Of a stretch of DNA of 64,000 nt, positions 1 through 64,000 are shown one piece after another; within the stretch, counting starts at the first letter, position 1; the number at the start of each line of letters is the position of its first letter. Where the stretch lies: the NCBI RefSeq assembly GCF_045037415.1, contig NZ_CP173438.1; one strand, written 5' to 3'. Under the pieces are notes generated by a model. The model was not told the DNA's origin. It saw only the letters and a list, made by a program, of their open reading frames with translations, and searched no databases. The translations under genes and the position numbers were made by a program. This DNA comes from Escherichia coli (lineage in GTDB: Bacteria; Pseudomonadota; Gammaproteobacteria; Enterobacterales; Enterobacteriaceae).

Positions 1-50
1 ATCTGCCGTTTTTTGGCGCTTTTGCCCTGCTGACTTTTGAGGAAATCCAC

Positions 51-386
51 ATGTCATTACCACACTGCCCAAAATGCAACTCCGAATACACCTACGAAGA
101 TAACGGCATGTACATCTGCCCGGAATGTGCCTACGAATGGAACGACGCAGAACCTGCACAGGAAAGCGACGAGCTGATCGTTAAAGATGCTAACGGCAAT
201 CTGCTGGCTGACGGCGACAGCGTTACCATCATTAAAGATCTGAAAGTGAAAGGTAGCTCTTCGATGCTGAAAATTGGCACCAAAGTAAAAAACATCCGCC
301 TGGTTGAAGGCGACCATAACATCGATTGCAAAATCGACGGTTTTGGTCCGATGAAACTGAAGTCTGAGTTTGTGAAAAAGAACTGA
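51..386 (+). CDS. phnA: PhnA, alkylphosphonate-utilization zinc-ribbon protein (111 aa)
   Basis: Complete ORF, ATG at 51 preceded by GAGG; translation [30 protein letters not shown] with paired CxxC motifs typical of PhnA. Confidence 0.93.
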
Positions 387-400
387 TTGTATTGTGATCG

Positions 401-480
401 GTAGGCCGGATAAGGCGCTCGCGCCGCATCCGGCAACGGTGGCGACTGCCTGATGCGACGCTGACCGCGTCTTATCAGGC
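401..480. repeat. REP (repetitive extragenic palindromic) element
   Basis: GCCGGATAAGGCG...CGCCGCATCCGGC and GCCTGATGCGACGCTG...CGTCTTATCAGGC palindromic units directly after the phnA stop. Confidence 0.8.
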
Positions 481-545
481 TTCCCTCTCATCTGTATAAA
501 TTTCGAACTACACTTAACTGGCTTCTCTTAACTGAGGTCACCATC

Positions 546-989
546 ATGCCGTTAAGTCCCTACCTCTCTTTTGCCGGTAACTGTTCCGACGCGATTGCCT
601 ATTATCAACGTACGTTGGGCGCGGAACTGCTCTATAAAATCAGCTTCGGCGAAATGCCAAAATCAACGCAGGACAGCGCCGAGAACTGCCCTTCCGGAAT
701 GCAATTTCCCGATACCGCCATCGCCCACGCCAATGTGCGCATTGCAGGAAGCGACATCATGATGAGCGATGCTATACCGTCAGGAAAAGCCAGCTACTCC
801 GGCTTTACGCTGGTGCTCGATTCTCAACAGGTGGAAGAAGGAAAACGCTGGTTTGATAACCTTGCCGCCAACGGAAAAATCGAAATGGCCTGGCAGGAAA
901 CGTTCTGGGCGCATGGCTTTGGCAAAGTCACCGATAAATTTGGCGTACCGTGGATGATTAATGTCATCAAACAACAGCCAACGCAATAA
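546..989 (+). CDS. phnB: PhnB, glyoxalase/VOC-family protein (147 aa)
   Basis: Complete ORF with GAGG RBS; translation MPLSPYLSFAGNCSDAIAYYQRTLGAELLYK matches PhnB as recalled. Confidence 0.9.
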   Translation: MPLSPYLSFAGNCSDAIAYYQRTLGAELLYKISFGEMPKSTQDSAENCPSGMQFPDTAIAHANVRIAGSDIMMSDAIPSGKASYSGFTLVLDSQQVEEGKRWFDNLAANGKIEMAWQETFWAHGFGKVTDKFGVPWMINVIKQQPTQ

Positions 990-994
990 CCCGC

Positions 995-1013
995 CGGGAG
1001 GCCCGCCCTCCCG
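995..1013 (+). terminator. GC-rich hairpin downstream of phnB (weak intrinsic terminator candidate)
   Basis: CGGGAGG-cccgc-CCTCCCG inverted repeat right after the phnB stop; no clear T-tract. Confidence 0.35.
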
Positions 1014-1044
1014 CACTGTCATCGAATTCCCGTTAACTCTTCAT

Positions 1045-1085
1045 CTGTTAGTCACTTTTAATTAACCAAATCGTCACAATAATCC
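1045..1085 (+). promoter_or_regulatory. Pho box (PhoB binding repeats) of the phnC promoter
   Basis: CTGTTAG-TCAC-TTTTAAT-TAAC-CAAATCG-TCAC-AATAATC: 7-bp repeats with 4-bp spacers about 40-75 bp upstream of the phnC ATG; recalled as the phn Pho box. Confidence 0.55.
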
Positions 1086-1121
1086 GCCACGATGGAGCCA
1101 CTTTTTTAGGGAGGCTGCATC

Positions 1122-1910
1122 ATGCAAACGATTATCCGTGTCGAGAAGCTCGCCAAAACCTTCAATCAGCATCAGGCGCTGCACGCGGTTGATCTGAACA
1201 TTCATCATGGTGAAATGGTGGCTCTGCTTGGGCCGTCGGGTTCCGGAAAATCCACCCTTTTACGTCACTTAAGCGGTTTGATTACCGGCGATAAATCTGT
1301 CGGTAGCCATATCGAGCTGCTGGGCCGCACAGTCCAGCGCGAAGGCCGCCTGGCCCGCGATATCCGCAAAAGCCGCGCCAACACCGGCTACATCTTTCAA
1401 CAATTCAACCTGGTGAATCGCCTGAGCGTACTGGAGAACGTGCTGATTGGCGCGCTCGGCAGCACGCCATTCTGGCGAACCTGTTTTAGCTACTTCACCC
1501 GCGAGCAGAAACAGCGCGCGTTACAGGCGCTGACCCGCGTTGGCATGGTGCACTTTGCCCATCAACGCGTTTCCACACTCTCCGGCGGCCAGCAACAGCG
1601 TGTGGCGATTGCCCGCGCGCTGATGCAGCAGGCGAAGGTCATTCTCGCTGACGAACCCATCGCCTCGCTGGACCCGGAATCGGCACGCATCGTGATGGAC
1701 ACCCTGCGCGACATCAACCAGAACGACGGCATTACCGTGGTCGTCACGCTGCATCAGGTGGATTACGCCCTGCGCTACTGCGAACGCATCGTCGCCCTGC
1801 GCCAGGGGCACGTCTTCTACGACGGCTGCAGCCAACAGTTTGATAACGAACGTTTTGACCATCTCTACCGCAGCATTAACCGCGTCGAAGAGAACGCGAA
1901 AGCTGCCTGA
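1122..1910 (+). CDS. phnC: PhnC, phosphonate ABC transporter ATP-binding protein (262 aa)
   Basis: Walker [13 protein letters not shown] signature LSGGQQQR, Walker B ILADEP; AGGGAGG RBS. Confidence 0.95.
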
Positions 1911-1934
1911 CATCCCCATCATTGAGGAAAACGA

Positions 1935-2951
1935 ATGAACGCTAAGATAATTGCCTCGCTGGCCTTCACCAGCATGTTCAGCCTCAGCACCCTGTTAAAT
2001 CCGGCATACGCCGAAGAGCAGGAAAAGGCGCTGAATTTCGGCATTATTTCAACGGAATCACAGCAAAACCTGAAACCGCAATGGACGCCGTTCTTACAGG
2101 ATATGGAGAAGAAGCTGGGCGTAAAGGTCAACGCCTTCTTTGCCCCGGACTACGCGGGCATTATCCAGGGGATGCGCTTCAATAAAGTGGATATCGCCTG
2201 GTACGGCAACCTGTCGGCGATGGAAGCGGTGGATCGCGCCAACGGTCAGGTCTTCGCCCAGACGGTCGCGGCGGATGGATCGCCGGGTTACTGGAGCGTG
2301 TTGATCGTCAACAAAGATAGCCCGATCAACAACCTGAACGATCTGCTGGCGAAGCGGAAAGATCTCACCTTCGGCAATGGCGATCCTAACTCTACCTCCG
2401 GCTTCCTCGTCCCCGGTTACTACGTCTTCGCTAAAAACAATATCTCCGCCAGCGACTTTAAGCGCACCGTCAACGCCGGGCATGAAACCAACGCCCTCGC
2501 CGTCGCTAACAAGCAAGTGGATGTCGCCACCAACAACACCGAAAACCTCGACAAGCTGAAAACCTCCGCGCCGGAGAAGCTGAAAGAACTGAAGGTGATC
2601 TGGAAATCACCGCTGATCCCTGGCGATCCGATCGTCTGGCGCAAAAATCTTTCCGAAACCACTAAAGACAAGATCTACGACTTCTTTATGAATTACGGCA
2701 AAACGCCGGAAGAGAAAGCGGTGCTGGAGCGCCTGGGCTGGGCGCCGTTCCGCGCCTCCAGCGACTTGCAACTGGTGCCGATTCGCCAGCTCGCACTGTT
2801 TAAAGAGATGCAAAGCGTGAAGGACAACAAAGGGCTGAACGAACAGGACAAGCTGGCAAAAACCACCGCCATTCAGGCGCAACTGGATGATTTGGACCGC
2901 CTGAACAACGCGTTAAGCGCAATGAGTTCGGTGAGTAAAGCGGTGCAGTAA
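1935..2951 (+). CDS. phnD: PhnD, periplasmic phosphonate-binding protein (338 aa)
   Basis: N-terminal signal peptide [26 protein letters not shown]; follows phnC by 24 bp. Confidence 0.95.
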
Positions 2952-2955
2952 ATCG

Positions 2956-3040
2956 TAGGTCGGATAAGACGCCCGGCGTCGCATCCGACAATGTGCAGAC
3001 GTTGATGCCGGATGCGGTGCAAGCACCTTATCCGGCCTAC
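2956..3040. repeat. REP element pair between phnD and phnE
   Basis: GTAGGTCGGATAAGACGCCCGGCGTCGCATCCGACA and TGCCGGATGCGGTGCAAGCACCTTATCCGGCCTAC palindromes. Confidence 0.8.
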
Positions 3041-3055
3041 AGACCGGAGCCAAAC

Positions 3056-3835
3056 ATGCAAACCATCACCATCGCCCCACCCAAGCGCAGCTGGTTCTCG
3101 CTTCTGAGCTGGGCCGTTGTTATCGCCGTGCTGGTCGTCTCGTGGCAGGGCGCGGAAATGGCCCCGCTTACGCTGATTAAAGATGGCGGCAACATGGCGA
3201 CGTTCGCCGCCGACTTCTTCCCGCCCGATTTCAGCCAGTGGCAGGATTACCTCACCGAAATGGCCGTCACGCTGCAAATCGCCGTCTGGGGCACCGCGCT
3301 GGCGGTGGTTCTCTCCATCCCCTTCGGCCTGATGAGCGCTGAAAACCTGGTACCGTGGTGGGTCTACCAACCTGTACGCCGCCTGATGGACGCCTGCCGC
3401 GCCATTAACGAAATGGTCTTCGCCATGCTGTTCGTGGTCGCCGTCGGCCTCGGCCCGTTCGCTGGCGTGCTGGCGCTGTTTATCCACACCACCGGCGTGC
3501 TCTCCAAGCTGCTTTCCGAAGCGGTGGAAGCGATCGAACCCGGCCCGGTGGAGGGCATTCGCGCCACCGGTGCCAACAAGCTGGAAGAGATCCTTTACGG
3601 CGTACTACCGCAGGTCATGCCGCTGCTGATTTCCTACTCTCTCTATCGCTTCGAATCCAACGTCCGCTCGGCGACCGTCGTCGGTATGGTTGGCGCGGGC
3701 GGGATCGGCGTCACGCTGTGGGAAGCGATTCGCGGTTTCCAGTTCCAGCAAACCTGCGCCCTGATGGTGCTCATCATCGTCACGGTCAGCCTGCTGGATT
3801 TCCTCTCTCAACGGTTGCGTAAGCACTTTATCTGA
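3056..3835 (+). CDS. phnE: PhnE, phosphonate ABC transporter permease, intact reading frame (259 aa)
   Basis: ATG at 3056 with GGAG RBS (the longer six-frame ORF from 2993 starts inside the REP); multi-TM permease translation [19 protein letters not shown]...; uninterrupted, unlike the K-12 pseudogene as recalled. Confidence 0.88.
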
Positions 3836-3855
3836 TAAGCGAGGCATTGATATCT

Positions 3856-4581
3856 ATGCACTTGTCTACACATCCGACCAGCTACCCAACACGCTATCAG
3901 GAGATAGCCGCAAAACTTGAGCAGGAGCTTCGTCAACACTACCGCTGCGGCGACTATCTTCCCGCCGAGCAGCAACTGGCGGCGCGCTTTGAGGTGAACC
4001 GCCACACCCTGCGCCGCGCCATCGACCAACTGGTGGAAAAAGGCTGGGTACAGCGCCGTCAGGGCGTCGGCGTACTGGTGCTGATGCGCCCGTTCGATTA
4101 CCCGCTCAACGCCCAGGCGCGTTTTAGCCAGAACCTGCTGGACCAGGGCAGCCATCCCACCAGCGAAAAATTGCTATCGGTGCTGCGCCCCGCCTCCGGT
4201 CACGTCGCTGACGCGCTGGGGATAACCGAGGGGGAGAACGTCATCCACCTGCGCACCCTGCGTCGGGTCAACGGCGTCGCGCTCTGTTTAATCGACCACT
4301 ACTTTGCGGACCTCACCCTCTGGCCGACGCTGCAACGTTTCGACAGCGGTTCGCTGCACGATTTTCTGCGCGAGCAAACGGGGATTACGCTACGACGCAG
4401 TCAGACGCGGATCAGCGCCCGTCGCGCCCAGGCCAAAGAGTGCCAGCGTCTTGAAATCCCGAATCTGTCGCCGCTGCTGTGCGTGCGCACCCTTAACCAC
4501 CGTGACGGTGAAAGCAGCCCGGCGGAGTACTCCGTCAGCCTGACGCGCGCCGACATGATTGAATTCACTATGGAGCACTGA
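3856..4581 (+). CDS. phnF: PhnF, GntR-family transcriptional regulator of the phn operon (241 aa)
   Basis: ATG at 3856 (track ORF begins at an upstream TTG); MHLSTHPTSYPTRYQEIAAKLEQELRQ... N-terminal HTH. Confidence 0.9.
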   Translation: MHLSTHPTSYPTRYQEIAAKLEQELRQHYRCGDYLPAEQQLAARFEVNRHTLRRAIDQLVEKGWVQRRQGVGVLVLMRPFDYPLNAQARFSQNLLDQGSHPTSEKLLSVLRPASGHVADALGITEGENVIHLRTLRRVNGVALCLIDHYFADLTLWPTLQRFDSGSLHDFLREQTGITLRRSQTRISARRAQAKECQRLEIPNLSPLLCVRTLNHRDGESSPAEYSVSLTRADMIEFTMEH

Positions 4582-5034
4582 ATGCACGCAGATACCGCGA
4601 CCCGCCAGCACTGGATGTCCGTGCTGGCGCACAGCCAACCGGCTGAACTGGCAGCCCGCCTGAACGCGCTGAACATCAACGCCGATTATGAGGTGATCCG
4701 CGCCGCTGAAACTGGCCTGGTGCAGATTCAGGCGCGAATGGGCGGCACCGGCGAACGCTTTTTTGCTGGCGACGCCACGCTCACCCGCGCCGCCGTGCGT
4801 CTGACTGACGGCACGCTCGGCTATAGCTGGGTGCTGGGGCGCGACAAACAGCACGCCGAACGTTGTGCGCTGATTGATGCGCTGATGCAGCAAAACCGCC
4901 ACTTTCAAAACTTATCAGAAACCCTTATCGCCCCGCTGGACGCTGACCGTATGGCACGCATTGCCGCGCGCCAGGCCGAAGTGAACGCCAGCCGGGTCGA
5001 CTTCTTTACGATGGTTCGCGGAGACAACGCATGA
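4582..5034 (+). CDS. phnG: PhnG, C-P lyase core complex subunit (150 aa)
   Basis: Start abuts the phnF stop; length and sequence match PhnG as recalled. Confidence 0.92.
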
Positions 5035-5615
5035 CCCTGGAAACCGCTTTTATGCTTCCCGTGCAGGATGCCCAGCACAGTTTTCGTCGCCTGTTAAAGG
5101 CCATGAGCGAGCCGGGCGTGATTGTCGCCCTGCATCAGCTCAAGCGCGGCTGGCAGCCGCTGAATATCGCCACCACCAGCGTGCTGCTGACGCTGGCCGA
5201 TAACGACACGCCGGTGTGGCTTGCCGCGCCATTGAGCAACGATATCGTCAATCAGAGCCTGCGTTTTCATACCAACGCGTCGCTGGTTAATCAGCCGGAA
5301 CAGGCGACCTTCGCGGTAACAGATGAGGCGATCTCCAGCGAGCAGCTCAACGCCCTTTCCACCGGCACTGCCGTTGCACCAGAAGCGGGCGCAACGCTGA
5401 TTTTACAGGTCACCAGCCTGAGCGGCGGGCGTATGTTGCGCCTCACCGGCGCAGGTATTGCCGAAGAACGGATGATCGCCCCGCAACTGCCAAAGTGCAT
5501 TCTTCATGAACTTACCGAGCGCCCGCACCCGTTCCCGCTCGGCATCGACCTGATCCTGACCTGCGGCGAGCGCCTGCTGGCTATTCCGCGAACCACTCAT
5601 GTGGAGGTGTGCTGA
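5031..5615 (+). CDS. phnH: PhnH, C-P lyase core complex subunit (194 aa)
   Basis: ATGA overlap with phnG; operon context. Confidence 0.92.
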
Positions 5616-6679
5616 TGTACGTTGCCGTGAAAGGGGGCGAAAAGGCGATCGACGCCGCCCACGCCCTGCAAGAGAGCCGACGCCGGGGCGATACTGATTT
5701 GCCTGAACTGAGCGTCGCCCAGATTGAACAGCAGCTTAACCTCGCGGTAGATCGCGTGATGACCGAAGGCGGTATTGCCGACCGCGAGCTGGCCGCGCTG
5801 GCGCTGAAACAGGCCAGCGGCGATAACGTCGAAGCGATTTTTCTGTTGCGCGCCTACCGCACCACGCTGGCGAAGCTGGCGGTCAGTGAGCCGCTCGACA
5901 CCACCGGGATGCGTCTCGAACGGCGTATTTCAGCAATTTATAAAGACATTCCCGGCGGCCAACTGCTTGGCCCCACCTACGACTACACCCATCGCCTGCT
6001 CGATTTCACCCTGCTGGCAAACGGCGAAACGCCAACGCTGACCACCGCTGACAGCGAACAGCAACCGTCGCCACACGTCTTCAGCCTGCTGGCGCGTCAG
6101 GGGCTGGCGAAGTTTGAAGAAGATAGCGGCGCACAACCGGACGACATCACCCGCACGCCGCCGGTTTATCCCTGTTCGCGTTCTTCCCGTCTACAACAAT
6201 TAATGCGCGGTGACGAAGGCTATTTGTTGGCGCTGGCCTACTCCACCCAACGCGGTTACGGGCGCAATCACCCGTTCGCAGGCGAAATTCGCAGTGGCTA
6301 TATCGATATATTTATTGTGCCGGAAGAGCTGGGATTTGCGGTGAACGTCGGCGAATTGTTGATGACCGAGTGTGAAATGGTCAACGGTTTTATCGACCCG
6401 CCGGATGAACCACCGCATTTTACACGCGGCTATGGGCTGGTGTTCGGCATGAGCGAGCGCAAAGCAATGGCGATGGCGCTGGTTGACCGTGCGTTGCAGG
6501 CACCGGAATACGGCGAGCACGCAACAGGTCCGGCACAGGATGAAGAGTTCGTGCTGGCCCATGCCGACAACGTCGAAGCCGCAGGCTTTGTTTCGCATCT
6601 CAAACTCCCGCACTACGTCGATTTCCAGGCCGAACTGGAGCTACTCAAACGTCTGCAACAGGAGCAGAACCATGGCTAA
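5615..6679 (+). CDS. phnI: PhnI, ribosyl-transferring C-P lyase subunit (354 aa)
   Basis: ATG at 5615 giving [13 protein letters not shown]...; track ORF starts at an upstream GTG. Confidence 0.92.
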   Translation: MYVAVKGGEKAIDAAHALQESRRRGDTDLPELSVAQIEQQLNLAVDRVMTEGGIADRELAALALKQASGDNVEAIFLLRAYRTTLAKLAVSEPLDTTGMRLERRISAIYKDIPGGQLLGPTYDYTHRLLDFTLLANGETPTLTTADSEQQPSPHVFSLLARQGLAKFEEDSGAQPDDITRTPPVYPCSRSSRLQQLMRGDEGYLLALAYSTQRGYGRNHPFAGEIRSGYIDIFIVPEELGFAVNVGELLMTECEMVNGFIDPPDEPPHFTRGYGLVFGMSERKAMAMALVDRALQAPEYGEHATGPAQDEEFVLAHADNVEAAGFVSHLKLPHYVDFQAELELLKRLQQEQNHG

Positions 6680-7517
6680 TCTGAGCGGCTACAACTTTGC
6701 TTACCTCGACGAGCAGACCAAACGCATGATCCGCCGCGCTATCTTAAAAGCGGTGGCAATCCCCGGTTATCAGGTGCCGTTTGGCGGACGCGAGATGCCG
6801 ATGCCCTACGGCTGGGGAACCGGCGGCATTCAGCTCACCGCCAGCGTGATTGGCGAAAGCGACGTGTTGAAGGTGATTGACCAGGGCGCAGACGACACCA
6901 CCAACGCCGTGTCGATTCGTAACTTCTTTAAGCGCGTGACCGGGGTGAACACCACCGAGCGCACGGACGATGCGACACTTATCCAGACGCGTCACCGCAT
7001 ACCCGAAACGCCGCTGACCGAAGATCAGATAGTTATCTTCCAGGTGCCGATCCCCGAACCGCTGCGCTTTATTGAGCCGCGTGAGACGGAAACGCGCACC
7101 ATGCACGCGCTGGAGGAGTACGGCGTGATGCAGGTGAAGCTGTATGAAGATATCGCCCGCTTCGGTCATATCGCCACCACCTACGCCTATCCGGTGAAGG
7201 TGAACGGGCGCTACGTGATGGACCCGTCGCCGATCCCGAAATTCGATAACCCGAAAATGGACATGATGCCCGCCCTGCAACTGTTTGGCGCGGGGCGCGA
7301 GAAGCGCATCTATGCCGTGCCACCGTTTACCCGCGTGGAAAGCCTCGATTTCGATGATCATCCGTTCACCGTCCAGCAGTGGGATGAACCATGCGCCATC
7401 TGCGGATCGACCCACAGCTATCTTGATGAAGTGGTGCTGGATGACGCCGGAAACCGCATGTTTGTCTGCTCCGATACCGATTATTGCCGCCAACAGAGCG
7501 AGGCCAAAAGCCAATGA
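6672..7517 (+). CDS. phnJ: PhnJ, C-P bond-cleaving radical SAM-like subunit (281 aa)
   Basis: ATG at 6672 overlapping the phnI stop; MANLSGYNFAYLDEQTKRMIRRAILKAV...; C-terminal CxxCxxC cysteine cluster (CAICGSTHSYLDE...CSDTDYC). Confidence 0.92.
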   Translation: MANLSGYNFAYLDEQTKRMIRRAILKAVAIPGYQVPFGGREMPMPYGWGTGGIQLTASVIGESDVLKVIDQGADDTTNAVSIRNFFKRVTGVNTTERTDDATLIQTRHRIPETPLTEDQIVIFQVPIPEPLRFIEPRETETRTMHALEEYGVMQVKLYEDIARFGHIATTYAYPVKVNGRYVMDPSPIPKFDNPKMDMMPALQLFGAGREKRIYAVPPFTRVESLDFDDHPFTVQQWDEPCAICGSTHSYLDEVVLDDAGNRMFVCSDTDYCRQQSEAKSQ

Positions 7518-8272
7518 ATCAACCGTTACTTTCGGTCAATAACCTGACCCACCTTTATGCCCCGGGCAAAGGCTTCAGCGATGTCTCTTTTGATTTATGG
7601 CCGGGAGAAGTTCTGGGCATTGTTGGGGAGTCCGGTTCCGGGAAGACCACGCTACTGAAATCAATTTCCGCCCGCCTGACACCACAGCAAGGGGAAATTC
7701 GCTACGAGAACCGTTCGCTGTACGCGATGAGCGAGGCCGACCGCCGTCGCCTGCTGCGCACCGAATGGGGTGTGGTGCATCAGCATCCGCTTGACGGCCT
7801 GCGCCGCCAGGTGTCGGCAGGCGGCAATATCGGCGAACGGTTGATGGCAACCGGAGCGCGTCATTACGGCGATATTCGCGCCACCGCGCAGAAATGGCTG
7901 GAAGAGGTGGAGATTCCCGCCAACCGGATCGACGACCTGCCGACCACCTTTTCCGGCGGCATGCAGCAACGTTTGCAGATTGCCCGCAACCTGGTGACGC
8001 ATCCGAAGCTGGTGTTTATGGATGAACCCACTGGCGGGCTGGATGTGTCGGTACAGGCGCGCCTGCTGGACCTGCTCCGCGGTCTGGTGATGGAGCTTAA
8101 CCTGGCGGTAGTGATTGTCACCCACGATTTAGGCGTCGCCCGTCTGCTGGCGGACCGTTTGCTGGTAATGAAGCAAGGGAAAGTGGTGGAGAGTGGGTTA
8201 ACCGACCGCGTGCTCGACGACCCGCACCATCCGTATACCCAGTTGCTGGTGTCATCGGTTTTGCAGAATTGA
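7514..8272 (+). CDS. phnK: PhnK, ABC-ATPase-like C-P lyase accessory protein (252 aa)
   Basis: Walker [10 protein letters not shown]; ATGA overlap with phnJ. Confidence 0.93.
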
Positions 8273-8278
8273 GCTGGT

Positions 8279-8361
<83 letters not shown>

Positions 8362-8382
8362 ACCCGAACCACGAGGCGAAAA

Positions 8383-9063
8383 ATGATTAACGTACAAAAC
8401 GTCAGTAAAACCTTCATCCTGCACCAGCAAAACGGCGTGCGCCTGCCTGTATTACAAGGCGCCTCACTCACCGTCAACGCCGGCGAATGCGTGGTACTCC
8501 ACGGCCATTCCGGCAGTGGAAAATCAACTCTGCTACGCTCGCTGTATGCCAACTATCTACCCGACGAAGGGCAAATCCAGATCAAACACGGTGATGAATG
8601 GGTCGACCTGGTCACCGCGCCAGCGCGCAAAGTGGTGGAGATCCGCAAAACCACTGTCGGCTGGGTAAGCCAGTTTCTGCGCGTCATCCCACGTATTTCG
8701 GCACTGGAAGTGGTGATGCAGCCGCTGCTCGATACCGGCGTACCGCGTGAAGCCTGCGCCGCTAAAGCCGCGCGTCTCCTCACCCGCCTGAACGTGCCTG
8801 AACGCCTGTGGCACCTTGCGCCATCGACCTTCTCCGGTGGCGAACAGCAGCGTGTCAACATCGCCCGTGGCTTTATCGTCGACTACCCCATTCTGCTGCT
8901 CGACGAACCTACCGCCTCGCTGGACGCTAAAAACAGCGCCGCCGTAGTGGAACTGATCCGCGAAGCCAAAGCCCGCGGCGCGGCCATCGTCGGTATCTTC
9001 CATGACGAAACCGTACGCGAGCAAGTCGCCGACCGCCTGCACCCAATGGGAGTCTCTTCATGA
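8383..9063 (+). CDS. phnL: PhnL, ABC-ATPase-like C-P lyase accessory protein (226 aa)
   Basis: ATG at 8383; Walker [10 protein letters not shown]; the longer track ORF from 8269 begins inside the REP. Confidence 0.92.
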
Positions 9064-10196
9064 TTATCAATAACGTCAAACTGGTGCTGGAAAACGAGGT
9101 GGTACACGGTTCTCTGGAGATGCAGGACGGCAAAATCCGCGCCTTTGCCGAAAGCCAGAGTCACCTGTCAGAAGCAATGGACGGCGAAGGCGGCTGGCTG
9201 CTACCGGGGCTGATTGAGCTGCATACCGATAATCTGGATAAATTCTTCACCCCGCGCCCGAAAGTTGACTGGCCTGCCCACTCGGCGATGAGCAGCCACG
9301 ACGCGCTGATGGTGGCGAGCGGCATCACCACCGTGCTGGACGCCGTGGCGATTGGTGATGTACGCGACGGCGGCGATCGGCTGGAGAATCTGGAGAAGAT
9401 GATCAACGCCATCGAAGAGACGCAGAAACGCGGCGTCAACCGTGCCGAGCACCGTCTGCACCTACGCTGCGAACTGCCGCATCACACCACGCTGCCGCTG
9501 TTTGAAAAACTGGTCGAGCGAGAACCCGTGACGCTGGTGTCGCTGATGGATCACTCACCGGGCCAGCGCCAGTTCGCCAACCGCGAAAAATATCGTGAAT
9601 ATTATCAGGGCAAATACTCGCTCACCGATGCGCAGATGCAACAGTACGAAGAGGAGCAACTGGCGCTCGCCGCACGCTGGTCACAGCCGAATCGCGAATC
9701 CATCGCCGCAATGTGCCGCGCGCGACACATTGCGCTCGCCAGCCACGATGACGCCACGCACGCCCACGTAGCCCAATCCCATCAGCTTGGCAGCGTGATC
9801 GCCGAATTTCCTACCACATTCGAAGCGGCAGAAGCCTCGCGCAAGCACGGCATGAACGTACTGATGGGCGCGCCGAATATCGTGCGCGGCGGTTCGCACT
9901 CCGGCAACGTGGCGGCCAGTGAACTGGCGCAGCTTGGCCTGCTGGATATCCTCTCTTCCGACTACTACCCCGCCAGCCTGCTGGATGCGGCGTTTCGCGT
10001 GGCCGATGACCAGAGCAACCGCTTTACGCTACCGCAGGCGGTGAGGCTGGTGACCAAAAACCCGGCCCAGGCACTGAATCTCCAGGATCGCGGGGTGATT
10101 GGCGAGGGCAAACGCGCCGACCTGGTGCTGGCGCATCGCAAGGGCAATCACATTCATATTGACCACGTCTGGCGTCAGGGTAAAAGGGTGTTCTGA
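9060..10196 (+). CDS. phnM: PhnM, amidohydrolase-family ribosyl-triphosphate diphosphohydrolase (378 aa)
   Basis: ATGA overlap with phnL; metal-dependent hydrolase-like motifs (LHTD, HD). Confidence 0.92.
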
Positions 10197-10753
10197 TGAC
10201 GGGAAAACTGATTTGGTTAATGGGTCCGTCCGGCTCCGGGAAAGACAGCCTGCTGGCGGAACTCCGCCAGCGGGAACAAACCCAGCTACTGGTAGCGCAT
10301 CGCTACATCACGCGTGATGCCAGCGCCGGAAGTGAAAATCATATCGCCTTAAGCGAGCGGGAGTTTTTTACCCGCGCGGGGCAAAATCTGTTGGCCTTGA
10401 GCTGGCATGCTAATGGTTTGTATTACGGTGTCGGCATTGAGATCGACCTCTGGCTGCACGCCGGATTCGACGTCGTGGTTAACGGCTCACGCGCCCACCT
10501 GCCGCAGGCGCGGGCACGTTATCAATCGGCACTGCTGCCCATCTGTTTACAGGTTTCGCCGGAGATCCTGCGCCAGCGCCTGGAAAACCGTGGCCGCGAA
10601 AACGCCAGTGAAATTAACGCCCGGCTGGCGCGCGCCGCCCGCTATACTCCTCAGGATTGTCTTACGCTCAATAATGACGGCAGCCTGCGCCAGTCGGTCG
10701 ACAAGCTGCTGACGCTGATTCATCAGAAGGAGAAACACCATGCCTGCTTGTGA
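10196..10753 (+). CDS. phnN: PhnN, ribose 1,5-bisphosphate phosphokinase (185 aa)
   Basis: P-loop GPSGSGKDS; overlaps the phnM stop. Confidence 0.92.
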
Positions 10754-11174
10754 GCTTCGCCCGGCTACGCAGTACGACACCGACGCAGTTTACGCGCTGA
10801 TTTGTGAGCTAAAACAGGCGGAGTTTGACCACCACGCGTTTCGCGTGGGGTTTAACGCCAATCTGCGCGATCCGAACATGCGCTACCATCTGGCGCTGCT
10901 GGATGGCGAAGTTGTCGGCATGATCGGCCTGCATTTGCAGTTTCATCTGCATCATGTCAACTGGATCGGCGAAATTCAGGAGTTGGTGGTGATGCCGCAG
11001 GCGCGCGGCCTGAACGTCGGTAGCAAGTTGCTGGCGTGGGCAGAAGAAGAAGCCCGCCAGGCCGGGGCCGAAATGACCGAGCTTTCGACCAACGTGAAGC
11101 GCCACGACGCGCACCGTTTCTATCTGCGCGAAGGCTACGAGCAGAGCCATTTCCGCTTCACCAAAGCGCTGTAA
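10740..11174 (+). CDS. phnO: PhnO, aminoalkylphosphonate N-acetyltransferase, GNAT family (144 aa)
   Basis: GNAT-like core; overlaps phnN by 14 nt. Confidence 0.9.
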
Positions 11175-11175
11175 C

Positions 11176-11934
11176 ATGAGCCTGATCCTCACGCTCACCG
11201 GCACTGGCGGCGCACAGGGCGTTCCCGCATGGGGCTGTGAGTGCGCGGCCTGCGCCAGAGCGCGGCGCTCACCGCAGTATCGCCGCCAGCCATGCAGCGG
11301 CGTCGTGAAGTTTAACGACGCGATCACCCTGATCGACGCCGGGCTGCACGATCTCGCCGATCGCTGGTCGCCCGGATCGTTCCAGCAGTTTTTGCTGACG
11401 CACTACCATATGGATCACGTGCAGGGGCTGTTTCCGCTGCGCTGGGGCGTGGGCGACACAATCCCGGTCTACGGTCCACCGGATGAGCAGGGCTGCGACG
11501 ATCTGTTTAAACATCCGGGCCTGCTTGATTTCAGCCACACGGTGGAGCCGTTTGTGGTGTTTGATTTGCAGGGGTTGCAGGTCACGCCGCTGCCGCTTAA
11601 CCATTCGAAACTCACTTTCGGCTATTTACTGGAAACGGCGCACAGCCGGGTGGCGTGGCTATCTGACACCGCAGGCCTGCCGGAAAAAACGCTGAAATTT
11701 TTACGCAATAATCAGCCGCAGGTAATGGTGATTGATTGCAGCCACCCGCCGCGCGAGGATGCACCGCGTAATCACTGTGATTTAAATACCGTGCTTGCGC
11801 TGAATCAGGTTATCCGCTCGCCACGGGTGATTCTGACCCATATCAGCCACCAGTTTGATGCGTGGCTGATGGAAAATGCACTGCCGTCGGGGTTTGAGGC
11901 GGGGTTTGATGGGATGGAGATTGAGGTGGAGTGA
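11176..11934 (+). CDS. phnP: PhnP, phosphoribosyl 1,2-cyclic phosphate phosphodiesterase, metallo-beta-lactamase fold (252 aa)
   Basis: HYHMDH metal-binding motif; last gene of the phn operon. Confidence 0.92.
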
Positions 11935-11961
11935 GGGAAAATACCCGCGCCGGCCCCTACC

Positions 11962-12318
11962 TCAACGCCCATACTCATCTTCCATTCTCCGCTCTTCATC
12001 TTCCAGTTGCTGACGCTCCTGATCAAGCTGGCGCTGGCGTTCGTCCAGCTGCCTGCGGCGATCTTCAAACTGGCGGCGGCGGTCATCATATTGTCTGCGC
12101 CGATCGTCGCTCACTTCACGCTGCCAGCCGTCGTCGCGCGAATCTTCATAGTCTCGCCCACGGTCAGGGTTATAAGCGTCGTTAATCGCCTGCTGAATAT
12201 TGCCAATGGTGTCATCGATAATATCGGCCTGGGCCGGAACGGTGAACAGCGTGAACAGCGTGAACAGCGTGAACAGCGTGAACAGCGTGAATAAAAGAAA
12301 TAGCGGAAAGCGTTTCAT
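11962..12318 (-). CDS. yjdP: YjdP-like small secreted charged protein with expanded LFT-repeat signal peptide (118 aa)
   Basis: MKRFPLFLLFTLFTLFTLFTLFTLFTVPAQA signal peptide, then D/R/Q/E-rich low-complexity region; convergent with phnP. Confidence 0.8.
   Translation of the reverse strand: MKRFPLFLLFTLFTLFTLFTLFTLFTVPAQADIIDDTIGNIQQAINDAYNPDRGRDYEDSRDDGWQREVSDDRRRQYDDRRRQFEDRRRQLDERQRQLDQERQQLEDEERRMEDEYGR
12242..12291. repeat. Tandem 9-bp repeat (GTGAACAGC x5 plus partial copy) inside the yjdP signal-peptide coding region
   Basis: Five exact head-to-tail copies read directly from the sequence; each unit encodes LFT on the minus strand. Confidence 0.95.
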
Positions 12319-12386
12319 TAGCCAACCTCAAAAAGAAACTCTATCCACATTAGTCATTACTCATCCATGCAAGTAGTGGATGAATC

Positions 12387-12836
12387 TCAATTTCTCCGCT
12401 GCTCTATTGCCGTAATCGCCTCCACGCGTTGTTGATGACGACCGCCTTCGTACTGTGCGCCCAGCCACGCATCGACAATCATTTTTGCCAGTTCGAGGCC
12501 AACTACTCGTGAACCAAAAGCCAGCACGTTGGTGTCGTTATGCTGCCGCGAAAGTTGCGCGGAATAAGGTTCGCTACAAACGACCGCGCGAATTCCGGCA
12601 AACTTGTTCGCCGCTATCGAAATACCGACGCCAGTGCCACAAATCAAAATCCCGCCATCAGCCTCTCCGCCAGCAACGGCCAGTGCGACTTGACTGGCGT
12701 AATGCGGATAATCAGTACGCTCTGACGACCAGGTTCCTTTATCAATCACTTCAACGCCACGCTCAACTAAATGTGCCACTATTTCATGTTTTAAAATGAA
12801 ACCGACATGATCACAGCCAAATGCAATCTTTTTCAT
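12387..12836 (-). CDS. rpiB: RpiB, ribose-5-phosphate isomerase B / allose-6-phosphate isomerase (149 aa)
   Basis: MKKIAFGCDHVGFILKHEIVAHLVERGVEV... typical RpiB/LacAB fold. Confidence 0.93.
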   Translation of the reverse strand: MKKIAFGCDHVGFILKHEIVAHLVERGVEVIDKGTWSSERTDYPHYASQVALAVAGGEADGGILICGTGVGISIAANKFAGIRAVVCSEPYSAQLSRQHNDTNVLAFGSRVVGLELAKMIVDAWLGAQYEGGRHQQRVEAITAIEQRRN

Positions 12837-13194
12837 TCATCTTCCCCGCTCGCGCAAAACTTCACAATAAAAAAACATTTGTGATTTAAATGAATTAAAA
12901 ACACCCAAAATCGATGAAATCAGCCTTCCCGATCTGTTTTACAGAGTTACATCTGGCAGCGCAATAGCGTTAAAGACACTCACTATCCGGCAACATCTAT
13001 CATCTAATAAACCAGAAAAACAAATAACATCATGTTTTTAAAGTGATTAAATGAAATAAAATTTTAAGCCACTCTCCATTATTCACAATAAAACAAACTT
13101 TATAAATTTTATTTTTTTGTGAAGTTGCCAGCATCTTTTCTGTTCTTGCTGTGGTGATATAGTGGCGTCTTCAATTCAAGGACAAGAGAACGTG

Positions 13195-14085
13195 ATGAGC
13201 CAGTCAGAGTTTGATTCAGCGCTTCCGAACGGTATCGGGTTAGCGCCTTACCTGCGAATGAAGCAGGAAGGAATGACAGAAAACGAAAGCCGCATCGTGG
13301 AGTGGTTACTCAAACCCGGTAACCTGAGTTGTGCACCCGCAATTAAAGATGTCGCAGAAGCTCTGGCGGTATCTGAAGCGATGATCGTTAAGGTATCAAA
13401 GCTGCTGGGGTTTAGCGGCTTTCGTAACTTACGCAGTGCGCTGGAAGATTATTTTTCTCAGTCAGAACAAGTATTGCCGTCCGAGTTGGCTTTTGATGAA
13501 GCGCCGCAGGATGTGGTGAATAAGGTATTTAACATCACTTTACGCACCATTATGGAAGGTCAGTCGATCGTCAACGTTGATGAGATCCACCGTGCCGCCC
13601 GCTTTTTCTATCAGGCCAGACAGCGGGATTTGTACGGTGCCGGAGGATCAAATGCAATCTGTGCTGATGTACAGCACAAGTTTTTACGCATTGGCGTACG
13701 CTGCCAGGCCTATCCGGACGCTCACATCATGATGATGTCTGCTTCGTTGTTACAGGAAGGAGATGTGGTGCTGGTGGTGACCCATTCCGGGCGAACCAGT
13801 GATGTAAAAGCAGCTGTAGAACTGGCAAAAAAGAACGGGGCAAAGATTATTTGTATAACGCATAGCTACCATTCACCGATAGCGAAGCTGGCCGATTATA
13901 TTATTTGCTCACCGGCCCCGGAAACACCGTTATTAGGTCGTAATGCCTCGGCAAGAATATTACAACTAACTTTGCTGGACGCGTTTTTTGTCTCTGTCGC
14001 CCAGCTCAACATTGAACAAGCTAATATTAATATGCAAAAAACCGGCGCAATTGTTGATTTCTTCTCACCAGGCGCGCTGAAATAA
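13195..14085 (+). CDS. rpiR: RpiR/AlsR, HTH plus SIS-domain repressor of rpiB and the als operon (296 aa)
   Basis: ATG at 13195 (track ORF starts at an upstream GTG); divergent from rpiB across a 358-bp AT-rich spacer. Confidence 0.9.
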   Translation: MSQSEFDSALPNGIGLAPYLRMKQEGMTENESRIVEWLLKPGNLSCAPAIKDVAEALAVSEAMIVKVSKLLGFSGFRNLRSALEDYFSQSEQVLPSELAFDEAPQDVVNKVFNITLRTIMEGQSIVNVDEIHRAARFFYQARQRDLYGAGGSNAICADVQHKFLRIGVRCQAYPDAHIMMMSASLLQEGDVVLVVTHSGRTSDVKAAVELAKKNGAKIICITHSYHSPIAKLADYIICSPAPETPLLGRNASARILQLTLLDAFFVSVAQLNIEQANINMQKTGAIVDFFSPGALK

Positions 14086-14143
14086 GAAAAAGGTAATTCC
14101 GCCATCGCGGAGTTACCTATCCCCTTACCGTGAGAACATGATT

Positions 14144-15079
14144 ATGAATAAATATCTGAAATATTTCAGCGGCACACTCGTGGGCTTAATGTTGTCAACC
14201 AGCGCTTTTGCTGCCGCCGAATATGCCGTCGTATTGAAAACACTCTCCAACCCATTTTGGGTAGATATGAAAAAAGGCATTGAAGATGAAGCAAAAACGC
14301 TGGGCGTCAGCGTTGATATTTTTGCCTCTCCTTCAGAAGGCGATTTTCAATCTCAATTGCAGTTATTTGAAGATCTCAGTAATAAAAATTACAAAGGTAT
14401 CGCCTTCGCACCATTATCCTCAGTGAACCTGGTCATGCCTGTCGCCCGCGCATGGAAAAAAGGCATTTATCTGGTCAATCTCGATGAAAAAATCGACATG
14501 GATAATCTGAAAAAAGCAGGCGGTAATGTGGAAGGTTTTGTCACCACCGATAACGTTGCCGTCGGGGCGAAAGGCGCGTCATTCATTATTGACAAGCTGG
14601 GTGCCGAAGGGGGTGAAGTTGCAATTATTGAAGGTAAAGCCGGTAACGCCTCCGGTGAAGCGCGTCGTAATGGTGCCACCGAAACCTTCAAAAAAGCAAG
14701 CCAGATCAAGCTTGTCGCCAGCCAGCCTGCCGACTGGGACCGCATTAAAGCACTGGATGTCGCCACTAACGTGTTGCAACGTAATCCGAATATTAAAGCG
14801 ATCTATTGCGCGAATGACACGATGGCAATGGGTGTTGCTCAGGCTGTCGCAAACGCCGGAAAAACGGGAAAAGTGCTGGTCGTCGGTACAGATGGCATTC
14901 CGGAAGCCCGCAAAATGGTGGAAGCCGGACAAATGACCGCGACGGTTGCCCAGAACCCGGCGGATATCGGCGCTACGGGTCTAAAGCTGATGGTTGACGC
15001 TGAAAAATCCGGCAAGGTTATCCCGCTGGATAAAGCACCGGAATTTAAACTGGTCGATTCAATCCTGGTCACTCAATAA
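14144..15079 (+). CDS. alsB: AlsB, periplasmic D-allose-binding protein (311 aa)
   Basis: ATG at 14144 giving MNKYLKYFSGTLVGLMLSTSAFAAAEYAV signal peptide. Confidence 0.92.
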   Translation: MNKYLKYFSGTLVGLMLSTSAFAAAEYAVVLKTLSNPFWVDMKKGIEDEAKTLGVSVDIFASPSEGDFQSQLQLFEDLSNKNYKGIAFAPLSSVNLVMPVARAWKKGIYLVNLDEKIDMDNLKKAGGNVEGFVTTDNVAVGAKGASFIIDKLGAEGGEVAIIEGKAGNASGEARRNGATETFKKASQIKLVASQPADWDRIKALDVATNVLQRNPNIKAIYCANDTMAMGVAQAVANAGKTGKVLVVGTDGIPEARKMVEAGQMTATVAQNPADIGATGLKLMVDAEKSGKVIPLDKAPEFKLVDSILVTQ

Positions 15080-15087
15080 AACTAAAT

Positions 15088-15173
15088 GATGCCGGATAGT
15101 GATGCTAATGAAGTGTCTTATCCGGCCAACAAAATAACCTGAACGTAGACCTGATAAGTGTAGCCCATCAGGC
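15088..15173. repeat. REP-like palindromic element between alsB and alsA
   Basis: GATGCCGGATAG...TCTTATCCGGCC and GACCTGATAAG...CCCATCAGGC half-sites. Confidence 0.6.
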
Positions 15174-15206
15174 AATAATACGATATTTCGTGCAGAGAGG
15201 TTATTT

Positions 15207-16739
15207 ATGGCCACGCCATATATATCGATGGCGGGGATCGGCAAGTCCTTTGGTCCGGTTCACGCATTAAAGTCGGTTAATTTAACGGTTTATCCTGGTG
15301 AAATACATGCATTACTAGGAGAAAATGGCGCGGGTAAATCCACGCTAATGAAAGTGTTATCCGGAATACATGAGCCAACCAAAGGCACCATTACCATTAA
15401 TAACATTAACTATAACAAACTGGATCATAAATTAGCGGCACAACTCGGTATCGGGATTATTTATCAGGAACTCAGCGTTATTGATGAATTAACCGTACTG
15501 GAAAATTTATATATTGGTCGTCATCTGACGAAAAAAATCTGCGGTGTCAATATTATCGACTGGCGAGAAATGCGTGTCCGCGCCGCAATGATGTTATTAC
15601 GCGTGGGCTTGAAAGTTGATTTAGATGAGAAAGTGGCGAACTTATCTATCAGCCACAAGCAGATGCTGGAAATTGCCAAAACGCTGATGCTCGACGCCAA
15701 AGTCATCATCATGGATGAACCCACCTCCTCACTCACCAATAAAGAGGTGGACTATCTGTTTCTGATCATGAATCAGTTGCGTAAGGAGGGTACGGCTATC
15801 GTCTATATCTCGCATAAATTGGCGGAAATTCGCCGTATTTGCGACCGCTATACGGTGATGAAAGACGGCAGCAGCGTTTGCAGCGGCATGGTGAGCGATG
15901 TGTCAAATGACGATATCGTCCGTCTGATGGTAGGCCGCGAACTGCAAAACCGTTTTAACGCGATGAAGGAGAATGTCAGCAACCTTGCGCACGATACGGT
16001 TTTTGAGGTGCGCAACGTCACCAGCCGTGACAGAAAAAAGGTCCGGGATATCTCATTTAGCGTCTGCCGGGGAGAAATATTAGGCTTTGCCGGACTGGTC
16101 GGTTCCGGACGTACTGAACTGATGAACTGCCTGTTTGGCGTTGATAAACGCGCTGGCGGAGAAATCCGTCTTAATGGCAAAGATATCTCTCCACGTTCTC
16201 CCCTGGATGCCGTGAAAAAAGGGATGGCTTACATCACTGAAAGCCGCCGGGATAACGGCTTTTTCCCCAACTTTTCTATCGCTCAGAACATGGCTATCAG
16301 CCGCAGTCTGAAAGACGGCGGCTATAAAGGCGCGATGGGGTTGTTTCATGAAGTTGACGAGCAACGTACCGCTGAAAATCAACGCGAACTGCTGGCGCTG
16401 AAATGTCATTCGGTAAACCAGAACATCACTGAACTCTCCGGCGGTAACCAGCAGAAAGTCCTGATCTCCAAATGGCTGTGCTGTCGCCCGGAAGTGATCA
16501 TTTTCGATGAACCTACCCGTGGCATCGACGTTGGCGCGAAAGCCGAAATTTACAAAGTGATGCGCCAACTGGCGGACGACGGAAAAGTCATCCTGATGGT
16601 GTCATCTGAACTACCTGAAATTATCACCGTCTGCGACCGCATCGCCGTGTTCTGCGAAGGACGACTGACGCAAATCCTGACGAATCGCGATGACATGAGC
16701 GAAGAGGAGATTATGGCATGGGCTTTACCACAAGAGTAA
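15207..16739 (+). CDS. alsA: AlsA, D-allose ABC transporter ATP-binding protein with duplicated ABC domains (510 aa)
   Basis: Two nucleotide-binding domains (GENGAGKST and a second C-terminal domain). Confidence 0.93.
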   Translation: MATPYISMAGIGKSFGPVHALKSVNLTVYPGEIHALLGENGAGKSTLMKVLSGIHEPTKGTITINNINYNKLDHKLAAQLGIGIIYQELSVIDELTVLENLYIGRHLTKKICGVNIIDWREMRVRAAMMLLRVGLKVDLDEKVANLSISHKQMLEIAKTLMLDAKVIIMDEPTSSLTNKEVDYLFLIMNQLRKEGTAIVYISHKLAEIRRICDRYTVMKDGSSVCSGMVSDVSNDDIVRLMVGRELQNRFNAMKENVSNLAHDTVFEVRNVTSRDRKKVRDISFSVCRGEILGFAGLVGSGRTELMNCLFGVDKRAGGEIRLNGKDISPRSPLDAVKKGMAYITESRRDNGFFPNFSIAQNMAISRSLKDGGYKGAMGLFHEVDEQRTAENQRELLALKCHSVNQNITELSGGNQQKVLISKWLCCRPEVIIFDEPTRGIDVGAKAEIYKVMRQLADDGKVILMVSSELPEIITVCDRIAVFCEGRLTQILTNRDDMSEEEIMAWALPQE

Positions 16740-17698
16740 AAAGCGAAGCGAGCGAGAAGAAACCGTTCAACTTTGCGCTGTTCTGGGATAAATACGGTAC
16801 TTTTTTTATCCTGGCGATCATCGTCGCCATTTTTGGTTCGCTGTCGTCAGAATATTTTCTGACCACCAATAATATTACCCAGATTTTTGTGCAAAGCTCC
16901 GTGACGGTACTGATCGGCATGGGGGAATTCTTCGCTATCCTGGTCGCCGGTATCGACCTTTCGGTTGGCGCGATTCTGGCGCTTTCCGGTATGGTGACCG
17001 CTAAACTGATGTTGGCAGGTATTGATCCGTTTCTCGCGGCGCTAATTGGCGGTGTACTGGTTGGCGGCGCACTGGGGGCGATCAACGGCTGCCTGGTCAA
17101 CTGGACGGGACTACACCCGTTCATTATCACCCTTGGCACCAACGCTATTTTCCGTGGGATCACGCTGGTGATCTCCGATGCCAACTCGGTATACGGCTTC
17201 TCATTTGACTTCGTGAACTTCTTTGCCGCCAGCGTAATTGGGATACCTGTCCCCGTTATCTTCTCGCTAATTGTCGCGCTCATCCTTTGGTTTCTGACAA
17301 CGCGTATGCGGCTCGGGCGCAACATCTACGCACTGGGCGGCAACAAAAACTCGGCGTTCTATTCCGGGATTGACGTGAAATTCCACATCCTGGTGGTGTT
17401 TATCATCTCCGGTGTTTGTGCAGGTCTGGCAGGCGTCGTCTCAACTGCACGACTCGGTGCCGCAGAACCGCTTGCCGGTATGGGTTTTGAAACCTATGCC
17501 ATTGCCAGCGCCATCATTGGCGGCACCAGTTTCTTCGGCGGCAAGGGGCGCATTTTCTCTGTGGTGATTGGCGGGTTGATCATCGGCACCATCAACAACG
17601 GTCTGAATATTTTGCAGGTACAAACCTATTACCAACTGGTGGTGATGGGCGGATTAATTATCGCGGCTGTCGCCCTTGACCGTCTTATCAGTAAGTAA
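16718..17698 (+). CDS. alsC: AlsC, D-allose ABC transporter permease (326 aa)
   Basis: Multi-TM sugar permease; overlaps the alsA stop. Confidence 0.93.
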   Translation: MGFTTRVKSEASEKKPFNFALFWDKYGTFFILAIIVAIFGSLSSEYFLTTNNITQIFVQSSVTVLIGMGEFFAILVAGIDLSVGAILALSGMVTAKLMLAGIDPFLAALIGGVLVGGALGAINGCLVNWTGLHPFIITLGTNAIFRGITLVISDANSVYGFSFDFVNFFAASVIGIPVPVIFSLIVALILWFLTTRMRLGRNIYALGGNKNSAFYSGIDVKFHILVVFIISGVCAGLAGVVSTARLGAAEPLAGMGFETYAIASAIIGGTSFFGGKGRIFSVVIGGLIIGTINNGLNILQVQTYYQLVVMGGLIIAAVALDRLISK

Positions 17699-17708
17699 GG
17701 AATTGAAC

Positions 17709-19317
<1,609 letters not shown>

Positions 19318-19589
19318 GTAAAGCGTTGGCACAGTAGCGCAATGTCCCGCTGTGCCAACGACAGGTACAATATATATAATAATTACATAAAACAGCCCAT
19401 ATTATTCCCAGCAATGATAGTTCTACTGTAATTTTCCCTCTTCAGCACAAATGCCTAATAAAATGGCTCGTTCCGCTCACACTTCCACTTATTAAAGTCG
19501 CAAATTCCCAATTATGATAACGCCAGCTTTAAATGACGTATTTTGCATGGATTACATATTTACGACATAAATGATAAATGGAGATTTAT

Positions 19590-21575
19590 ATGAATAACTC
19601 TCGGTTATTCCGTTTGAGCAGGATTGTTATTGCGTTCACTGCCGCCAGCGGCATGATGATAAATACCGCTTACGCAACAGATGAGGCGAAAGCCGCCACT
19701 CAATATACCCAACAGGTTAATCAGAATTACGCCAAATCATTACCGTTTAGCGATCGCCAGGATTTTGACGATGCTCAGCGTGGATTTATCGCTCCGCTGC
19801 TGGATGAAGGTATTCTGCGTGATGCGAACGGTAAAATTTACTACCGCGCGAATGATTACAAATTTGATATTAATGCCGCTGCGCCGGAAACCGTAAACCC
19901 CAGCCTGTGGCGTCAGTCGCAGATCAACGGCATTTCAGGCCTGTTCAAAGTCACCGATAAAATGTATCAGGTGCGCGGCCAGGATATCTCTAACATTACG
20001 TTCGTTGAGGGCGAGAAAGGCATTATTGTTATTGACCCACTGGTGACGCCACCTGCCGCAAAAGCCGCACTTGACCTTTACTTCCAGCATCGTCCGCAAA
20101 AACCGATTGTTGCCGTTATCTACACTCACAGCCACGCCGACCACTACGGCGGCGTGAAAGGTATTATCTCTGAAGCCGATGTTAAATCCGGCAAAGTTCA
20201 GGTGATTGCTCCAGCTGGCTTTATGGACGAAGCCATCAGCGAAAACGTGCTGGCGGGTAACATCATGAGCCGCCGTGCGCTCTACTCTTACGGTCTGTTA
20301 CTGCCGCACAACGCGCAAGGCAACGTGGGCAACGGCCTCGGCGTGACGCTGGCAACGGGCGACCCGAGCATTATTGCACCGACTAAAACTATCGTCAGAA
20401 CTGGCGAGAAGATGATTATCGACGGCCTGGAGTTTGACTTCCTGATGACCCCAGGTAGCGAAGCGCCAGCGGAAATGCACTTCTATATTCCGGCCCTGAA
20501 AGCCCTGTGTACCGCCGAGAATGCCACGCATACCCTGCACAACTTCTACACCCTGCGCGGCGCGAAAACCCGCGACACCAGCAAGTGGACCGAGTATCTG
20601 AACGAAACATTGGATATGTGGGGTAACGACGCGGAAGTACTGTTTATGCCGCACACCTGGCCGGTCTGGGGCAATAAGCATATCAATGATTATATTGGTA
20701 AATATCGCGATACTATCAAGTACATTCACGACCAGACCCTGCACCTGGCGAACCAGGGCTACACCATGAATGAAATCGGCGACATGATTAAGCTGCCGCC
20801 TGCGCTTGCCAATAACTGGGCCAGCCGCGGCTATTACGGTTCTGTCAGCCACAACGCCCGCGCGGTATATAACTTCTATCTTGGCTATTACGACGGTAAC
20901 CCGGCTAACCTGCATCCGTATGGTCAGGTGGAGATGGGTAAACGTTACGTGCAGGCGCTGGGCGGTTCTGCCCGCGTCATCAACCTGGCGCAAGAAGCGA
21001 ACAAGCAAGGTGATTATCGCTGGTCGGCAGAACTGCTGAAACAGGTGATTGCCGCCAACCCGGGTGACCAGGTCGCGAAGAATCTGCAAGCGAATAACTT
21101 TGAACAGCTGGGCTATCAGGCCGAGTCCGCCACATGGCGCGGTTTCTACCTGACCGGCGCGAAAGAGCTGCGCGAAGGGGTGCATAAGTTCAGCCACGGC
21201 ACCACCGGTTCCCCGGACACCATTCGTGGGATGTCGGTCGAAATGCTGTTCGACTTTATGTCCGTTCGCCTCGATAGCGCGAAAGCCGCGGGTAAAAATA
21301 TCAGCCTGAACTTCAATATGAACAACGGCGATAACCTCAACCTGACGCTGAACGATAGCGTGCTTAACTACCGTAAAACACTGCAACCGCAAGCTGACGC
21401 CTCTTTCTACATCAGCCGTGAAGATCTGCACGCCGTGCTGACCGGACAGGCAAAAATGGCTGATCTGGTGAAAGCGAAGAAAGCCAAAATTATTGGCAAT
21501 GGTGCGAAACTGGAAGAAATTATCGCCTGTCTGGATAATTTCGATTTGTGGGTGAATATCGTAACCCCAAATTAA
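19590..21575 (+). CDS. yjcS: YjcS, alkyl/aryl sulfatase with metallo-beta-lactamase domain (661 aa)
   Basis: ATG at 19590 after GGAG; signal peptide; [10 protein letters not shown] metal-binding motif. Confidence 0.9.
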
Positions 21576-21783
21576 TATCACTCGCTTTTGGGGGCGTAAA
21601 CGCTCCCGAAAGTATTTATATTAAAAATATATACAGAAAATTAATACATAATATATATAAGTTATGAATGCGGTGGCTGAATAAAGCTATTTTTATTCAT
21701 CGAGAAAATAGCCATACTGACGCCTTCAATGGATATTGATATTCACTACAGATATTGTTCGCAGCAGACAGGATGTATTTAAT

Positions 21784-22059
21784 ATGCCAACAGTTCTCTC
21801 TCGCATAGCGATGCAACTCAAAAAAATAGCCTGGATAATTCCCGTCTTCATGGTTTCGGGATGCTCATTATCTCCGGCAATCCCGGTGATCGGCGCTTAT
21901 TATCCCGGCTGGTTTTTCTGCGCCATTGCCAGCCTTATTTTGACGCTCATCACGAGGCGAATTATTCAGCGGACAAATATCAATCTGGCATTTGTCGGAA
22001 TTATTTATACCGCCCTTTTTGCTCTCTACGCCATGCTGTTCTGGCTGGCATTTTTCTAA
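21784..22059 (+). CDS. ytcA: YtcA, small membrane lipoprotein preceding mdtN (91 aa)
   Basis: MPTVLSRIAMQLKKIAWIIPVFMVSGCSLS lipobox-type signal; 18 bp upstream of mdtN. Confidence 0.8.
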   Translation: MPTVLSRIAMQLKKIAWIIPVFMVSGCSLSPAIPVIGAYYPGWFFCAIASLILTLITRRIIQRTNINLAFVGIIYTALFALYAMLFWLAFF

Positions 22060-22077
22060 TCAATTTGAGACGCGCTC

Positions 22078-23109
22078 ATGGAAAGTACGCCGAAAAAAGC
22101 TCCTCGCAGTAAATTCCCTGCTCTGTTAGTGGTTGCGTTGGCGCTGGTTGCCCTTGTTTTCGTTATCTGGCGCGTAGACAGTGCGCCATCAACTAATGAC
22201 GCTTACGCGTCAGCAGATACCATTGATGTGGTGCCGGAAGTCAGCGGTCGCATTGTAGAACTGGCGGTCAGCGACAACCAGGCGGTGAAACAGGGCGATT
22301 TGCTGTTCCGCATTGACCCGCGCCCGTACGAAGCCAATCTGGCGAAAGCTGAAGCCTCCCTCGCGGCGCTGGATAAGCAAATTATGCTCACCCAGCGTAG
22401 CGTTGACGCGCAACAGTTTGGTGCCGACTCGGTTAATGCCACGGTAGAAAAAGCCCGTGCCGCCGCGAAACAAGCCAGCGATACGTTACGCCGTACCGAA
22501 CCGCTACTGCGAGAAGGTTTTGTTTCTGCGGAAGAGGTTGACCGTGCAAGAACCGCCCAGCGTGCGGCAGAAGCGGACCTTAATGCCGTATTGTTGCAGG
22601 CGCAGTCAGCCGCCAGTGCCGTCAGCGGCGTCGATGCGCTGGTCGCCCAACGTGCGGCGGTCGAAGCGGATATTGCCCTGACCAAACTGCATCTGGAAAT
22701 GGCGACCGTTCGCGCGCCGTTTGATGGCCGGGTCATTTCCCTCAAAACCTCCGTCGGGCAATTTGCTTCTGCCATGCGCCCTATTTTCACCCTAATCGAC
22801 ACTCGTCACTGGTACGTGATCGCCAATTTCCGCGAAACTGATCTGAAAAATATTCGCTCAGGTACACCCGCAACGATTCGCCTGATGAGCGACAGCGGCA
22901 AAACCTTCGAGGGTAAAGTGGATTCGATTGGCTACGGCGTGCTACCGGATGACGGCGGCCTGGTGCTGGGCGGCCTGCCGAAAGTGTCGCGTTCTATTAA
23001 CTGGGTCCGCGTTGCCCAGCGTTTTCCGGTCAAAATCATGGTTGATAAACCTGACCCGGAAATGTTCCGCATCGGCGCTTCGGCAGTCGCTAATCTTGAG
23101 CCGCAATAA
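22078..23109 (+). CDS. mdtN: MdtN, HlyD-family membrane fusion protein (343 aa)
   Basis: N-terminal TM anchor, coiled-coil middle, operon with mdtO and mdtP. Confidence 0.92.
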   Translation: MESTPKKAPRSKFPALLVVALALVALVFVIWRVDSAPSTNDAYASADTIDVVPEVSGRIVELAVSDNQAVKQGDLLFRIDPRPYEANLAKAEASLAALDKQIMLTQRSVDAQQFGADSVNATVEKARAAAKQASDTLRRTEPLLREGFVSAEEVDRARTAQRAAEADLNAVLLQAQSAASAVSGVDALVAQRAAVEADIALTKLHLEMATVRAPFDGRVISLKTSVGQFASAMRPIFTLIDTRHWYVIANFRETDLKNIRSGTPATIRLMSDSGKTFEGKVDSIGYGVLPDDGGLVLGGLPKVSRSINWVRVAQRFPVKIMVDKPDPEMFRIGASAVANLEPQ

Positions 23110-25160
23110 TGAGCGCGCTCAACTCCCTGCCATTACCGGTGGTCAGGCTGCTGGCGTTCTTTCATGAAGAGTTAAGCGAGCGGCGGCCAGGTCGTGTGCC
23201 GCAGACCGTGCAACTCTGGGTAGGCTGCCTACTGGTGATTCTGATCTCGATGACTTTTGAGATCCCTTTTGTGGCGTTATCGCTGGCAGTGCTGTTTTAC
23301 GGTATTCAGTCGAACGCGTTTTACACCAAATTTGTGGCGATCTTGTTTGTGGTTGCCACGGTGCTGGAGATCGGCAGCCTGTTTTTGATCTACAAATGGT
23401 CATACGGCGAACCGTTGATCCGATTGATCATCGCCGGGCCGATCCTGATGGGCTGCATGTTTTTGATGCGCACCCATCGGCTGGGGCTGGTCTTTTTCGC
23501 CGTCGCCATTGTCGCTATTTACGGGCAAACCTTCCCCGCCATGCTCGACTATCCGGAAGTGGTCGTGCGCTTAACCCTGTGGTGTATCGTTGTCGGCCTC
23601 TACCCGACGTTATTGATGACGTTAATCGGCGTGCTGTGGTTTCCCAGCCGCGCTATCACGCAGATGCATCAGGCGCTTAATGATCGGCTTGATGATGCCA
23701 TTAGCCACCTGACGGACAGCCTCGCACCGCTACCCGAAACGCGGATTGAAAGAGAGGCGCTGGCGCTGCAAAAACTCAATGTCTTTTGCCTCGCGGACGA
23801 TGCCAACTGGCGAACTCAGAGCGCATGGTGGCAAAGCTGCGTGGCAACGGTAACCTACATTTACTCGACGCTGAATCGCTACGATCCCACCTCTTTTGCT
23901 GATTCTCAGGCAATTATTGAATTCCGACAAAAATTAGCCTCAGAAATCAACAAACTGCAGCATGCCATTGCCGAAGGTCAGTGCTGGCAAAGCGACTGGC
24001 GGATCACTGAAAGTGAAGCGATGGCGGCACGGGAATGTAACCTGGAGAATATCTGCCAGACATTGTTGCAACTGGGTCAGATGGACCCGAATACGCCGCC
24101 AACGCCCGCCACCAAACCGCCATCAATAGTCGCCGACGCTTTTACCAATCCAGACTATATGCGCTACGCGGTAAAAACGCTGCTCGCCTGTTTGATCTGT
24201 TACACCTTCTACAGCGGCGTGGACTGGGAAGGCATTCACACCTGTATGCTGACCTGCGTGATCGTCGCTAATCCAAATGTCGGTTCGTCGTACCAGAAGA
24301 TGGTGCTGCGTTTTGGCGGGGCCTTTTGCGGCGCGATTCTGGCGCTGTTATTCACGCTACTGGTCATGCCCTGGCTGGACAATATTGTCGAATTGCTGTT
24401 TGTGCTGGCACCGATTTTCCTGTTGGGCGCATGGATTGCCACCAGCTCTGAACGCTCTTCTTATATCGGCACACAGATGGTGGTCACCTTCGCGCTCGCC
24501 ACGCTCGAAAACGTTTTTGGCCCGGTGTACGACCTGGTGGAAATTCGCGATCGCGCTCTGGGTATCATCATTGGTACCGTGGTGTCGGCGGTGATTTACA
24601 CCTTTGTCTGGCCTGAAAGCGAAGCGCGCACGCTGCCGCAAAAACTGGCTGGCGCGCTGGGTATGTTGAGTAAAGTAATGCGGATCCCACGCCAGCAGGA
24701 AGTCACGGCTCTGCGCACTTATCTGCAAATTCGCATAGGTCTGCATGCGGCGTTTAATGCCTGTGAAGAGATGTGCCAACGCGTGGTGCTGGAGCGTCAA
24801 CTGGACAGCGAAGAACGCGCCTTACTGATTGAACGTTCGCAAACGGTTATTCGTCAGGGCCGCGATATTCTTCACGCCTGGGATGCCACCTGGAACTCGG
24901 CGCAGGCGCTGGATAACGCACTACAGCCGGACAGAGCAGGTCAGTTTGCCGACGCACTGGAGAAATACGCCGCTGGTCTGGCAACCGCACTCAGCCGTTC
25001 TCCTCAAATAACGCTTGAAGAAACACCCGCCTCGCAGGCCATCCTGCCCACCTTATTAAAACAGGAGCAACACGTCTGCCAGCTTTTCGCCCGCTTGCCA
25101 GACTGGACAGCCCCGGCATTAACGCCCGCCAAGGAACAGGCACAAGGAGCCACACAATGA
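23109..25160 (+). CDS. mdtO: MdtO, FUSC-family inner-membrane efflux component (683 aa)
   Basis: Multi-TM; ATGA overlap with mdtN. Confidence 0.92.
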   Translation: MSALNSLPLPVVRLLAFFHEELSERRPGRVPQTVQLWVGCLLVILISMTFEIPFVALSLAVLFYGIQSNAFYTKFVAILFVVATVLEIGSLFLIYKWSYGEPLIRLIIAGPILMGCMFLMRTHRLGLVFFAVAIVAIYGQTFPAMLDYPEVVVRLTLWCIVVGLYPTLLMTLIGVLWFPSRAITQMHQALNDRLDDAISHLTDSLAPLPETRIEREALALQKLNVFCLADDANWRTQSAWWQSCVATVTYIYSTLNRYDPTSFADSQAIIEFRQKLASEINKLQHAIAEGQCWQSDWRITESEAMAARECNLENICQTLLQLGQMDPNTPPTPATKPPSIVADAFTNPDYMRYAVKTLLACLICYTFYSGVDWEGIHTCMLTCVIVANPNVGSSYQKMVLRFGGAFCGAILALLFTLLVMPWLDNIVELLFVLAPIFLLGAWIATSSERSSYIGTQMVVTFALATLENVFGPVYDLVEIRDRALGIIIGTVVSAVIYTFVWPESEARTLPQKLAGALGMLSKVMRIPRQQEVTALRTYLQIRIGLHAAFNACEEMCQRVVLERQLDSEERALLIERSQTVIRQGRDILHAWDATWNSAQALDNALQPDRAGQFADALEKYAAGLATALSRSPQITLEETPASQAILPTLLKQEQHVCQLFARLPDWTAPALTPAKEQAQGATQ

Positions 25161-26623
25161 TCAATCGTCAACTTTCACGTCTGCTGTTGTGCAGCATTCT
25201 CGGCAGCACGACGCTGATTTCCGGCTGTGCCCTGGTACGTAAGGATTCTGCGCCTCATCAACAGCTCAAACCGGAACAAATCAAACTGGCCGATGATATT
25301 CATCTTGCCAGCTCCGGCTGGCCGCAGGCGCAGTGGTGGAAACAACTCAATGACCCGCAGCTGGATGCGCTGATCCAACGGACTCTAAATGGTTCACACA
25401 CCCTCGCCGAAGCGAAACTGCGGGAAGAAAAAGCGCAGTCCCAGGCCGATTTGTTAGATGCCGGTTCACAATTACAGGTCGCAGCGTTAGGGATGCTCAA
25501 CCGCCAACGCGTCTCGGCGAACGGCTTTTTAAGCCCTTATGCGATGGATGCGCCAGCACTGGGTATGGACGGGCCGTACTATACGGAAGCCACAGTCGGT
25601 TTGTTTGCCGGACTGGATCTCGATTTGTGGGGTGTGCATCGCTCAGCGGTTGCTGCCGCCATTAGCGCGCATAATGCCGCGCTGGCAGAAACCGCAGCAG
25701 TAGAGCTATCGCTGACCACGGGCGTAGCGCAGCTTTATTACAGTATGCAGGCCAGCTATCAGATGCTCGATCTGTTAGAACAAACTCGCGATGTGATTGA
25801 TTACGCGGTGAAAGCGCACCAGAGTAAAGTGGCGCACGGTCTGGAAGCGCAAGTGCCTTTCCACGGCGCGCGGGCACAGATTCTGGCGGTCGATAAACAA
25901 ATTGCTGCCGTCAAAGGGCAAATCACCGAAACGCGAGAATCTCTGCGTGCATTGATTGGCGCGGGAGCCAGCGATATGCCGGAGATCAAACCGGTGGCAT
26001 TACCGCAAGTCCAGACCGGTATTCCGGCGACACTCTCTTATGAGTTGCTCGCCAGACGCCCGGATCTGCAAGCCATGCGCTGGTATGTTCAGGCGTCATT
26101 AGATCAGGTGGATTCCGCGCGGGCGCTGTTCTATCCGAGCTTTGATATCAAAGCGTTTTTCGGCCTGGATTCTATCCACCTGGATACCTTATTCAAAAAA
26201 ACCAGTCGCCAGTTCAACTTTATCCCAGGTCTGAAATTGCCGCTGTTTGACGGTGGACGGTTGAATGCCAATCTCGAAGGCACTCGCGCCGCCAGCAACA
26301 TGATGATTGAACGTTACAACCAGTCAGTACTGAACGCGGTGCGTGACGTTGCCGTCAACGGCACACGTCTGCAAACGCTCAACGACGAGCGAGAGATGCA
26401 GGCTGAACGCGTAGAAGCAACGCGCTTCACCCAGCGCGCAGCCGAGGCCGCCTACCAACGCGGCTTAACCAGCCGCTTACAGGCCACCGAAGCCCGGTTG
26501 CCAGTGCTTGCCGAAGAGATGTCATTACTGATGCTGGACAGCCGCCGGGTGATCCAAAGCATTCAGTTGATGAAATCGCTGGGCGGCGGGTATCAGGCGG
26601 CTCCCGTCGTCGAGAAAAAATAA
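25157..26623 (+). CDS. mdtP: MdtP, outer-membrane efflux lipoprotein, TolC/NodT family (488 aa)
   Basis: Lipobox LISGCA; overlaps the mdtO stop. Confidence 0.92.
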   Translation: MINRQLSRLLLCSILGSTTLISGCALVRKDSAPHQQLKPEQIKLADDIHLASSGWPQAQWWKQLNDPQLDALIQRTLNGSHTLAEAKLREEKAQSQADLLDAGSQLQVAALGMLNRQRVSANGFLSPYAMDAPALGMDGPYYTEATVGLFAGLDLDLWGVHRSAVAAAISAHNAALAETAAVELSLTTGVAQLYYSMQASYQMLDLLEQTRDVIDYAVKAHQSKVAHGLEAQVPFHGARAQILAVDKQIAAVKGQITETRESLRALIGAGASDMPEIKPVALPQVQTGIPATLSYELLARRPDLQAMRWYVQASLDQVDSARALFYPSFDIKAFFGLDSIHLDTLFKKTSRQFNFIPGLKLPLFDGGRLNANLEGTRAASNMMIERYNQSVLNAVRDVAVNGTRLQTLNDEREMQAERVEATRFTQRAAEAAYQRGLTSRLQATEARLPVLAEEMSLLMLDSRRVIQSIQLMKSLGGGYQAAPVVEKK

Positions 26624-26630
26624 AATGTCT

Positions 26631-26665
26631 ACCGCGTGATGGCTGTCACGCGGTATTTCGTTTCG
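26631..26665 (+). terminator. Intrinsic terminator after mdtP
   Basis: ACCGCGTGA-tggctg-TCACGCGGT hairpin followed by a T-rich tract. Confidence 0.7.
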
Positions 26666-26712
26666 TCACGTCAAAACTGACGACAGCCTGTTTTTCGTCA
26701 GAGTTTTGAATA
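26655..26712 (+). promoter_or_regulatory. Candidate FhlA upstream activating sequence of fdhF
   Basis: TCGTCA...TGACGA inverted repeats (TTTCGTCACGTCAAAACTGACGACA and a second TTCGTCAGAGTTTTGAA) roughly 60-100 bp upstream of the sigma-54 promoter. Confidence 0.45.
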
Positions 26713-26752
26713 AATAGTGCCCGTAATATCAGGGAATGACCCCAAATAAAAT

Positions 26753-26769
26753 GTGGCATAAAAGATGCA
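26753..26769 (+). promoter_or_regulatory. Sigma-54 (-24/-12) promoter of fdhF
   Basis: TGGCATAAAAGATGCA: GG and GC dinucleotides at the correct -24/-12 spacing, about 55 bp upstream of the fdhF ATG. Confidence 0.7.
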
Positions 26770-26820
26770 TACTGTAGTCGAGAGCGCGTATGCGTGATTT
26801 GATTAACTGGAGCGAGACCG

Positions 26821-28968
26821 ATGAAAAAAGTCGTCACGGTTTGCCCCTATTGCGCATCAGGTTGCAAAATCAACCTGGTCGTCGATAACGGCAAAATCGT
26901 CCGGGCGGAGGCAGCGCAGGGGAAAACCAACCAGGGTACCCTGTGTCTGAAGGGTTATTATGGCTGGGACTTCATTAACGATACCCAGATCCTGACCCCG
27001 CGCCTGAAAACCCCCATGATCCGTCGCCAGCGTGGCGGCAAACTCGAACCTGTTTCCTGGGATGAGGCACTGAATTACGTTGCCGAGCGCCTGAGCGCCA
27101 TCAAAGAGAAGTACGGTCCGGATGCCATCCAGACGACCGGCTCCTCGCGCGGTACGGGTAACGAAACCAACTATGTAATGCAAAAATTTGCGCGCGCCGT
27201 TATTGGTACCAATAACGTTGACTGCTGCGCTCGTGTCTGACACGGCCCATCGGTTGCAGGTCTGCACCAATCGGTCGGTAATGGCGCAATGAGCAATGCT
27301 ATTAACGAAATTGATAATACCGATTTAGTGTTCGTTTTCGGGTATAACCCGGCGGATTCCCACCCAATCGTGGCGAATCACGTAATTAACGCTAAACGTA
27401 ACGGGGCGAAAATTATCGTCTGCGATCCGCGCAAAATTGAAACCGCGCGCATTGCTGACATGCACATTGCACTGAAAAACGGCTCGAACATCGCGCTGTT
27501 GAATGCGATGGGCCATGTCATTATTGAAGAAAATCTGTACGACAAAGCGTTCGTCGCTTCCCGTACAGAAGGCTTTGAAGAGTATCGTAAAATCGTTGAA
27601 GGCTACACGCCGGAGTCGGTTGAAGATATCACCGGCGTCAGCGCCAGTGAGATTCGTCAGGCGGCGCGGATGTATGCCCAGGCAGAAAGCGCCGCCATCC
27701 TGTGGGGCATGGGGGTAACCCAGTTCTATCAGGGCGTGGAAACCGTGCGTTCTCTGACCAGCCTCGCGATGCTGACCGGTAACCTCGGTAAGCCACATGC
27801 GGGTGTAAACCCGGTTCGTGGTCAGAACAACGTGCAGGGTGCCTGCGATATGGGCGCGCTGCCGGATACGTATCCGGGCTATCAGTACGTGAAAGATCCG
27901 GCTAACCGCGAGAAATTTGCCAAAGCCTGGGGCGTAGAGAGCCTGCCAGCGCATACCGGTTATCGTATCAGCGAGCTGCCGCACCGCGTGGCGCATGGTG
28001 AAGTGAGAGCGGCGTACATTATGGGCGAAGATCCGCTGCAAACTGACGCGGAACTGTCGGCAGTACGTAAAGCCTTTGAAGATCTGGAACTGGTTATCGT
28101 TCAGGACATCTTTATGACCAAAACCGCGTCGGCGGCGGATGTCATTTTACCGTCAACGTCGTGGGGCGAGCATGAAGGCGTGTTTACTGCGGCTGACCGT
28201 GGCTTCCAGCGTTTCTTCAAGGCGGTTGAGCCGAAGTGGGATCTGAAAACGGACTGGCAAATCATCAGTGAAATTGCCACTCGTATGGGTTATCCGATGC
28301 ACTACAACAACACCCAGGAGATCTGGGATGAGTTGCGTCATCTGTGCCCGGATTTCTACGGTGCGACTTACGAGAAAATGGGCGAACTGGGCTTCATTCA
28401 GTGGCCTTGCCGCGATACTTCAGATGCCGATCAGGGGACTTCTTATCTGTTTAAAGAGAAGTTTGATACCCCGAACGGTCTGGCGCAGTTCTTCACCTGC
28501 GACTGGGTAGCGCCAATCGACAAACTCACCGACGAATACCCGATGGTACTGTCAACGGTGCGTGAAGTTGGTCACTACTCTTGCCGTTCGATGACCGGTA
28601 ACTGTGCGGCACTGGCGGCGCTGGCTGATGAACCTGGCTACGCACAAATCAATACCGAAGACGCCAAACGTCTGGGTATTGAAGATGAGGCATTGGTTTG
28701 GGTGCACTCGCGTAAAGGCAAAATTATCACCCGTGCGCAGGTCAGCGATCGTCCGAACAAAGGGGCGATTTACATGACCTACCAGTGGTGGATTGGTGCC
28801 TGTAACGAGCTGGTGACCGAAAACTTAAGCCCGATTACGAAAACGCCGGAATACAAATACTGCGCCGTGCGCGTCGAGCCGATCGCCGATCAGCGCGCCG
28901 CCGAGCAGTACGTGATTGACGAGTACAACAAGTTGAAAACTCGCCTGCGCGAAGCGGCACTGGCGTAA
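26821..28968 (+). CDS. fdhF: FdhF, formate dehydrogenase H, selenocysteine at codon 140 (715 aa)
   Basis: Two in-frame six-frame ORFs (26821-27240 and 27289-28968) separated only by TGA at 27238-27240; N-terminal Fe-S cysteines (CPYCASGC) and molybdopterin oxidoreductase body. Confidence 0.95.
27241..27285 (+). other. SECIS stem-loop directing selenocysteine insertion at the fdhF UGA
   Basis: CACGGCCCATCGGTTGCAGGTCTGCACCAATCGGTCGGTAATGGC immediately 3' of the in-frame TGA; matches the fdhF SECIS as recalled. Confidence 0.85.
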
Positions 28969-29021
28969 TACCGCTTAAACTCACGTTAAAAGCGGTGATA
29001 TTACCCAACGCCTTTGTATCA

Positions 29022-29057
29022 ATCCGGAAACGACTCTCTGTTTCCGGATTTTTTTAT
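29022..29057 (+). terminator. Intrinsic terminator after fdhF
   Basis: ATCCGGAAAC-gactctct-GTTTCCGGAT hairpin followed by TTTTTTTAT. Confidence 0.85.
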
Positions 29058-29342
29058 ACATACCTGCGCAGTCAAACCAGCCTATCCTGGTTATTAGCGA
29101 CGTCTTCTCGGTTGTTCTTCTATTCCAGTCACGATTGCAAATGAGAATTATCTTTACTCAATTCTCATCGCGGCCTAACGTAATAATACTTTACATTTGA
29201 TGAACCAAATTTCGGTAAGGTGAGAAATCATCGACCGTTTAACTCGTTCTATTAACGGGATATTTTGGCGCGATTAATGCAACAAAACCCCGTCTGATAG
29301 AATATTAATAACCTCAAAGTAATTTCAGGGATTGGGAAGCAT

Positions 29343-30911
29343 ATGATTAAAAAACTATTACCTTTACTGGTTTTAAGCACAATTTCCGCCACAACCGTTG
29401 CCGCTACACCGCCTAATACGTTGGTTGTAGCCCAGGGGCTGGATGATATTGTGAGCCTGGACCCGGCAGAAGCTAATGAACTCTCAAGTATTCAGACTGT
29501 ACCAAGTCTGTATCAACGCGTAGTGCAACCGGACCGTAATGATCCGACGAAAATTACTCCGATTCTGGCGGAAAGTTGGCAGGCTGACCCCGCAGCCAAA
29601 ACGCTAACCATAAAACTGAAAAGCGATGCGAAATTTGCCTCTGGTAATCCGGTACGCCCGGAAGATGTGATTTACTCTTATGTCCGGGCTGTCACACTGA
29701 ATAAATCCGGTGCGTTTATTCTCAATGTGCTGGGATGGCAGCCGGAAAATATCGCCAGCCAGTTGAAGAAAATCGATGACCATACCGTCCAGGTGCAATG
29801 GAGTGCCGACGTCAGCCCGGCTCTGGCACTGAATATTCTCTCCACACCAATCGCCTCAATTGTTGACGAGAAGCTGGTTGCGCCAAACGCCAAAAATAAC
29901 GACTTTGGTAATGAATGGCTGAAGATGCATTCCGCTGGCAGCGGCGCGTTTAAAATGCGTACTTACCAACCGCATCAGGCCATCGTGATGGAAGCCAACG
30001 CCAGCTCACCAACCGGCGCCCCGAAACTGAAAAGCGTCATCATCAAAAATGTTCCCGATCCGGCAACACGTCGCCTGCTGATCCAACAAGGTGATGCTGA
30101 TATGGCTCGTGATCTGGGAGCCGATCAAATCGATGCATTACAGGGTAAACCTGGCGTAAAAGTGATGAGCATTGCCTCCGCCGAACAGAACTACCTGGCC
30201 TTCAATACCGGTAACAAGGATAACCCGCTGATGAGTAATCCTGCGTTCTGGGAGGCCGCTCGCTGGTTGGTCGATTACGACGGCATCACCAAAAATCTCT
30301 TAAAAGGACAATATTTTACCCATCAGAGTTTCCTGCCCGTGGGCTTTCCTGGAGCACTGGAAGAAACACCGTTTACCTTTAATCCAGCCAAAGCAAAAGA
30401 GATCCTCGCTAAAGCCGGAATCAAAGACCCGCACTTCACGCTTGATGTCGAAAATAAACCGCCATTTATTACCATCGCGCAGTCAATTCAGGCCAGCTTT
30501 GCTCAGGGCGGTGTAAAAGTTGATTTGCTGCCAGCCGCAGGGAGTCAGGTCTACTCTCGCGTTCGCGCCCACCAGCATCAGGGGGCCATTCGTATGTGGT
30601 TGCCTGATTATTTTGACGCACATTCCAACGCCAGCTCTTTCGCCTATAACGATGGCAAATCCAGCACCGTTGCCGGGTTAAACGGCTGGAAAATCCCGGA
30701 ACTGAACAAAGAAACGCTGGCGGCCATCGCTGAACCTGATAGCACTAAACGTCTTGATTTGTATAAGAAAATGCAACAAGAACTACAACGTAGTTCCCCG
30801 TATGTCTTTATTGATCAAGGCAAAACGCAAATTGTCATGCGTGATAATGTGCAGGGGTATCAACAAGGGTTGAATGCCGATATGGTCTGGTTTGATCAGG
30901 TAACCAAATAA
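29343..30911 (+). CDS. ABC transporter periplasmic substrate-binding protein, SBP family 5 (Opp/Dpp/Nik type), 522 aa
   Basis: ATG at 29343 after GGGAAG; signal peptide MIKKLLPLLVLSTISATTVAA; size typical of NikA/DppA-type binding proteins. Confidence 0.85.
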   Translation: MIKKLLPLLVLSTISATTVAATPPNTLVVAQGLDDIVSLDPAEANELSSIQTVPSLYQRVVQPDRNDPTKITPILAESWQADPAAKTLTIKLKSDAKFASGNPVRPEDVIYSYVRAVTLNKSGAFILNVLGWQPENIASQLKKIDDHTVQVQWSADVSPALALNILSTPIASIVDEKLVAPNAKNNDFGNEWLKMHSAGSGAFKMRTYQPHQAIVMEANASSPTGAPKLKSVIIKNVPDPATRRLLIQQGDADMARDLGADQIDALQGKPGVKVMSIASAEQNYLAFNTGNKDNPLMSNPAFWEAARWLVDYDGITKNLLKGQYFTHQSFLPVGFPGALEETPFTFNPAKAKEILAKAGIKDPHFTLDVENKPPFITIAQSIQASFAQGGVKVDLLPAAGSQVYSRVRAHQHQGAIRMWLPDYFDAHSNASSFAYNDGKSSTVAGLNGWKIPELNKETLAAIAEPDSTKRLDLYKKMQQELQRSSPYVFIDQGKTQIVMRDNVQGYQQGLNADMVWFDQVTK

Positions 30912-31010
30912 CCCTGTATGCAACTCGCGTCCAGCCATGTTACCGGGCGCGGTACCAGGGCTGGCCTGTATTGCAGGCCAGCCGCTGATTTATCACTGTA
31001 TGGAAAGATC

Positions 31011-32060
31011 ATGTCTGTCGTTTTTTCCACTCGCGCAAGATGGCGAGGCAAACGCCCTCTGCTCGCGCTGTTGCAAGGGCTGTTTACCGTTGCTCTGACG
31101 CTACTCGGCCTGCTGCTGATTACCTTTGCGCTTTCGGCTCTCTCACCGGTCGATCGCGTACTACAAATCGTTGGCGATCACGCCAGCCAGTCCACCTATG
31201 ATCAGGTACGCCACCAGTTAGGATTGGATCAGCCGTTAGCCGTCCAGTTCTGGCATTACCTGATGAATCTGGCACACGGCGATCTGGGCATCGCCAGCTC
31301 CACCGGGCAACCAGTACTCCAGGACTTGCTATCAGCATTCCCGGCGACCATTGAACTGGCAACGTTGGCGCTTATTGTCGGTGCTGTTGTCGGCGTCATT
31401 GCGGGTGTACTTTGCGCCCGTTATGTCGGTTCTCCGCTGGATTTCACCGTGCGAACATTAACTCTACTGGGAAATTCCGTCCCTGTTTTTTGGCTTGGTC
31501 TGCTGATGCTGGCGCTGTTCTACGCCAGACTGCAATGGAGTGCCGGGCCGGGCAGGCTGGATGATATTTATCAATTCACCATAGAACCCCGCAGCGGATT
31601 TGCGCTGATTGATACGTGGCTTTCTGGCGATCGCGAGGCATTTACCAATGCAATCAACCATTTGATACTTCCGGTTTTATTACTGGCGTACTTCTCGCTC
31701 GCCAGTATTACGCGCCTGACTCGTTCCGCCTGTCTTGGCGAAATGAATAAAGAATATATTCTGCTGGCGCGCGCCAAAGGGGCCAGCGAGATGACAATTT
31801 TGCTACGTCATGTTTTACCCAACATTCGCGGCACCTTGCTCACCGTTATCGCCCTCGCCTATACATCAATGCTGGAAGGCGCGGTACTGACAGAAACCGT
31901 CTTTTCATGGCCAGGTATTGGGCGCTACCTCACTACAGCGCTCTTCGCGGGTGATACCACAGCAATCATGGGAGGAACGCTGCTGATTGGCGTCTGCTTT
32001 GTGTTGATAAATAACTTAACCGACCTGCTGGTCCGGCTGACCGATCCGAGGTTACGCTGA
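31011..32060 (+). CDS. ABC transporter permease (DppB/NikB-like), about 349 aa
   Basis: Multi-TM; start at the in-frame ATG at 31011 after a hairpin (30976-30988); the six-frame ORF extends upstream to 30918, so the start is uncertain. Confidence 0.75.
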   Translation: MSVVFSTRARWRGKRPLLALLQGLFTVALTLLGLLLITFALSALSPVDRVLQIVGDHASQSTYDQVRHQLGLDQPLAVQFWHYLMNLAHGDLGIASSTGQPVLQDLLSAFPATIELATLALIVGAVVGVIAGVLCARYVGSPLDFTVRTLTLLGNSVPVFWLGLLMLALFYARLQWSAGPGRLDDIYQFTIEPRSGFALIDTWLSGDREAFTNAINHLILPVLLLAYFSLASITRLTRSACLGEMNKEYILLARAKGASEMTILLRHVLPNIRGTLLTVIALAYTSMLEGAVLTETVFSWPGIGRYLTTALFAGDTTAIMGGTLLIGVCFVLINNLTDLLVRLTDPRLR

Positions 32061-32893
32061 TGCCGATGTTTCTCTTTTTACGCCGTTTACGCCATTCACC
32101 CGCCGCGTTTTGCGGGTTGATAATTATCCTGTTATTGATGCTAATTGCGCTCTTCGCGCCGTGGCTGGCACCTCACGATCCTAACTGGCAGGATGCGGCG
32201 GCGCGATTACAAGCACCGAGTCGTCAGCACTGGCTCGGCACTGACAGTTACGGGCGAGACCTACTTTCACGTTTAATCTACGGCAGCCGCCCGGCACTGG
32301 GGCTGGTGGCATTGGTGACAATCATTACACTCCCGGTCGGTCTGCTGATTGGCATTTTAGCCGGGTACTACGGCGGCTGGCTGGAACGCGTGCTGATGCG
32401 TTTTACTGACATAGTAATGTCAATGCCGCGTTTAATTCTGGCTTTTGCTTTTGTTGCCATGCTGGGGCCGGGGCTGGTTAACGGCGCACTGGCCCTTGCA
32501 TTAACCACCTGGCCTGCTTATGCGCGTCAGGCACGGAGTGAGATCCAACGTCTGCGACACAGTGATTATCTTGCCGCCGCAGAAATGATGGGCATCCGCG
32601 GCAGGCGTCTGCTGGCTGGTCATATTTTGCCATTGTGCCTGCCATCTGCCATTGTCCGTCTGGCGCTGGATTTAGCGGGTATCATTCTGGCGGCTGCTGG
32701 TCTGGGTTTTCTTGGGCTTGGTGCTCGCCCGCCAATGGCGGAATGGGGAGCCATGATCGCCGACGGTATGCAGGTCATTTTTGATCAATGGTGGATTGCC
32801 GCCGCTCCCGGCGCAATTATCTTAATTGCCAGTCTGGCCTTTAATCTGCTGGGTGATGGCTTGCGCGATGTTCTGGAGCCTCAACATGACTGA
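32060..32893 (+). CDS. ABC transporter permease (DppC/NikC-like), 277 aa
   Basis: Multi-TM; start overlaps the previous stop. Confidence 0.85.
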   Translation: MPMFLFLRRLRHSPAAFCGLIIILLLMLIALFAPWLAPHDPNWQDAAARLQAPSRQHWLGTDSYGRDLLSRLIYGSRPALGLVALVTIITLPVGLLIGILAGYYGGWLERVLMRFTDIVMSMPRLILAFAFVAMLGPGLVNGALALALTTWPAYARQARSEIQRLRHSDYLAAAEMMGIRGRRLLAGHILPLCLPSAIVRLALDLAGIILAAAGLGFLGLGARPPMAEWGAMIADGMQVIFDQWWIAAAPGAIILIASLAFNLLGDGLRDVLEPQHD

Positions 32894-33722
32894 CTCACGT
32901 CTTAGTATCAACAATCTCTGCGTCGATTATCCGGAGTCCCGGGTCGTCAACAATGTCAGTTTTACATTAGGCAATGAACGTCTGGCGCTGGTCGGTGAGT
33001 CGGGTTCAGGTAAGTCCATGACCGCCCGCGCCCTGATGGGGCTGGTGCGTAAACCGGGTGTAGTAACCGCGGACACACTTAACATTCTGGGGCGTGATGC
33101 ACTCACCCTTAACGCGCGTGGATGGCAACAGTTGCGCGGTAACGATATCGCGATGGTATTGCAAGATCCGCGTTACGCGCTTAATCCAGTAAAGACAGTA
33201 AAAGCGCAACTGGAAGAGGCGCTTACGCTCCATCAACGTCTGAACCGCCGCGAGAAAGAAGAGAAAATAAACACCGCAATTCAGGCTGTCGGCCTCAATA
33301 CGCGAGTACTGCAAAGCTATCCTCGTGAACTTTCTGGCGGCATGGGGCAGCGAGTGATGATTGCAATTGCGCTCATCAACGATCCCCGGGTATTGATTGC
33401 CGATGAGCCAACATCAGCACTAGATGTGCGCCTGCGTAATCAGATTCTGGAACTGCTGGTTACCCAGTGTGAACAACGTCAGATGGCAATGTTGCTGATC
33501 AGTCACGACCTGCCATTAGTTGCCCAATTTTGCCATCGGGTGCTGGTGATGTATCAGGGAAATAAGGTGGATGAAATGCACGCTGCTGCGCTACCTACAG
33601 CAACGCATCCTTACACGCGCACACTGTGGACTTGCCGCCCAAATGCACAAACTTACGGGCAGATGCTGCCGACGCTGGACAGGACGGCAATGACGCCGGA
33701 GAAATACCATGACGATTGTTGA
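32886..33722 (+). CDS. ABC transporter ATP-binding protein (DppD/NikD-like), 278 aa
   Basis: ATG at 32886 overlapping the permease stop; Walker A GESGSGKS, signature LSGGMGQR, Walker B LIADEP. Confidence 0.85.
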   Translation: MTDSRLSINNLCVDYPESRVVNNVSFTLGNERLALVGESGSGKSMTARALMGLVRKPGVVTADTLNILGRDALTLNARGWQQLRGNDIAMVLQDPRYALNPVKTVKAQLEEALTLHQRLNRREKEEKINTAIQAVGLNTRVLQSYPRELSGGMGQRVMIAIALINDPRVLIADEPTSALDVRLRNQILELLVTQCEQRQMAMLLISHDLPLVAQFCHRVLVMYQGNKVDEMHAAALPTATHPYTRTLWTCRPNAQTYGQMLPTLDRTAMTPEKYHDDC

Positions 33723-34413
33723 AATTAATCACTTACAGGTGACTTTTGCTGAGAAAACCGCAGTTTCTGCCGCCAGTTTTTCGGTTAATGCCGGAGAGAC
33801 ATTTAGTTTAATTGGCGAATCAGGCTGCGGAAAATCCACGATTTTGCGCGTAATTGCTGGATTACAGCGCGACTGGCACGGTCAGGTGTCACTGTTTGGG
33901 CACACCATCAAACCAGGAATGCGTTTTCAGGGCGATCTCCGCCGCAATGTGCAAATGGTGTTTCAGGATCCCTATGCCTCGTTGCATCCCAATCATACTC
34001 TGTGGCGAACGCTGGCTGAACCACTCAAAATTCGTGGCGAAAGAGAAATAGAAAAACGCGTCCAGACTGCACTGGAACAGGTTGGCTTGCCTTTCGACGC
34101 CGCTCGTCGCTACCCACACCAGCTTTCCGGTGGTCAACGGCAACGTGTGGTTATTGCTCGCGCCCTGTTGTTACGACCACAACTTCTTCTGCTGGATGAA
34201 CCCACCTCGGCGTTGGATATGTCGGTACAAGCGGAAATCCTTAATTTGTTGAATCAACTTAAGCTGGAACACCAAATGACATATCTGCTGGTCAGTCACG
34301 ATGCCGATGTCATCGCGCATATGTCTGATCGAGCGGCATTGATGTCCGAGGGAAAAATTCAGCGATTTTTTGATCGCGACGCCATGGAAAAGGGGGAACA
34401 TCGGATGGATTAA
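33709..34413 (+). CDS. ABC transporter ATP-binding protein (DppF/NikE-like), 234 aa
   Basis: Walker A GESGCGKST, signature LSGGQRQR, Walker B LLLDEP; overlaps the previous gene. Confidence 0.85.
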   Translation: MTIVEINHLQVTFAEKTAVSAASFSVNAGETFSLIGESGCGKSTILRVIAGLQRDWHGQVSLFGHTIKPGMRFQGDLRRNVQMVFQDPYASLHPNHTLWRTLAEPLKIRGEREIEKRVQTALEQVGLPFDAARRYPHQLSGGQRQRVVIARALLLRPQLLLLDEPTSALDMSVQAEILNLLNQLKLEHQMTYLLVSHDADVIAHMSDRAALMSEGKIQRFFDRDAMEKGEHRMD

Positions 34414-34523
34414 AAAACCTGACATTGCATTAATTCATTCTGCTTTCAGGTCTTTTTACAGTTGTTTTTTTGTCCACCCGAACACTTTATACTGTCTCTC
34501 CCCTACCAAACTTCATTATCAAA

Positions 34524-35213
34524 ATGAAAAAAATTATCACTTTGATGTTGTTTTTGACATTCTTTGCCCACGCGAACGACTCCGAGCCTGGCAGCCAGTA
34601 TTTAAAGGCAGCAGAGGCCGGAAACCGACGCGCACAATATTTTCTTGCCGACAGCTGGTTTAGCTCCGGCGATTTGAGCAAAGCCGAATATTGGGCACAG
34701 AAAGCCGCCGACAGCGGTGATGCCGATGCCTGCGCGCTGTTGGCGCAGATCAAAATCACCAATCCGGTCAGTCTGGACTATCCACAAGCAAAAGTGCTTG
34801 CCGAGAAAGCAGCGCAAGCGGGCAGTAAAGAAGGTGAAGTAACGCTGGCGCATATTCTGGTAAATACGCAAGCGGGTAAACCGGATTATCCAAAGGCGAT
34901 TTCGCTGTTAGAAAACGCCTCGGAAGATCTGGAGAACGACTCTGCCGTCGATGCCCAAATGCTGCTTGGTTTGATTTACGCCAACGGCGTGGGCATTAAG
35001 GCCGACGATGACAAAGCAACCTGGTATTTCAAACGTAGCTCTGCGATTTCCCGAACCGGTTATTCCGAATACTGGGCGGGAATGATGTTCTTAAACGGTG
35101 AAGAGGGTTTTATCGAGAAGAATAAACAAAAGGCGCTGCACTGGTTGAATCTGAGCTGTATGGAAGGATTTGATACCGGTTGTGAAGAGTTTGAAAAATT
35201 AACTAACGGTTAA
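34524..35213 (+). CDS. yjcO: YjcO, Sel1-repeat secreted protein (229 aa)
   Basis: ATG at 34524 giving MKKIITLMLFLTFFAHA signal peptide and Sel1/TPR-like repeats. Confidence 0.88.
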   Translation: MKKIITLMLFLTFFAHANDSEPGSQYLKAAEAGNRRAQYFLADSWFSSGDLSKAEYWAQKAADSGDADACALLAQIKITNPVSLDYPQAKVLAEKAAQAGSKEGEVTLAHILVNTQAGKPDYPKAISLLENASEDLENDSAVDAQMLLGLIYANGVGIKADDDKATWYFKRSSAISRTGYSEYWAGMMFLNGEEGFIEKNKQKALHWLNLSCMEGFDTGCEEFEKLTNG

Positions 35214-35215
35214 GG

Positions 35216-35660
35216 TAGGCGCAGCAAACGTCGCATCAGGCATTGATGTCGGATGCGGCGTAAACGCCTTATCCGACCTACAAAAATCACGCCAAATCAG
35301 GCTATTGCGCTGTCTGACGTAGGCCTGATAAGACACGTCAGCATCGCATCAGACATTGATGCCGGATGCGGCGTAAACGCCTTATCCGACCTACAAAAAT
35401 CACGCCAAATCAGGCTATTGCGCTGTCTGGCGTAGGCCTGATAAGACGCGGCAAGCGTCGCATCAGGCGTTGATGTCGGATGCGGCGTAAACGCCTTATC
35501 CGACCTACAAAAATCACGCCAAATCAGGCTATTGCGCTGTCTGGCGTAGGCCTGATAAGACGCGTTAAGCGTCGCATCAGGCGTTGATGTCGGATGCGGC
35601 GTAAACGCCTTATCCGACCTACAAAAATCACGCTACATCAGGCTATTACTCAGTCAGGCA
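35216..35660. repeat. BIME/REP cluster: four tandem copies of a 114-124 bp composite REP unit
   Basis: GGATGCGGCGTAAACGCCTTATCCGACCTAC recurs at 35240, 35364, 35478 and 35592, each followed by GTAGGCCTGATAAGAC...GCGTCGCATCAG. Confidence 0.9.
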
Positions 35661-35701
35661 TCCACACATTGCCGGGTGGATATCCCCCCGGCAATCTTCA
35701 A

Positions 35702-37015
35702 TTACTGATCTGCTGTTTTATCAAATTTGCCCAACATTTCACGCTCGTAGGCCAGCGCTTTTTTACGGTCAAATTTGTGTTCCCACTTGGCAATCACCAG
35801 CACCGCCAGCGCATTACCCACCACGTTCAGCGCAGTACGCGCCATATCGAGGATACGGTCAACACCGGCAATAAACGCCAGACCTTCCAGCGGAATACCT
35901 ACGCTACCCAGCGTTGCCAGCAGCACCACAAACGACACGCCCGGCACGCCAGCAATCCCTTTCGAGGTCACCATCAGCGTCAGCACCAGAATGATTTCCT
36001 GCCAGATGGACAGGTCAATGCCATACAGCTGAGCGATGAAAATAGCGGCAATACTTTGATACAGCGTCGAACCATCAAGGTTAAAAGAGTAACCGGTCGG
36101 CACCACGAAACTGGTGATCGACGCCGGTGCACCGTAGGCTTCCATCTTCTCAATAATTCGCGGCAGCACGCTTTCAGAACTGGCAGTAGAGTACGCCAGA
36201 ATCAGCTCATCTTTCAGAATACGAATCAGGATCCAGACACTTAACCCGCACAGGCGCGCCACAATTCCCAGTACGACCAGCGCGAAGAACAGAATGGCGA
36301 AATGCACCAGCAGCACCAGTTTCGCCAGTGGCCACAGAGAAGAGAAACCAAAGTTAGCCACCGTCACCGCAATCAGCGCAAACACACCCACCGGCGCATA
36401 ACGCATCACCATGTGAGTCACTTTAAACATGGTTTCAGAGATGGAGCGGAAAACGGTCACCAGCGGTTCACGATGCGTCGCGGGCAGGGATGAAAGCCCC
36501 AGACCAAACAGCACCGAGAAGAAGATGATCGGCAGCATTTCGCCTTTCGCCATCGACGCCACGATGTTCGTCGGCACCAGCGACAAAATCGTGCCCATAA
36601 TGCCGTGGGAACTGCTTTGTACCGCTTCCGTAGTGCTCTGATATTTCGAGATATCGACGGTCGCCAGCTGCGACATATCCACCCCGGCACCGGGCTGGAA
36701 GACGTTCGCCAGAGTGATCCCCAAAATGATGGCGACGGTGGTGATCACCTCGAAGTAGATAATGGTTTTCGCACCAATACGCCCGAGCTGTTTGGCATCA
36801 CCAACACCCGCGATACCCACCACCAGCGTGGAGATCACAATCGGCACAACAATCATTTTGATCAGATGGATGAAGATATCACCCGCCGGAGAGAGCAAAT
36901 TGACGACCAGCCAGTCGCGGCTGTCGCTATGGTAGTGCAGGTAGCTTCCCAGGAGAATGCCCAGCACCATAGCAAACAGAATCTGCCAGGCCAGGCTGAA
37001 TTTTATATTTTTCAT
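35702..37015 (-). CDS. gltP: GltP, glutamate/aspartate:proton symporter (437 aa)
   Basis: DAACS-family translation MKNIKFSLAWQILFAMVLGILLG... Confidence 0.93.
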   Translation of the reverse strand: MKNIKFSLAWQILFAMVLGILLGSYLHYHSDSRDWLVVNLLSPAGDIFIHLIKMIVVPIVISTLVVGIAGVGDAKQLGRIGAKTIIYFEVITTVAIILGITLANVFQPGAGVDMSQLATVDISKYQSTTEAVQSSSHGIMGTILSLVPTNIVASMAKGEMLPIIFFSVLFGLGLSSLPATHREPLVTVFRSISETMFKVTHMVMRYAPVGVFALIAVTVANFGFSSLWPLAKLVLLVHFAILFFALVVLGIVARLCGLSVWILIRILKDELILAYSTASSESVLPRIIEKMEAYGAPASITSFVVPTGYSFNLDGSTLYQSIAAIFIAQLYGIDLSIWQEIILVLTLMVTSKGIAGVPGVSFVVLLATLGSVGIPLEGLAFIAGVDRILDMARTALNVVGNALAVLVIAKWEHKFDRKKALAYEREMLGKFDKTADQ

Positions 37016-37357
37016 CAGAATAACTTCCTCAATGGAGCGCCGTTCCCCGTTCAGAAACGCGAGAACGTGACATACTGCCAGGGCATGAATTGTGTTGCGT
37101 TGGTTTGTAGATTTTTTTAACGCTTATGATCAGTATCATTTGCGCGGTATGTTGCGCAACCCTTTAACAACAGAGCTTTTCGCTGCATTAATGCATAATA
37201 ACGCGAGTTTATGGCAGGATTAATGAATAACCATTTGTTATAGAAGGATTTTTATTTGTTTAATCTGCAATAATACTGATTAGTGATTATTTTTGATTAT
37301 ATGTTCATTCGATTATTTTTTATGCAGCTCAATAACATAATCTTCATCACCAGATGA

Positions 37358-37954
37358 TTAATCTGATCTCCGCTGCAACAATTTCGCCATATTAATCGAC
37401 TCGACCAGCTGTGTCCGGTTGATCCGGGGTGAGTTGAGATCCATCACTTTTTGCCATAGTTCGATGGCTTGCGCGTAATTCGCCTGCATAAACGCATCGG
37501 AAGCCAGCAGCATCAGAGCGGTGATTTCGTTAGAGTCCAGCGCGAGGGCTTTGTCGATCATTGCGCGAGCCTGGACGGTCATATGTTGGCTGGCCTGGTA
37601 ATACAGCACCGTCGCCAGCGCCGCATACAGTTCAGCGTTCTCACCACGTAGTTGCAACGCCTGACGGTACGCCAGCAGCGAATTGCTGTAATCGTTTTGC
37701 CACAGATAATACTCGCCCAGTAACGCCCACTGTTCGCTGTTTTGTGGATTAGCACGGATTTTATCCTGCAATGCCTGAAGCTGCGCTTCCGGGGTTTGCT
37801 GGCTGGCAAACTGATGCAGCGGATCGCGCTGACGCTGATACTCCGCACGTACCGCCTGCCATTTTGGACTTAACAGATAACTGCCGACACAGAGAAATAC
37901 CATCAAAATCGTGAGTGTTGTCAGCATTTTCACCGGTATTTGGGGCTGTTTCAT
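37358..37954 (-). CDS. nrfG: NrfG, TPR-repeat heme-lyase accessory protein (198 aa)
   Basis: Start at [13 protein letters not shown] (the six-frame ORF extends 22 codons further upstream); TPR repeats. Confidence 0.88.
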
Positions 37955-38334
37955 CGCTTCGCCCTCACTCGCCAGAGGATCAGTGCCATCAGCAGTAACA
38001 ACACTACTGGCAGCGCCCACAACACCAGAGTCTGACCCGTTAACGGTGGGTTATAGCGAACAAAATCTCCGTAGCGTTCGGTCATCCAGCCAATGATTTC
38101 GACTTCACTTTTCCCCTCTTCCACCATGGTGTAAACCTGATGGCGCATACTGACTGCCACCGGCGCATTGGATTCCAGTAAGTTCTGATTCTGGCACTGC
38201 GGACAACGTAACTGGCTGGCAATATTTAACGCCTGTTCCTGTTGTTGCGGATTAGCGAATTGCCAGGTGTCTACAACCTGAGCGCGCGCAAAACAGGTAA
38301 ATAACAGCAGTAGCGTGAGAAGCCCTTTATTCAT
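37951..38334 (-). CDS. nrfF: NrfF, CcmH-like cytochrome c maturation protein (127 aa)
   Basis: Signal peptide plus CPQC thiol-redox motif (LRCPQCQNQ). Confidence 0.92.
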
Positions 38335-39985
38335 CGCGCTTCCTTCCCCGCCATCCGCTTAACAATGCGCCCGCAATCATCAACAATCCTCCCCCCCAGA
38401 TCCAGCGCACACCGCTTTGTACATACAAACGAAATGCGTAACGATCCGCTCCGGTTTTCTCTCCCATGACCGCATACCAGTCATGGATGCCGTTCCAGCG
38501 AATCGAGGGTTCCATCATTTGCTGACGGCGTGCTTCGTAAAAACGCCGCTCCGGCGTTAATTCACCAATGCGTTGCTGATGGTCAAACAGTGCCACTATC
38601 GCTTTTTCGCTGGTGTAATTGCCTTTGGCTTGCAGATCGAGGCGCTCAAAACGGAAGGTGTATCCTGCCAGCGTCACCTGCTGACCCGGCTGTAAATTCA
38701 GGCTGATCTCCTGACGGCTGACGCTGGAAACCACGATCCCCGCGGCAAATAACAGCACGCCCGCATGCGCCAGCAGCGTCGGAAGCCGCGCGCGTTTGCC
38801 AGAGACAAACGTCGCCAGCACAATCACCACCAGCATCAACAGAGCAAACGGTAACGTCGCGCGGTTAAAATACGGCGCGCCAACGGAGAGGCGTCCCCAG
38901 CCCAGCAGGCCGTAAATCATCGGATAAAGCGTTCCCACCAGCACGATCAGTAGCACTGCGCAAAACAGCAACAGCGTAGCGAGGATTAACATTTCCCGCG
39001 ATAACCCCGAAAAACGCACCGCCGGGCCACCGTCCCGCGCTCGCCAGCCATACAGAGCCAGAGACGCAAGGCTAATCAGTACAAACAGGCCGAACAACGG
39101 CACGGCGCGGACGTTATCCAGCGCGAACGCATGAACCGAAACCAGAATGCCAGAACGGACAATCAACGTGCCCAGCAGCGACAGCATCAGAGTAACTATC
39201 GTCAGCAACAGCGACCAGTGGCGGAAAATCCCCCGCTGGCGTGTCAGGGATAAACTGTGCAGCAGCGCTGTGGCAGAAAGCCAGGGTAGTAAAGAGGCGT
39301 TTTCCACCGGATCCCAGAACCACCAGCCGCCCCAGCCCAGTTCGCAATAGGCCCACCAGGAACCGAGGATGATCCCCGCTGTTAATGCGCTCCAGCCAGG
39401 TAGTGCCCAACGCCAGCAAATTCGGGCGCAGGTACCATCAAACTCGCCGCGCAGTAAACTCGCCAGCGCCACGCTCGCCGCCACCATCAAACCGCCGTAG
39501 CCGAGATAAAGCAGCGGTGGATGAAAGATAAGACCGGGATGTTGCAGCATCGGATTGAGATCGCGGCCTTCGATTGCTGGTGGAAATATCCGCACGAAGG
39601 GATCGGACCACAGCACCACAAACAGTAGCAGTGCGGCGAGCATGAGAGATAAAACGGCTAGCGTCAGCGGAAATAGCGGATCGGTTTGCTGCCGGTAATG
39701 CCAGGCAAACAGCGCGCTCCAGGCGGAAAGCAGCAGCACCCAAAGCAACAGCGAACCTTCATGACCGCCCCACACCGCCGCCAGTTTGAGTTCCCACGAC
39801 AGCAGGCTATAGCTATGTTGGGCGACATAAATAACCGAGAAATCGCTGATGAGAAAACAATACGTCAGTACGCCAAAGGCGAGCAGCAGGAGCGCGAACT
39901 GCGCCAGAATGCCGATGCAAGTGAGTCGCATCATGGCAGGCCAGCGCAACCGCACTCCCGCGAAGGCCGTCAACGGGATCAACAC
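38327..39985 (-). CDS. nrfE: NrfE, CcmF-like heme lyase (about 552 aa)
   Basis: CcmF-type polytopic protein; no ATG start is available, so initiation is at GTG (39985) or TTG (40009); boundary uncertain by 8 codons. Confidence 0.85.
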   Translation of the reverse strand: MLIPLTAFAGVRLRWPAMMRLTCIGILAQFALLLLAFGVLTYCFLISDFSVIYVAQHSYSLLSWELKLAAVWGGHEGSLLLWVLLLSAWSALFAWHYRQQTDPLFPLTLAVLSLMLAALLLFVVLWSDPFVRIFPPAIEGRDLNPMLQHPGLIFHPPLLYLGYGGLMVAASVALASLLRGEFDGTCARICWRWALPGWSALTAGIILGSWWAYCELGWGGWWFWDPVENASLLPWLSATALLHSLSLTRQRGIFRHWSLLLTIVTLMLSLLGTLIVRSGILVSVHAFALDNVRAVPLFGLFVLISLASLALYGWRARDGGPAVRFSGLSREMLILATLLLFCAVLLIVLVGTLYPMIYGLLGWGRLSVGAPYFNRATLPFALLMLVVIVLATFVSGKRARLPTLLAHAGVLLFAAGIVVSSVSRQEISLNLQPGQQVTLAGYTFRFERLDLQAKGNYTSEKAIVALFDHQQRIGELTPERRFYEARRQQMMEPSIRWNGIHDWYAVMGEKTGADRYAFRLYVQSGVRWIWGGGLLMIAGALLSGWRGRKRDE

Positions 39986-40064
39986 GTTGACCCCGAGACT
40001 TAACAACAACGCCAGAAAACCGACTTCAGGAAGGAATACGTCCAGAAACCACCTCTGTTCTGGC

Positions 40065-41021
40065 TTACGCCACCGTTAACTGCCCGGCGTAGAGAATGAA
40101 AAAGCGCAGCATCAACACGCCGACCAGGCTGGCCCCACATGCCGCCAGCACGGCAGGAATGCCGGAACTGCGATTGACCCACGGTTTGAGCAACATTGGC
40201 ACAATCAGCCCCAGCCCGGCGACACCAAGCCAGAACCACCACGTCCAGAAACCGCCGCCCAATGCCGCCACCAGCGCACGCACTTTACCGTCATCGCCCA
40301 GCGCCAGACCGACAAAAAACGCCACCAGCAGGAAGATTTCACCCCATACCACGGGGATTTCCATACGGTGTACAAAGTGCGCTTCCGTGGAATGCGGGTT
40401 ACTGCGTTGGCGTATCGCCATGGCGATCAGCGCCACCGCCGCACCGGACGAGATGCCGGAGAAGAGGAACAGCACCGGCAGGATCGGGTTATTGAGGAAC
40501 GGATACGATTTCAGCGCCGACAGCAGAAAGCCGGTATAAGCCCCCAACAACACCGCCAGCACCAGCATCAATGTTTCCAGTCCGCGATGAACGGGCGTCA
40601 GCAGGCTCAAGACCTTTTGCACGATCCCCAGCTTCGGCAACCAGCGTTGTTGCAGGGCAAGCAAATCATGTTCAAAGATTTTCGCCAGCCACAGCACCAG
40701 CACCACCATGTAAAGCTGAAACAGCATCACCCCCATCGACATCACCGAGGTAAAACTGTAGTGGAACATCAGCTTCCAGAAGGTCCACGGTCTTGTCAGG
40801 TGGAAGACGAGGATCAACAGACCGAGGATCACCGCGCCAGGCCCGACAATCAGCGTGGTGCGCAGCAACGTACTGTCTGCACCGCCTGCCTGCGGGTAGA
40901 AGCGACGTAACAGCACGGCCAGTGTCACCAGACCGGCAGAAATACCAATCAAAAACAGGTAGATGGCAATCGGCCAGTCCCACACCAGCGATTCAAAATG
41001 AAATGCGGAAGTCTGCGTCAT
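40065..41021 (-). CDS. nrfD: NrfD, membrane quinol-oxidising subunit (318 aa)
   Basis: Multi-TM NrfD/PsrC family. Confidence 0.92.
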   Translation of the reverse strand: MTQTSAFHFESLVWDWPIAIYLFLIGISAGLVTLAVLLRRFYPQAGGADSTLLRTTLIVGPGAVILGLLILVFHLTRPWTFWKLMFHYSFTSVMSMGVMLFQLYMVVLVLWLAKIFEHDLLALQQRWLPKLGIVQKVLSLLTPVHRGLETLMLVLAVLLGAYTGFLLSALKSYPFLNNPILPVLFLFSGISSGAAVALIAMAIRQRSNPHSTEAHFVHRMEIPVVWGEIFLLVAFFVGLALGDDGKVRALVAALGGGFWTWWFWLGVAGLGLIVPMLLKPWVNRSSGIPAVLAACGASLVGVLMLRFFILYAGQLTVA

Positions 41022-41690
41022 TGGCTCACCTCCCCGTATTTAAACGGTACGCGGTACAGCTTCGGTTTGGTGCCCAGCGCCAGCTTGTAGCGGTAAGTGG
41101 GCTTCTGGCGCAGCAGTTGCGAAATCTCACTGTTGGGATCGTCCAGATTGCCAAACGTCAGCGCCTTCGTCGGGCAAGCTTCAACGCACGCGGGCAGCTT
41201 ACCGGCCTGCAAATGGGTCTTACGGCAGAAATCGCATTTGTCCGCCGTCTTCGTGACCGGATGGATAAAGCGCACGCGGTACGGACAGGCGGCGATGCAG
41301 TACTGACAACCGACGCAGAGATCCGGATTAACATCGACAATCCCACTGGCAGCGTCGCGAAAAGACGCACCGGTCGGGCAGACGTCAACGCACGGCGCAT
41401 GATCGCAGTGCTGGCAAGACTTACGGAAGAAGCGATATTTCACATCAGGAAATTCGCCCTGCGGCTCGCTACGAATAATCGTCAGGCGCGAGACGCCTTC
41501 CGGCACCTTGTTCACTTTCCGACAAGCATCCATACAGGCGGTACAGCCGATGCATAACGACTCGTCATGCACCATGCCGTAACGCACCCCATTGATATTC
41601 AACGTTTTCGCCACCACGCGCCCTGCGGTGCCGCTGACGGCGGCCAGCACACCGACGCCGGTGAGAAACTGGCGACGAGAACCAGGTCAT
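41018..41690 (-). CDS. nrfC: NrfC, 4Fe-4S ferredoxin-type subunit with Tat signal; apparent +1 frameshift at codon 4 in this sequence
   Basis: Four CxxCxxCxxxCP clusters; the body frame encodes [20 protein letters not shown] but the ATG (41690-41688) is in a different frame; the span is 673 nt rather than a multiple of 3. Confidence 0.8.
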
Positions 41691-42253
41691 GGCTGCTCCT
41701 TAAGCAACGGAACAGACGCCGGGTTAAAGTTCGGATTGGTGCGCTGATCGCTGTGGCAATCGACGCAAATCTTAATCCGTCCTTTGTCACTTAACGTCTG
41801 CATCGTATCTTGCTGTGGATGCAGGGAATGGCAGCTGGCGCACGCCACTTTGGTTACGTGGACATCGTGCGGCCAGAATGCTTTTTGCAACTGTTCCGGC
41901 AGATGGCAGGACATACAGACGCTGTTCTGCTCTCCAACCTTGTACATCGGCTCGTTAAAGCGCATCACATCTTTCACCCCTTCGCGGTGTTGCGGTGATG
42001 GCTGGCCGTGACAGTTGGTGCAGGTGACCGGCAGTTTGTTATTCGGGTTGATAACGGAAGCATGTTTGCCATGCATACCTTCGGTATCTGGCTTATGACA
42101 GTCCAGACAGGCGGCATCCGGGTTACGCTGCTGGGTAACTTCGTAGCGATCACCAGATGCCTGCGCCGCAGGGGTAGCGGTAATTCCGTTCAGGCTCCAC
42201 AACAGGCCCGACGCCAGCACCCCGGCAGTTAATAACGAACGTAATACGCTCAT
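41687..42253 (-). CDS. nrfB: NrfB, pentaheme c-type cytochrome (188 aa)
   Basis: Five CxxCH motifs (CLDCH, CTNCH, CMSCH, CASCH, CVDCH); start at MSVLRS. Confidence 0.93.
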
Positions 42254-42297
42254 ATTCACTCCATTGTGTTTTCCGCCCCTTGCGAGGCGGAACGGGG

Positions 42298-43740
<1,443 letters not shown>

Positions 43741-43860
43741 TCATCCGAATTGAGCCATTGTTGCAATGGCGGTTTTTATTGTTTTTCACGACAGTAACCG
43801 CACCTACACTGTCATGACATTGCTCGCCCCTATGTGTAACAAATAACCACACTATGAATG

Positions 43861-43874
43861 TTGTCTTTAATCAA
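43861..43874 (-). promoter_or_regulatory. Candidate FNR half-matching site of the nrfA promoter, within the divergent nrf-acs control region
   Basis: Minus-strand TTGATTAAAGACAA against the TTGAT-N4-ATCAA consensus, about 130 bp upstream of the nrfA ATG. Confidence 0.4.
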
Positions 43875-44125
43875 TTGTAAGTGCATGTAAAATACCACTT
43901 TAGAGTTAGTCGGTATCTTCCTCTTTTTCAACAACATGCATAACTGCATGTTCCTCAAAGAATTAATCAACTTTTGTTGCTGACCTTCAAAAATTACCCT
44001 GCCGTTTATTTGCACAATTCTACTTTTGCGTGATCTGTCGCCCAAATACTAAACAAAACTGCCAATACCCCTACATTTAACGCTTATGCCACATATTATT
44101 AACATCCTACAAGGAGAACAAAAGC

Positions 44126-46084
44126 ATGAGTCAAATTCACAAACACACCATTCCTGCCAACATCGCAGACCGTTGCCTGATAAACCCTCAGCAGTACGAG
44201 GCGATGTATCAACAATCTATTGACGCACCAGATACCTTCTGGGGCGAACAGGGAAAAATTCTCGACTGGATCACACCGTACCAGAAGGTGAAAAACACCT
44301 CCTTTGCCCCCGGTAATGTGTCCATTAAATGGTACGAGGACGGCACGCTGAATCTGGCGGCAAACTGCCTTGACCGCCATCTGCAAGAAAACGGCGATCG
44401 TACCGCCATCATCTGGGAAGGCGACGACGCCAGCCAGAGCAAACATATTAGCTATAAAGAGCTGCACCGCGACGTCTGCCGCTTCGCCAATACCCTGCTC
44501 GAACTGGGCATTAAAAAAGGTGACGTAGTTGCGATTTATATGCCGATGGTACCGGAAGCCGCGGTCGCGATGCTGGCCTGCGCCCGCATTGGCGCGGTAC
44601 ATTCGGTGATTTTCGGCGGCTTCTCGCCGGAAGCCGTTGCCGGACGCATTATCGACTCCAGTTCACGACTGGTGATCACTTCCGACGAAGGTGTGCGTGC
44701 CGGGCGTAGTATTCCGCTGAAGAAAAACGTTGATGACGCGCTGAAAAACCCGAACGTCACCAGCGTAGAGCATGTGGTGGTACTGAAGCGTACTGGCGGA
44801 AAAATTGACTGGCAGGAAGGGCGCGACCTGTGGTGGCACGACCTGGTTGAGCAAGCCAGCGATCAGCACCAGGCGGAAGAGATGAACGCCGAAGATCCGC
44901 TGTTTATTCTCTATACCTCCGGTTCTACCGGTAAGCCAAAAGGCGTGCTGCACACTACCGGCGGTTATCTGGTGTACGCGGCGCTGACCTTTAAATATGT
45001 CTTTGATTATCATCCGGGCGACATCTACTGGTGCACCGCCGATGTGGGCTGGGTTACCGGACACAGTTATTTGCTGTATGGCCCGCTGGCCTGCGGCGCG
45101 ACCACGCTGATGTTTGAAGGCGTACCGAACTGGCCGACGCCTGCCCGTATGGCGCAGGTGGTGGACAAGCATCAGGTCAATATTCTCTATACCGCGCCCA
45201 CGGCGATTCGCGCGCTGATGGCGGAAGGCGATAAAGCGATCGAAGGCACCGACCGTTCGTCGCTGCGCATTCTCGGTTCCGTGGGCGAGCCAATTAACCC
45301 GGAAGCGTGGGAGTGGTACTGGAAGAAGATCGGCAACGAGAAATGCCCGGTGGTCGACACCTGGTGGCAGACCGAAACTGGCGGTTTCATGATCACACCA
45401 CTGCCTGGCGCTACCGAGCTGAAAGCCGGTTCGGCAACACGTCCGTTCTTCGGCGTGCAACCGGCGCTGGTCGATAACGAAGGTAACCCGCTGAAGGGGG
45501 CCACCGAAGGCAGTCTGGTGATCACCGACTCCTGGCCGGGTCAGGCGCGTACGCTGTTTGGCGATCACGAACGTTTTGAGCAGACCTACTTCTCCACCTT
45601 CAAAAATATGTATTTCAGCGGCGACGGCGCGCGTCGTGATGAAGATGGCTATTACTGGATCACCGGGCGCGTGGACGACGTGCTGAACGTCTCCGGTCAC
45701 CGCCTGGGGACGGCAGAGATTGAGTCGGCGCTGGTGGCGCATCCGAAAATTGCCGAAGCCGCTGTGGTCGGTATTCCGCACAATATTAAAGGTCAGGCGA
45801 TCTACGCCTACGTCACGCTTAATCACGGGGAGGAACCGTCACCAGAACTGTACGCAGAAGTCCGCAACTGGGTGCGTAAAGAGATTGGCCCGCTGGCGAC
45901 GCCAGACGTGCTGCACTGGACCGACTCCCTGCCTAAAACCCGCTCCGGCAAAATTATGCGCCGTATTCTGCGCAAAATTGCGGCGGGCGATACCAGCAAC
46001 CTGGGCGATACCTCGACGCTTGCCGATCCTGGCGTAGTCGAGAAGCTGCTTGAAGAGAAGCAGGCCATCGCGATGCCATCGTAA
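44126..46084 (+). CDS. acs: Acs, acetyl-CoA synthetase (652 aa)
   Basis: AMP-forming ligase motifs ([11 protein letters not shown]); divergent from nrfA. Confidence 0.96.
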
Positions 46085-46093
46085 CCCACAATT

Positions 46094-46207
46094 GTCGGAT
46101 GCGCTCCGACCTACATCTGGCAACGGCTGTAGGTCGGATAAGATGCGCCAGCATCGCATCCGACAACAAGCGCCGGATGCGGCGTGAATGCCTTATCCGG
46201 CCTACAT
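46094..46207. repeat. REP element cluster after acs
   Basis: GTCGGATGCGCTCCGACCTAC, GTAGGTCGGATAAGATGCGCCAGCATCGCATCCGAC and GCCGGATGCGGCGTGAATGCCTTATCCGGCCTAC. Confidence 0.85.
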
Positions 46208-46293
46208 TCGGCAAGGGTTACCCAAGCGTTAACCTTCTCCCATAAGGGAGCGGGAATTAAAACAATCCCTACATTACCTCTGGAGAATCTGTG

Positions 46294-48254
<1,961 letters not shown>

Positions 48255-48263
48255 TCTCTCCCC

Positions 48264-48293
48264 TTCCCCGGTCGCTTGATCGGGGAATTTCTT
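48264..48293. terminator. Hairpin between convergent actP and the lrgB-like gene
   Basis: TTCCCCG-gtcgcttgat-CGGGGAA inverted repeat in a 38-bp convergent spacer. Confidence 0.5.
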
Positions 48294-48982
48294 CAGAACA
48301 TCATCCTGGCCACCAGCGGCGAAACCAATACCATCAATACACCTGAAAGCATCATGACCAGGCTTGCAACTACGCCTTCTTGTTGACCCAGTTCATACGA
48401 CCGCGCAGTCCCGGCACCATGAGATGCCGCGCCGAATCCAGCACCTTTCGCCATCCCTTCGCGAATAGAGAGACGTAAAAACAACACGTCGCCAATCGCC
48501 ATGCCAAACACACCGGTGACCACCACAAACAGCGCCACCAGATCAGGCTGTCCGCCGAGCGACTGGCTCGCTGCCAAAGCAAATGGCGTAGTGACCGAAC
48601 GCACCGCCAGGCTACGCTGGATCTCATCTGGCAGGGTAAACAATCGCGCCAGCCACACTGAGCTGGTCACTGCCACCACCGTTGCCGTCAGTACGCCTGC
48701 CGTCAACGACATCCAGTGACGCTTAATGATCGCCCGATTGTCATACACTGGTACCGCAAAGGCGATGGTGGCCGGACCTAATAGCCATAGTAACCAGTGC
48801 GCTTCGCCAATATAGTTTTGCCAGGAAATATTGCCAAAAACCAGCAGCATAACCAGTAGCGTAGGCGTCAGCACCAGAGGCATCAATGGCAATTTACGAA
48901 AGCGGCGATAAAGGCGTTTGTTAAGAAAATAGATAACTAGCGTAATTGCCAGACAGAGCATACTTAGCTGAAAATTAGCCAC
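48293..48982 (-). CDS. LrgB/CidB-family membrane protein (229 aa)
   Basis: Polytopic; LrgB-type translation MANFQLSMLCLAITLVIYFLNKRLYRRFRKLPLMPLVL...; overlaps the upstream lrgA-like gene by 8 nt. Confidence 0.8.
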   Translation of the reverse strand: MANFQLSMLCLAITLVIYFLNKRLYRRFRKLPLMPLVLTPTLLVMLLVFGNISWQNYIGEAHWLLWLLGPATIAFAVPVYDNRAIIKRHWMSLTAGVLTATVVAVTSSVWLARLFTLPDEIQRSLAVRSVTTPFALAASQSLGGQPDLVALFVVVTGVFGMAIGDVLFLRLSIREGMAKGAGFGAASHGAGTARSYELGQQEGVVASLVMMLSGVLMVLVSPLVARMMF

Positions 48983-49385
48983 GGTTTAACCTGCGCATTT
49001 CATAGCGATAGACTTTTTCCACTACCCAGGCAGTCGTGCCCAGCACCATCACCGTACTCAGCGCGATCACAGCAAAAATACGCCAGCCATCCACCAGTAA
49101 TAGTTGTGCATAGTTCACCACAGCCACCACGGCAGGGACAAAAAACAGCAACATTTCGGCCAATAGCCAACGCGCCCCGGCTCGAACCCATTGCAGAGGA
49201 AGAATGCGACAAACAATCAGCGCCAGCATCAGGATCATCCCCACCAGGTTGGCAGGCAGCGGCAAATGCAGCCAGGAGACGAGATACTGCGCAAAAATAA
49301 ATAAACCTGCATACAGCACAACCTGAAAAAATACCTGGATAGATTGCACTACGGCAGGGGTAATGCGGCGAAGCGCCACGGGCAT
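48975..49385 (-). CDS. LrgA/CidA-family holin-like small membrane protein (136 aa)
   Basis: About four TM helices, LrgA-like; distinct from K-12 YohJ as recalled. Confidence 0.75.
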   Translation of the reverse strand: MPVALRRITPAVVQSIQVFFQVVLYAGLFIFAQYLVSWLHLPLPANLVGMILMLALIVCRILPLQWVRAGARWLLAEMLLFFVPAVVAVVNYAQLLLVDGWRIFAVIALSTVMVLGTTAWVVEKVYRYEMRRLNRG

Positions 49386-49446
49386 GAGAGGATATCCTGA
49401 AAATAAAACAGAATGGTAAGTATAGAGAGCGCTCGCCCCTGACTGA

Positions 49447-49463
49447 AATGAATTAAAATCATT
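49447..49463. promoter_or_regulatory. Candidate LysR-type dyad in the divergent lrgA-like/LysR promoter
   Basis: AATGA-ATTAAAA-TCATT inverted repeat in the 103-bp divergent spacer. Confidence 0.35.
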
Positions 49464-49488
49464 GCAGGTATAGTCAAAGGGAATAGTT

Positions 49489-50373
49489 ATGGATATCAGA
49501 ACGCTGCGTTATTTTGTCGAAGTCGTGCGCCAGCAAAGCTTCACCCGCGCAGCGGAGAAGTTGTTTGTCACCCAACCAACTATCAGCAAGATGCTGAAGA
49601 ATCTCGAAGATGAGCTGAACTGTATATTGTTGATCCGCGATGGTCGTCGGCTGCTTCTCACTGATACTGGTCGCGTCGTATTTGAGCGCGGGCTGGCTTT
49701 ACTGGCTGAGTTTCGGCAACTGGAAGCTGAGCTTAGCGATATCAATCAGCTTAAAACCGGCGTTTTGCGGCTGGGAATCCCGCCGATGGTTGGGATGTTG
49801 ATGGCCGGGCCGATTGGCCTTTTTCGCCAGCGTTACCCCGGCGTAGAATTGAAAATTTCGGAGTTTGGTGGTCTGACGGTACAACAAGCGGTGATGAACG
49901 GTGAACTGGATATGGCACTGACAGCCCTGCCAGTAGAAGAAAGCGGCCTGACAACGTTATCGCTGTTTAGTCATCCACTATGTGTACTGACGCCACATTC
50001 AGGTAAATGGCTTGAATGTGATGCCGTCTCACCGGAGACATTGGCGGAACATCCTCTACTTATCTATAACGAAGATTTTGCCTTAAGTAAGCAATTGATG
50101 AAGTTATTCGATGAACATGGCGTTAAGCCGAGAATTGCAGTTCGCAGCGGGCAATGGGATTTTCTCGCCGCGATGGTTCAGGCCGGTGTCGGAATAGCCA
50201 TATTGCCGGAACCCATTTGCCAGCGATTAGATAAAAACACCTTAAAATGGCTACCGCTGGAAAGCGAACTAAGCTGGAAATTAGGAATGATTTGGCGTGA
50301 GGGCGTTTACCTTTCCCACTCTGCCCACGCGTGGCTGAGCTGTTGTGAAGGATACTGGTTAACGCCAGAGTAA
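49489..50373 (+). CDS. LysR-family transcriptional regulator (294 aa)
   Basis: N-terminal HTH (RAAEKLFVTQPTISKMLKNLEDEL) and LysR substrate-binding domain; divergent from the lrgA/B-like pair. Confidence 0.88.
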   Translation: MDIRTLRYFVEVVRQQSFTRAAEKLFVTQPTISKMLKNLEDELNCILLIRDGRRLLLTDTGRVVFERGLALLAEFRQLEAELSDINQLKTGVLRLGIPPMVGMLMAGPIGLFRQRYPGVELKISEFGGLTVQQAVMNGELDMALTALPVEESGLTTLSLFSHPLCVLTPHSGKWLECDAVSPETLAEHPLLIYNEDFALSKQLMKLFDEHGVKPRIAVRSGQWDFLAAMVQAGVGIAILPEPICQRLDKNTLKWLPLESELSWKLGMIWREGVYLSHSAHAWLSCCEGYWLTPE

Positions 50374-50378
50374 GTCGG

Positions 50379-50400
50379 GTTGGCGGGCTCGCCCGCCAAC
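50379..50400. terminator. Bidirectional hairpin between the LysR gene and yjcE
   Basis: GTTGGCGGGC-tc-GCCCGCCAAC perfect 10-bp stem in a 35-bp convergent spacer. Confidence 0.75.
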
Positions 50401-50408
50401 CATGCAGA

Positions 50409-52058
50409 TTACTGATTTTCCTCAATCAGCAACGCTTCAAGCAAATCGAGATCGTGCAGTAATTTTTGCAGCGTTTCGTTACTGATCTCCCGCGTGGCGC
50501 GCAGGTGGTACAGTTCAGCACGTTCAGAACGCAATGCCGCCAGACGGAAGCGACGCTCCAGGTTCTCTTCCAGGATTGAACTTTCTACATCATTACGTCC
50601 ATCGGCGCGACGACGCAGGTTACCAATGACGCGAGAACTAACCTCTGTGAGCAGCTGGTTATCGATATTCTCTTCGGTATCCGCCGCCAAACGCTCCTCC
50701 ATTTTCTGGATCGCCACAATCGCCACTTCTGCCGTTGCCGCTCGTGCAATACGTTCCTCTTTCAATTGTTGCGAATGGTCCGCGACTTCTATGTGTTGTA
50801 GCAGAATAGGCAACATCACCACGCCGACAAACAACGAGAAGAGAATGACGCCAGCCGCCAGGAACACCAACTCATAGCGCGCAGGGAAGACGTTACCATC
50901 CGGCAAGAGAAGCGGGATAGAGAGCACACCGGCCAGAGTGATCGCCCCACGCACCCCGGCGAAAGACGCGATCAGGATTTCTCGTGTAGTCCACGAACCA
51001 AACTCCATCGGCTTCTTCTTCAGGAAGCGGTTGCTGAACTTTTTCATCGTCCACAGCCAGCCGAAACGGACCAGCATCAGCGCCGCATATATCAGAATAA
51101 TATCGGTAAACAGCATCCAGATTTCGACGTTAGGATCGATTTCTGCCGCCATCAGCGACGTCTCCAGAATCCCCGGCAACTGCAGACCTAACAGCAGGAA
51201 CACCATGCCGTTAAAGACAAATTCCAGCATCGCCCAGGTGCTGTTTGCGCGCAGGCGCATTGCCAGCGGCGCACGGCGCATCACACCGGAGCGGGTGATG
51301 GTCATCCCGGCGGCAACCGCAGCGAGGATGCCGGAAACGCCAATATGTTCCGCAATCAGATAAGAAGCGAATGGCAGCAAGAACAGCAGAACGATCTGCG
51401 TCGCGGGTTCATCACCGCCCCAGCGGCTGAGGAATCGCAGCGAGCGACCATACAGCCAGCTCACCACAAAACCGGCGAGAATACCGCCTATTGCCACTTT
51501 CATAAATTCGACCGTCGCACCGCCGACGGTGAAGATCATTGTCCCCATCGCCACTGCCACGGCAAACTTCAACGACACCAGGCCGGAGGCGTCATTCATC
51601 AACGCTTCGCCCTGCAAAATGCCCATGATTTTTTTCGGGATGCGCCCCTCGCCAACAATCCCGGAGAGCGCTACAGCATCGGTCGGAGAAAGCACCGCAG
51701 CCAGCGCAAAGGCGGGGATCAGCGGAATGCCCGGCACCACCCAGTAAATAAGGAAGCCAATGCCGACCACGGTGACCACCACCAGCGCCAGCGCGAGGCC
51801 GAAAATCTCTCGCCCATGTTCGAGAAATTCACGGGTCGGCGTTTTCCAACCATCAGCGAACAGCAACGGCGGGATAAACAAGACTAAAAAGAGTTCAGGA
51901 TCAAACTCCACATGCAAACCAAACGTCGGCCACGCCAGTAGCGCACCGATGGCGATTTGCATAAGCGGAAGCGGGATCTGAAAGGGCATGACACGAGTGA
52001 CCACCCCGGACAGCGAGACCACGAGGGTCATTATCAGTATGGTGAAGAAGATTTCCAT
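50409..52058 (-). CDS. yjcE: YjcE, Na+/H+ exchanger, CPA1 family (549 aa)
   Basis: Polytopic translation MEIFFTILIMTLVVSLSGVVTRVMPFQIPL... Confidence 0.92.
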   Translation of the reverse strand: MEIFFTILIMTLVVSLSGVVTRVMPFQIPLPLMQIAIGALLAWPTFGLHVEFDPELFLVLFIPPLLFADGWKTPTREFLEHGREIFGLALALVVVTVVGIGFLIYWVVPGIPLIPAFALAAVLSPTDAVALSGIVGEGRIPKKIMGILQGEALMNDASGLVSLKFAVAVAMGTMIFTVGGATVEFMKVAIGGILAGFVVSWLYGRSLRFLSRWGGDEPATQIVLLFLLPFASYLIAEHIGVSGILAAVAAGMTITRSGVMRRAPLAMRLRANSTWAMLEFVFNGMVFLLLGLQLPGILETSLMAAEIDPNVEIWMLFTDIILIYAALMLVRFGWLWTMKKFSNRFLKKKPMEFGSWTTREILIASFAGVRGAITLAGVLSIPLLLPDGNVFPARYELVFLAAGVILFSLFVGVVMLPILLQHIEVADHSQQLKEERIARAATAEVAIVAIQKMEERLAADTEENIDNQLLTEVSSRVIGNLRRRADGRNDVESSILEENLERRFRLAALRSERAELYHLRATREISNETLQKLLHDLDLLEALLIEENQ

Positions 52059-52208
52059 GCGTTCCCTGTTTGCGATGTTTTTTATGATCTGAGAAAGGCG
52101 TTATGCCTGAATTCTCATTTTTTCAGAATATCGCAAAAGCTCACACAATGTGCGGAGAAAATAAAAACGGGCAGCCATTGCCACCCGTTTTCAGAATCCT
52201 ATGTAAGA

Positions 52209-53558
52209 TTAGATAGCCCAGCCACCCGCATAGAAGGTCACCAGCGCCACGGCAATAACGACCGTACCGATGTTCAACTTGCGCCATTCGCCGGAAACCA
52301 GACGACCAATCACCAGAGTCGCGAAGCCAATCATGATGCCTGTTACGATGTTACAGGTCAGCACGATGAATACCGCCGTAACCAGACCCGCCATCGCATC
52401 AACAAAATCAGCAAAGTCGATTTTCGCCACGTTGCTCAGCATCAGCAGGCCAACGTACATCAGCGCCGGAGCCGTTGCGTACCCCGGAACGAGGTAAGAG
52501 AGCGGAGAGAGGAACAGAATCAGCAGGAACAGCACGCCAACGGTGATAGCCGTCAAACCGGTTTTACCGCCCGCCGCCGTACCCGCCGCAGACTCGATGT
52601 ATACCGCTGCCGGAGCTGCACCCACCAGGCCAGAAAAAACGCTGCTCATGGAGTCGGTGGTCAGTGCTTTCCCGCCGTCGATGATCTGCCCATCTTTATC
52701 CAGCAGGTTCGCCTGACCGGCGACGGCACGGATAGTTCCGGTGGCATCAAATACTGCCGTCATCACCAGTGCCAGAACACTTGGCAGGACTACAGGATTC
52801 AGCGCGCCCATAATGTCCAGGCTGCCTATCAGTGAATTGCCGTTTTCATCGCTCAATGAAGGCATGGCGAAAACGCCGGAGAAATGGACGTTAGGATCGA
52901 AGATCAAACCGACAATTGAGATACCGATAATGGTCAGCAGAATGCCGCCAGGGACTTTCAGTTTTTCCAGGCCGATAATCACTGCCAGCCCCACCAACGA
53001 CATCATCACCGGAAAGGTCGTAAAATCCCCCAGCGCGACGGGCAGACCATCAAGCGGGTTTTTAATCACCAGACCGACACCATTAGCGGCAATGAGCAGC
53101 AGGAACAGACCGATACCAATCCCCGTGCCGTGCGCCACACCGTGCGGCAAGTTGCGCAAAATCCAGCTACGGATACCCGTGGCAGAAATTACCGTAAACA
53201 GCACACCCATCAGGAACACGGCACCCAGCGCGACAGGTACGCTAATATGTTGCCCCAGCACCAGACTGAATGCGGTAAACGCCGTCAGAGAGATGGCGCA
53301 ACCAATCGCCAACGGCAGATTAGCCCACAGACCCATCACGATAGAACCGAGTCCGGCAACCAGACAGGTTGCAACGAAAACTGCCGCAGGCGGGAAGCCC
53401 GCTTTACCCAACATGCCTGGAACGACGATAACCGAGTAGACCATCGCCAGAAACGTTGTTAACCCGGCAACCACTTCCTGACGGACAGTGCTTCCACGTT
53501 GTGAAATTTTAAACCAGGCGTCGAGTGAACCGCCGGTACGCGCTGATGGCGTAGACAT
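52209..53558 (-). CDS. ghxP: GhxP (YjcD), guanine/hypoxanthine permease, NCS2 family (449 aa)
   Basis: NCS2/AzgA-like translation [41 protein letters not shown]... Confidence 0.92.
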
Positions 53559-54080
53559 AAGAAAACATCCCCTGAGAGTTTAATTTTCGTCAAGATGCGT
53601 GGCGGACAATCCCCTGCCAGCGAAACGTTATCTTCCTGCTCCAGGTTTGCGACAATTTGCTGCGTCGCAAAAAAAGCAAACGTTTAGCTCCGCGCATACA
53701 AAACGGGTGGTAAAAAAAGCAAACGATTATCCGGCGATCATAGCGGCTTTTTCAACCGAAGTTTGCTGCTTTTTTCTCTTTTATTGTCTTGACGATGAAA
53801 AACCAGGCAATTGATGCGCAAACGTTATCGTCGATGCGCAAGATTGCAGCGTTATCGAGCCGTATACCGTTCAGGATTGCGATAAAAAATCGTCTGAGAT
53901 GACAAAAATATTGCGGCTAAAAAGTGTACTTTTACACTGGCGAAGAAACGCCGGTAACATACAATTAAAGCATCAACACCAACCGGAACCTCCACCACGT
54001 GCTCGAATGAGGTGTGTTGACGTCGGGGGAAACCCTCCTGTGTACCAGCGGGATAGAGAGAAAGACAAAGACCGGAAAAC

Positions 54081-54111
54081 AAACTAAAGCGCCCTTGTGG
54101 CGCTTTAGTTT
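54081..54111. terminator. Hairpin at the 3' end of soxR
   Basis: AAACTAAAGCGCC-cttgt-GGCGCTTTAGTTT 13-bp stem overlapping the soxR stop codon. Confidence 0.6.
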
Positions 54112-54569
54112 TGTTCATCTTCCAGTAAGCGTGCGCCGGTACCTTCTTCTCCTAAGCGGTCGCCCGGGTTACGCAACGGGCAATCACTGCGCGAAAGGCA
54201 GCCACAACCAATACATCCATCCAGTTCGTCACGCAGCGCCACTAAGGTATGAATGCGCCGATCCAACTCTTCTCGCCATTGGGACGAAAGCTGTTTCCAC
54301 TCTTTCGCACTTAACGTATGCCCTTCTGGCAACACGCCAAACGCTTCACGAATGGTTGCGAGCGGAATGCCAATACGCTGAGCAATTTTGATAATTGCGA
54401 CATATCGCAACACATCACGTTTATATCGCCGCTGATTGCCGCTATTACGGATACTGGTAATCAACCCTTTGCTTTCATAGAAATGCAGCGCCGATACCGC
54501 CACACCGCTGCGTTTCGCCACTTCGCCGGGTGTTAGCAGCGCTTTAATGCGGGGTAATTTCTTTTCCAT
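54105..54569 (-). CDS. soxR: SoxR, MerR-family redox-sensing [2Fe-2S] transcriptional activator (154 aa)
   Basis: C-terminal [12 protein letters not shown] cluster motif; N-terminal MerR HTH. Confidence 0.96.
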
Positions 54570-54580
54570 AAATCGCTTTA

Positions 54581-54598
54581 CCTCAAGTTAACTTGAGG
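54581..54598. promoter_or_regulatory. SoxR operator (18-bp perfect palindrome) in the soxS promoter
   Basis: CCTCAAGTTAACTTGAGG in the soxR-soxS divergent spacer. Confidence 0.9.
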
Positions 54599-54654
54599 AA
54601 TTATACTCCCCAACAGATGAATTAACGAACTGAACACTGAAAAGAGGCAGATTT

Positions 54655-54978
54655 ATGTCCCATCAGAAAATTATTCAGGATCTTATCGCATGGATTGACG
54701 AGCATATTGACCAGCCGCTTAACATTGATGTCGTCGCAAAAAAATCTGGCTATTCAAAGTGGTACTTGCAACGGATGTTCCGCACGGTGACGCATCAGAC
54801 GCTTGGCGATTACATTCGCCAGCGCCGTCTGTTACTGGCCGCCGTTGAGTTGCGCACCACCGAGCGTCCGATTTTTGATATCGCAATGGACCTGGGTTAT
54901 GTCTCTCAGCAGACCTTCTCCCGCGTTTTCCGTCGGCAGTTTGATCGCACTCCCAGCGATTATCGCCACCGCCTGTAG
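54655..54978 (+). CDS. soxS: SoxS, AraC-family superoxide-response activator (107 aa)
   Basis: Translation MSHQKIIQDLIAWIDEHIDQPLNIDVVAKKSGYSKWYLQRMF... Confidence 0.96.
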   Translation: MSHQKIIQDLIAWIDEHIDQPLNIDVVAKKSGYSKWYLQRMFRTVTHQTLGDYIRQRRLLLAAVELRTTERPIFDIAMDLGYVSQQTFSRVFRRQFDRTPSDYRHRL

Positions 54979-54980
54979 TT

Positions 54981-56567
54981 TTATTGCCCGCGCGTTAATT
55001 CCCGCGCGGGTAATTGCTCCATCCATTGCATAAACACCTGCGGCGGCATCGCCTTCGCGAAGAACCATCCCTGGCAATAGCGCACGCCGCGTTTGCGCAG
55101 CCAGTTAACCTGCGCCTCAGTTTCGACACCTTCAGCAATCGTTTTTAACCCCAGGCTGTGCGCCAGCTCGATGATGTGTTCCGCAATCAAATGACTGGTT
55201 TTGTGGGTGGTCAGCGTCTCAACAAACGATTTATCGATTTTCAAAATATCGACATTCAATGATTTAAGGTTATGCAAGTTAGAGTAGCCAATACCAAAAT
55301 CATCAATTGCCACTTCGTAACCGGCCTTGCGGAAAGCCAGAATAATCGGCGTCATTTTGTCGACATCAAGAAATGCATGTTCAGTCACTTCAAATTTAAT
55401 TTGCTGCGGGCGCACCGCATGTTGCTCTGTTTTCTGATTGGTTCGCGCTATCAACCGTGAGGTATGAAAATCGGAGGCTGACAGGTTAATAGAAACATAG
55501 CGATCGGCATGTGTTGCCAGATACGCGCCCAAATCGCGGAAGACATTATCAATAACATAATCAGTTACCTGTTCGATCATCCCCTCCTTTTCTGCCAGCG
55601 GAATAAACTCTGCCGGATTCATTACTTGCCCCTGCTCACCGGGCCAACGTAACAACGCTTCAGCGCCGATACATTTTTCTGTTTTGATATCGATTATTGG
55701 CTGGTAATAAAGGAAAAGTTGATGTTTTTCGAGGGCGCGTTGCAATTTGCGTTTGGGAGACAAATAGTTTTGTCGAATACGTAGCCAGAGTAATAGCAGA
55801 ACAAGACTCCCCAAAATACCGGCGGGCAACGCAAAAATAAGATGATTATAAAAATGGGTTATAAGACGTTGATATGAAGTCGCAACAATGGCCGCAATTG
55901 GGCGTTTTGTCGAATAAACTGTCGCATATAAATAGCCATTTCGTTGTACGGTTAAATCATTCAAACGAATCAGCGGAGAAAACGTTGCTGCCGAGGCCTC
56001 GTTGCTTAACGAGAAAAAGGTTTTCGTCACCGTATCATACACACCCCATTGCAATGTCGGATCATCAGACATCACTTCACTCCAGAAGAGAGGGTTAATG
56101 ACCGCTACATAATTCCCCCGCTGCATATAGGTCATTTTATAGCCTGAGAAAAAAGGCGTATCACGGTAATAATAGATAGAAACGTTAGGTTCACGCTTAT
56201 AATCGGCCGGTGCAATCGTATAGCCATTTACAGACGCTATCAGCGATGAGCATAAAAAATGGTTATCACGAGCATAAATCAATTCATTAATATAAAGATA
56301 GCCACGAATAATATTCAACATTCGCTTTTGATGGGCTGGAGTGCAAACTTGCCCCTGATAGCGTTCAGCTGCATCGCTCACTAAATCTGCCTGACGAATG
56401 ACCAGCTCAGATTTATCCAACGCCAGCTGAGCAAAAGTTCGGAGCTGATTATTCACTTCTGATTTTGCCCAAAAGAAGGCAATCCATAGCGACAGAATGA
56501 TGGGAAAGAGAACTAAAAAGATAATGCCCGGAAACGCCAGTAATTGGTGTCGTGCACGATGACTCAT
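54981..56567 (-). CDS. pdeC: PdeC (YjcC), membrane c-di-GMP phosphodiesterase with CSS-motif periplasmic and EAL domains (528 aa)
   Basis: Start at MSHRARHQ; EAL-domain signatures in the C-terminal half ([14 protein letters not shown]). Confidence 0.9.
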
Positions 56568-56996
56568 TGCTATCAATTCCCTGCCTGTTTATACCCGGTT
56601 ATTGCAAGGTGAAACCCTGGCTACCGACGTCTTTAGATAAATCTTACGGTATAAATAGCACTTTTGCCTGATATAAAATTGAGAACCTTTTTAATCGTCA
56701 CCAGGATGACGATAATTCATTGATCTTAAAAATTAATCACCTTCAGGAATGCAGAGGCGGCGGGAAGATATACCCTTAATGCCGCTGAAAAAACACATAA
56801 TCTGTACGGCAATAAAAGTCACGGCCTAATCTGGCTAACAAACAACCAATTGTGATATAGTTCACAAAATTCATGAAACAAACAGAGTGTTTCATTTTTG
56901 TGTTCTGCAAGCCCCGCGATAGCCAGAGTGTATCACGCCTCCCGTGAACAACGCCGCGCTGTCCAGGGCATCAGCTCTTTTTCGAGGAATTGTTTG

Positions 56997-57278
56997 ATGG
57001 CTACCCTCACCACTGGCGTGGTTCTTCTTCGCTGGCAACTTCTTAGTGCCGTAATGATGTTTCTGGCCAGCACGCTCAACATCCGTTTTCGTCGGGCTGA
57101 TTATGTCGGGCTTGCAGTGATCAGCAGCGGTTTGGGCGTAGTTTCCGCCTGCTGGTTCGCAATGGGGTTGCTTGGCATCACAATGGCGGATATCACCGCC
57201 ATCTGGCACAACATCGAGTCGGTGATGATAGAAGAGATGAATCAGACACCGCCACAATGGCCAATGATTTTGACTTGA
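56997..57278 (+). CDS. yjcB: YjcB, small inner-membrane protein (93 aa)
   Basis: ATG at 56997 giving MATLTTGVVLLRWQLL...; the six-frame ORF extends 33 codons upstream. Confidence 0.8.
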   Translation: MATLTTGVVLLRWQLLSAVMMFLASTLNIRFRRADYVGLAVISSGLGVVSACWFAMGLLGITMADITAIWHNIESVMIEEMNQTPPQWPMILT

Positions 57279-57284
57279 TATGTA

Positions 57285-57314
57285 GAAGCCTCCATAACGG
57301 AGGCTTCTTTTTTA
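57285..57314 (+). terminator. Intrinsic terminator after yjcB
   Basis: GAAGCCTCC-ataac-GGAGGCTTC followed by TTTTTTAT. Confidence 0.85.
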
Positions 57315-57376
57315 TGGCTGGCAGATGCTTTAATCATCCACCTTAAAACAATATACCCTATTGTTTTAAAGACAAA

Positions 57377-57913
57377 TCAGAACGGAATATCGTCATCAAA
57401 GTCCATCGGCGGCTCGTTAGACGGCGCTGCCGGAGCGGACTGCTGCGGGCGAGACTGCGCGCCGCCGCTGAACTGATTGCCACCCTGCGGCTGCTGAGGC
57501 TGACCCCAACCGCCCTGCGGCTGACCACCACCGATATTGCCACCTGCAGGAGCGCCACCACCCTGACGACCACCCAGCATCTGCATGGTGCCGCCAACGT
57601 TCACCACGACTTCTGTGGTATAGCGATCCTGACCGGATTGATCGGTCCATTTGCGGGTACGCAGCTGACCTTCGATATAAACCTGAGAACCTTTACGCAG
57701 ATATTCGCTGGCTACTTCTGCCAGTTTGCCGAACAGCACAACGCGGTGCCATTCAGTCTGCTCTTTCATCTCGCCGGTGGCTTTATCACGCCAGGATTCG
57801 GAAGTAGCCAGCGTAATGTTGGCAACTGCGCCACCATTTGGCATGTAGCGTACTTCCGGGTCCTGACCCAGATTACCAACGAGAATAACCTTGTTTACGC
57901 CTCTGCTGGCCAT
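57377..57913 (-). CDS. ssb: Ssb, single-stranded DNA-binding protein (178 aa)
   Basis: OB-fold N-terminus, Gly/Gln-rich linker and the C-terminal DFDDDIPF tail. Confidence 0.97.
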
Positions 57914-58064
57914 GTTCGTGTCTCCTGAAAAAAAATCGTTCTGAATAAGTGTAAACGCGCGATTGTACCATTACCAATAGCGCTTTTACTATGTTGTGAC
58001 CTCGGTTCCGGGAAACAAACCTGGCCAGACATTGTTACACAACACTCCGGGTAATGCATTCCAA

Positions 58065-58084
58065 TACTGTATATTCATTCAGGT
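58065..58084. promoter_or_regulatory. LexA (SOS) box shared by the divergent uvrA and ssb promoters
   Basis: TACTGTATATTCATTCAGGT fits CTGT-N8-ACAG. Confidence 0.85.
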
Positions 58085-58167
58085 TAATTTGTGTCATAAT
58101 TAACCGTTTGTGATCGCCGGTAGCACCATGCCACCGGGCAAAAAAGCGTTTAATCCGGGAAAGGTGA

Positions 58168-60990
58168 ATGGATAAGATCGAAGTTCGGGGCGCCCGCACC
58201 CATAATCTCAAAAACATCAACCTCGTTATCCCCCGCGACAAGCTCATTGTCGTGACCGGGCTTTCGGGTTCTGGCAAATCCTCGCTCGCTTTCGACACCT
58301 TATATGCCGAAGGGCAGCGCCGTTACGTTGAATCCCTTTCCGCCTACGCGCGGCAGTTTCTGTCACTGATGGAGAAGCCGGACGTCGACCATATTGAGGG
58401 GCTTTCTCCTGCCATCTCAATTGAGCAGAAATCGACGTCTCATAACCCGCGCTCTACGGTGGGGACAATCACCGAAATCCACGACTATTTGCGTCTGCTG
58501 TACGCTCGCGTTGGTGAGCCGCGCTGCCCGGACCACGATGTACCGCTGGCGGCGCAAACCGTCAGTCAGATGGTGGATAACGTGTTGTCCCAGCCGGACG
58601 GCAAGCGTCTGATGCTGCTCGCGCCAATCATTAAAGAGCGCAAAGGCGAACACACCAAAACGCTGGAGAACCTGGCAAGCCAGGGTTACATCCGTGCTCG
58701 TATTGATGGCGAAGTCTGCGATCTTTCCGATCCGCCGAAACTGGAACTGCAAAAGAAACATACCATTGAAGTGGTGGTTGATCGCTTCAAAGTGCGTGAC
58801 GATCTTACCCAACGTCTTGCCGAGTCGTTTGAAACCGCGCTGGAGCTTTCCGGTGGTACCGCGGTAGTGGCGGATATGGACGACCCGAAAGCGGAAGAGC
58901 TGCTGTTCTCCGCCAACTTTGCCTGCCCGATTTGCGGTTACAGTATGCGCGAGCTGGAACCTCGCCTGTTTTCATTTAACAACCCGGCGGGAGCCTGCCC
59001 GACCTGTGACGGACTTGGCGTACAGCAATATTTCGATCCTGACCGCGTGATCCAGAATCCGGAATTATCGCTGGCTGGCGGTGCGATCCGTGGCTGGGAT
59101 CGCCGCAACTTCTATTATTTCCAGATGCTGAAATCGCTGGCAGATCACTATAAGTTCGACGTCGAAGCGCCGTGGGGCAGCCTGAGCGCGAACGTGCATA
59201 AAGTGGTGTTGTACGGTTCTGGCAAAGAAAATATTGAATTCAAATACATGAACGATCGTGGCGATACCTCCATTCGTCGTCATCCGTTCGAAGGCGTGCT
59301 GCACAATATGGAGCGCCGTTATAAAGAGACGGAATCCAGCGCGGTACGTGAAGAATTAGCCAAGTTTATCAGCAATCGTCCGTGCGCCAGCTGCGAAGGA
59401 ACCCGTCTGCGTCGGGAAGCACGCCACGTGTATGTCGAGAATACGCCGCTGCCCGCCATCTCCGACATGAGCATCGGTCATGCGATGGAATTCTTCAACA
59501 ATCTCAAACTCGCAGGTCAGCGGGCGAAGATTGCAGAAAAAATCCTTAAAGAGATCGGCGATCGTCTGAAATTCCTCGTTAACGTCGGCCTGAATTACCT
59601 GACACTTTCCCGCTCAGCAGAGACACTTTCCGGCGGTGAAGCCCAGCGTATTCGTCTGGCGAGCCAGATTGGTGCAGGCCTGGTTGGCGTGATGTACGTG
59701 CTGGATGAGCCGTCTATCGGCCTGCACCAGCGCGATAACGAGCGCCTGCTGGGTACGCTTATCCATCTGCGCGATCTCGGTAATACCGTGATTGTGGTGG
59801 AGCACGACGAAGACGCGATTCGCGCCGCTGATCATGTGATCGATATCGGTCCGGGTGCGGGTGTTCACGGCGGTGAAGTCGTCGCGGAAGGTCCGCTGGA
59901 AGCAATAATGGCGGTGCCTGAGTCGTTGACCGGGCAGTACATGAGCGGTAAACGCAAGATTGAGGTGCCGAAGAAACGCGTTCCGGCAAATCCGGAAAAA
60001 GTGCTGAAACTGACGGGCGCACGCGGCAACAACCTGAAAGACGTGACGCTGACGCTGCCGGTGGGTCTGTTTACCTGCATTACCGGAGTTTCAGGTTCCG
60101 GTAAATCAACGCTGATTAACGACACACTGTTCCCAATTGCCCAACGCCAGTTGAATGGTGCGACCATCGCCGAACCAGCACCGTATCGCGATATTCAGGG
60201 GCTGGAGCATTTCGATAAAGTGATCGATATCGACCAAAGCCCAATTGGTCGTACTCCGCGTTCTAACCCGGCGACCTATACCGGCGTGTTTACGCCTGTG
60301 CGCGAACTGTTTGCGGGCGTACCGGAATCCCGTGCGCGTGGTTATACGCCAGGACGTTTCAGCTTTAACGTTCGCGGCGGACGCTGCGAAGCCTGTCAGG
60401 GCGACGGCGTGATCAAAGTGGAGATGCACTTCCTGCCGGACATTTACGTACCGTGCGACCAGTGCAAAGGCAAACGCTATAACCGTGAAACGCTGGAGAT
60501 TAAGTACAAAGGCAAAACCATCCACGAAGTGCTGGATATGACCATCGAAGAGGCGCGTGAGTTCTTTGATGCGGTGCCAGCTCTGGCACGTAAGCTGCAA
60601 ACATTGATGGACGTTGGTCTGACGTATATTCGTCTGGGTCAGTCCGCAACCACACTTTCTGGTGGTGAAGCCCAGCGCGTGAAGCTGGCGCGTGAGCTGT
60701 CAAAACGCGGCACCGGGCAGACGCTGTATATTCTCGACGAGCCGACCACCGGTCTGCACTTCGCCGATATTCAGCAACTGCTCGACGTACTGCATAAACT
60801 GCGCGATCAGGGCAATACCATTGTGGTAATTGAGCACAATCTCGACGTGATCAAAACCGCTGACTGGATTGTCGACCTGGGACCAGAAGGCGGCAGTGGG
60901 GGCGGCGAAATCCTCGTCTCCGGTACGCCAGAAACCGTCGCAGAGTGCGAAGCTTCGCATACGGCGCGCTTCCTCAAGCCGATGCTGTAA
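58168..60990 (+). CDS. uvrA: UvrA, excinuclease ABC subunit A (940 aa)
   Basis: Two ABC ATPase modules (GLSGSGKSS and GVSGSGKST) with zinc-finger CxxC inserts. Confidence 0.97.
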
Positions 60991-60995
60991 TCGTT

Positions 60996-61024
60996 AAGGC
61001 CGCTTTCTGAGCGGCCTTCTTCTT
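60996..61024. terminator. Bidirectional terminator between uvrA and yjbR
   Basis: AAGGCCGCT-ttctga-GCGGCCTT followed by a T-rich tract. Confidence 0.75.
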
Positions 61025-61381
61025 TCAGAGTTGCACCAGCAATTTACGTTTTTCTTCCGGCAGCAAATTCACCGCCTGCTGATAAGACGCATCCACCAGA
61101 TAATAGATTTGCGAATCCGGCAGCGATCCGTCGAGATACACGGTGCTCCAGTGTGCTTTGTTCAGATGGCGGCTTGGACGCACATCGCTGTGCTGCTGAC
61201 GTAGCAGCTCCGCCAGCTCCGGGCTGGTTTTCAGCGAAACAGCTGGGCGATTTTCTACTTCTTTCACCATCGCAAACAGCACATCTTCCACTTTGATCTG
61301 CGTCGCTTTCCAGTCGTTATGCACGCTCTGTTCTGCGCCTGGTTTTGCCATGCAATATTGTAGCAACTCCAAAATGGTCAT
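61025..61381 (-). CDS. yjbR: YjbR, MmcQ/YjbR-family protein (118 aa)
   Basis: Translation MTILELLQYCMAKPGAEQSVHNDWKATQIKVEDVLFAMV... Confidence 0.88.
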   Translation of the reverse strand: MTILELLQYCMAKPGAEQSVHNDWKATQIKVEDVLFAMVKEVENRPAVSLKTSPELAELLRQQHSDVRPSRHLNKAHWSTVYLDGSLPDSQIYYLVDASYQQAVNLLPEEKRKLLVQL

Positions 61382-61384
61382 TTT

Positions 61385-61801
61385 TTACTCCCCTTGAAGT
61401 GTCGCGATGATGCGACGCGATCCGCCGTGGATGCGATGTTCCCCCAGCCAGATGCCTTGCCAGGTGCCGGTCTGAATACGCCCTTTATGCACCGGCAATA
61501 CAAGCGATGTTCCCAGCATTGAGGATTTGATATGAGAAGGCATATCGTCTGCTCCCTCATAGTCATGCTCATAATTTCCGTTGTCGGGAACGGCGCGGAG
61601 GAAAAAACGCTCCATGTCGTGGCGTACGGTGGGATCGCAGTTCTCATTAAGTGTCAGAGAGGCGGAGGTATGTTGCAGCAACAGATGCAGTAAACCGATG
61701 TTAACGCGCGGCATATCAGCCAGCTGATTCAGAATTTCATCCGTTACCAGATGAAACCCACGAGATTTGGCGCTAAGCGTGAGCGTCTTTTGATACCACA
61801 T
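61385..61801 (-). CDS. yjbQ: YjbQ, UPF0047-family protein (138 aa)
   Basis: Translation [27 protein letters not shown]... Confidence 0.88.
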
Positions 61802-61869
61802 GTGCTGCTCCTTGATAAAACTCTCTTAATCAGTTTGCAGCAAGACAGCGAAAGGATAAAGGTGTGATT

Positions 61870-61906
61870 AAAAAAACAGCATTCGGGAGAGTATTACGCT
61901 CTCCCG
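61870..61906 (-). terminator. Intrinsic terminator after aphA
   Basis: Minus-strand CGGGAGAGCGTAATACTCTCCCG hairpin followed by a T-run (plus-strand AAAAAAA at 61870-61876). Confidence 0.8.
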
Positions 61907-61911
61907 CTCTG

Positions 61912-62721
<810 letters not shown>

Positions 62722-62901
62722 TTATCTGCGGATTTGTCACATAAAAAGAGCATGATCACATTTGGAATACCTGTGCGATAAACCACACATTGCCACGGTT
62801 ATTCTGCTTACACATTCACACAATGGCACTCTTTTGGTTCTCGCAAACATTGTTCAGGGAATATACTGATGATAAATATAAATGCATTCAATGGATGATG
62901 A

Positions 62902-64000
62902 ATGAAAATATCGTGGAATTATATATTTAAGAACAAATGGCGATTTCACATTACAAGCATTTCACTTTTTCTTATCATGCTCGCGGTTTCAATCGCTTTT
63001 TTGCACTTGCGTTTTAATACCTTGTCCGGTACCGATAAAATGCGGCTTGAAATGTATAAGTCCACATTATATTCCACCATCGAGCAATTTTATGTTTTAC
63101 CCTATATGCTCTCAACAGACCATATCATCCGTCAGGCGGTAATTACGCCTGACGATATGACGTCCAGCGAACTCAATCAACGAATTGCACATTTCAATAC
63201 TCAACTCAAAACCGCAGCAATATTTATTCTGGATACCCAAGGTAAGGCCATCGCTTCTAGTAACTGGCAGGACCCCGGCAGCTATGTAGGGCAAAATTAT
63301 AGCTATCGCCCCTATTATAAACACGCCATGTCTGGCTTAAATGGACGCTTTTACGGTATTGGTAGCACTACGAATACACCGGGATTCTTCCTCTCTACAA
63401 GTATAAAAGATAAAGGAAAAATTGTCGGTGTTGTAGTAGTAAAAATAAGTCTTAATGAAATTGAAAAAGCATGGGCCGAAGGTCCTGAAAATATTATCGT
63501 GAATGATGAACATGGGATTATATTTTTAAGTTCAAAATCGCCATGGCGAATGCGAACACTGCAACCGTTACCTGTTCAGGCAAAACAAAAACTACAATCT
63601 ACCCGCCAATATAGTCTCGACAATCTTTTACCGGCGGATTATTATCCCTGTTATACCGTGAGCAATTTTACTTTCCTGAAAGATAAAAAAGAACAACTCT
63701 GTTTATTCCCGCAATATTATACGCAACAAATAGCCATTCCAGAATTTAACTGGAAAATGACAATTATGGTCCCCTTAGATAACCTGTACTGGTCATGGGC
63801 TATTTCGTTAGTCATTACACTAATTATTTACCTGCTGTTTTTGTTATTTATTAAATACTGGAGAATGCGATCTCATGCACAACAATTATTAACACTGGCG
63901 AATGAAACATTAGAAAAACAGGTTAAAGAGCGTACATCTGCCCTGGAATTGATCAATCAAAAATTAATACAGGAGATAAAAGAGCGCAGTCAGGCTGAAC
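62902..64000 (+). CDS. Sensor histidine kinase with periplasmic Cache-type domain, 5'-complete but truncated by the window end (at least 366 codons)
   Basis: ATG at 62902 followed by 366 stop-free codons in AT-rich DNA; TM helix, periplasmic region with YRPYYKHAMSG, second TM helix (WAISLVITLIIYLLFLLFI), then coiled-coil leading into ...IQEIKERSQAE. Confidence 0.7.
   Translation, partial: MKISWNYIFKNKWRFHITSISLFLIMLAVSIAFLHLRFNTLSGTDKMRLEMYKSTLYSTIEQFYVLPYMLSTDHIIRQAVITPDDMTSSELNQRIAHFNTQLKTAAIFILDTQGKAIASSNWQDPGSYVGQNYSYRPYYKHAMSGLNGRFYGIGSTTNTPGFFLSTSIKDKGKIVGVVVVKISLNEIEKAWAEGPENIIVNDEHGIIFLSSKSPWRMRTLQPLPVQAKQKLQSTRQYSLDNLLPADYYPCYTVSNFTFLKDKKEQLCLFPQYYTQQIAIPEFNWKMTIMVPLDNLYWSWAISLVITLIIYLLFLLFIKYWRMRSHAQQLLTLANETLEKQVKERTSALELINQKLIQEIKERSQAE

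Follow-up and report, generated by a model that had tools for sequence, protein, structure and literature searches.

The classical contingency loci of bacteria, such as the tetranucleotide repeats of lic in Haemophilus influenzae and the pentanucleotide repeats of opa in Neisseria, typically carry from more than 5 to 30 repeat units, and their state is scrambled among close relatives. A second system is the phnE gene of Escherichia coli itself, for which the descriptions of the EcoB, EcoK+ and EcoK0 alleles are said to go back to Makino et al. 1991 and Iqbal et al. 2004. The latter study reportedly observed that a repeat unit was re-inserted once selection had been removed, and the OFF form is said to have been regarded there as peculiar to K-12. 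In PMC6469041, PMC3463581 and PMC7566553, phn(EcoB) and phn(EcoK+) denote the functional phnE allele and phn(EcoK0) the cryptic one. [quoted passage not shown] A revertant without the 5'-GCTGGCGT at ORF positions 407-414 has been reported and revertants have been attributed to slippage (PMC6469041), and both PMC3463581 and PMC4759930 agree on the K-12 lesion and its revertants.

We analyzed a stretch of 64,000 nucleotides of E. coli DNA (contig NZ_CP173438.1), referred to here as the window, and compared its phnE gene with these alleles. The gene (3056..3835, + strand) encodes the phosphonate ABC transporter permease and was found to be intact at 259 aa on the evidence of its ORF, annotation, and profile matches, with an ATG at 3056 and a stop codon at 3833-3835. 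The CDS is annotated as phnE (WP_001296658.1) in E. coli strain SK1144. Its product scores 311.1 bits with TIGR01097, the NCBIfam PhnE equivalog (curated cutoff, 216.7), over positions 8-251 of the 252 in the profile, and the Pfam ABC-permease domain BPD_transp_1 spans residues 88-258 of the 259-aa protein. It was noted that the MG1655 annotation places the phnE start 51 nt upstream, at a position corresponding to ATG 3005 of the window and giving 276 aa, whereas the PGAP start is ATG 3056. Because ATG 3005 is contained in a REP-type element of the phnD-phnE spacer (2958..3037, - strand; Rfam naRNA4 match, 65 bits), and because the first 16 residues of the 259-aa form precede the PhnE profile alignment, the start at ATG 3056 is to be preferred.

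Within this gene, two 8-bp units are arranged head-to-tail. Unit 1, GCTGGCGT (3461..3468, + strand; phnE ORF 406-413), is the unit that is doubled in K-12, and unit 2, GCTGGCGC (3469..3476, + strand), is a terminal variant unit that was present in all alleles examined. The units are identical at 7 of 8 positions and form a perfect period-8 run of 15 nt. Together they occupy ORF positions 406-421, or phnE codons 136-141 (AGVLAL), in a region that encodes FAGVLAL; the letters and the ORF are thus as given in a preliminary description of this DNA, which had reported a two-unit tandem within an intact 259-aa phnE. Near-tandems of 8 bp with at most one mismatch occur at 16 loci in the window, compared to 17 +/- 3.7 in shuffled sequences, and no enrichment was detected. 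An argument from repeat statistics was dropped because the near-tandem frequency in the window is at chance level; the repeat is statistically unremarkable, and its meaning comes only from orthology to the K-12 site.

Arrays of 1 to 11 units were modeled in the phnE gene of the window. In these models only arrays of 2, 5, 8, and 11 units were in frame, a single unit being out of frame, and the 5-unit array added 8 aa (...AGVLACWRAGVLAL...). Three units shifted the frame past residue 141 and led to a stop at 193 aa. Because BPD_transp_1 spans residues 88-258, the 3-unit product would lose the EAA coupling loop, which we take to be a 20-residue PhnE segment downstream of the repeat, together with the C-terminal membrane helices. 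The 3-unit genes are annotated as 'frameshifted' or as pseudogenes, and 'frameshifted' is the annotation of all expanded alleles inspected.

The neighbors of phnE in the window are yjdM, yjdN, phnC, phnD, phnF, and phnG-P, with phnC and phnD adjoining and the C-P lyase genes downstream. The genes for the ATP-binding subunit of the PhnCDE importer (phnC, 1122..1910), the periplasmic phosphonate-binding protein (phnD, 1935..2951), and the operon regulator (phnF, 3856..4581) are all on the + strand, as are the C-P lyase pathway genes phnGHIJKLMNOP (4582..11934), all of which are identical to those of SK1144. Over the aligned parts the window is approximately 99.99% identical to SK1144; no difference occurs before position 18876, so the phn operon is without differences, and all 14 phn genes of SK1144 are annotated without a pseudogene flag. 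From the intact ORF and operon we infer that phnE of the window is in the ON state.

Several other features of the window were recorded. The nrfC gene (- strand, near window position 41680) has one extra base (window ...GACGAGAACCAGGTCAT, SK1144 ...GACGAGACCAGGTCAT), which shifts the frame past codon 3, within the Tat signal peptide MTWSRRQFL. The exact variant was found in eight complete genomes (A1.S1.126; 439, 446, and 463; Esc2, 14, 25, and 26), and in the annotation of strain 439 nrfC is 'frameshifted'. It makes nrfC, a gene of the nitrite reductase operon, a genuine pseudogene specific to this clade, and it marks the close relatives of the window. In the acs-yjcH spacer, near window position 46189, SK1144 carries a 1,432-bp IS1397 within a REP/naRNA4 element (46132-46202), and the window is without it; IS1397 targets REP/BIME palindromes. 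The yjcO-gltP spacer (35217-35647) contains REP/naRNA4 matches at 35322-35391, 35435-35505, and 35549-35619, in a run of tandem copies of approximately 113 bp that are mutually 93-95% identical. The Hfq-binding sRNA sraL (53972-54112; 153 bits) and the selenocysteine insertion element of fdhF (SECIS_2, 27233-27287; 87 bits) were detected as expected for the region.

We then compared the window with K-12. In MG1655 (NC_000913.3) phnE is an annotated pseudogene, b4583. An alignment of the window, MG1655, and the clinical isolate ECOL-18-VL-LA-PA-Ryan-0026 contained a single length difference, at the repeat, where MG1655 and Ryan-0026 read GCTGGCGT-GCTGGCGT-GCTGGCGC from ORF position 406 and the window reads GCTGGCGT-GCTGGCGC. 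The preliminary description had attributed the cryptic state of K-12 phnE to one additional 8-bp copy; the alignment with MG1655 confirms an extra GCTGGCGT at ORF 406, in agreement with the literature, and the lesion is neither elsewhere nor of another type. Its account of Phn+ revertants arising by slipped-strand loss of a copy agrees with PMC6469041, PMC3463581, and PMC4759930, and it was right to call the site known rather than novel, this being the published K-12 switch site. Compared to a K-12 gene repaired to two units, phnE of the window has 30 nucleotide differences over 783 nt, synonymous with two exceptions, and the two proteins differ in one residue (I23L). It was also noted that the window and K-12 genes have no differences in 158 nt around the repeat (window 3376-3535, ORF 322-479), a patch that could be due to chance, constraint, or recombination.

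We sought to characterize the number of units across the species. A total of 5,426 complete E. coli genomes were searched, with unit counts referring to 5,394 chromosomes, using synthetic 110- to 134-nt queries in which 1, 2, 3, or 4 units were flanked by 51 nt on either side. A one-unit difference lowers identity to about 93%, and the counts were taken from BLAST identity bands. The counts describe a collection skewed to laboratory K-12 and clinical clones, in which each complete genome is a culture consensus, and low-frequency switching within a population would stay hidden. Two units were assigned by difference to approximately 4,370 genomes, and three units to approximately 1,009 of the 5,394 chromosomes (1000 at at least 99% identity and 9 at 95-99%, by band only). 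Exact matches to four units were found in 12 genomes, comprising VR50, EH10-18-47, EF7-18-51, FDAARGOS_1248, YZ22PE244, LR-71-1, three SW0716 genomes, 200112, TB4019, and TB4328. One genome each had 7 units (OkiPb01713, bovine; array at 652-707 of its locus) and 10 units (2013C-4974, human stool; array at 652-731 of its locus), both of which were read directly. No array longer than these was present among the 5,394 chromosomes, and the two are out of frame, as is every expansion observed (3, 4, 7, and 10 units). No genome had 5, 6, 8, or 9 units, and none had a full-length 1-unit allele; apparent 1-unit matches at 99% or higher were rejected as two-piece alignments to the 4-, 7-, and 10-unit alleles.

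The linkage of unit number to haplotype was judged from phnE alone. With the full 791-bp K-12 3-unit gene as the query, 999 records matched at 99% or higher, which places virtually all 3-unit alleles on one K-12-like haplotype. The repaired K-12 2-unit gene matched 62 records at 99% or higher and only 5 at 99.9% or higher, namely one MG1655 derivative, ETEC1732 and ETEC1734, and Z217-2 and Z217-4. The native 2-unit gene of the window matched 583 records at 99% or higher. A synthetic query that added a third unit to the gene of the window had no match at 99% or higher, its best matches being 2-unit genes at 99.0%. Outside the repeat, VR50 (4 units) was identical to Ryan-0026 (3 units) and one SNP from K-12. 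There was no difference between the 7-unit and the 10-unit strain, which are 22-23 SNPs away from K-12, and a search for a 3-unit allele on their flank haplotype found none.

These comparisons indicate that unit number tracks lineage. We infer that the 3-unit state would have arisen once or rarely and been inherited, with steps to four units and possibly back to two. Long arrays appear to change quickly, with instability rising with array length, and the 2-unit allele appears to be stable in nature on the haplotype of the window. The preliminary description had called the site hypermutable; the published evidence for this concerns the K-12 allele with three units, whereas the 2-unit allele appears stable, no variant having been seen among approximately 583 genomes of the same haplotype.

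We also examined which strains carry the 3-unit allele. In a systematic sample of 11 carriers matched by the K-12 gene, the 100% matches were laboratory K-12 derivatives (4/11), and the matches at 99.7-99.9% were pig, dog, and human isolates (7/11). Among the first 60 tied matches of the 3-unit query, 31 were laboratory strains and 29 were non-laboratory. Around half of the carriers or more are thus natural isolates, among which the OFF allele is common. A limited literature search, which is weak evidence of absence, found no reports of natural OFF alleles.

Some atypical phnE records were encountered in the same collection. Five phnE matches lie on plasmid-classed records, and NZ_CP083871.1 (E. 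coli NDM6, 18,002 bp) has a 3-unit phnE that is 99.9% identical to K-12; the plasmid-classed records may be misfiled chromosomal fragments or mobilized pieces. In strain SCPM-O-B-9504 (NZ_CP144930.1, 1171-1875) the reading frame of a 3-unit phnE is restored by an 83-bp deletion between the two copies of a 10-bp direct repeat, GCCCGTTCGC, which the K-12 haplotype carries at ORF positions 315 and 398. The net effect is -75 nt, leaving a 234-aa PhnE that is missing approximately 25 membrane-segment residues and is annotated as intact. Whereas the K-12 haplotype has the direct repeat that allows this deletion, the haplotype of the window has CAACCTGTACGCC in place of the first 10-mer and therefore cannot undergo the event.

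A degenerate pattern for the conserved peptide was used to assess whether the repeat extends beyond E. coli. It recovered at least 120 species with the same peptide, in a sample that left close Escherichia relatives outside; the species listed include Pseudomonas, Comamonadaceae, Nostoc, Vibrio, Aeromonas, and several Enterobacterales. Among the 120 species listed, none had two identical units (8/8), 4 had units matching at 7/8 positions, 35 at 6/8, and 81 at 5/8 or less. The taxonomically scattered 7/8 cases among the matches listed were Pseudomonas toyotomiensis, Cedecea sulfonylureivorans, a Buttiauxella MAG, and a Burkholderiales MAG. Of the eight column pairs, a single one is dictated by the amino acids, and the others are third-position choices. 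With one fixed column pair and most listed species at 6/8 or less, the possibility that the conserved peptide forces the repeat was ruled out. In O157:H7 strain 2571 a synonymous GGC->GGT change at phnE ORF 406-421 gives GCTGGTGT GCTGGCGC, with 6/8 identity, and this interrupted repeat is predicted to be still less prone to slippage. Across the at least 120 species and the O157:H7 SNP, we found no indication that selection maintains the tract in related taxa. Rather than resembling a conserved switch, the repeat is a by-product, specific to the lineage, of how codons are chosen in a conserved membrane-helix motif.

We consider it very probable that phnE of the window is the wild-type, in-frame ON allele and is stable, that the 3-unit OFF state is inherited, and that the tract is a by-product of codon choice. 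Following the literature on K-12, the nascent strand would mispair by one 8-bp unit during replication, and the gain of a unit (+8 nt) would shift the frame past residue 141, giving the stop at 193 aa. The truncated PhnE, presumably without the coupling loop and C-terminal helices, would leave PhnCDE unable to import phosphonates, and the loss of a unit would restore the frame. The survey suggests that two units would be near the minimum for slippage and effectively stable in the lineage of the window. It also suggests that the 3-unit OFF allele would be the inherited state of one K-12-like lineage, with instability growing with length.

An alternative is that active phase variation also operates in the strain of the window, the ON state being only the momentary majority in the sequenced culture. 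The frequent slippage and easily selected revertants of K-12 in the literature (PMC6469041, PMC4759930) are compatible with this, as are the natural lengths of 2, 3, 4, 7, and 10 units. Re-insertion of the unit, as said to have been seen by Iqbal et al. 2004, points the same way. We nevertheless regard this alternative as improbable, given that no expansion occurred among approximately 583 genomes of the haplotype of the window and the approximately 4,370 genomes that lack the K-12-like haplotype had only two expanded alleles. Moreover, the K-12 haplotype had 999 records with three units against 5 repaired 2-unit matches at 99.9% or higher, and the periodic sequence in a 2-unit array is no longer than 15 nt. 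A coincidence of codon usage without any switching, with K-12 as a one-off duplication, would account for near-tandems at chance frequency in the window and for a peptide that is conserved in Proteobacteria and cyanobacteria when the DNA repeat, among the matches listed, is not. It would also fit the O157:H7 synonymous change, which degrades the repeat without consequence. Expansion has, however, recurred, with four units on the natural 3-unit haplotype and 7 and 10 units on a separate one, and laboratory revertants repeatedly drop exactly one unit. The tract is therefore slippage-prone once expanded, and we give pure coincidence as little credence as ongoing variation in this strain. Short tandem repeats are sometimes miscalled in assemblies, and a true 3-unit tract could have been collapsed to two. 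Yet a tract of 16 or 24 nt is far below any read length, the 2-unit allele is present in approximately 4,370 independent complete genomes (583 on the haplotype of the window at 99% or higher), and longer arrays of other strains (3, 4, 7, and 10 units) were resolved by assemblers, which makes the chance of such an artifact negligible.

The functional 2-unit allele, while correctly identified, is ordinary and already known, and the population picture alone is mildly new. Carriers of three units make up about 19% of complete genomes, and the natural ones come from humans, animals, food, or water. All expansions are out of frame and no in-frame 5- or 8-unit allele was found, which would suggest that the expanded lineages tolerate losing PhnCDE import or that the loss is favored in them. 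The chances seem evenly balanced that the cryptic 3-unit phnE has become fixed in a large natural lineage, behaving as a length-dependent microsatellite, with PhnCDE loss tolerated or favored there. If this reading is true, lineages like that of the window keep PhnCDE import. If Iqbal et al. did regard the OFF form as a K-12 peculiarity, the survey also updates that view. As judged from its sequence, the strain of the window is phnE-intact and probably uses phosphonates, unlike K-12, and K-12 metabolic models should not be transferred to it blindly. The OFF allele is present in about one in five complete E. coli genomes, and counting GCTGGCGT units predicts the state. Since PhnCDE imports orthophosphate as well (PMC6469041) and the phn operon influences the fosfomycin response (PMC7566553), the state of the allele is physiologically consequential.

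Set against the known systems, the locus resembles contingency loci in having a tandem within the ORF in which unit number sets the frame, in changing by slipped-strand events, and in occurring naturally with 2, 3, 4, 7, and 10 units. It differs from them in that phnE of the window has only two units, in the 8-bp length of the unit, and in that the repeat is not conserved beyond E. coli although the peptide is. Its state also follows lineage and is not decoupled from phylogeny, with the exception of the 7- and 10-unit arrays on identical haplotypes. With other permeases of the PhnE/PtxC family (TIGR01097; BPD_transp_1) the PhnE of the window shares the equivalog match, the phnCDE context, and the conserved motif, but in 116 of the 120 species listed the AGVLAL tandem has 6/8 identity or less, without a slippage-prone tract. 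With the functional phn(EcoB)/phn(EcoK+) allele the window has in common the same gene, the same ORF position (406-421), and the same unit sequence.

Follow-up and report, generated by a model that had tools for sequence, protein, structure and literature searches.

Among the described systems closest to the locus presented here, the E. coli MLVA VNTRs (GECM-7/-10, CVN001 to CVN017, CCR001) consist of short perfect units (39, 18, 15, 15, 18, 6, 6, 59, 6 and 6 bp) that change in whole steps, presumably by slipped-strand mispairing, and serve for the sub-typing of clones. In the opa genes of Neisseria, CTCTT pentamers lie in the region coding for the leader peptide, where gain or loss of a copy shifts the reading frame and causes phase variation. 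In humans, two in-frame hydrophobic indels in the h-region of a signal peptide, the 9-bp Leu-Ala-Leu indel that separates APOB SP-24 from SP-27 and the (CTG)n leucine repeat of CNDP1, are reported to alter secretion efficiency.

Here we describe an array of 9-bp units in yjdP of Escherichia coli, found in a stretch of 64,000 nucleotides (contig NZ_CP173438.1 of assembly GCF_045037415.1; hereafter, the window), which codes for the hydrophobic core of a signal peptide, is polymorphic in length, is restricted to one lineage (ST131) and has changed recurrently. With the MLVA loci it has in common short perfect units, change in whole steps presumably by slipped-strand mispairing, and usefulness for sub-typing a clone, but its unit is 9 bp, a length not found among theirs, its polymorphism is confined to ST131 and it is located in a signal-peptide coding region. 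When ten generic E. coli MLVA primer pairs were searched against the 64-kb window, none of the 20 primers matched at up to 3 mismatches. CVN014, which also has 5 or 6 repeats in ST131, was considered as a possible identity of the array and was ruled out, since its unit is 6 bp and its primers are absent. The likeness to Neisseria opa resides in a slippage-prone tandem repeat within DNA that encodes the hydrophobic core of a leader (signal) peptide; however, the 5-nt opa unit shifts the frame and switches expression on or off, whereas the 9-nt yjdP unit just lengthens or shortens the signal peptide. All yjdP alleles are in frame and the array lies within the coding sequence rather than in a promoter, and because its unit gives a length change only, we do not class it among contingency or phase-variation loci. 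The closest functional analogues are APOB, whose indel likewise measures 9 bp, and CNDP1, although these are eukaryotic ER signals that differ by 1-3 residues or units, whereas YjdP has a bacterial Sec signal with 3-12 units, adding 3 to 30 residues to a 22-aa signal peptide. A limited literature search returned neither a description of the repeat nor experimental data on cleavage and export of YjdP in the literature mentioning yjdP, and we provisionally regard the array as an unreported coding, in-frame VNTR.

The features of the locus in the window were as follows.

11962..12318, minus strand: yjdP coding sequence, 118 aa plus stop (ORF list; NCBIfam NF041443; RefSeq annotation).
12326..12329, minus strand: Shine-Dalgarno sequence GAGG, 7 nt upstream of the yjdP ATG (read from the sequence).
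12226..12318, minus strand: coding region of a predicted 31-aa Sec-type signal peptide (translation, PMC9360617 rules, homologues).
12242..12291, minus strand: perfect tandem array (GTGAACAGC)x5 + GTGAA (Tandem Repeats Finder, raw sequence, 3-12 copies in other genomes).
12036..12108, minus strand: imperfect 21-bp (7-aa) repeats, DDRRRQ[YFL], in the mature protein (Tandem Repeats Finder, period 21, 3.5 copies, 71% matches).

The translation of the window ORF reads MKRFPLFL(LFT)6VPAQA/DIIDD..., the slash marking the predicted cleavage site, and it matched NCBIfam NF041443 ('DDRRRQL repeat protein YjdP') with a score of 131.9 bits (cut-off 90; E = 8.3e-39). Every matching RefSeq genome names the gene yjdP, and homologues of YjdP carry a precomputed assignment to Pfam PF28054. 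A Pfam-A scan of the window protein, run with an installed library that possibly lacks PF28054, gave no significant match; its sub-threshold Pfam matches, as well as a weak NCBIfam match, of 25.5 bits where the cut-off is 110, to the flagellar collar protein FlbB, were put down to charged, probably helical low-complexity sequence. The gene is flanked by phnP (11176-11934, plus strand) and rpiB (12387-12836, minus strand), the same neighbours as in RefSeq records, and in EHEC genomes the neighbourhood corresponds to the OI167 island arrangement. YjdP is a small 'DDRRRQL repeat protein', highly charged and probably located in the periplasm. The heptad tract of its mature part is a second tract of yjdP with a variable number of units among lineages and species, the homologue lengths of 102, 109, 116 and 123 aa being whole heptads apart.

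In K-12, yjdP RNA rises ~9.5- to 10.6-fold upon treatment with a LolCDE inhibitor, alongside Rcs/Cpx-type envelope-stress genes (RNA-seq, PMC5105897), and the gene is listed in a data set on an acid-resistance regulator (PMC5217608). Because of this RNA induction, the strong Shine-Dalgarno sequence and the conservation of the ORF across genera, translation of yjdP is likely.

At 12242-12291 the raw sequence contains 5 exact GTGAACAGC units followed by GTGAA, and Tandem Repeats Finder reported the same interval with a period of 9, 5.6 copies, 100% matches, 0 indels and GTGAACAGC as consensus. Read on the coding (minus) strand, the array is TTCAC(GCTGTTCAC)5 and translates into the LFT repeats of the signal-peptide h-region. 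It was the sole perfect period-9 run of at least 14 bases in the 64-kb window, the Tandem Repeats Finder scan of the whole window revealed no further perfect short-unit array, and the chance expectation for 41-match period-9 runs at the base composition of the window is ~1.6e-20. In K-12 the DNA at this site is GTGGACAGC GTGAGCAGG GTGAA and YjdP has 109 aa, so that the window is exactly 27 nt, or three units, longer. The first-pass annotation had proposed five exact 9-bp copies plus a partial one, coding on the minus strand for (LFT)n in the YjdP signal peptide, in a protein of 118 aa against 109 aa in K-12 (about three units apart); the repeat finder and the raw sequence, the ORF translation and the K-12 sequence bore out each of these readings in turn.

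We then explored the tract beyond the window. A 452-nt yjdP region was matched in 5,404 of 5,426 complete E. coli genomes, with match spans that differ by multiples of 9. Expanded arrays were counted with a synthetic query of 14 units and 60-nt flanks at E <= 1e-36, which passes only near-perfect arrays of at least 3 units; such arrays had at least 3 units in 535 genomes and at least 4 units in 476. Allele counts had also been attempted from BLAST identity bands (long-flank 3-, 4-, 6- and 7-unit queries) and were discarded, as gaps of at least 36 nt split a match into two ~100%-identical pieces and confound the bands; these counts were replaced by E-value-gated queries. The length classes were distributed as follows.

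3 units: 61 genomes (full-length E-value-gated query).
4 units: 42 genomes (full-length E-value-gated query).
5 units: ~298 genomes (by subtraction).
6 units: 108 genomes (full-length E-value-gated query).
7 units: 18 genomes (ranked listing).
8 units: 4 genomes (ranked listing).
9 units: 1 genome (ranked listing).
10 units: 1 genome (ranked listing).
11 units: 3 genomes (ranked listing).
12 units: 1 genome (fetched sequence).

Summed over these classes, the expanded array was present in ~537 of the 5,426 complete genomes (~10%), and the allele of the window, 5 units, was the modal one. The ~298 five-unit genomes are consistent with the 301 records at 99% identity or more to the 452-nt query, minus split matches, and an evenly spaced sample of 60 rows contained 7, 5, 32, 12 and 4 rows with 3, 4, 5, 6 and at least 7 units, respectively. 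Of the records with 95-99% identity to the 452-nt query, about 48 fall outside the length classes; they probably represent close relatives within B2 whose alignment is split in two. Sequences fetched as representatives had 5 (the window), 6, 7 and 12 perfect units, while O157 and a B2 strain outside ST131 had the imperfect 2.6-unit form. Thus the length polymorphism that the first-pass annotation had predicted across E. coli genomes was found, with 3 to 12 units that differ by whole, in-frame 9-bp steps. A search for exact 2-11-unit YjdP proteins in a collection of 15 billion proteins returned none, though RefSeq has such proteins (e.g. WP_000819726.1).

The expanded array is a property of a single lineage. 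All carriers with a type in the record name were O25b:H4-ST131, the ST131 reference JJ1886 has 5 units, and every ST131-type genome found had at least 3 units; the assignment of carriers to ST131 was made from record names and identical flanks. In 11 of 11 ST131 loci of the non-divergent haplotype, with at least 2.9 kb fetched on each side, the 5.8-kb flank differed from that of the window by 0 or 1 SNP. Conversely, in all ~49 evenly spaced non-ST131 rows sampled from the ~4,870 remaining genomes the match span fits a tract shorter by 27 nt (one of them being off by a single base). The expandable perfect array is therefore confined to ST131, while the other E. coli sampled, K-12 included, keep the imperfect 2.6-unit form.

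Across the YjdP family the tract is invariant in length. The signal peptide had 22 aa in all representatives read that have an intact N-terminus, from E. coli lineages, Shigella, E. albertii, E. fergusonii and several Citrobacter, which indicates that the length of the tract has been fixed over genus-level divergence; it ends in VPAQA/DIIDD or a near variant (LPLRA/DIIDD in E. fergusonii). Clusters of homologues of 123-184 aa, considered as candidate giant LFT expansions, proved to result from frameshifts, read-through or wrong starts. Outside ST131 the tract peptide is either LFT-LLT-LST (K-12-type) or LFT-LFT-LST. The DNA of the non-ST131 B2 strain MS 57-2 reads GTGGACAGC GTGAACAGG GTGAA, and ST131 departs from it by a G-to-A change in the first unit that replaces TCC (Ser) by TTC (Phe) and turns LFT-LFT-LST into LFT-LFT-LFT; K-12-type genomes, with LFT-LLT-LST, are one step farther from ST131 than MS 57-2. 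Imperfect versions of the tract are stable (~49 sampled rows; related species), and the tract varies only where its DNA units are identical, a classic case of the purity threshold above which repeats become unstable.

Within ST131, two array sub-types were distinguished, one all-perfect, (GTGAACAGC)n, and the other (GTGAACAGC)n-1 followed by GTGAACAGG, the ancestral last unit, which is synonymous with GTGAACAGC (ACC versus ACG, both Thr). The sequences confirmed GTGAACAGG in 6 of 6 fetched records of the 'one-mismatch' E-value class. In 17 other loci the arrays were perfect except for this optional ancestral last unit, and all were in frame. The all-perfect sub-type spans lengths of 3-12 units and the GTGAACAGG-ended one has 3, 4, 5, 6, 7 and 11 units, with a mode of 5 units in both; these 16 alleles imply at least 15 mutational events. 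A divergent flank haplotype common to AREA_505 and Eco-15 (74 + 56 SNPs in 5.8 kb) likewise carries two lengths, 4 and 5 units.

The laboratory series Esc provided a finer comparison, as Esc29 has 5 units while Esc1, Esc3, Esc5, Esc6 and Esc7 have 6. The Esc chromosomes measure 5,156,506 to 5,156,542 bp, a spread of 36 bp, except that of Esc1, which is ~770 bp longer, and both Esc29 and Esc1 have 5,114 annotated features. Esc29 and Esc1 are also colinear, within 12 bp, at an offset of -1.5 Mb relative to the array, whereas the unrelated JJ1886 has aspC/ompF there and not ycbZ/matP, a displacement that presumably amounts to ~30 kb on the K-12 map; at +1 Mb, JJ1886 is colinear too, within 8 bp, so that this position is not discriminating. 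On the strength of chromosome sizes, feature counts and the colinearity at -1.5 Mb, Esc29 and Esc1/3/5/6/7 are probably isogenic and one unit apart. Many lengths per sub-type on identical 5.8-kb flanks, together with the probably isogenic Esc series, point to recurrent whole-unit change, the word 'recurrent' being based on the number of alleles, the flanks they share and a single pair of probably isogenic strains. In other clonal sets a single length prevails (7 units in NR319, NR341 and NR363; 4 in each of strains 1435-1438), and sets of clonal records in the database were mostly uniform; because such sets share one length, we consider the locus a moderately fast VNTR rather than one that scrambles in every culture.

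Since tandem repeats are known to cause assembly error, the copy numbers might be thought to be errors of long-read assembly. The differences are, however, all exact 9-bp multiples with perfect units, they recur in hundreds of independent assemblies, and clonal sets (NR319/341/363, strains 1435-1438, Esc1/3/5/6/7) agree internally. Moreover, the array spans 32-113 bp, so that the short and common alleles fit within one short read and all alleles within one long read. Given above all the exact multiples and the agreement of the clonal sets, an origin of these numbers in sequencing or assembly is so improbable as to be negligible.

These data lead us to consider the array, with a good deal of confidence, as an ST131-specific, in-frame, slippage-type VNTR in the hydrophobic core of a signal peptide, subject mostly to neutral or mildly deleterious drift. 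According to this account, the G-to-A (Ser to Phe) change turned GTGGACAGC into GTGAACAGC in the ancestor of ST131 and thereby produced near-identical adjacent 9-bp units; whole units were then gained and lost in the ST131 tract, giving 3 to 12 of them. Replication slippage is the most likely mechanism, the alternative being RecA-dependent unequal exchange or recombination. A 9-bp unit preserves the reading frame whatever its copy number, and the sole variable is how long the h-region is. YjdP would be a dispensable, stress-induced protein, and the variation of its array would reflect drift and not a regulated switch.

To appreciate the possible consequences for YjdP, the tripartite layout and the cleavage site of the signal peptide were read by eye against the rule set of PMC9360617. 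This gave an n-region M-K-R, an h-region FPLFL(LFT)6V of 24 aa and a c-region P-A-Q-A, with predicted cleavage after AQA. The n-region, residues 1-3, bears the positive charge expected of it, and the c-region, V-P-A-Q-A/D, carries Ala at both -1 and -3 and, as helix breaker, Pro at -4, the same in all alleles. The h-region is apolar, as it should be, but its 24 residues in the window (18-45 across other ST131 alleles) exceed the ~7-15 residues usual for h-regions of bacterial signal peptides. From 15 aa in the ancestral, family-wide form it grows to 18 aa in 3-unit alleles, 24 aa in the 5-unit allele of the window and 45 aa in the 12-unit allele. The best 19-aa hydrophobicity sum, a crude sum of approximate Hessa-scale values, changed from +4.9 kcal/mol in K-12 to +1.0 at 3 units and to -3.5 to -3.7 at 4 units or more. 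By this crude sum, alleles with at least 4 units would fall in the range of transmembrane helices, and for this reason the processing of YjdP is probably altered in them.

Signal-anchor sequences have longer h-regions than cleaved signal peptides (PMC2120157), and the h-region sets the position of the cleavage site for signal peptidase (PMC9360617). Alleles with at least 4 units resemble signal-anchor (type II) sequences in combining an N-terminal positive charge with an apolar stretch of at least 21 aa, and differ from them in that the YjdP alleles keep the VPAQA/D cleavage cassette intact. In bacteria, more hydrophobic signals go via SRP, and cleavage of long h-regions is sometimes still possible. 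We thus expect that h-regions of ~21 aa or more probably act like transmembrane helices and shift YjdP towards SRP-dependent, co-translational targeting, with cleavage by signal peptidase I slowed or abolished; a YjdP left tethered to the inner membrane would follow from this.

The copy number in ST131 might be under selection, tuning the location or dose of an envelope-stress-induced YjdP that, with a longer h-region, would be SRP-targeted, uncleaved and tethered to the inner membrane; the repeat number would then be a heritable, reversible dial on the location and dose of YjdP past an h-region of ~20 residues, with selection holding it near five units. Consistently with this proposal, no ST131-type genome found has fewer than 3 units, the mode is 5 in both sub-types, an ORF annotated as yjdP underlies every listed match (in tables without pseudogene flags), alleles with at least 4 units would reach the transmembrane-helix range in the crude calculation, and the gene is induced ~10-fold by the LolCDE inhibitor. 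However, a 9-bp unit never breaks the frame, so that intact ORFs are uninformative on selection, and a unimodal spread around a mode is also the outcome of stepwise neutral drift. Furthermore, yjdP is without a known phenotype, and the strict conservation of the 22-aa signal peptide across genera suggests that extra length is tolerated rather than useful. Altogether, a selected dial on YjdP seems to us unlikely, and so does the holding of the array near five units by selection.

Alternatively, 5 units or more might disable the signal peptide because export jams, cleavage fails or the protein is degraded, which would mean that YjdP has been silently lost in ST131 and that the tract drifts unselected. 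Its h-regions of 24-45 aa, far beyond both the ~7-15 aa usual for signal peptides and the family-wide 15 aa, speak in favour of such a loss, as does the association of long h-regions with uncleaved signal-anchors (PMC2120157). On the other hand, the mature part was 100% identical in the ST131 loci examined and 0 stops or frameshifts occurred in 17 sequenced loci, and alleles of 3-4 units (18-21 aa) would probably still be functional. The identity of the mature part is a weak point in this respect, because ST131 is too young for the expected decay. Even so, we judge inactivation improbable and retain mostly neutral or mildly deleterious drift of the tract as the preferred reading.

Finally, the array could act at the level of DNA or RNA rather than through the peptide, by way of mRNA structure, translation initiation, promoter spacing or an antisense ORF. 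It begins 27 nt past the start codon, in principle near enough to affect initiation, and antisense ORFs cross it. Nevertheless, the Shine-Dalgarno-to-AUG segment has a predicted unpaired probability that stays within 0.63-0.70 from 2 to 12 perfect units, showing no trend with copy number, and equals 0.55 in the ancestral imperfect form; an effect of mRNA structure on initiation was rejected on account of this flat accessibility. A consensus scan returned one promoter-like site, within the coding sequence, and 0 terminator-like sites, with no excess over shuffled sequence, which led us to reject a promoter or terminator role as well. The antisense ORFs, which encode VNS repeats and REQ repeats, are by-products of the repeat, and to our knowledge the CTG-TTC-ACG codons are not rare in E. 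coli. A function of the array outside the peptide is thus very improbable.

If neutral drift is all there is to it, the locus is an ordinary VNTR of some practical value. ST131 is a pandemic clone roughly a century old, and the array, which can be sized by PCR, is a candidate marker, previously unused, that splits it into at least 16 alleles. The array is also an example of the onset of a VNTR, in which one or two point substitutions purify a cryptic repeat that is frozen across genera and hypervariable in ST131. In addition, the alleles constitute a natural series of h-regions (15, 18, 21 ... 45 residues) with constant n- and c-regions and a constant mature protein, and can serve as a test set for SRP/SecB targeting and for signal-peptidase cleavage. 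The array misleads annotation too: for the 12-unit allele, PGAP placed the start at a CTG inside the repeat.

We compared the tandem array that encodes the LFT repeat of the YjdP signal peptide among closely related strains, and found five units in Esc29 versus six in Esc1, Esc3, Esc5, Esc6 and Esc7. The chromosomes of these strains agreed in size to 36 bp, save that of Esc1, which was about 770 bp longer, an excess that may be about the size of an IS1 element. Moreover, 1.5 Mb from the array, Esc29 and Esc1 were colinear to 12 bp (comparison loci L020/L021 and L022-L027; the ST131 reference strain JJ1886 was also compared). These strains look like a single laboratory-derived isogenic series, and thus the difference in the array looks like a one-unit change inside a clone. 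Strains 4/0 (NZ_CP023849.1), 4/1-1 (NZ_CP023844.1) and 2/0 (NZ_CP023853.1) carried four, six and five units, respectively, a variation that may represent within-host change. The names of the three resemble patient/time-point codes.

A subset of array carriers, AREA_505 (locus L009) and Eco-15 (locus L011), shared common and strongly divergent flanks, with 74 + 56 SNPs in 5.8 kb, located as follows:

Left flank, about 1.6-2.7 kb from the array, and right flank, about 1.4-2.9 kb from it: divergent stretches of AREA_505 and Eco-15

Protein accessions in this haplotype differed for phnM, phnN, alsB, alsA, alsC, alsE, alsK, yjcS, ytcA and mdtN, while the central phnO-phnP-yjdP-rpiB block was identical to that of the window. 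This arrangement resembles either a mosaic produced by recombination or a distinct clade within ST131. Beyond the 3-, 4-, 6- and 7-unit alleles, the 452-nt query from the window's yjdP region matched about 48 further E. coli genome records at 95-99% identity, which are probably close B2 relatives whose alignment was split in two pieces. In EHEC, represented by the O157:H7 strain ATCC 43888 (locus L006), a hybrid sensor kinase belonging to the OI167 island (lmvK/lmvR, PMC10128022) takes the place of the rpiB/als side of yjdP; the YjdP N-terminus (MKRHSTLFLF...) and upstream region were also unlike those of the window.

Array expansion also affected annotation. For the 12-unit allele of strain AREA_487 (NZ_CP123343.1; 328-660 of locus L001), PGAP called a 110-aa protein starting at a CTG within the repeat, leaving out the true ATG and its Shine-Dalgarno sequence, 87 nt upstream; the expansion thus led to an artefactual gene call. 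Exact look-up in a collection of 15 billion proteins returned no YjdP with 2-11 units, the window's own 118-aa protein (RefSeq WP_000819726.1) included, and no LFT expansion occurred among the YjdP cluster representatives examined there. Expanded forms may be present in this collection under other start sites, or may be absent from it altogether.

A second repeat lies in the mature protein:

12036-12108, minus strand, within yjdP: 21-bp (7-aa) DDRRRQ[YFL] repeats

The number of these units also varied across lineages and species. Homologues measured 102, 109, 116 (Citrobacter) and 123 aa (E. albertii), in steps of whole heptads, the 102-aa protein being a common E. coli form found on at least 1,000 contigs. 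Elsewhere, the window contained another repeat:

35220-35647: 114-bp unit, 3.8 copies, 93% identity

These copies resemble a cluster of intergenic repeats of the REP/BIME type.

Follow-up and report, generated by a model that had tools for sequence, protein, structure and literature searches.

The fdhF locus and its flanking signals

The window (the whole stretch of E. coli DNA analysed in this study, 64,000 nt in length) carries on its plus strand the fdhF gene, which encodes formate dehydrogenase H (FDH-H), a molybdopterin selenoenzyme (26821–28968; 715 codons plus a stop codon). Translation in one frame, from the ATG at 26821 to the stop codon at 28966–28968, revealed that this frame is open apart from a single TGA, which forms codon 140 (27238–27240) when counted from the ATG. 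An earlier note on this DNA, made from the sequence alone, had placed an in-frame TGA at exactly this codon. As it had also pointed out, the TGA splits the gene into two pieces in the six-frame ORF list, and these were found in the same frame at 26821–27240 (139 aa) and 27289–28968 (559 aa).

Upstream of fdhF, pattern matching identified a sigma-54-type −24/−12 promoter-like motif, TGGCATAAAAGATGCA (26754–26769, plus strand), with its GG and GC spaced as in the consensus TGGCAC-N5-TTGCW. No sigma-70-like site was found in a consensus scan of the plus strand upstream of the gene. Two terminator-like sites, both predicted by consensus scanning only, are present at the locus: one after mdtP (26630–26655), and the other, a hairpin with a T-tract (29021–29060, plus strand), 53 nt after the fdhF stop codon. 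The occurrence of such sites after mdtP and after fdhF suggests that fdhF may be transcribed as a monocistronic unit. The gene is known to form a monocistronic, sigma-54/FhlA-dependent unit, and TGGCATAAAAGATGCA, the absence of a sigma-70-like site and the terminator-like hairpins would fit this organization, as judged from the sequence.

The product of fdhF

The read-through product of fdhF was aligned, with the TGA position masked, to E. coli FDH-H from the PDB (entries 1AA6, 1FDI, 1FDO, 2IV2 and 7Z0T, the last of which is the formate hydrogenlyase complex). The alignment, of a kind that the earlier note had suggested as a check, was end-to-end over 715 residues, of which 713 were identical. 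In the PDB chain (1AA6), the position aligned with the TGA is the non-standard residue X140, which is selenocysteine, and the next residue, His141, is conserved. The only two differences (K289E and A390V) are conservative allelic substitutions, neither of which is located near the selenocysteine insertion signal (SECIS). Four cysteine residues of the N-terminal 4Fe-4S site (Cys8, Cys11, Cys15 and Cys42) are present in the translation, as in the FDH-H structures 1AA6, 1FDO and 2IV2 and in 7Z0T.

Searches with protein family models gave a concordant picture. The product matched the NCBIfam equivalog TIGR01591 (formate dehydrogenase subunit alpha) with 1095.7 bits (cut-off 666.25), and Pfam analysis revealed the three-domain architecture of molybdopterin oxidoreductases, i.e. 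(i) Molybdop_Fe4S4 (PF04879, residues 1–54), (ii) Molybdopterin (PF00384, residues 61–487) and (iii) Molydop_binding (PF01568, residues 576–682). The naming of the gene as fdhF in the earlier note was thus borne out by the PDB alignment, the equivalog score and the 100% identity to annotated copies of the gene described below. FDH-H is the formate-oxidising subunit of the formate hydrogenlyase (FHL) complex, and Sec140 is the molybdenum ligand of the enzyme in the 1FDO and 1AA6 structures.

Distribution and annotation of fdhF in E. coli

The gene was detected in 5419 of the 5426 complete E. coli genomes. A 161-nt segment surrounding the recoding site showed at least 99% identity in 5415 of 5420 records. 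The segment 26700–29100 is 100% identical to the fdhF region of E. coli SK1144 and of many other strains. In SK1144 the RefSeq annotation contains one CDS with bounds corresponding exactly to 26821–28968, whose product is named 'formate dehydrogenase H subunit alpha, selenocysteine-containing'.

No tRNA genes, selC included, were found by a tRNA scan of the window; this was expected, since selC resides elsewhere on the chromosome. The genes selA, selB and selD are likewise located outside the window. The gene for tRNA-Sec (selC) is annotated in 5424 of the 5426 complete E. coli genomes, SK1144 among them.

If TGA is read as a stop codon, a gene caller will return fragments of 139 and 559 aa in place of the 715-aa selenoenzyme, at the risk that a functional component of formate hydrogenlyase is mislabelled as a pseudogene; the relevance of this point is limited to annotation hygiene. 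The earlier note had expected automated callers to truncate or split the gene, which holds for a naive ORF finder but not for the NCBI PGAP pipeline, since all RefSeq records examined carry fdhF as one CDS of 2148 nt.

The names given to the product are less uniform. Across E. coli RefSeq genomes (records H13 and H11/H15-H19) they are inconsistent, and the generic 'formate dehydrogenase subunit alpha' is also in use. One O157:H7 record calls the product 'formate dehydrogenase N subunit alpha', a name that is wrong for this locus. Among the matches obtained with the fdhF region, four fall on E. coli records typed as plasmids; these may be mis-typed replicons or large chromosomal segments carried by plasmids.

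The split ORFs might be taken to indicate that fdhF is a pseudogene, in which a nonsense mutation, the TGA, ends the protein after 139 residues and leaves the downstream ORF as a non-functional relic. Such an explanation would account for the two separate ORFs produced by a mechanical caller, and another gene of the same window, nrfC, is truly frameshifted. It would, however, require the mutation to have occurred exactly at the selenocysteine position of the crystallised enzyme and to be shared by essentially all E. coli genomes and by dozens of other genera. It also sits poorly with the RefSeq annotation of a complete selenoprotein CDS and with the state of the 575 codons following the TGA, which are intact and nearly identical to those of the functional K-12 enzyme. 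Because of the match to the Sec140 position, the cross-species conservation of the UGA and the intact downstream codons, we rejected the pseudogene explanation, which we consider extremely improbable, in favour of an intact selenoprotein gene.

Architecture and folding of the SECIS element

The earlier note had recognised a stem-loop matching the fdhF SECIS directly after the TGA, at 27238–27286. Our analysis led to the same element, and the coordinates given in the note are correct, with an error of at most one base at the 3' end. When the whole window was searched against all 4227 Rfam families, the SECIS_2 model (RF01988) matched positions 27233–27287 (plus strand) with 87.1 bits (gathering score 70; E-value 1.8e-17), covering all model positions (1–55 of 55). 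The model takes in the 5 bases upstream of the TGA, and in both the covariance model and the minimum free energy (MFE) fold these contribute to an outer 5-bp stem spanning the UGA. The 55-nt element is identical to the SECIS_2 consensus except at a variable outer-stem position.

In its published definition the fdhF SECIS comprises 40 nt, with an upper stem-loop (nt 15–31) placed 11 nt from the UGA (PMC8659212, citing Liu et al. 1998). This classical element, counted from the U of the UGA (+1 to +40), occupies positions 27238–27277 (plus strand). The spacer (nt 4–14; 27241–27251) has a length of 11 nt and is followed by the minimal upper stem-loop of 17 nt, GGUUGCAGGUCUGCACC, to which SelB binds (nt 15–31; 27252–27268, plus strand), which was located by an exact 17-mer match and has a single site in the window. 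The bases reported as critical are U17, G23 and U24, of which U17 and G23 are contacted by SelB (PMC8659212, citing Liu et al. 1998 and Fourmy et al. 2002), while the lower stem is reported to be less important (PMC8659212). All three are present: U17 at 27254, and G23 (27260) and U24 (27261) within the apical loop GGUC (27259–27262).

The element thus shares with the fdhF SECIS of E. coli K-12 (RF01988) the position of the UGA, the 11-nt spacer, the 17-nt upper stem-loop and the bases U17, G23 and U24. For the identical K-12 SECIS, both SelB binding and selenium-dependent read-through of the UGA have been demonstrated (PMC4513850, PMC8659212), and the efficiency of recoding in vivo is 30–40% (PMC4513850). 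Comparison with a K-12-like genome (L122) revealed 35 nucleotide differences across the whole gene, but none within 27233–27287. Even in the most divergent E. coli record examined, the element differs only at 27234, where an outer-stem U-G pair becomes C-G, and at 27282, which is unpaired in the model. The SECIS elements of E. coli fdnG and fdoG, like those of fdhF orthologues in other Gammaproteobacteria, should follow the same logic, in which SelB reads a hairpin that lies in frame after the UGA and carries G and U in its apical loop.

MFE folding of 27238–27290 and of 27233–27287 produced in each case an interrupted hairpin with a GGUC apical loop. The fold of the 53-nt segment had been put forward in the earlier note as a check; the expected hairpin was indeed obtained, but with a stability no better than that of shuffled sequences (−14.9 kcal/mol, z −0.05; 83 of 200 dinucleotide shuffles folded as well). 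The values for the 55-nt segment (−19.7 kcal/mol, z −1.23; 25 of 200 shuffles) and for a 42-nt segment (z −0.91) were likewise indistinguishable from shuffles. Folding energy is a weak test in this case, since any G+C-rich 50-mer folds about equally well, and the stability neither refutes the hairpin nor counts as evidence for it. Support beyond chance comes from the covariance-model score, the exact and unique 17-mer, and the cross-species conservation and covariation.

Conservation and covariation of the SECIS across species

For the comparative analysis, one genome per species was searched with a degenerate pattern for the codons Cys-Cys-Ala-Arg-Val-UGA-His-Gly. The pattern required the UGA itself and partly fixed columns 1–13 of the resulting alignment, but left the upper stem-loop unconstrained. 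One match (L092) was left out of the alignment because it was followed by unrelated sequence. The final set consisted of 46 distinct 55-nt sequences, that of the window included, derived from fdhF loci of Enterobacterales, Pasteurellaceae and a few metagenome-assembled genomes (MAGs).

Across these sequences, 92.2% of the cells of the SECIS pairing scheme were paired, compared with 22–47% when the 3' partners were slid by 1–3 columns. Two pairs of the upper stem showed compensatory exchanges: G-C was replaced by U-A at +15/+31 in 10 sequences, and U-A by A-U at +18/+29 in 11 sequences, with no sequence left unpaired at the latter. The two pairs account for 21 compensated cells, and the covariation score was reached by none of 500 shuffles. 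These exchanges alter the protein (His-Gln to Leu-Lys), which indicates that pairing in the RNA has been maintained at a cost to the peptide. The compensatory changes derive mostly from one clade, the Pasteurellaceae, whose fdhF SECIS is distinguished by them, and so may reflect few independent events.

Conservation was unevenly distributed over the element. U17, the entire apical loop and the two loop-closing pairs were invariant in all 46 sequences, so that the GGUC loop and U17 are common to the window and to fdhF orthologues of other Gammaproteobacteria. The lower stem was less well kept, its pair 17–39 being broken in 31 of the 46 sequences, which fits the minor role reported for this part of the element (PMC8659212). 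At the third-codon positions in and beside the loop (+21, +24 and +27), a single base was found throughout (46 of 46), whereas other synonymous sites (+12, +42 and +45) were free to vary, with two to four bases each.

These data bear on the possibility that the hairpin is an incidental by-product of the conserved peptide HGPSVAGLHQSVG in G+C-rich DNA, with the UGA decoded independently of any SECIS. A folding energy like that of shuffled sequences is what such an origin would predict, and since the peptide encoded by the hairpin is highly conserved across species, coding constraints by themselves would produce much of the nucleotide conservation. Coding does not, however, explain why the synonymous sites at +21, +24 and +27 are invariant while up to four bases occur at such sites elsewhere, or why compensatory stem changes have been accepted despite the amino-acid replacements that they entail. 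The collapse of the pairing when the partners are slid by 1–3 columns and a covariance-model score well over the threshold also speak against a by-product, as does the requirement for U17 and G23 established by published mutagenesis (PMC8659212). We therefore regard this alternative as very improbable and the hairpin as a genuine SECIS.

The alignment was also informative with respect to the bulge in the upper stem. The MFE and Rfam structures both bulge U18 instead of U17, which is an equivalent alternative in the E. coli sequence. The U18-bulged register was rejected, because its pair 22–34 breaks in 11 of the 46 sequences, whereas pair 23–34 is kept in all 46, with 11 compensatory cells. 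The covariation at +18/+29 therefore favours U17 over U18 as the probable bulged base, in agreement with the experimental literature.

In several lineages (Morganella/Proteus/Providencia, Edwardsiella and one MAG labelled Desulfovibrio) C+30 of the SECIS is replaced by G or A. For these variants (L012:1355–1396; L026:6889–6930, minus strand; L061:1593–1634), folding predicts either a continuous 6-bp upper stem with U17 paired, or a bulge at G16. The base U17 itself is invariant even here. It is conceivable, but in our opinion rather unlikely, that SelB has undergone lineage-specific co-adaptation to a differently shaped SECIS in the +30 variants. In some Pasteurellaceae (L043:10484–10525, L036, L072 and L080) an Ala to Thr replacement is accompanied by a change of G+19 to A, which faces C+28 in the upper stem. 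The SECIS of the L043 type is predicted to fold poorly (MFE −6 kcal/mol, z +1.2), and either the A-C mismatch is tolerated in these strains or recoding may be weaker there.

Selenocysteine recoding at UGA-140

We interpret the site as the selenocysteine recoding signal of E. coli fdhF, composed of UGA-140 and its SECIS, in an intact form (with a probability of about 97%). This interpretation is based on (i) the position of the UGA, (ii) the identity of the protein, (iii) the identity and architecture of the SECIS, (iv) its conservation and covariation, and (v) the tRNA-Sec annotated in the near-identical genome of SK1144. As the earlier note had recognised, the site represents known biology, the architecture of its SECIS having been published (PMC8659212). 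It is the textbook reference example of a bacterial SECIS, and there is nothing new at the site itself, whose presence tells us no more than that the gene for FDH-H has remained intact in this E. coli lineage.

The expected course of events at the site is as follows. Once UGA-140 occupies the ribosomal A site, the mRNA entrance would be the place of the 17-nt upper stem-loop, which follows 11 nt downstream. SelB, carrying GTP and Sec-tRNA(Sec), would be tethered to the SECIS loop via its C-terminal domain and, competing with release factor 2, would bring the tRNA(Sec), with its UCA anticodon, to the UGA. After selenocysteine insertion, the hairpin would be melted by the ribosome and read as His-Gly-Pro-Ser-Val-Ala-Gly-Leu-His-Gln-Ser-Val-Gly, so that one stretch of bases would act as an RNA signal and also encode protein. 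The inserted Sec140 would become a ligand of molybdenum in FDH-H within formate hydrogenlyase. Delivery by SelB, competition with release factor 2 and ligation of molybdenum by Sec140 have been established by prior work on the same sequence.

Other features of the window

The window is approximately 99.99% identical to the corresponding region of E. coli SK1144 (NZ_AP018784.2, from 4539324), one insertion sequence apart: SK1144 has, between acs and yjcH, a 1.43-kb copy of IS1397 that the window lacks (at approximately 46187). A REP/naRNA4-type element (46132–46202) lies at this empty site, and REP-type elements are a known kind of target for IS1397.

A single-nucleotide difference from SK1144 was observed in nrfC (41018–41690, minus strand), which encodes the Fe-S subunit of cytochrome c nitrite reductase. 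A 1-bp insertion near 41681, in codon 4, puts the sequence following Met-Thr-Trp out of frame. This allele recurs with 100% identity in several other complete E. coli genomes, in which PGAP marks nrfC as a pseudogene ('frameshifted'). The insertion is therefore not a read error but a real allele of the lineage. Judging from this allele, the lineage may lack a functional Nrf nitrite reductase.

The region downstream of fdhF is variable among E. coli strains. In K-12-like strains fdhF is directly followed by yjcO, whereas in the window the two genes are separated by a five-gene ABC transporter locus (29343–34413) encoding a substrate-binding protein, two permeases and two ATPases. At least 80% of the stretch 29000–34600 was found in only 1043 of the 5426 complete E. 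coli genomes, which identifies it as a strain-variable island.

Rfam searches also revealed six matches to naRNA4 (CssrE, REP-derived), at 404–481, 2958–3037, 35322–35391, 35435–35505, 35549–35619 and 46132–46202. Three of these copies form a tandem cluster between yjcO and gltP, and all six are ordinary E. coli REP/BIME repeats. The Hfq-binding small RNA sraL (RyjA) was detected at 53972–54112 (plus strand; 153 bits), in its usual place adjoining soxR.

Follow-up and report, generated by a model that had tools for sequence, protein, structure and literature searches.

A PepT-family ABC importer operon at the fdhF-yjcO junction of Escherichia coli that is absent from K-12

The PepT (Opp/Dpp/Nik) family of ABC importers (TC 3.A.5) includes several systems that resemble the locus described here. 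In Escherichia coli K-12, ddpABCDF (b1483-b1487) encodes an importer for which transport of D,D-dipeptides is only a putative annotation. Its genes follow the order A, B, C, D, F, and its ATPases DdpD and DdpF are 328 and 308 aa long. DppABCDF imports dipeptides and haem. Its binding protein, DppA, anchors the amino group of the peptide through Asp408 and the carboxylate through Arg355, and the Dpp ATPases carry a C-terminal oligo_HPY domain. NikABCDE and the staphylococcal Nik/Cnt systems consist of five separate genes, and short ATPases that lack a C-terminal domain are typical of them. In NikA structures, the residues contacting Ni-(His)2 are Arg97, Trp100, Arg137 and His416. GsiABCD, considered here together with the GbpA/HbpA binding proteins, employs a fused double ATPase, GsiA.

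A further importer of this family is found between fdhF and yjcO of an E. coli chromosome. Within the window (the whole stretch of DNA that was analysed, 64,000 nt long), positions 29343-34413 hold five ABC importer ORFs, all on the plus strand, that encode a binding protein, two permeases and two short ATPases (Table 1). The RefSeq annotation of an identical strain contains the same five genes, and the protein sizes reported in an earlier note on this DNA (522 aa for the binding protein, 278 and 234 aa for the ATPases) recur in the ORFs. The binding protein begins with a Sec-type signal peptide (residues ~1-21). For permease 1 the RefSeq start at 31011 is adopted rather than that of the longer mechanical ORF from 30918, and the median length in its orthologue cluster, 349 aa, agrees with this choice. 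Upstream lie mdtO, mdtP and fdhF (26821-28968), the last of which is split in the ORF list by an in-frame TGA; yjcO (34524-35213) and then gltP follow downstream. As the earlier note had observed, neither a NikR-like nor any other regulator gene adjoins the operon in the window. Overlaps of 1, 8 and 14 nt join the last four genes, as would be expected with translational coupling, whereas a 99-nt gap parts them from the binding-protein gene.

Table 1. Features of the operon and its surroundings (positions in the window)
Feature	Position	Strand	Description
Segment absent from K-12-type E. coli	28972-34446		~5.48 kb; defined by aligning the fdhF-yjcO junction of K-12 with the window
fdhF intrinsic terminator	29021-29057	+	11-12-bp stem and T-run; inverted repeat I1, 100% complementary
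Block identical in E. coli and E. albertii	29134-29199	+	66 nt; remaining intergenic region 86% identical
Perfect dyad	29141-29168		ATGAGAATT-N10-AATTCTCAT; straddles the -35 element; inverted repeat I2
Predicted sigma-70 core promoter	29153-29181	+	-35 TTTACT (29153-29158), 17-nt spacer, -10 TAACGT (29176-29181)
Predicted 5' leader	29182-29342	+	~110 nt longer than in other genera
Periplasmic substrate-binding protein	29343-30911	+	522 aa; SBP_bac_5 fold; PF00496; DdpA-like subfamily
Intercistronic stem-loop after the binding-protein gene	30959-30983	+	11-bp stem, 8 G-C pairs, weak T tail
Permease 1 (DppB/NikB-like)	31011-32060	+	349 aa; full-length matches, 243 bits to DppB and Opp2B
Permease 2 (DdpC/NikC/DppC-like)	32060-32893	+	277 aa; start overlaps the permease 1 stop codon by 1 nt
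ATPase 1	32886-33722	+	278 aa; no oligo_HPY domain
ATPase 2	33709-34413	+	234 aa; no C-terminal extension
Weak terminator-like operon end	34417-34472	+	6-bp stem, long loop, then T-runs; fold -8.6 kcal/mol

The operon encodes a five-gene PepT-family importer, as had been recognized from the sequence, and its predicted function is the ATP-dependent uptake of a ligand held by the binding protein. All five proteins match Dpp, Nik, Ddp or Opp components over their full length in NCBIfam, and the E-values of their homology to the family lie far beyond chance. The permeases are of the B type (DppB/NikB) and the C type (DdpC/NikC/DppC); in a homologous operon with 55-56% identity the permease domains are BPD_transp_1_N/BPD_transp_1 and OppC_N/BPD_transp_1. 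Both ATPases retain intact motifs when read in translation: a Walker A motif (GESGSGKS in ATPase 1, GESGCGKS in ATPase 2), a signature (LSGGMGQR and LSGGQRQR) and a Walker B motif (LIADEPTSALD and LLLDEPTSALD). Their sole Pfam match is ABC_tran (E 1.5e-25 and 1.6e-35), and PF08352 (oligo_HPY), sought in both with Pfam, gave no match, in line with the missing C-terminal extension noted before. The binding-protein cluster carries PF00496 (SBP_bac_5, cluster C). An AlphaFold2 model of the protein (pLDDT 94.4, low only at residues 1-20) retrieves with Foldseek more than 170 PDB chains of the SBP_bac_5 fold at E <= 0.001, with a cluster-C match probability of 1.0. These include every class of cluster-C binding protein at 16-23% identity, and the fold search gives no split between binders of peptides, glutathione, opines, signal molecules and nickel. 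Sequence identity between the binding protein and proteins with known specificity is only 20-30%. The architecture is of a well-known kind and holds nothing surprising; it is the operon itself that is uncharacterized, not a new type of system. A literature search covering the gene names, the accession of the protein and the likely locus tags in CFT073 (~c5075-c5080) found no publication on it. A preprint rich in yjcO concerns an unrelated deletion in the long-term evolution experiment. A five-gene cluster is mentioned, without a name, for the B2 strain MP1.

Only 94 bp separate fdhF from yjcO in K-12, the adjacency stated in the earlier note, and the operon is absent there. Mapping of this junction, which that note had proposed, places the operon here in 1043 of the 5426 complete genomes of E. 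coli, in every case with at least 99% identity, while the flanks are matched without it in 4375 of 5418 genomes; about 81% of complete genomes thus lack it. Named carriers include Nissle 1917, UTI89, ATCC 25922, NRG 857C and APEC strains, known members of phylogroup B2. Of two matches labelled as plasmids, one was examined and proved to be a chromosomal fragment with the same flanks, so that at least part of this labelling is wrong.

The operon had been described as inserted between fdhF and yjcO, a view that comparison with Escherichia albertii overturns. In E. albertii the operon occupies the same site and is collinear, and its dS between the two species (0.25-0.45) resembles that of fdhF (0.22) and yjcO (0.30). 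The shared site and flank-like dS indicate that the operon is ancestral at this locus and that K-12 carries a deletion. All five reading frames are intact in the window and in E. albertii, though ATPase 2 is frameshifted in one E. albertii-like strain, and dN/dS between the species is 0.03-0.11. Judged by these comparisons, the operon is ancestral, vertically inherited and kept under purifying selection, and the K-12 state is a clean 5.5-kb deletion. Before E. coli and E. albertii diverged, the operon would already have stood between fdhF and yjcO; it would then have been retained in phylogroup B2 while a single deletion removed it from other E. coli lineages. The segment missing from K-12, which includes the fdhF terminator, has clean boundaries with no repeats and no mobility genes. 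Insertion by a mobile element is rejected, since flanking repeats, integrase and transposase are lacking and the G+C content of the coding part (0.48-0.55) is near that of the flanks (0.52-0.57 in mdtOP-fdhF, 0.50 in yjcO). No other Escherichia species appears among the best 80 of 155 orthologous loci in representative genomes, which would reflect either several losses or an old recombination event.

Outside Escherichia, orthologues occur in about 80 species of Enterobacterales (best 80 of 155 loci) as a self-contained five-gene cassette at other chromosomal sites. Carriers include the plant- and soil-associated genera Kosakonia, Phytobacter, Buttiauxella and Serratia. The neighbours vary by clade (betIBA with a GNAT gene, proP with patA, argI with pyrBI, or fepA with entD), and no linked enzyme, regulator, kinase, amidase or metallophore synthesis gene recurs with the cassette in these 80 species. 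The neighbouring genes were consequently rejected as a clue to function, and the genomic contexts of 38-56%-identical homologues offered only short contigs or unrelated neighbours. The lack of a linked enzyme or regulator fits a substrate that enters general metabolism.

The cassette appears to be controlled differently in Escherichia and in other genera. A promoter of the form ACTTT...CTAACGT is conserved across genera, and the core promoter in the window is placed by homology to it. With at most one mismatch, TTATGC-N7-GCATAA is present in 29 orthologous promoters, 28 times at 107-116 nt before the ATG, and occurs once outside them in 1.28 Mb; the wider form TAT-N11-ATA is found in 62 of 76. 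This putative LysR-type box, its regulator class predicted from conservation, is centred near -63 in most orthologous promoters and is degenerate in Escherichia. Some genera have ATA-N9-TAT at the box position, which is the NAC consensus (PMC10540941). NAC is thus a candidate regulator of the TTAT-N11-ATAA box that fits some genera, but ATG-N9-CAT in Klebsiella and Enterobacter departs from the NAC core. The 66-nt block shared with E. albertii contains the predicted core promoter and the dyad. Among the promoter sequences compared, the dyad is specific to Escherichia and missing from other genera, and its position over the -35 element makes it possibly a repressor site. In other Enterobacterales the cassette would be driven by the conserved promoter with its box, whereas Escherichia would have lost the box and have the dyad instead. 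The long leader gave no Rfam match at E <= 1 to a riboswitch or known RNA.

Metal-responsive operators, which the earlier note had suggested seeking upstream of the operon, did not emerge: no Fur, Zur or NikR site lies above chance in the window or in the 76 orthologous promoters. The sequence AAATGAGAATTATC looked Fur-like, but its score of 12/19 is reached by 60 of 171 same-size windows in this sequence, and Fur boxes are not enriched in the orthologous promoters (n = 76). The dyad can be read as ATGAGA-N16-TCTCAT, but these half-sites differ from the GTATGA of NikR. The best match to GTATGA-N16-TCATAC is 9/12, a chance level. Consensus scans for Zur, MntR, NsrR, CRP, FNR and ArcA returned nothing convincing.

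The hairpin that had been reported in the gap after the binding-protein gene is real, but lies as given in Table 1 and not at 30976-30988. In most orthologues the same position is occupied by unrelated strong hairpins or REP elements. The stem-loop probably either stabilizes the mRNA upstream of it or terminates transcription in part, leading to an excess of binding protein. In the proposed mechanism, the secreted binding protein would capture a small ligand in the periplasm and dock on a heterodimer of the two permeases, with the two separate short ATPases driving import. The four membrane and ATPase genes would be translationally coupled, while the stem-loop would set the binding-protein cistron apart so that its product is made in excess. 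The terminator-like structure at the operon end is weak and may allow read-through into yjcO.

Among its E. coli paralogues, the binding protein is closest to DdpA (159 bits, 30% identity over 508 residues), ahead of DppA (115 bits, 24%) and NikA (80 bits, 25%), with GsiB at 22%; near-identity to an established E. coli transporter is thus not found. DdpA and the binding protein have a W-x-P-D-(Y/F)-x-D motif in common, permease 2 scores 279 bits on the DdpC model, and the Ddp gene order is that of the operon. However, the Ddp ATPases are longer than the two encoded here, no gene for the D-Ala-D-Ala dipeptidase DdpX is linked to the operon, here or in 80 species, and DdpA, with its 30%, ranks as a paralogue against the 72-98% identity of true orthologues. 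The identity to DdpA is too low to transfer specificity. DppA, from a system of the same fold and architecture, is the best solved-structure match by sequence (E ~1e-27), although the DppA equivalog model NF043070 gives 106 bits against a cut-off of 1005, and the operon ATPases lack the oligo_HPY domain of their Dpp counterparts. In alignments at ~24% identity, DppA Asp408 is conserved as Asp422 of the binding protein, whereas the loop holding Arg355 is not conserved, Arg355 aligning with Pro373 beside a deletion of 7-13 residues; the pocket is therefore not the canonical dipeptide pocket. Asp422 is kept in all eight aligned subfamily sequences, down to 40% identity, and the equivalent Asp appears in the consensus WxxDYxDPH of 65 subfamily sequences. 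GbpA is the top Foldseek match (E 1.7e-38), with GsiB (YliB) close behind, but the GsiB model NF011942 gives 107 bits against a cut-off of 594, GsiB has Ser in place of Asp422, and the operon has two separate ATPases instead of a fused one. The most likely ligand is a small compound that resembles a peptide or derives from an amino acid, carries a free amino group and serves as a nitrogen or nutrient source. That the operon encodes an intact, vertically inherited PepT importer of such a non-metal compound is the explanation preferred here, at somewhat better than even confidence.

The earlier note leaned towards a Nik-type system, and an additional importer of nickel or a metal chelate, of NikABCDE or Cnt type and capturing Ni-(His)2 or a metallophore complex, would account for the gene number and order, the short ATPases resembling NikD/E and CntD/F, and the size of the binding protein, close to that of NikA as that note had remarked. 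The nikA equivalog TIGR02294 is also nominally the top NCBIfam match to the binding protein, and the permeases score on staphylococcal NikB/NikC (Opp2B/C) as well as on Dpp and Ddp. The nikA score, however, is 110 bits against a cut-off of 393, that of the CntA model NF047575 is 84 against 800, and NikA is more distant than DdpA or DppA. At the positions of NikA Arg97, Trp100, Arg137 and His416 the binding protein has Asn128, Gly131, a gap and Lys439, with only the general Trp398 and Tyr402 positions retained, a result that is moderately secure at ~24% identity. With no metal operator above chance, and metallophore synthesis genes (cntKLM-type included) linked in none of the 80 species (best 80 of 155 loci), the ligand is probably not nickel or a metal chelate, and this reading is quite improbable. 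A non-peptide amino conjugate, such as an opine, a sugar-amine (Amadori) compound, the amide of an amino acid or a signal from plant or host like those that AapF or MoaA binds, is also unlikely, if less so. MoaA (mannopinic acid), AgaA, AccA, AapF (HEHEAA) and the amino-acid-amide binder 8UPI score like the peptide binders in both fold and sequence, a 39-40%-identical homologue adjoins a PfkB kinase, and many carriers are plant- or soil-associated. Yet opine and amide systems usually carry linked catabolic enzymes, and no catabolic enzyme, kinase or amidase is linked in any of the 80 enterobacterial genomes (best 80 of 155 loci); the closest paralogue, moreover, is DdpA.

Two further readings question whether the operon is a working nutrient importer at all. 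It may be a decaying remnant in Escherichia, silent after the loss of its activator box and heading for the deletion seen in most E. coli. The degenerate LysR-type box, the absence from ~81% of complete genomes and the ATPase 2 frameshift in one E. albertii-like strain point this way, but the low dN/dS holds over the whole E. coli-E. albertii divergence, the frames are intact in both species and the 1043 E. coli copies are all at least 99% identical. The 66-nt promoter block, too, is unchanged between species that are 86% identical elsewhere in the spacer, and decay is accordingly very unlikely. A Sap-like system for antimicrobial-peptide resistance or export could explain moderate matches to the SapA, SapB, SapC, SapD and SapF models and the SapA structures among the fold matches. 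These scores fall below those of Dpp, Nik and Ddp and far under the cut-offs, and E. coli already has sapABCDF, so this reading is extremely improbable.

It is possible, though doubtful, that the binding protein founds an undescribed PepT specificity class for an amino compound from host, diet or microbiota, other than the usual di- and oligopeptides, glutathione, nickel and the known opines, with LysR-type (possibly nitrogen-responsive) activation in most Enterobacterales and a repressor-type rewiring in Escherichia. If so, retention in B2 would open to this lineage a nutrient that is out of reach for other E. coli.

Being absent from K-12, the operon has never been studied in the model strain. 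A block that seems extra relative to K-12 is in this case an ancestral locus that K-12 has lost and not an acquired island, which corrects a common reflex. Phylogroup B2 is the source of most extraintestinal pathogenic E. coli, including many urinary and bloodstream pathogens, and of the probiotic Nissle 1917. Where conserved genes of the chromosome set B2 apart from other E. coli, they are candidates for a part in niche adaptation and might serve as lineage markers; this operon is among them. The promoter box conserved in other genera offers a direct handle for finding the regulator, and once the ligand is identified, one more nutrient (or metal) could be counted among those that B2 strains can scavenge in gut or urine.

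The importer operon between fdhF and yjcO consists of five co-directional genes in the ORF list (coordinates in the table), with mdtO, mdtP and fdhF upstream and yjcO and gltP downstream. In a strain whose sequence matches at 100% across the operon region, RefSeq has the same five genes and gives them no more than generic names. Overlaps of 1, 8 and 14 nt join the last four genes, and a 99-nt gap that holds a stem-loop separates the binding-protein gene from them. The description in the earlier note was thus correct overall, but its hairpin coordinates and its translational coupling of the first gene were not. At the 3′ end of the operon, folding gives only a weak hairpin and T-runs. The split of fdhF into two ORFs in the mechanical list is due to its in-frame TGA selenocysteine codon; RefSeq describes the product of some genomes as selenocysteine-containing and that of others simply as ‘subunit alpha’.

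Features of the fdhF-gltP region in window coordinates
Feature	Position	Strand	Remarks
fdhF	26821-28968		ORFs 26821-27240 and 27289-28968
Segment deleted in K-12	28972-34446		
fdhF terminator	29021-29050		strong; inverted repeat
Identical promoter block	29134-29199		66 nt
Escherichia dyad	29141-29168		straddles -35
Binding protein	29343-30911	+	522 aa
Stem-loop	30959-30983		G+C-rich; 11 bp
Permease 1	31011-32060	+	
Permease 2	32060-32893	+	
ATPase 1	32886-33722	+	278 aa
ATPase 2	33709-34413	+	234 aa
yjcO-gltP tandem array	35220-35647		3.8 tandem copies; 114-bp unit; 93% matches

The operon is missing from K-12, where fdhF and yjcO are adjacent, as the earlier note stated; they lie 94 bp apart, as they do in O157:H7. 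Mapping of the junction, a check proposed in that note, found the whole 5.9-kb query in 1043 of 5426 complete E. coli genomes, each time at no less than 99% identity, and flank matches only in the remainder. The named carriers are Nissle 1917, UTI89, ATCC 25922, NRG 857C, APEC IMT5155, an O2:K1:H5 APEC strain and JJ2434, all of them phylogroup B2 strains. The proposal that the operon was inserted is contradicted by Escherichia albertii, which has it at the same site, collinear from mdtO to past gltP. Between the two species the operon genes are 89-93% identical in nucleotides (dS 0.25-0.45, dN/dS 0.03-0.11), compared with 96% for fdhF (dS 0.22, dN/dS 0.014), 94% for yjcO (dS 0.30, dN/dS 0.018) and a nucleotide identity of 84% for mdtOP. 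These values indicate that the operon diverged together with its flanks, under purifying selection. The shared site and flank-like divergence therefore put it at this locus before E. coli and E. albertii separated. Both this ancestral status and the distribution over B2 and E. albertii have good support.

In K-12 the segment has been cleanly deleted, and its boundaries show neither repeats nor mobility genes. The terminator of fdhF falls inside the deleted segment and is gone from K-12. In K-12-type genomes, a 14-bp insertion (CCTCCTTTCGGAGG) before the old T-run creates a new fdhF terminator (window 34446-34472 versus 1670-1710 of L002, the locus compared for this junction). This insertion is found in neither B2 E. 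coli nor E. albertii, both of which end fdhF at the original terminator, and it looks like a repair subsequent to the deletion. A species-representative scan placed no further Escherichia species among the best 80 of 155 loci; several losses, or an old recombinational spread of the deletion allele, are therefore assumed.

Some related loci deserve separate mention. In strain 14EC007 (L090, NZ_CP024131.1, 6001-11070), whose genome bears the name E. coli, the operon is only 93.4% identical, as distant as that of E. albertii, and has a frameshift in the second ATPase gene; the strain may represent a divergent lineage or an E. albertii under the wrong name. There were also two plasmid hits, and the one inspected is a piece of chromosome in which the operon has its usual flanks. 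This 94-kb record (L091, NZ_CP048307.1, ‘plasmid p009_C’) contains the chromosomal stretch mdtO-fdhF-operon-yjcO-gltP, and its deposition as a plasmid probably stems from an error in assembly or labelling. The repeat unit of the yjcO-gltP spacer contains REP-type palindromes, forming a BIME-like array, and the E. albertii copy of the spacer aligned to it in three successive registers.

Beyond Escherichia, orthologues of the binding protein with 72-87% identity occur in about 80 Enterobacterales species, from genera including Kluyvera, Enterobacter, Klebsiella, Raoultella, Kosakonia, Phytobacter, Leclercia, Buttiauxella, Cedecea, Serratia, Yersinia, Morganella and Proteus. Clustering of all ORFs at these loci showed that only the five importer genes travel as a unit. 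Their neighbours are ordinary housekeeping genes that vary by clade, and no recurring regulator or enzyme stands beside the cassette at the orthologous Enterobacterales loci. A wider search with the binding protein returned 469 clusters at E <= 1e-30 among 1.84 billion representative proteins, many at 35-56% identity, far nearer than any characterised protein. The subfamily is thus sizeable, and no characterised member was found.

Most orthologous loci also have a strong stem-loop downstream of the binding-protein gene, though the sequences are unrelated. In five Enterobacter and Lelliottia loci (L016, L017, L019, L028 and L033), long REP-like palindromes (GCCGGGTGGCGC...TACCCGGCCTAC) that fold at -50 to -70 kcal/mol lie between the binding-protein and permease genes; in other genera this position is taken by unrelated hairpins. 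In binding-protein-dependent importers, such 3′ structures shield the mRNA of the upstream cistron or partly terminate transcription. By analogy, the intercistronic hairpin would protect the upstream mRNA or cause partial termination, and may thereby keep the binding protein in excess.

The metal-responsive operator that the earlier note suggested seeking did not emerge: sites for Fur, Zur and NikR stay at chance level in 28969-29342, where the Fur score (12/19) is attained by 60 of 171 equal-size windows, and the three motifs are not enriched across 76 orthologous promoters. Rfam has no family match in the operon leader. The orthologous promoters share a different order of elements: a dyad TTAT-N11-ATAA, a spacing of 15-16 nt, ACTTT in the -35 region and CTAACGT in the -10 region. 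Klebsiella, Kluyvera and Enterobacter have the dyad as TTATGC-N7-GCATAA; in Buttiauxella, Cedecea, Proteus and Morganella it takes the form ATA-N9-TAT. When one mismatch is allowed, TTATGC-N7-GCATAA occurs in 29 orthologous promoters, in 28 of them at 107-116 nt upstream of the ATG, with a single further match elsewhere in 1.28 Mb. The centre of the dyad lies near -63, counted from the inferred -10; a T-N11-A form at about this position is typical of LysR-type activators. The consensus of one regulator, NAC, is ATA-N9-TAT (as quoted in PMC10540941). No regulator is named for the dyad because its ATG-N9-CAT form deviates from this core.

The E. coli and E. albertii promoters retain both the -35 and the -10 region but lack the box's left half, and the Escherichia leader is about 110 nt longer than in other genera. 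In the E. coli sequence, the predicted start of transcription lies a few nt beyond 29181. A perfect 9-bp dyad (ATGAGAATT-N10-AATTCTCAT), found only in Escherichia, fits no known operator consensus. E. coli and E. albertii share the block with this dyad and the promoter elements letter for letter, compared with 86% identity over the whole spacer, which argues for a functional Escherichia promoter under different control. It is from such elements that we infer how the operon may be regulated. One study of the B2 commensal MP1 reports that an unnamed five-gene cluster (SID94_19700-19720) shows the strongest induction in Kapi1 lysogens (PMC12922286); this cluster might be the operon described here.

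All five proteins match Dpp, Nik, Ddp and Opp components over their full length in NCBIfam, where none reaches a curated equivalog cut-off. The binding protein carries PF00496. Its AlphaFold2 model is confident (mean pLDDT 94.4, low only across the N-terminal signal peptide, which leaves a mature protein of about residues 22-522). The fold search pairs this model, at 16-23% identity, with cluster-C binding proteins of all known specificities and does not discriminate among them. In both ATPases the Walker A, signature and Walker B motifs are intact and ABC_tran is the sole domain; the domain search found an oligo_HPY extension in neither. That the operon encodes an ABC importer of the PepT (Opp/Dpp/Nik) family is secure.

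Among E. coli paralogues, BLASTP aligns the binding protein with DdpA at 30% identity (159 bits), DppA at 24% (115 bits) and NikA at 25% (80 bits); GsiB stands at 22% and 107 bits, a score from the NCBIfam model and not from BLASTP. The earlier note leaned towards the Nik type. In a joint alignment, Arg97, Trp100, Arg137 and His416 of NikA, the contacts for Ni-(His)2, are not conserved in the binding protein; import of nickel or a metallophore is improbable. Asp408 of DppA, which binds the peptide amino group, corresponds to Asp422 within a W-x-P-D-Y-F-D motif. This residue is kept by all eight subfamily sequences in the alignment, down to 40% identity, and is visible in the 65-sequence consensus WxxDYxDPH. 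DppA Arg355, which binds the carboxylate, is not conserved. With the NikA contacts and Arg355 lost and Asp408 kept, the pocket appears neither Nik-like nor canonically Dpp-like, and its ligand probably carries a free amine.

The family assignment is well supported, and within it we infer the class of ligand. A functional importer of a small peptide-like or amino-acid-derived compound has a slightly better than even chance of being correct. The cargo could instead be another amino conjugate, such as an opine, an Amadori compound, an amide or a signal molecule, which we consider unlikely. A silent remnant is still less probable than a metal importer, and a Sap-like role has the slightest chance of all.

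No publication on the operon turned up in the literature that could be searched, and public annotation of its genes is generic. The operon belongs to a very well-known type of system, of which it is an uncharacterised example. The useful outcomes are that an apparent insertion is corrected to an ancestral locus lost in K-12 and that the Nik reading is set aside; the box conserved in the orthologous promoters offers an experimental handle.

Follow-up and report, generated by a model that had tools for sequence, protein, structure and literature searches.

The intergenic region at positions 35215 to 35659 of the window, by which we mean the whole 64-kb stretch of E. coli DNA analysed here, carries the yjcO-gltP BIME of E. 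coli in an SK1144-like allele; both this type of element and the locus itself are already known. We hold this identification, jointly with the origin and the 3′-UTR and gyrase role proposed below, with great confidence. Tandem repeat searches and dissection of the individual parts describe the array, to which no strand is assigned, as (Z2 - 6 nt - Y - 36/37-nt linker) x 3.8 with a period of 113–114 bp. Each unit consists, in this order, of a Z2-type REP on the minus strand, a 6-nt head-to-head linker, a Y-type REP on the plus strand and a 36–37-nt tail-to-tail linker. REP and BIME arrays have been known since the 1980s–90s, among them the families of Gilson, Bachellier and Hofnung.

Tandem Repeats Finder placed the array at 35220–35647 (period 114, 3.8 copies, 93% matches, 0 indels, score 751) and reported no other long-period tandem repeat within the 64-kb window, and an independent repeat finder returned 4 copies spaced by 113, 114 and 114 bp. 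The four head-to-tail tandem copies that the initial annotation had seen at 35216–35660 are therefore confirmed, and its boundaries are accurate, since the positions given by both programs agree with them. The proposed unit length of 114–124 bp has to be corrected to the measured period of 113–114 bp. As for the few substitutions said to separate the copies, this holds for the three full units, whose pairwise identity is 93–97%, but not for the fourth copy, which is only about 70–73% identical in the same register, as its sequence continues into the unique flank. A CRISPR array was considered and excluded, since both inter-REP segments are themselves repeated (the three linkers differ at no more than one position) and two different palindromes alternate in opposite orientation. 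An assembly artefact was also excluded, since many independent complete genomes share an identical array of 445 bp.

REPs were searched for with consensus patterns ending in CCTAC, allowing up to three mismatches, for which the chance expectation in shuffled sequences was 0.00. Four plus-strand Y REPs alternate with Z2 REPs in minus orientation, and both types fit their consensus with 0–2 mismatches, in agreement with the earlier description of a composite of oppositely oriented REPs. Y REP 1 (GTCGGATGCGGCGTAAACGCCTTATCCGACCTAC) lies at 35248–35281 and its 2 mismatches are mutually compensating within the stem, and Y REP 2 lies at 35361–35394, with 1 mismatch; Y REP 3 (35475–35508) was identified by pattern match and folding, and Y REP 4 (35589–35622) by pattern match. 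The one or two mismatches that each Y REP shows to the consensus amount to a compensating stem variant, GTCGGAT...ATCCGAC. On the minus strand, a defective first Z2 REP (35215–35241) was recognised by allele comparison, by folding and by a naRNA4 model score of 46.7 bits. It is followed by Z2 REP 2 (35319–35354), a 36-nt variant with several transitions that lies inside a naRNA4 match at 35322–35391 (69.0 bits), and by Z2 REPs 3 (35432–35468) and 4 (35546–35582), both canonical and without mismatches to the pattern. The head-to-head linker leading from Z2 to Y is 6 nt long and reads RTTGAT. The tail-to-tail linker from Y to the next Z2 is 37 nt long (AAAAATCACGCCAAATCAGGCTATTGCGCTGTCTGGC) and is present on the plus strand in three full copies, at 35282–35318, 35395–35431 and 35509–35545. 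Each of them holds one AATCAGGCTATTG (at 35295–35307, 35408–35420 and 35522–35534, respectively), a perfect match to the IHF core consensus WATCARNNNNTTR, with an A-tract 8 nt upstream.

The intact REPs fold as expected for their kind. Z2 REP 3 gives a hairpin of -20.4 kcal/mol (z = -5.4) and Y, calculated on copy Y3, which is identical in sequence to Y1, one of -19.2 kcal/mol; z is about -5.4 for these intact Z2 and Y hairpins and none of 200 shuffles was as stable. On either strand, the whole region folds 10–11 standard deviations better than shuffled sequences. Intact Z2 and Y copies thus combine a stable hairpin of 30–40 nt, a GTAG/CTAC foot and a match to the consensus, and they belong to a dispersed family: used as a query, the array had matches in 5425 of 5426 genomes, with a median of 29 places in each. 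Within the window, further Y or Y/Z2 copies are found at 401–484, 8279–8312 and 46132–46205.

Both ends of the array are damaged in this allele. The remnant of the first Z2 begins 1 nt past the yjcO stop codon and has lost the stem arm next to GTAG (GTAGGC^GCAGCAAACGTCGCATCAGGC versus GTAGGCCTGATAAGACGCGGCAAGCGTCGCATCAGGC in other alleles). It folds at -4.2 kcal/mol, a value that 165 of 200 shuffles equalled or surpassed. Y1, 34 nt past the yjcO stop codon, is the first stable hairpin of the window allele. At the other end, comparison with alleles that have an intact terminal Z2 showed that the last linker (35623–35659, plus strand, AAAAATCACGCTACATCAGGCTATTACTCAG) keeps around 27 nt and then diverges, and that the deleted terminal Z2 is reduced to a TCAGGC remnant.

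The array is intergenic and lies between two stop codons. The Sel1-family protein gene yjcO (34524–35213, plus strand) is a listed open reading frame and is so named by PGAP in SK1144, where the DNA is 100% identical, while the gltP coding sequence (35702–37015, minus strand), encoding a glutamate/aspartate:proton symporter, is supported by PGAP and by the NCBIfam equivalog NF008440 (905.5 bits, cut-off 638). Many complete E. coli genomes, SK1144 among them, match the 1.5 kb surrounding the array at 100% identity; there PGAP shows yjcO and gltP converging on the array with no feature annotated between them. The location between yjcO and gltP given by the initial annotation is thus borne out by PGAP of identical DNA and by the NF008440 match, and so is the hairpin it noted at the 3′ end of gltP. 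This hairpin is a GC-rich inverted repeat at 35668–35695, found by the repeat finder and by folding and given without strand, whose 14-nt arms (35668–35681 and 35682–35695) are 93% complementary; it lies 6 nt past the gltP stop codon, folds stably on either strand (-18.5 kcal/mol on the plus and -20.6 kcal/mol on the minus strand) and recurs in every allele read, zero-unit ones included. It has no canonical U-tract on either strand and a consensus scan called no intrinsic terminator there. The same scan called none within the array, where a scan for promoter-like sites also returned nothing.

How the element should be classified depends on which of its parts is considered. [quoted passage not shown] Unlike a textbook BIME-2, its tail-to-tail linker resembles the BIME-1 L motif. 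This comparison used two BIME-1 reference copies, livF-ugpB and fbaA-mscS, which were recovered with a BIME-1 sequence as query; in the best-matching genomes that query aligned along its full length at 96–97%, and in essentially every genome at least 80% of it was covered. The linker is collinear with the L motif of both copies (AAAATC..GC.AA.TCA...TATTGC), with 20–21 of 36–37 positions identical, a score reached by 0–17 of 5000 shuffles. As in BIME-1, Y is followed by a tail-to-tail, L-like linker of 36 nt that starts with AAAATC and contains TCA...TATTGC, but the partner REP of the array is a 37-nt Z2 instead of the 29-nt Z1 of livF-ugpB and fbaA-mscS, and the array is multi-copy whereas BIME-1 is single-copy. 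The long linker may therefore be derived from, or convergent on, the BIME-1 L motif. By the definitions quoted in PMC3333891, the combination of Z2 with an L-type linker would make the element an atypical BIME rather than a strict BIME-2. The best label, judged by comparison with the two BIME-1 copies, appears to be a Y/Z2 multi-copy BIME with an L-like linker, BIME-2-like or atypical. Its closest counterpart is the orthologous gltP-yjcO BIME of K-12 MG1655, which is flanked by the same two genes, is built of the same Z2 - 6 nt - Y - 36-nt linker unit and shares the gltP hairpin. The MG1655 array has 5 units of 113 bp, an intact Z2 at both ends and the linker CGCTAAATC, whereas the window array has 3.8 units of 113–114 bp and the linker CGCCAAATC, with one extra A; its first Z2 is truncated and its terminal Z2 deleted.

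Copy number at this junction varies widely among strains, as the initial annotation had anticipated. A flank-only query, made of 500 nt of yjcO and another 500 nt that run from the hairpin into gltP, was used against 5,426 complete E. coli genomes and insert sizes were read in 59 of them, evenly spaced down the match ranking. Zero units (inserts of 34–37 bp) were found in 21 of the 59 genomes, one unit (104–148 bp) in 9, two units (259–261 bp) in 8, three units (373–374 bp) in 6 and four units (445 or 486–487 bp) in 13, with a single genome each for six units (670 bp) and seven units (784 bp); MG1655 has 5 units. Twelve alleles read base by base agree with this variation and follow one scheme, namely the yjcO stop codon, (Z2 - 6 nt - Y - linker)n, Z2, CACACA and the gltP hairpin, of which the zero-unit allele retains a single Z2 and the hairpin. 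The length differences among the 12 alleles are whole units of 113–114 bp, in perfect register. A subgroup shares the damaged ends, with the first Z2 truncated and the last deleted: the window (n=4), AHB2 (n=1), CUVET20-PYO2 (n=6) and LTC201 (n=7). Because this end structure is common to the subgroup, it must be older than the copy-number changes inside it. All 6 sampled genomes with flanks 100% identical to those of the window carried the 4-unit allele, from which it follows that the array is stable at the clone level, and ECO21, whose flanks are 99.9% identical, has zero units and an intact Z2. The array is, then, stable within a clone and variable between lineages, and this combination is what allows it to separate lineages in typing, a use that had been suggested for it. 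Judged by strain name only, the SK1144-like strains look like ST131 / phylogroup B2. Assemblies labelled K-12 MG1655 differ from each other by exactly one unit at this site (530 versus 643 nt of intergenic sequence). As a separate observation, the MG1655 reference has a 2-nt discrepancy at the yjcO-gltP array.

How did the array reach these different lengths? The 60-nt linker/Z2 junction was found in 2,628 of the 5,426 genomes, at 1–8 places in each; in K-12-derived rows it occurs at 4–5 places, as many as there are local copies, which makes the linker private to the yjcO/gltP locus. Its variants are distributed by lineage: CGCCAAATC has three copies in the window and one in LTC201, CGCTACATC makes up the rest of LTC201 and all of CUVET20, and CGCTAAATC fills all arrays that are not of the B2 type. 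Taken together, the private linkers, the homogenised variants and the in-register length steps of whole units indicate that the array grew and shrank in situ rather than by repeated insertion. The recent amplification proposed by the initial annotation can be retained in part: the expansion is lineage-specific, with CGCCAAATC repeated three times in the window, but the 4-unit allele is stable in all 6 genomes with identical flanks. The main route would be slipped misalignment (replication slippage) or unequal sister exchange between the 113-bp direct repeats, with the REP-associated tyrosine transposase TnpA_REP/RayT as a plausible contributor to the gain and loss of units.

A stronger role for this enzyme has some biochemistry behind it. 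One may propose that the array was built and resized mainly by single-strand cleavage and rejoining by TnpA_REP/RayT at iREP and linker sites, and not by host slippage or recombination. In PMC3333891 (Ton-Hoang 2012), part of the MG1655 gltP-yjcO BIME was used as oligonucleotide B319, in whose linker TnpA_REP cut four sites in vitro, and the enzyme also catalysed recombination in vitro by which REPs are added; the cleavage core reported for it, the dinucleotide C^T, occurs in the linker studied here. According to the same paper, tandem copies within a locus are well conserved, while their number differs between strains. However, all 12 of the alleles read differ by whole 113–114-bp units in register, as homology-driven misalignment predicts, the MG1655-labelled assemblies differ by exactly one such unit, and tnpA_REP is missing from many E. 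coli strains (36/110), for which reasons we consider a mainly transposase-driven origin unlikely and favour misalignment between the direct repeats. For evolved E. coli, PMC12625342 lists duplications of 164 kb and 86 kb that have an end-point at gltP/yjcO; this would fit REP arrays acting as recombination substrates, an attribution to REPs that PMC12625342 itself does not make.

With respect to function, the likely role of the array is that of a 3′-UTR hairpin block and a possible gyrase site. At the RNA level, REP hairpins in the 3′ region shared by the two convergent genes would impede 3′-exonucleases, and the hairpin block would partly attenuate read-through in both directions. At the DNA level, the Y/Z2 array would act as a preferred gyrase site and would absorb positive supercoils between the convergent transcription units, to which the L-like linker may add IHF binding. 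Both gyrase and IHF had been mentioned in the initial annotation as possible ligands, and binding of either to the array is plausible on account of its BIME-2 make-up of Y and Z2 and of its L-like linker with the IHF core. IHF binding is classically a BIME-1 property, attached to the L motif, and gyrase binding a BIME-2 property (PMC3333891, PMC6379681, PMC2817692); gyrase cleavage is enriched in BIME-2 with a preference for y REPs (PMC6379681). The Topo-seq supplement, which carries no gene names, lists sites at 4295905/6; the gyrase reading proposed here draws on the literature on the BIME-2 family and not on these sites. A literature search on IHF at the yjcO-gltP locus found nothing specific. 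Whatever the array does, more than one third of the sampled genomes (21/59, 36%) have only one Z2 REP and the gltP hairpin, so the extra units are dispensable and probably near-neutral, and this zero-unit state argues against an essential role. In addition, since the gltP hairpin lies upstream of the array on the gltP transcript, the array may add little to the gltP mRNA.

Other readings of the array assign it more specific products or effects. Four ATG-initiated open reading frames of 35–216 codons, starting at 35253, 35366, 35480 and 35594, exist inside the Y REPs and might encode real small proteins. Against this, the start codon and the first ten codons of these frames are the Y REP itself. 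The Y REP sequence occurs at hundreds of loci. A Pfam scan of two of these frames, those at 35253 and 35594, gave no significant match, PGAP annotates no gene here in identical genomes, the frames vanish in zero-unit alleles and the longest one runs antisense to gltP; the chance that they are genes is negligible, and the initial annotation was right to call them spurious. A non-coding product has somewhat more to recommend it. On the minus strand, the one that gltP read-through would transcribe, three units score 77.1, 75.2 and 69.0 bits with the Rfam model RF02564 (naRNA4), for which REP325 units were the basis, above its gathering score of 59.5, which the truncated first unit does not reach. 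The units could in that case be genes for naRNA4-like nucleoid-associated non-coding RNAs that bind HU and condense the chromosome, as proposed for REP325; the nucleoid-condensing role of naRNA4 comes from PMC4550694. The REP325 array (yjdM-yjdN) shows the same Y/Z2 doublet architecture, and, a point in favour of this reading, at the REP325 locus the window has only one Y-Z2 pair (404–481) versus six units in K-12. [quoted passage not shown] Against a nucleoid RNA, the naRNA4 model passes at three more Y/Z2 doublets in the window, 404–481 and the unrelated 2958–3037 and 46132–46202, so it is in effect a generic detector of Y/Z2 doublets; the array contains no promoter-like site by our scan, 21 of the 59 sampled genomes have no unit at all, and a preprint (bioRxiv 10.64898/2026.03.23.713779) reports that deletion or over-expression of REP325/naRNA4 leaves nucleoid size unchanged. 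We consequently give very little credence to a nucleoid RNA at this site, and we read both the naRNA4 matches and the Y-REP-initiated open reading frame calls as generic REP doublets, not as genes. The same preprint describes REP325 as a terminator and stabiliser and finds REP-bearing convergent gene pairs to be more highly expressed.

A further possibility concerns the position of the first REP. Liang, Rudd and Deutscher reportedly found in 2015 that a REP located no more than 15 nt from a stop codon makes the terminating ribosome stall and causes the mRNA to be cleaved. A summary of this 15-nt rule appears in PMC12306157. The stop-proximal REP might in this manner down-regulate yjcO translation, with the rest of the array being incidental, and in most alleles an intact first Z2 does start 1–2 nt after the yjcO stop codon. 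In the window, however, this Z2 has lost one stem arm and makes no proper fold, and Y1, as the first stable hairpin, lies well outside the 15 nt, which makes repression an improbable account of the array studied here. With the first Z2 disabled, any REP-mediated repression of yjcO would be relieved in the window allele, a speculative consequence. This relief also enters a more ambitious proposal, in which the locus-private, L-derived linker would make each unit a combined IHF and gyrase site, and copy number (0 to at least 7, different unit variants having expanded separately in different lineages) a heritable dial for supercoil relief, read-through and mRNA stability of gltP and yjcO, with loss of the stop-proximal Z2 arm lifting yjcO repression; we find it decidedly improbable. 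The reading that we retain is that of a 3′-UTR hairpin block and possible gyrase site whose additional units are probably near-neutral.

The array is an ordinary BIME of a kind already described, and the same locus of K-12 has already served as a biochemical substrate, so that it is of little importance as a discovery and its value is mainly practical. What the present analysis adds is descriptive: a series of alleles with 0–7 units, lineage-specific damaged ends, an L-like and locus-private linker with an IHF core, and the non-specificity of the naRNA4 model. In practice, the array is a known trap for read-mapping and assembly, and K-12 assemblies disagree at it by one unit. The locus is also a clean VNTR, since primers in the unique yjcO and gltP sequences would give amplicons whose length separates the 0–7-unit alleles, and within this range the SK1144-like clone consistently carries the 4-unit allele with truncated ends.

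The K-12 assemblies disagree on the number of units (Z2 REP, 6 nt, Y REP and a 36/37-nt linker) that make up the BIME between yjcO and gltP. The MG1655 reference (NC_000913.3, 4295795-4296435) carries five, and its first Y REP has a 2-nt gap (CG). This gap corresponds to the '+CG at 4,296,380' call (PMC4330922), which an MG1655 stock showed at a frequency of 100%. Strain MGY also has five units, with the CG present and an intergenic region of 643 nt, whereas there are four units and 530 nt of intergenic sequence both in NZ_CP010438.1, an assembly that bears the label 'K-12 MG1655', and in a derivative of W3110. The DH1 and S17-1 assemblies show an insert of the same length as the four-unit K-12 assemblies, 487 bp. 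Either some laboratory lineages have truly gained or lost a single unit, or the array collapsed during assembly.

Further alleles were found in other strains. O157:H7 TW14359 has a single unit, and a 12-nt deletion within the linker takes out the IHF-like core. ECO21 has no units and an intact Z2, though its flanks match the window at 99.9% identity. The window allele, with four units, has its first Z2 truncated and its last Z2 deleted; losing units alone could not turn it into the ECO21 allele, which points to replacement by recombination or to an earlier divergence. On the yjcO side of the array, we observed that fdhF directly adjoins yjcO in K-12, whereas in the window lineage a five-gene ABC transporter operon (a substrate-binding protein, two permeases and two ATPases; about 29340-34410) lies in between. 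The fdhF SECIS element scores 87.1 bits and sraL, an sRNA, 153.3 bits; both are in the window, listed at 27233-27287 and 53972-54112.

REP loops are the classic target of IS1397. In the complete genome SK1144, the Y REP loop of the acs-yjcH intergenic BIME is split by a copy of this element (GCGGCGTGAAT | IS | AATGCCTTATCC; 46145-47493 in the SK1144 stretch), whereas the same Y REP is uninterrupted in the window (BIME at 46132-46205). The two strains are identical over 1.5 kb around the yjcO/gltP array, but this difference shows that SK1144 cannot itself be the source of the window.

Other repeats are present in the window. A perfect 9-bp tandem repeat (GTGAACAGC, 5.6 copies, 12242-12291) sits at the start of yjdP or immediately upstream, and a looser 21-bp repeat (12036-12108) lies inside this minus-strand gene, annotated as 'DDRRRQL repeat protein'; the region is probably another length-variable locus. 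The phn operon region contains further REP doublets, one at 2958-3037 (naRNA4 model, 65.3 bits) and one at 8279-8360, where a Y REP is paired with a second REP-like palindrome.

The much-studied REP325/naRNA4 locus, between yjdM and yjdN, consists of 5.8 tandem 100-bp units in K-12 MG1655, whereas the window strain has only one Y-Z2 doublet there (390-484), of which 404-481 scores 88.9 bits with the Rfam naRNA4 model. The units at REP325 and yjcO/gltP number 1 and 4 in the window and 6 and 5 in K-12; therefore, BIME copy number at these two neighbouring loci varies independently.

Follow-up and report, generated by a model that had tools for sequence, protein, structure and literature searches.

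Background

The stretch of Escherichia coli DNA analysed here, 64,000 nucleotides (64 kb) in length and henceforth called the window, carries the nrf operon on its minus strand, with nrfA (42298-43734) followed by nrfB, nrfC, nrfD (40065-41021) and then nrfE. The nrfC gene as it stands in the window (41018-41690, minus strand) measures 673 nt from its ATG to its stop, and its frame is broken after codon 3. This raises the question of whether the strain has lost NrfC, and with it formate-dependent nitrite reduction, through the insertion of a single base, or whether that base belongs to the assembly rather than to the organism. From a comparison of the sequence with public genomes we propose that the extra base is very probably a long-read consensus error at a methylated Eco31I/EcoMI site, and not a real loss of the gene.

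The extra base in nrfC

Read from 41690, the minus strand gives ATG ACC TGG TTC TCG TCG CCA GTT, in which the segment ATGACCTGGT[T]CTCG has one T above the reference, corresponding to an extra A at 41680/41681 on the plus strand. We aligned the window to four ST131-type genomes, and thereafter its positions 1-57385 to the Illumina-polished ST131 genome WP3-S18-ESBL-08. The alignments to ST131 genomes identify one A of 41680-41681 as surplus, within the sequence GAGAACC (41677-41683, plus strand), an Eco31I/EcoMI site with an insertion that takes the form GAG[A]ACC on the plus strand and GGT[T]CTC on the gene strand. A first-pass annotation of the window, made from the sequence alone, had suspected an extra base in the GAGAACC/GGTTCTC run near 41680, and the alignments show that it had located the base correctly: nrfC differs from the reference gene, whose product starts MTWSRRQFL, by this single base and is otherwise identical to it.

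As written, nrfC consists of two ORF pieces of 41 and 210 amino acids. The ATG-frame ORF (41565-41690) stops after 41 codons, and not after the 38 that the first-pass annotation had counted, and the body frame runs on downstream of the break as full-length NrfC, with an in-frame GTG at 41650 beginning the 210-aa piece. The preceding gene, nrfB (41687-42253, minus strand), is intact, and its TGA stop (41689-41687) overlaps the nrfC ATG (41690-41688) as ATGA. Direct reading upheld both the 673-nt span and the earlier remark that this ATG lies in a different frame from the nrfC body. The same TGA had been placed two codons ahead of the twin-arginine body; more exactly, two codons, for Pro and Gly, separate the TGA from the Ser of SRRQFL. 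The S-R-R-Q-F-L codons of the NrfC signal peptide occupy 41663-41680 (minus strand) in the body frame, and they are out of frame with the nrfC ATG only because of the extra base.

Removal of one base yields a gene of 672 nt encoding 223 amino acids, sizes that the first-pass annotation had given for nrfC and that the reference gene has exactly, and joins the twin-arginine signal of the body frame to the ATG. Translated, the repaired ORF gives exactly the reference NrfC WP_000220293.1 (672 nt, 223 aa), and the 223-aa protein matches TIGR03149, the NCBIfam equivalog model of the cytochrome c nitrite reductase Fe-S protein NrfC, with 414.1 bits (cut-off 377.6) over residues 2-222. Its body frame also matches the NrfC Tat signal peptide listed in a paper on extra-intestinal E. 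coli, which begins MTWSRRQFL. The place of the gene in nrfABCDEFG and the overlap of its start with the nrfB stop are both as in reference NrfC. After repair, the gene thus agrees with the NrfC of the NrfABCD formate-dependent nitrite reductase in sequence, Tat signal and operon position, and the window differs from the reference in that its ORF is split by the extra base.

Relative to WP3-S18-ESBL-08 the nrf operon is otherwise undamaged, except for one missense SNP in nrfA, where G on the plus strand at 42731 becomes A and Ser is replaced by Leu (ERKQ[S>L]INDLK). Across 5426 complete E. coli genomes this SNP was found only in the unrelated strain FACU 2024; it lies outside all methylation motifs of EC958 and may be a real private SNP. 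In the neighbouring nrfE, the RefSeq start at 40045 (572 aa) corresponds to a CTG codon (40043-40045), the first ATG, GTG or TTG in frame being a TTG at 40009.

A second insertion at the same motif

Exactly two indels distinguish the 64 kb of the window from ST131 genomes, both of them changing GAGACC to GAGAACC, at 41680 and at 56684, a count that covers 1-57385 against WP3-S18-ESBL-08 and 57000-64000, the latter being 100% identical to many ST131 genomes. All differences from ST131 amount to the inserted A at 41680, the inserted A at 56684, the nrfA SNP at 42731 and the position in yjcO discussed below; in this comparison the window shows no homopolymer indel. The insertions have the contexts GACGAG[A]ACCAGG in nrfC and ATTGAG[A]ACCTTT in the pdeC-yjcB spacer (GAGAACC at 56681-56687, plus strand), where the extra base has no coding effect. 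With no more than 5-6 native GAGACC sites in the window, the chance that two random insertions would both convert GAGACC to GAGAACC is roughly 1e-8 or less. The intergenic twin at 56684 is not explicable by selection on nitrite reduction. A Dcm site was also considered as the common factor, as CCTGG overlaps the nrfC insertion (ATGACCTGGT), and was rejected because the site at 56684 has no CCWGG, only GAGACC.

The recognition site and its methylation

The type IIS restriction-modification system Eco31I, known as EcoMI in ST131, recognises GAGACC/GGTCTC. In the ST131 strain EC958, 100% of the GAGACC sites carry m6A, as GAG(m6A)CC, a modification made by M1.EcoMI, which is identical to M1.Eco31I; for M2.EcoMI the predicted product, on the opposite strand, is GGT(m5C)TC (Forde et al. 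2015, PMC4659465). The base inserted in the window is a second copy of the methylated A, and opposite it directly precedes the (predicted) methylated C. The recognition sequence of this system is therefore the very site that bears the insertion, with its methylated A measured and its methylated C predicted; the published account covers the methylome and says nothing on sequencing errors or nrfC (PMC4659465). The three Eco31I genes, which in EC958 occupy 4977699-4982256, lie outside the window, and the ST131-type sequence of the window suggests that its strain carries them.

Intact GAGACC sites in the window number 3 as against 18.8 expected (5-6 when native sites are counted), and this scarcity of GAGACC/GGTCTC may reflect long-term avoidance of Eco31I-type restriction. 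The six native sites (26814, 32256, 34621, 41677, 52015 and 56681) are all GAGACC on the plus strand. Among those intact in the window, the site at 26814-26819 (plus strand) reads GAAACC in the assembly A1.S1.126, through a substitution at 26816; the one at 32256-32261 (plus strand) is free of error in every assembly compared; and the one in yjcE at 52015-52020 (plus strand) reads GAGAACC in the assembly C25, where the insertion at 52017 produces a "frameshift" of yjcE.

The remaining native site, in yjcO (34621-34626, plus strand), reads GAAACC in the window and GAGACC in A1.S1.126 and C25, and most other B2/ST131 genomes presumably read GAGACC here as well. We found GAAACC in 6 genomes, namely two Illumina-polished WP3 genomes and Esc5/12/18/31, and GAGAACC in 23 assemblies (439, 447 and 21 of the Esc series), in which yjcO is annotated as frameshifted. 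The notion that GAAACC is the ST131 consensus in yjcO was dropped, as only those 6 genomes have it. As near-identical Esc assemblies show either GAAACC or GAGAACC in yjcO, at least one of these forms must be wrong there, and each also turns up at other sites that are truly GAGACC. Read on the opposite strand, GAAACC is GGTTTC, with T in place of the m5C. C-to-T changes are known to be frequent at 5-methylcytosine, and the Illumina polishing of the WP3 genomes means that their GAAACC may reflect a genuine C-to-T change at m5C in that lineage. In the window, GAAACC (position 34623) could thus represent one more error at an Eco31I site, the third, or a genuine C-to-T change at m5C.

Downstream of yjcO, the spacer before gltP contains imperfect direct repeats (35217-35784; about 93-95% alike) that look like REP/BIME-type elements, and several alignment differences relative to C25 fall in this repeat cluster.

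Distribution among public genomes

The 5426 complete E. coli genomes of RefSeq were searched with 40-nt queries in which each 28-mer seed was forced to span the variant. The nrfC insertion was recovered in 9 of them: A1.S1.126 (Poland), 439, 446 and 463 (Taiwan), Esc2, Esc14, Esc25 and Esc26, and 98212 (Egypt), which has K-12-like alleles. PGAP labels nrfC as "frameshifted" in those insertion-bearing genomes that were checked. The intergenic insertion was recovered in 14 of the 5426, comprising A1.S1.126, 439, 446, 463 and 447, Esc3, Esc4, Esc22 and Esc29, four UID strains, and C25 (at 56683). The two sets of genomes overlap without being identical, and the Illumina-polished WP3 genomes have neither insertion.

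In the Esc series, most members of which have near-equal assemblies of about 5,156,500 bp, Esc2/14/25/26 have the nrfC insertion, Esc3/4/22/29 have the intergenic one, and Esc5/12/18 have neither. Esc26, Esc5 and Esc3 hold a private soxR SNP in common, and three Eco31I-type sites are all that separates them over 50 kb. A check in the style of the four-gamete test does not reject a tree for the Esc series alone; the conflict shows in the Taiwan set and across lineages. Of the Taiwan assemblies, again of near-equal length, 439 has the nrfC, intergenic and yjcO insertions, 446 and 463 have the nrfC and intergenic ones, and 447 has the intergenic and yjcO ones, so that if the four represent one clone the change must have arisen repeatedly. 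The same change in genomes of unrelated lineages, in nrfC of 98212 and in both yjcE (52017) and the spacer (56683) of C25, implies independent origins across lineages beyond ST131. Rather than being inherited coherently within a clade, the nrfC allele is scattered among near-identical assemblies and the unrelated 98212.

The affected assemblies

Other apparent lesions accompany the insertions in the affected assemblies. Within the same 50 kb, 439 has uvrA and yjcO annotated as frameshifted, the former through an inserted C at an AACN4CTTT site, which is the EcoMII methylation motif of ST131. A1.S1.126 has nrfE, nrfG and alsA annotated as frameshifted, alongside the GAGACC to GAAACC change at 26816, and C25 has alsA, nrfE and yjcE so annotated; ordinary homopolymer indels in A and C runs were seen in both. 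In 98212 gltP is annotated as frameshifted and avs4 is split into two overlapping ORFs, probably by another assembly frameshift. The avs4 gene belongs to an AbiGi/Avs4 defence island that lies between yjcB and ssb1 in WP3-S18-ESBL-08 (L006, 25420-31543) and in 98212 (L013, 43146-49270), and is absent from the window, where it would follow 57385. Separately, 439 (L010, 38210-39030 and 42220-45043) is missing about 1.9 kb, a loss that takes in the 5' part of ghxP, the whole of soxR and the bulk of soxS, of which just a C-terminal remnant persists.

The sequencing platform is documented for one affected genome, C25, which was assembled from Nanopore reads only (R10.4.1, native barcoding, Guppy hac, Flye, medaka, no short reads; PMC10652846). 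The assembly of the window itself was probably also made from long reads of native DNA.

Eco31I genes are present in 634 of the 5426 complete genomes (12%), and a direct search found them in 439, Esc7 and Esc25. For C25 and 98212 an indirect test was used, in which a chimeric query, joining 800 nt of the M1 gene to one piece specific to 98212 and one specific to C25, was searched and the places matched were counted per record: C25 and 98212 each gave 3, the controls K-12 MG1655, DH10B, C600 and strain C each gave 2, and Nissle 1917, a known carrier of the Eco31I system, gave 3. Every affected genome tested (439, Esc7, Esc25, C25 and 98212) thus carries an Eco31I methyltransferase, against the 12% background.

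A proposed model for the extra base and its alternatives

These observations suggest how an intact gene could come to be written as a broken one. In E. coli that carry Eco31I, each GAGACC/GGTCTC bears m6A on one strand and the predicted m5C on the other, and the altered signal over these adjacent modified bases could be called as GAGAACC, with an extra base, or as GAAACC, with the m5C taken for T. The most likely source is Oxford Nanopore sequencing of native DNA without short-read polishing. One such site happens to fall at codons 3-5 of nrfC, where the error would mimic a frameshift that cuts the Tat signal off from the body of the protein. The change in nrfC indeed lies within a motif that is methylated in ST131, the other indel of the window lies in the same motif, and the change recurs without a phylogenetic pattern. 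Most likely, then, the strain in truth has an unbroken nrfC of 223 aa and a working Nrf nitrite reductase. The first-pass annotation had left the choice between a real mutation and a homopolymer error; the evidence favours an error over a mutation, though not one of the homopolymer kind, as the run is only TT.

Such errors have precedent. Methylation-induced, strain-specific consensus errors of Nanopore sequencing are established in bacteria (Lohde et al. 2024, PMC11610573), and errors at Dcm sites have falsely grouped ST131 assemblies (MicroPIPE, PMC8235852). The present case resembles these (PMC11610573, PMC8235852) in that the errors are bound to a short motif, recur at many of its copies, are confined to strains with the matching methyltransferase, differ between assemblies of one strain, and create false alleles and false pseudogenes. 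It differs from them in that the errors described there mostly exchange one purine or one pyrimidine for another, at RACG/CGTY or CCWGG, whereas here the main form is the insertion of a single base at GAGACC/GGTCTC. Our literature search found no paper on GAGACC as a Nanopore error motif, nor any account of a genuine nrfC frameshift in ST131. Most likely the nrfC insertion adds one more case to this known class of artefact and is no feature of the organism.

Were the +1 frameshift real, translation from the nrfC ATG would end after 41 codons and formate-dependent nitrite reduction would be abolished: a product restarted at the GTG at 41650 (210 aa) would lack the twin-arginine signal and remain unexported, and NrfCD would be unable to pass electrons from quinol to NrfB/NrfA. 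The base is, after all, present in the deposited sequence, the same allele occurs in 9 RefSeq genomes as a PGAP-annotated frameshifted pseudogene, and the loss appears tolerable, in that an nrfC deletion in extra-intestinal E. coli had no significant effect on competitive fitness in mouse infection (CI 1.07). Yet an identical change affects an intergenic copy of the 6-bp motif, beyond the reach of selection on nrf; the allele itself comes and goes between near-identical assemblies and crops up in unrelated lineages; assemblies that have it also show the same change in yjcO and yjcE, along with further frameshifts, as in uvrA; and the remainder of the nrf operon is undamaged save for the nrfA missense SNP. 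We accordingly regard a real frameshift as quite unlikely. An error arising from sequence context or a homopolymer alone, independent of DNA methylation, would be in keeping with the A- and C-run indels of A1.S1.126 and C25, but the run concerned is merely two bases long and the window is devoid of homopolymer indels. Moreover, the K-12-like lineage shares the 39-nt nrfC context (98212 matches the 40-mer at 100%), yet only 9 genomes have the insertion, and the four genomes checked in this regard (439, Esc7, Esc25 and 98212) all carry Eco31I methyltransferases, against 12% overall. This points to methylation, and not the bare sequence context, as the probable trigger, and leaves a methylation-independent error very improbable.

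It is also conceivable that the Eco31I sites themselves are genuine hot spots of mutation, or are mixed within a culture, for example through a +1 slippage linked to methylation or restriction, so that isolates really differ there and nrfC is switched on and off. In favour of this, the change recurs, is site-specific and differs between near-identical isolates, and C-to-T change at m5C could explain GAAACC in the Illumina-polished WP3 genomes. However, we know of no mechanism that would insert +1 within the recognition site of a type IIS enzyme. Since Eco31I cleaves outside its site, repair of its cuts would not put an extra base within it. Furthermore, genomes without the insertion include older assemblies, such as the EC958-era ST131 references, and the frameshifts of uvrA and yjcE are implausible as real events in clinical isolates. 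A hot spot of this kind is thus extremely unlikely. A related thought is that the +1 at Eco31I sites is real, recurrent, linked to methylation or restriction at GAGACC/GGTCTC, and heterogeneous within clones, so that genes with a site close to their start, such as nrfC, yjcO and yjcE, would alternate between a working and a disrupted form. A single-base difference immediately downstream of the start codon, present in some isolates and absent from near-identical others, does recall phase-variable (contingency) genes. Such genes switch through +/-1 slippage of a repeat tract close to their 5' end, whereas nrfC has only TT, and unlike them the present change also occurs at intergenic copies of the motif and in other genes, one of the affected assemblies being Nanopore-only; real switching is, in our estimate, scarcely credible.

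Implications

If the extra base is a consensus error, as we favour, its biological effect is small, and nrfC and formate-dependent nitrite reduction are most likely normal in this strain. The wider consequence concerns the roughly 12% of complete E. coli genomes that have Eco31I, in which long-read-only assemblies can write GAGACC as GAGAACC or GAAACC. The outcome is false "frameshifted" pseudogenes in RefSeq, here nrfC, yjcO and yjcE, and false differences between isolates of a single clone, which can mislead pseudogene counts, cgMLST and outbreak typing. Such errors could be filtered by flagging single-base differences that fall inside the recognition sites of methyltransferases encoded by the genome itself.
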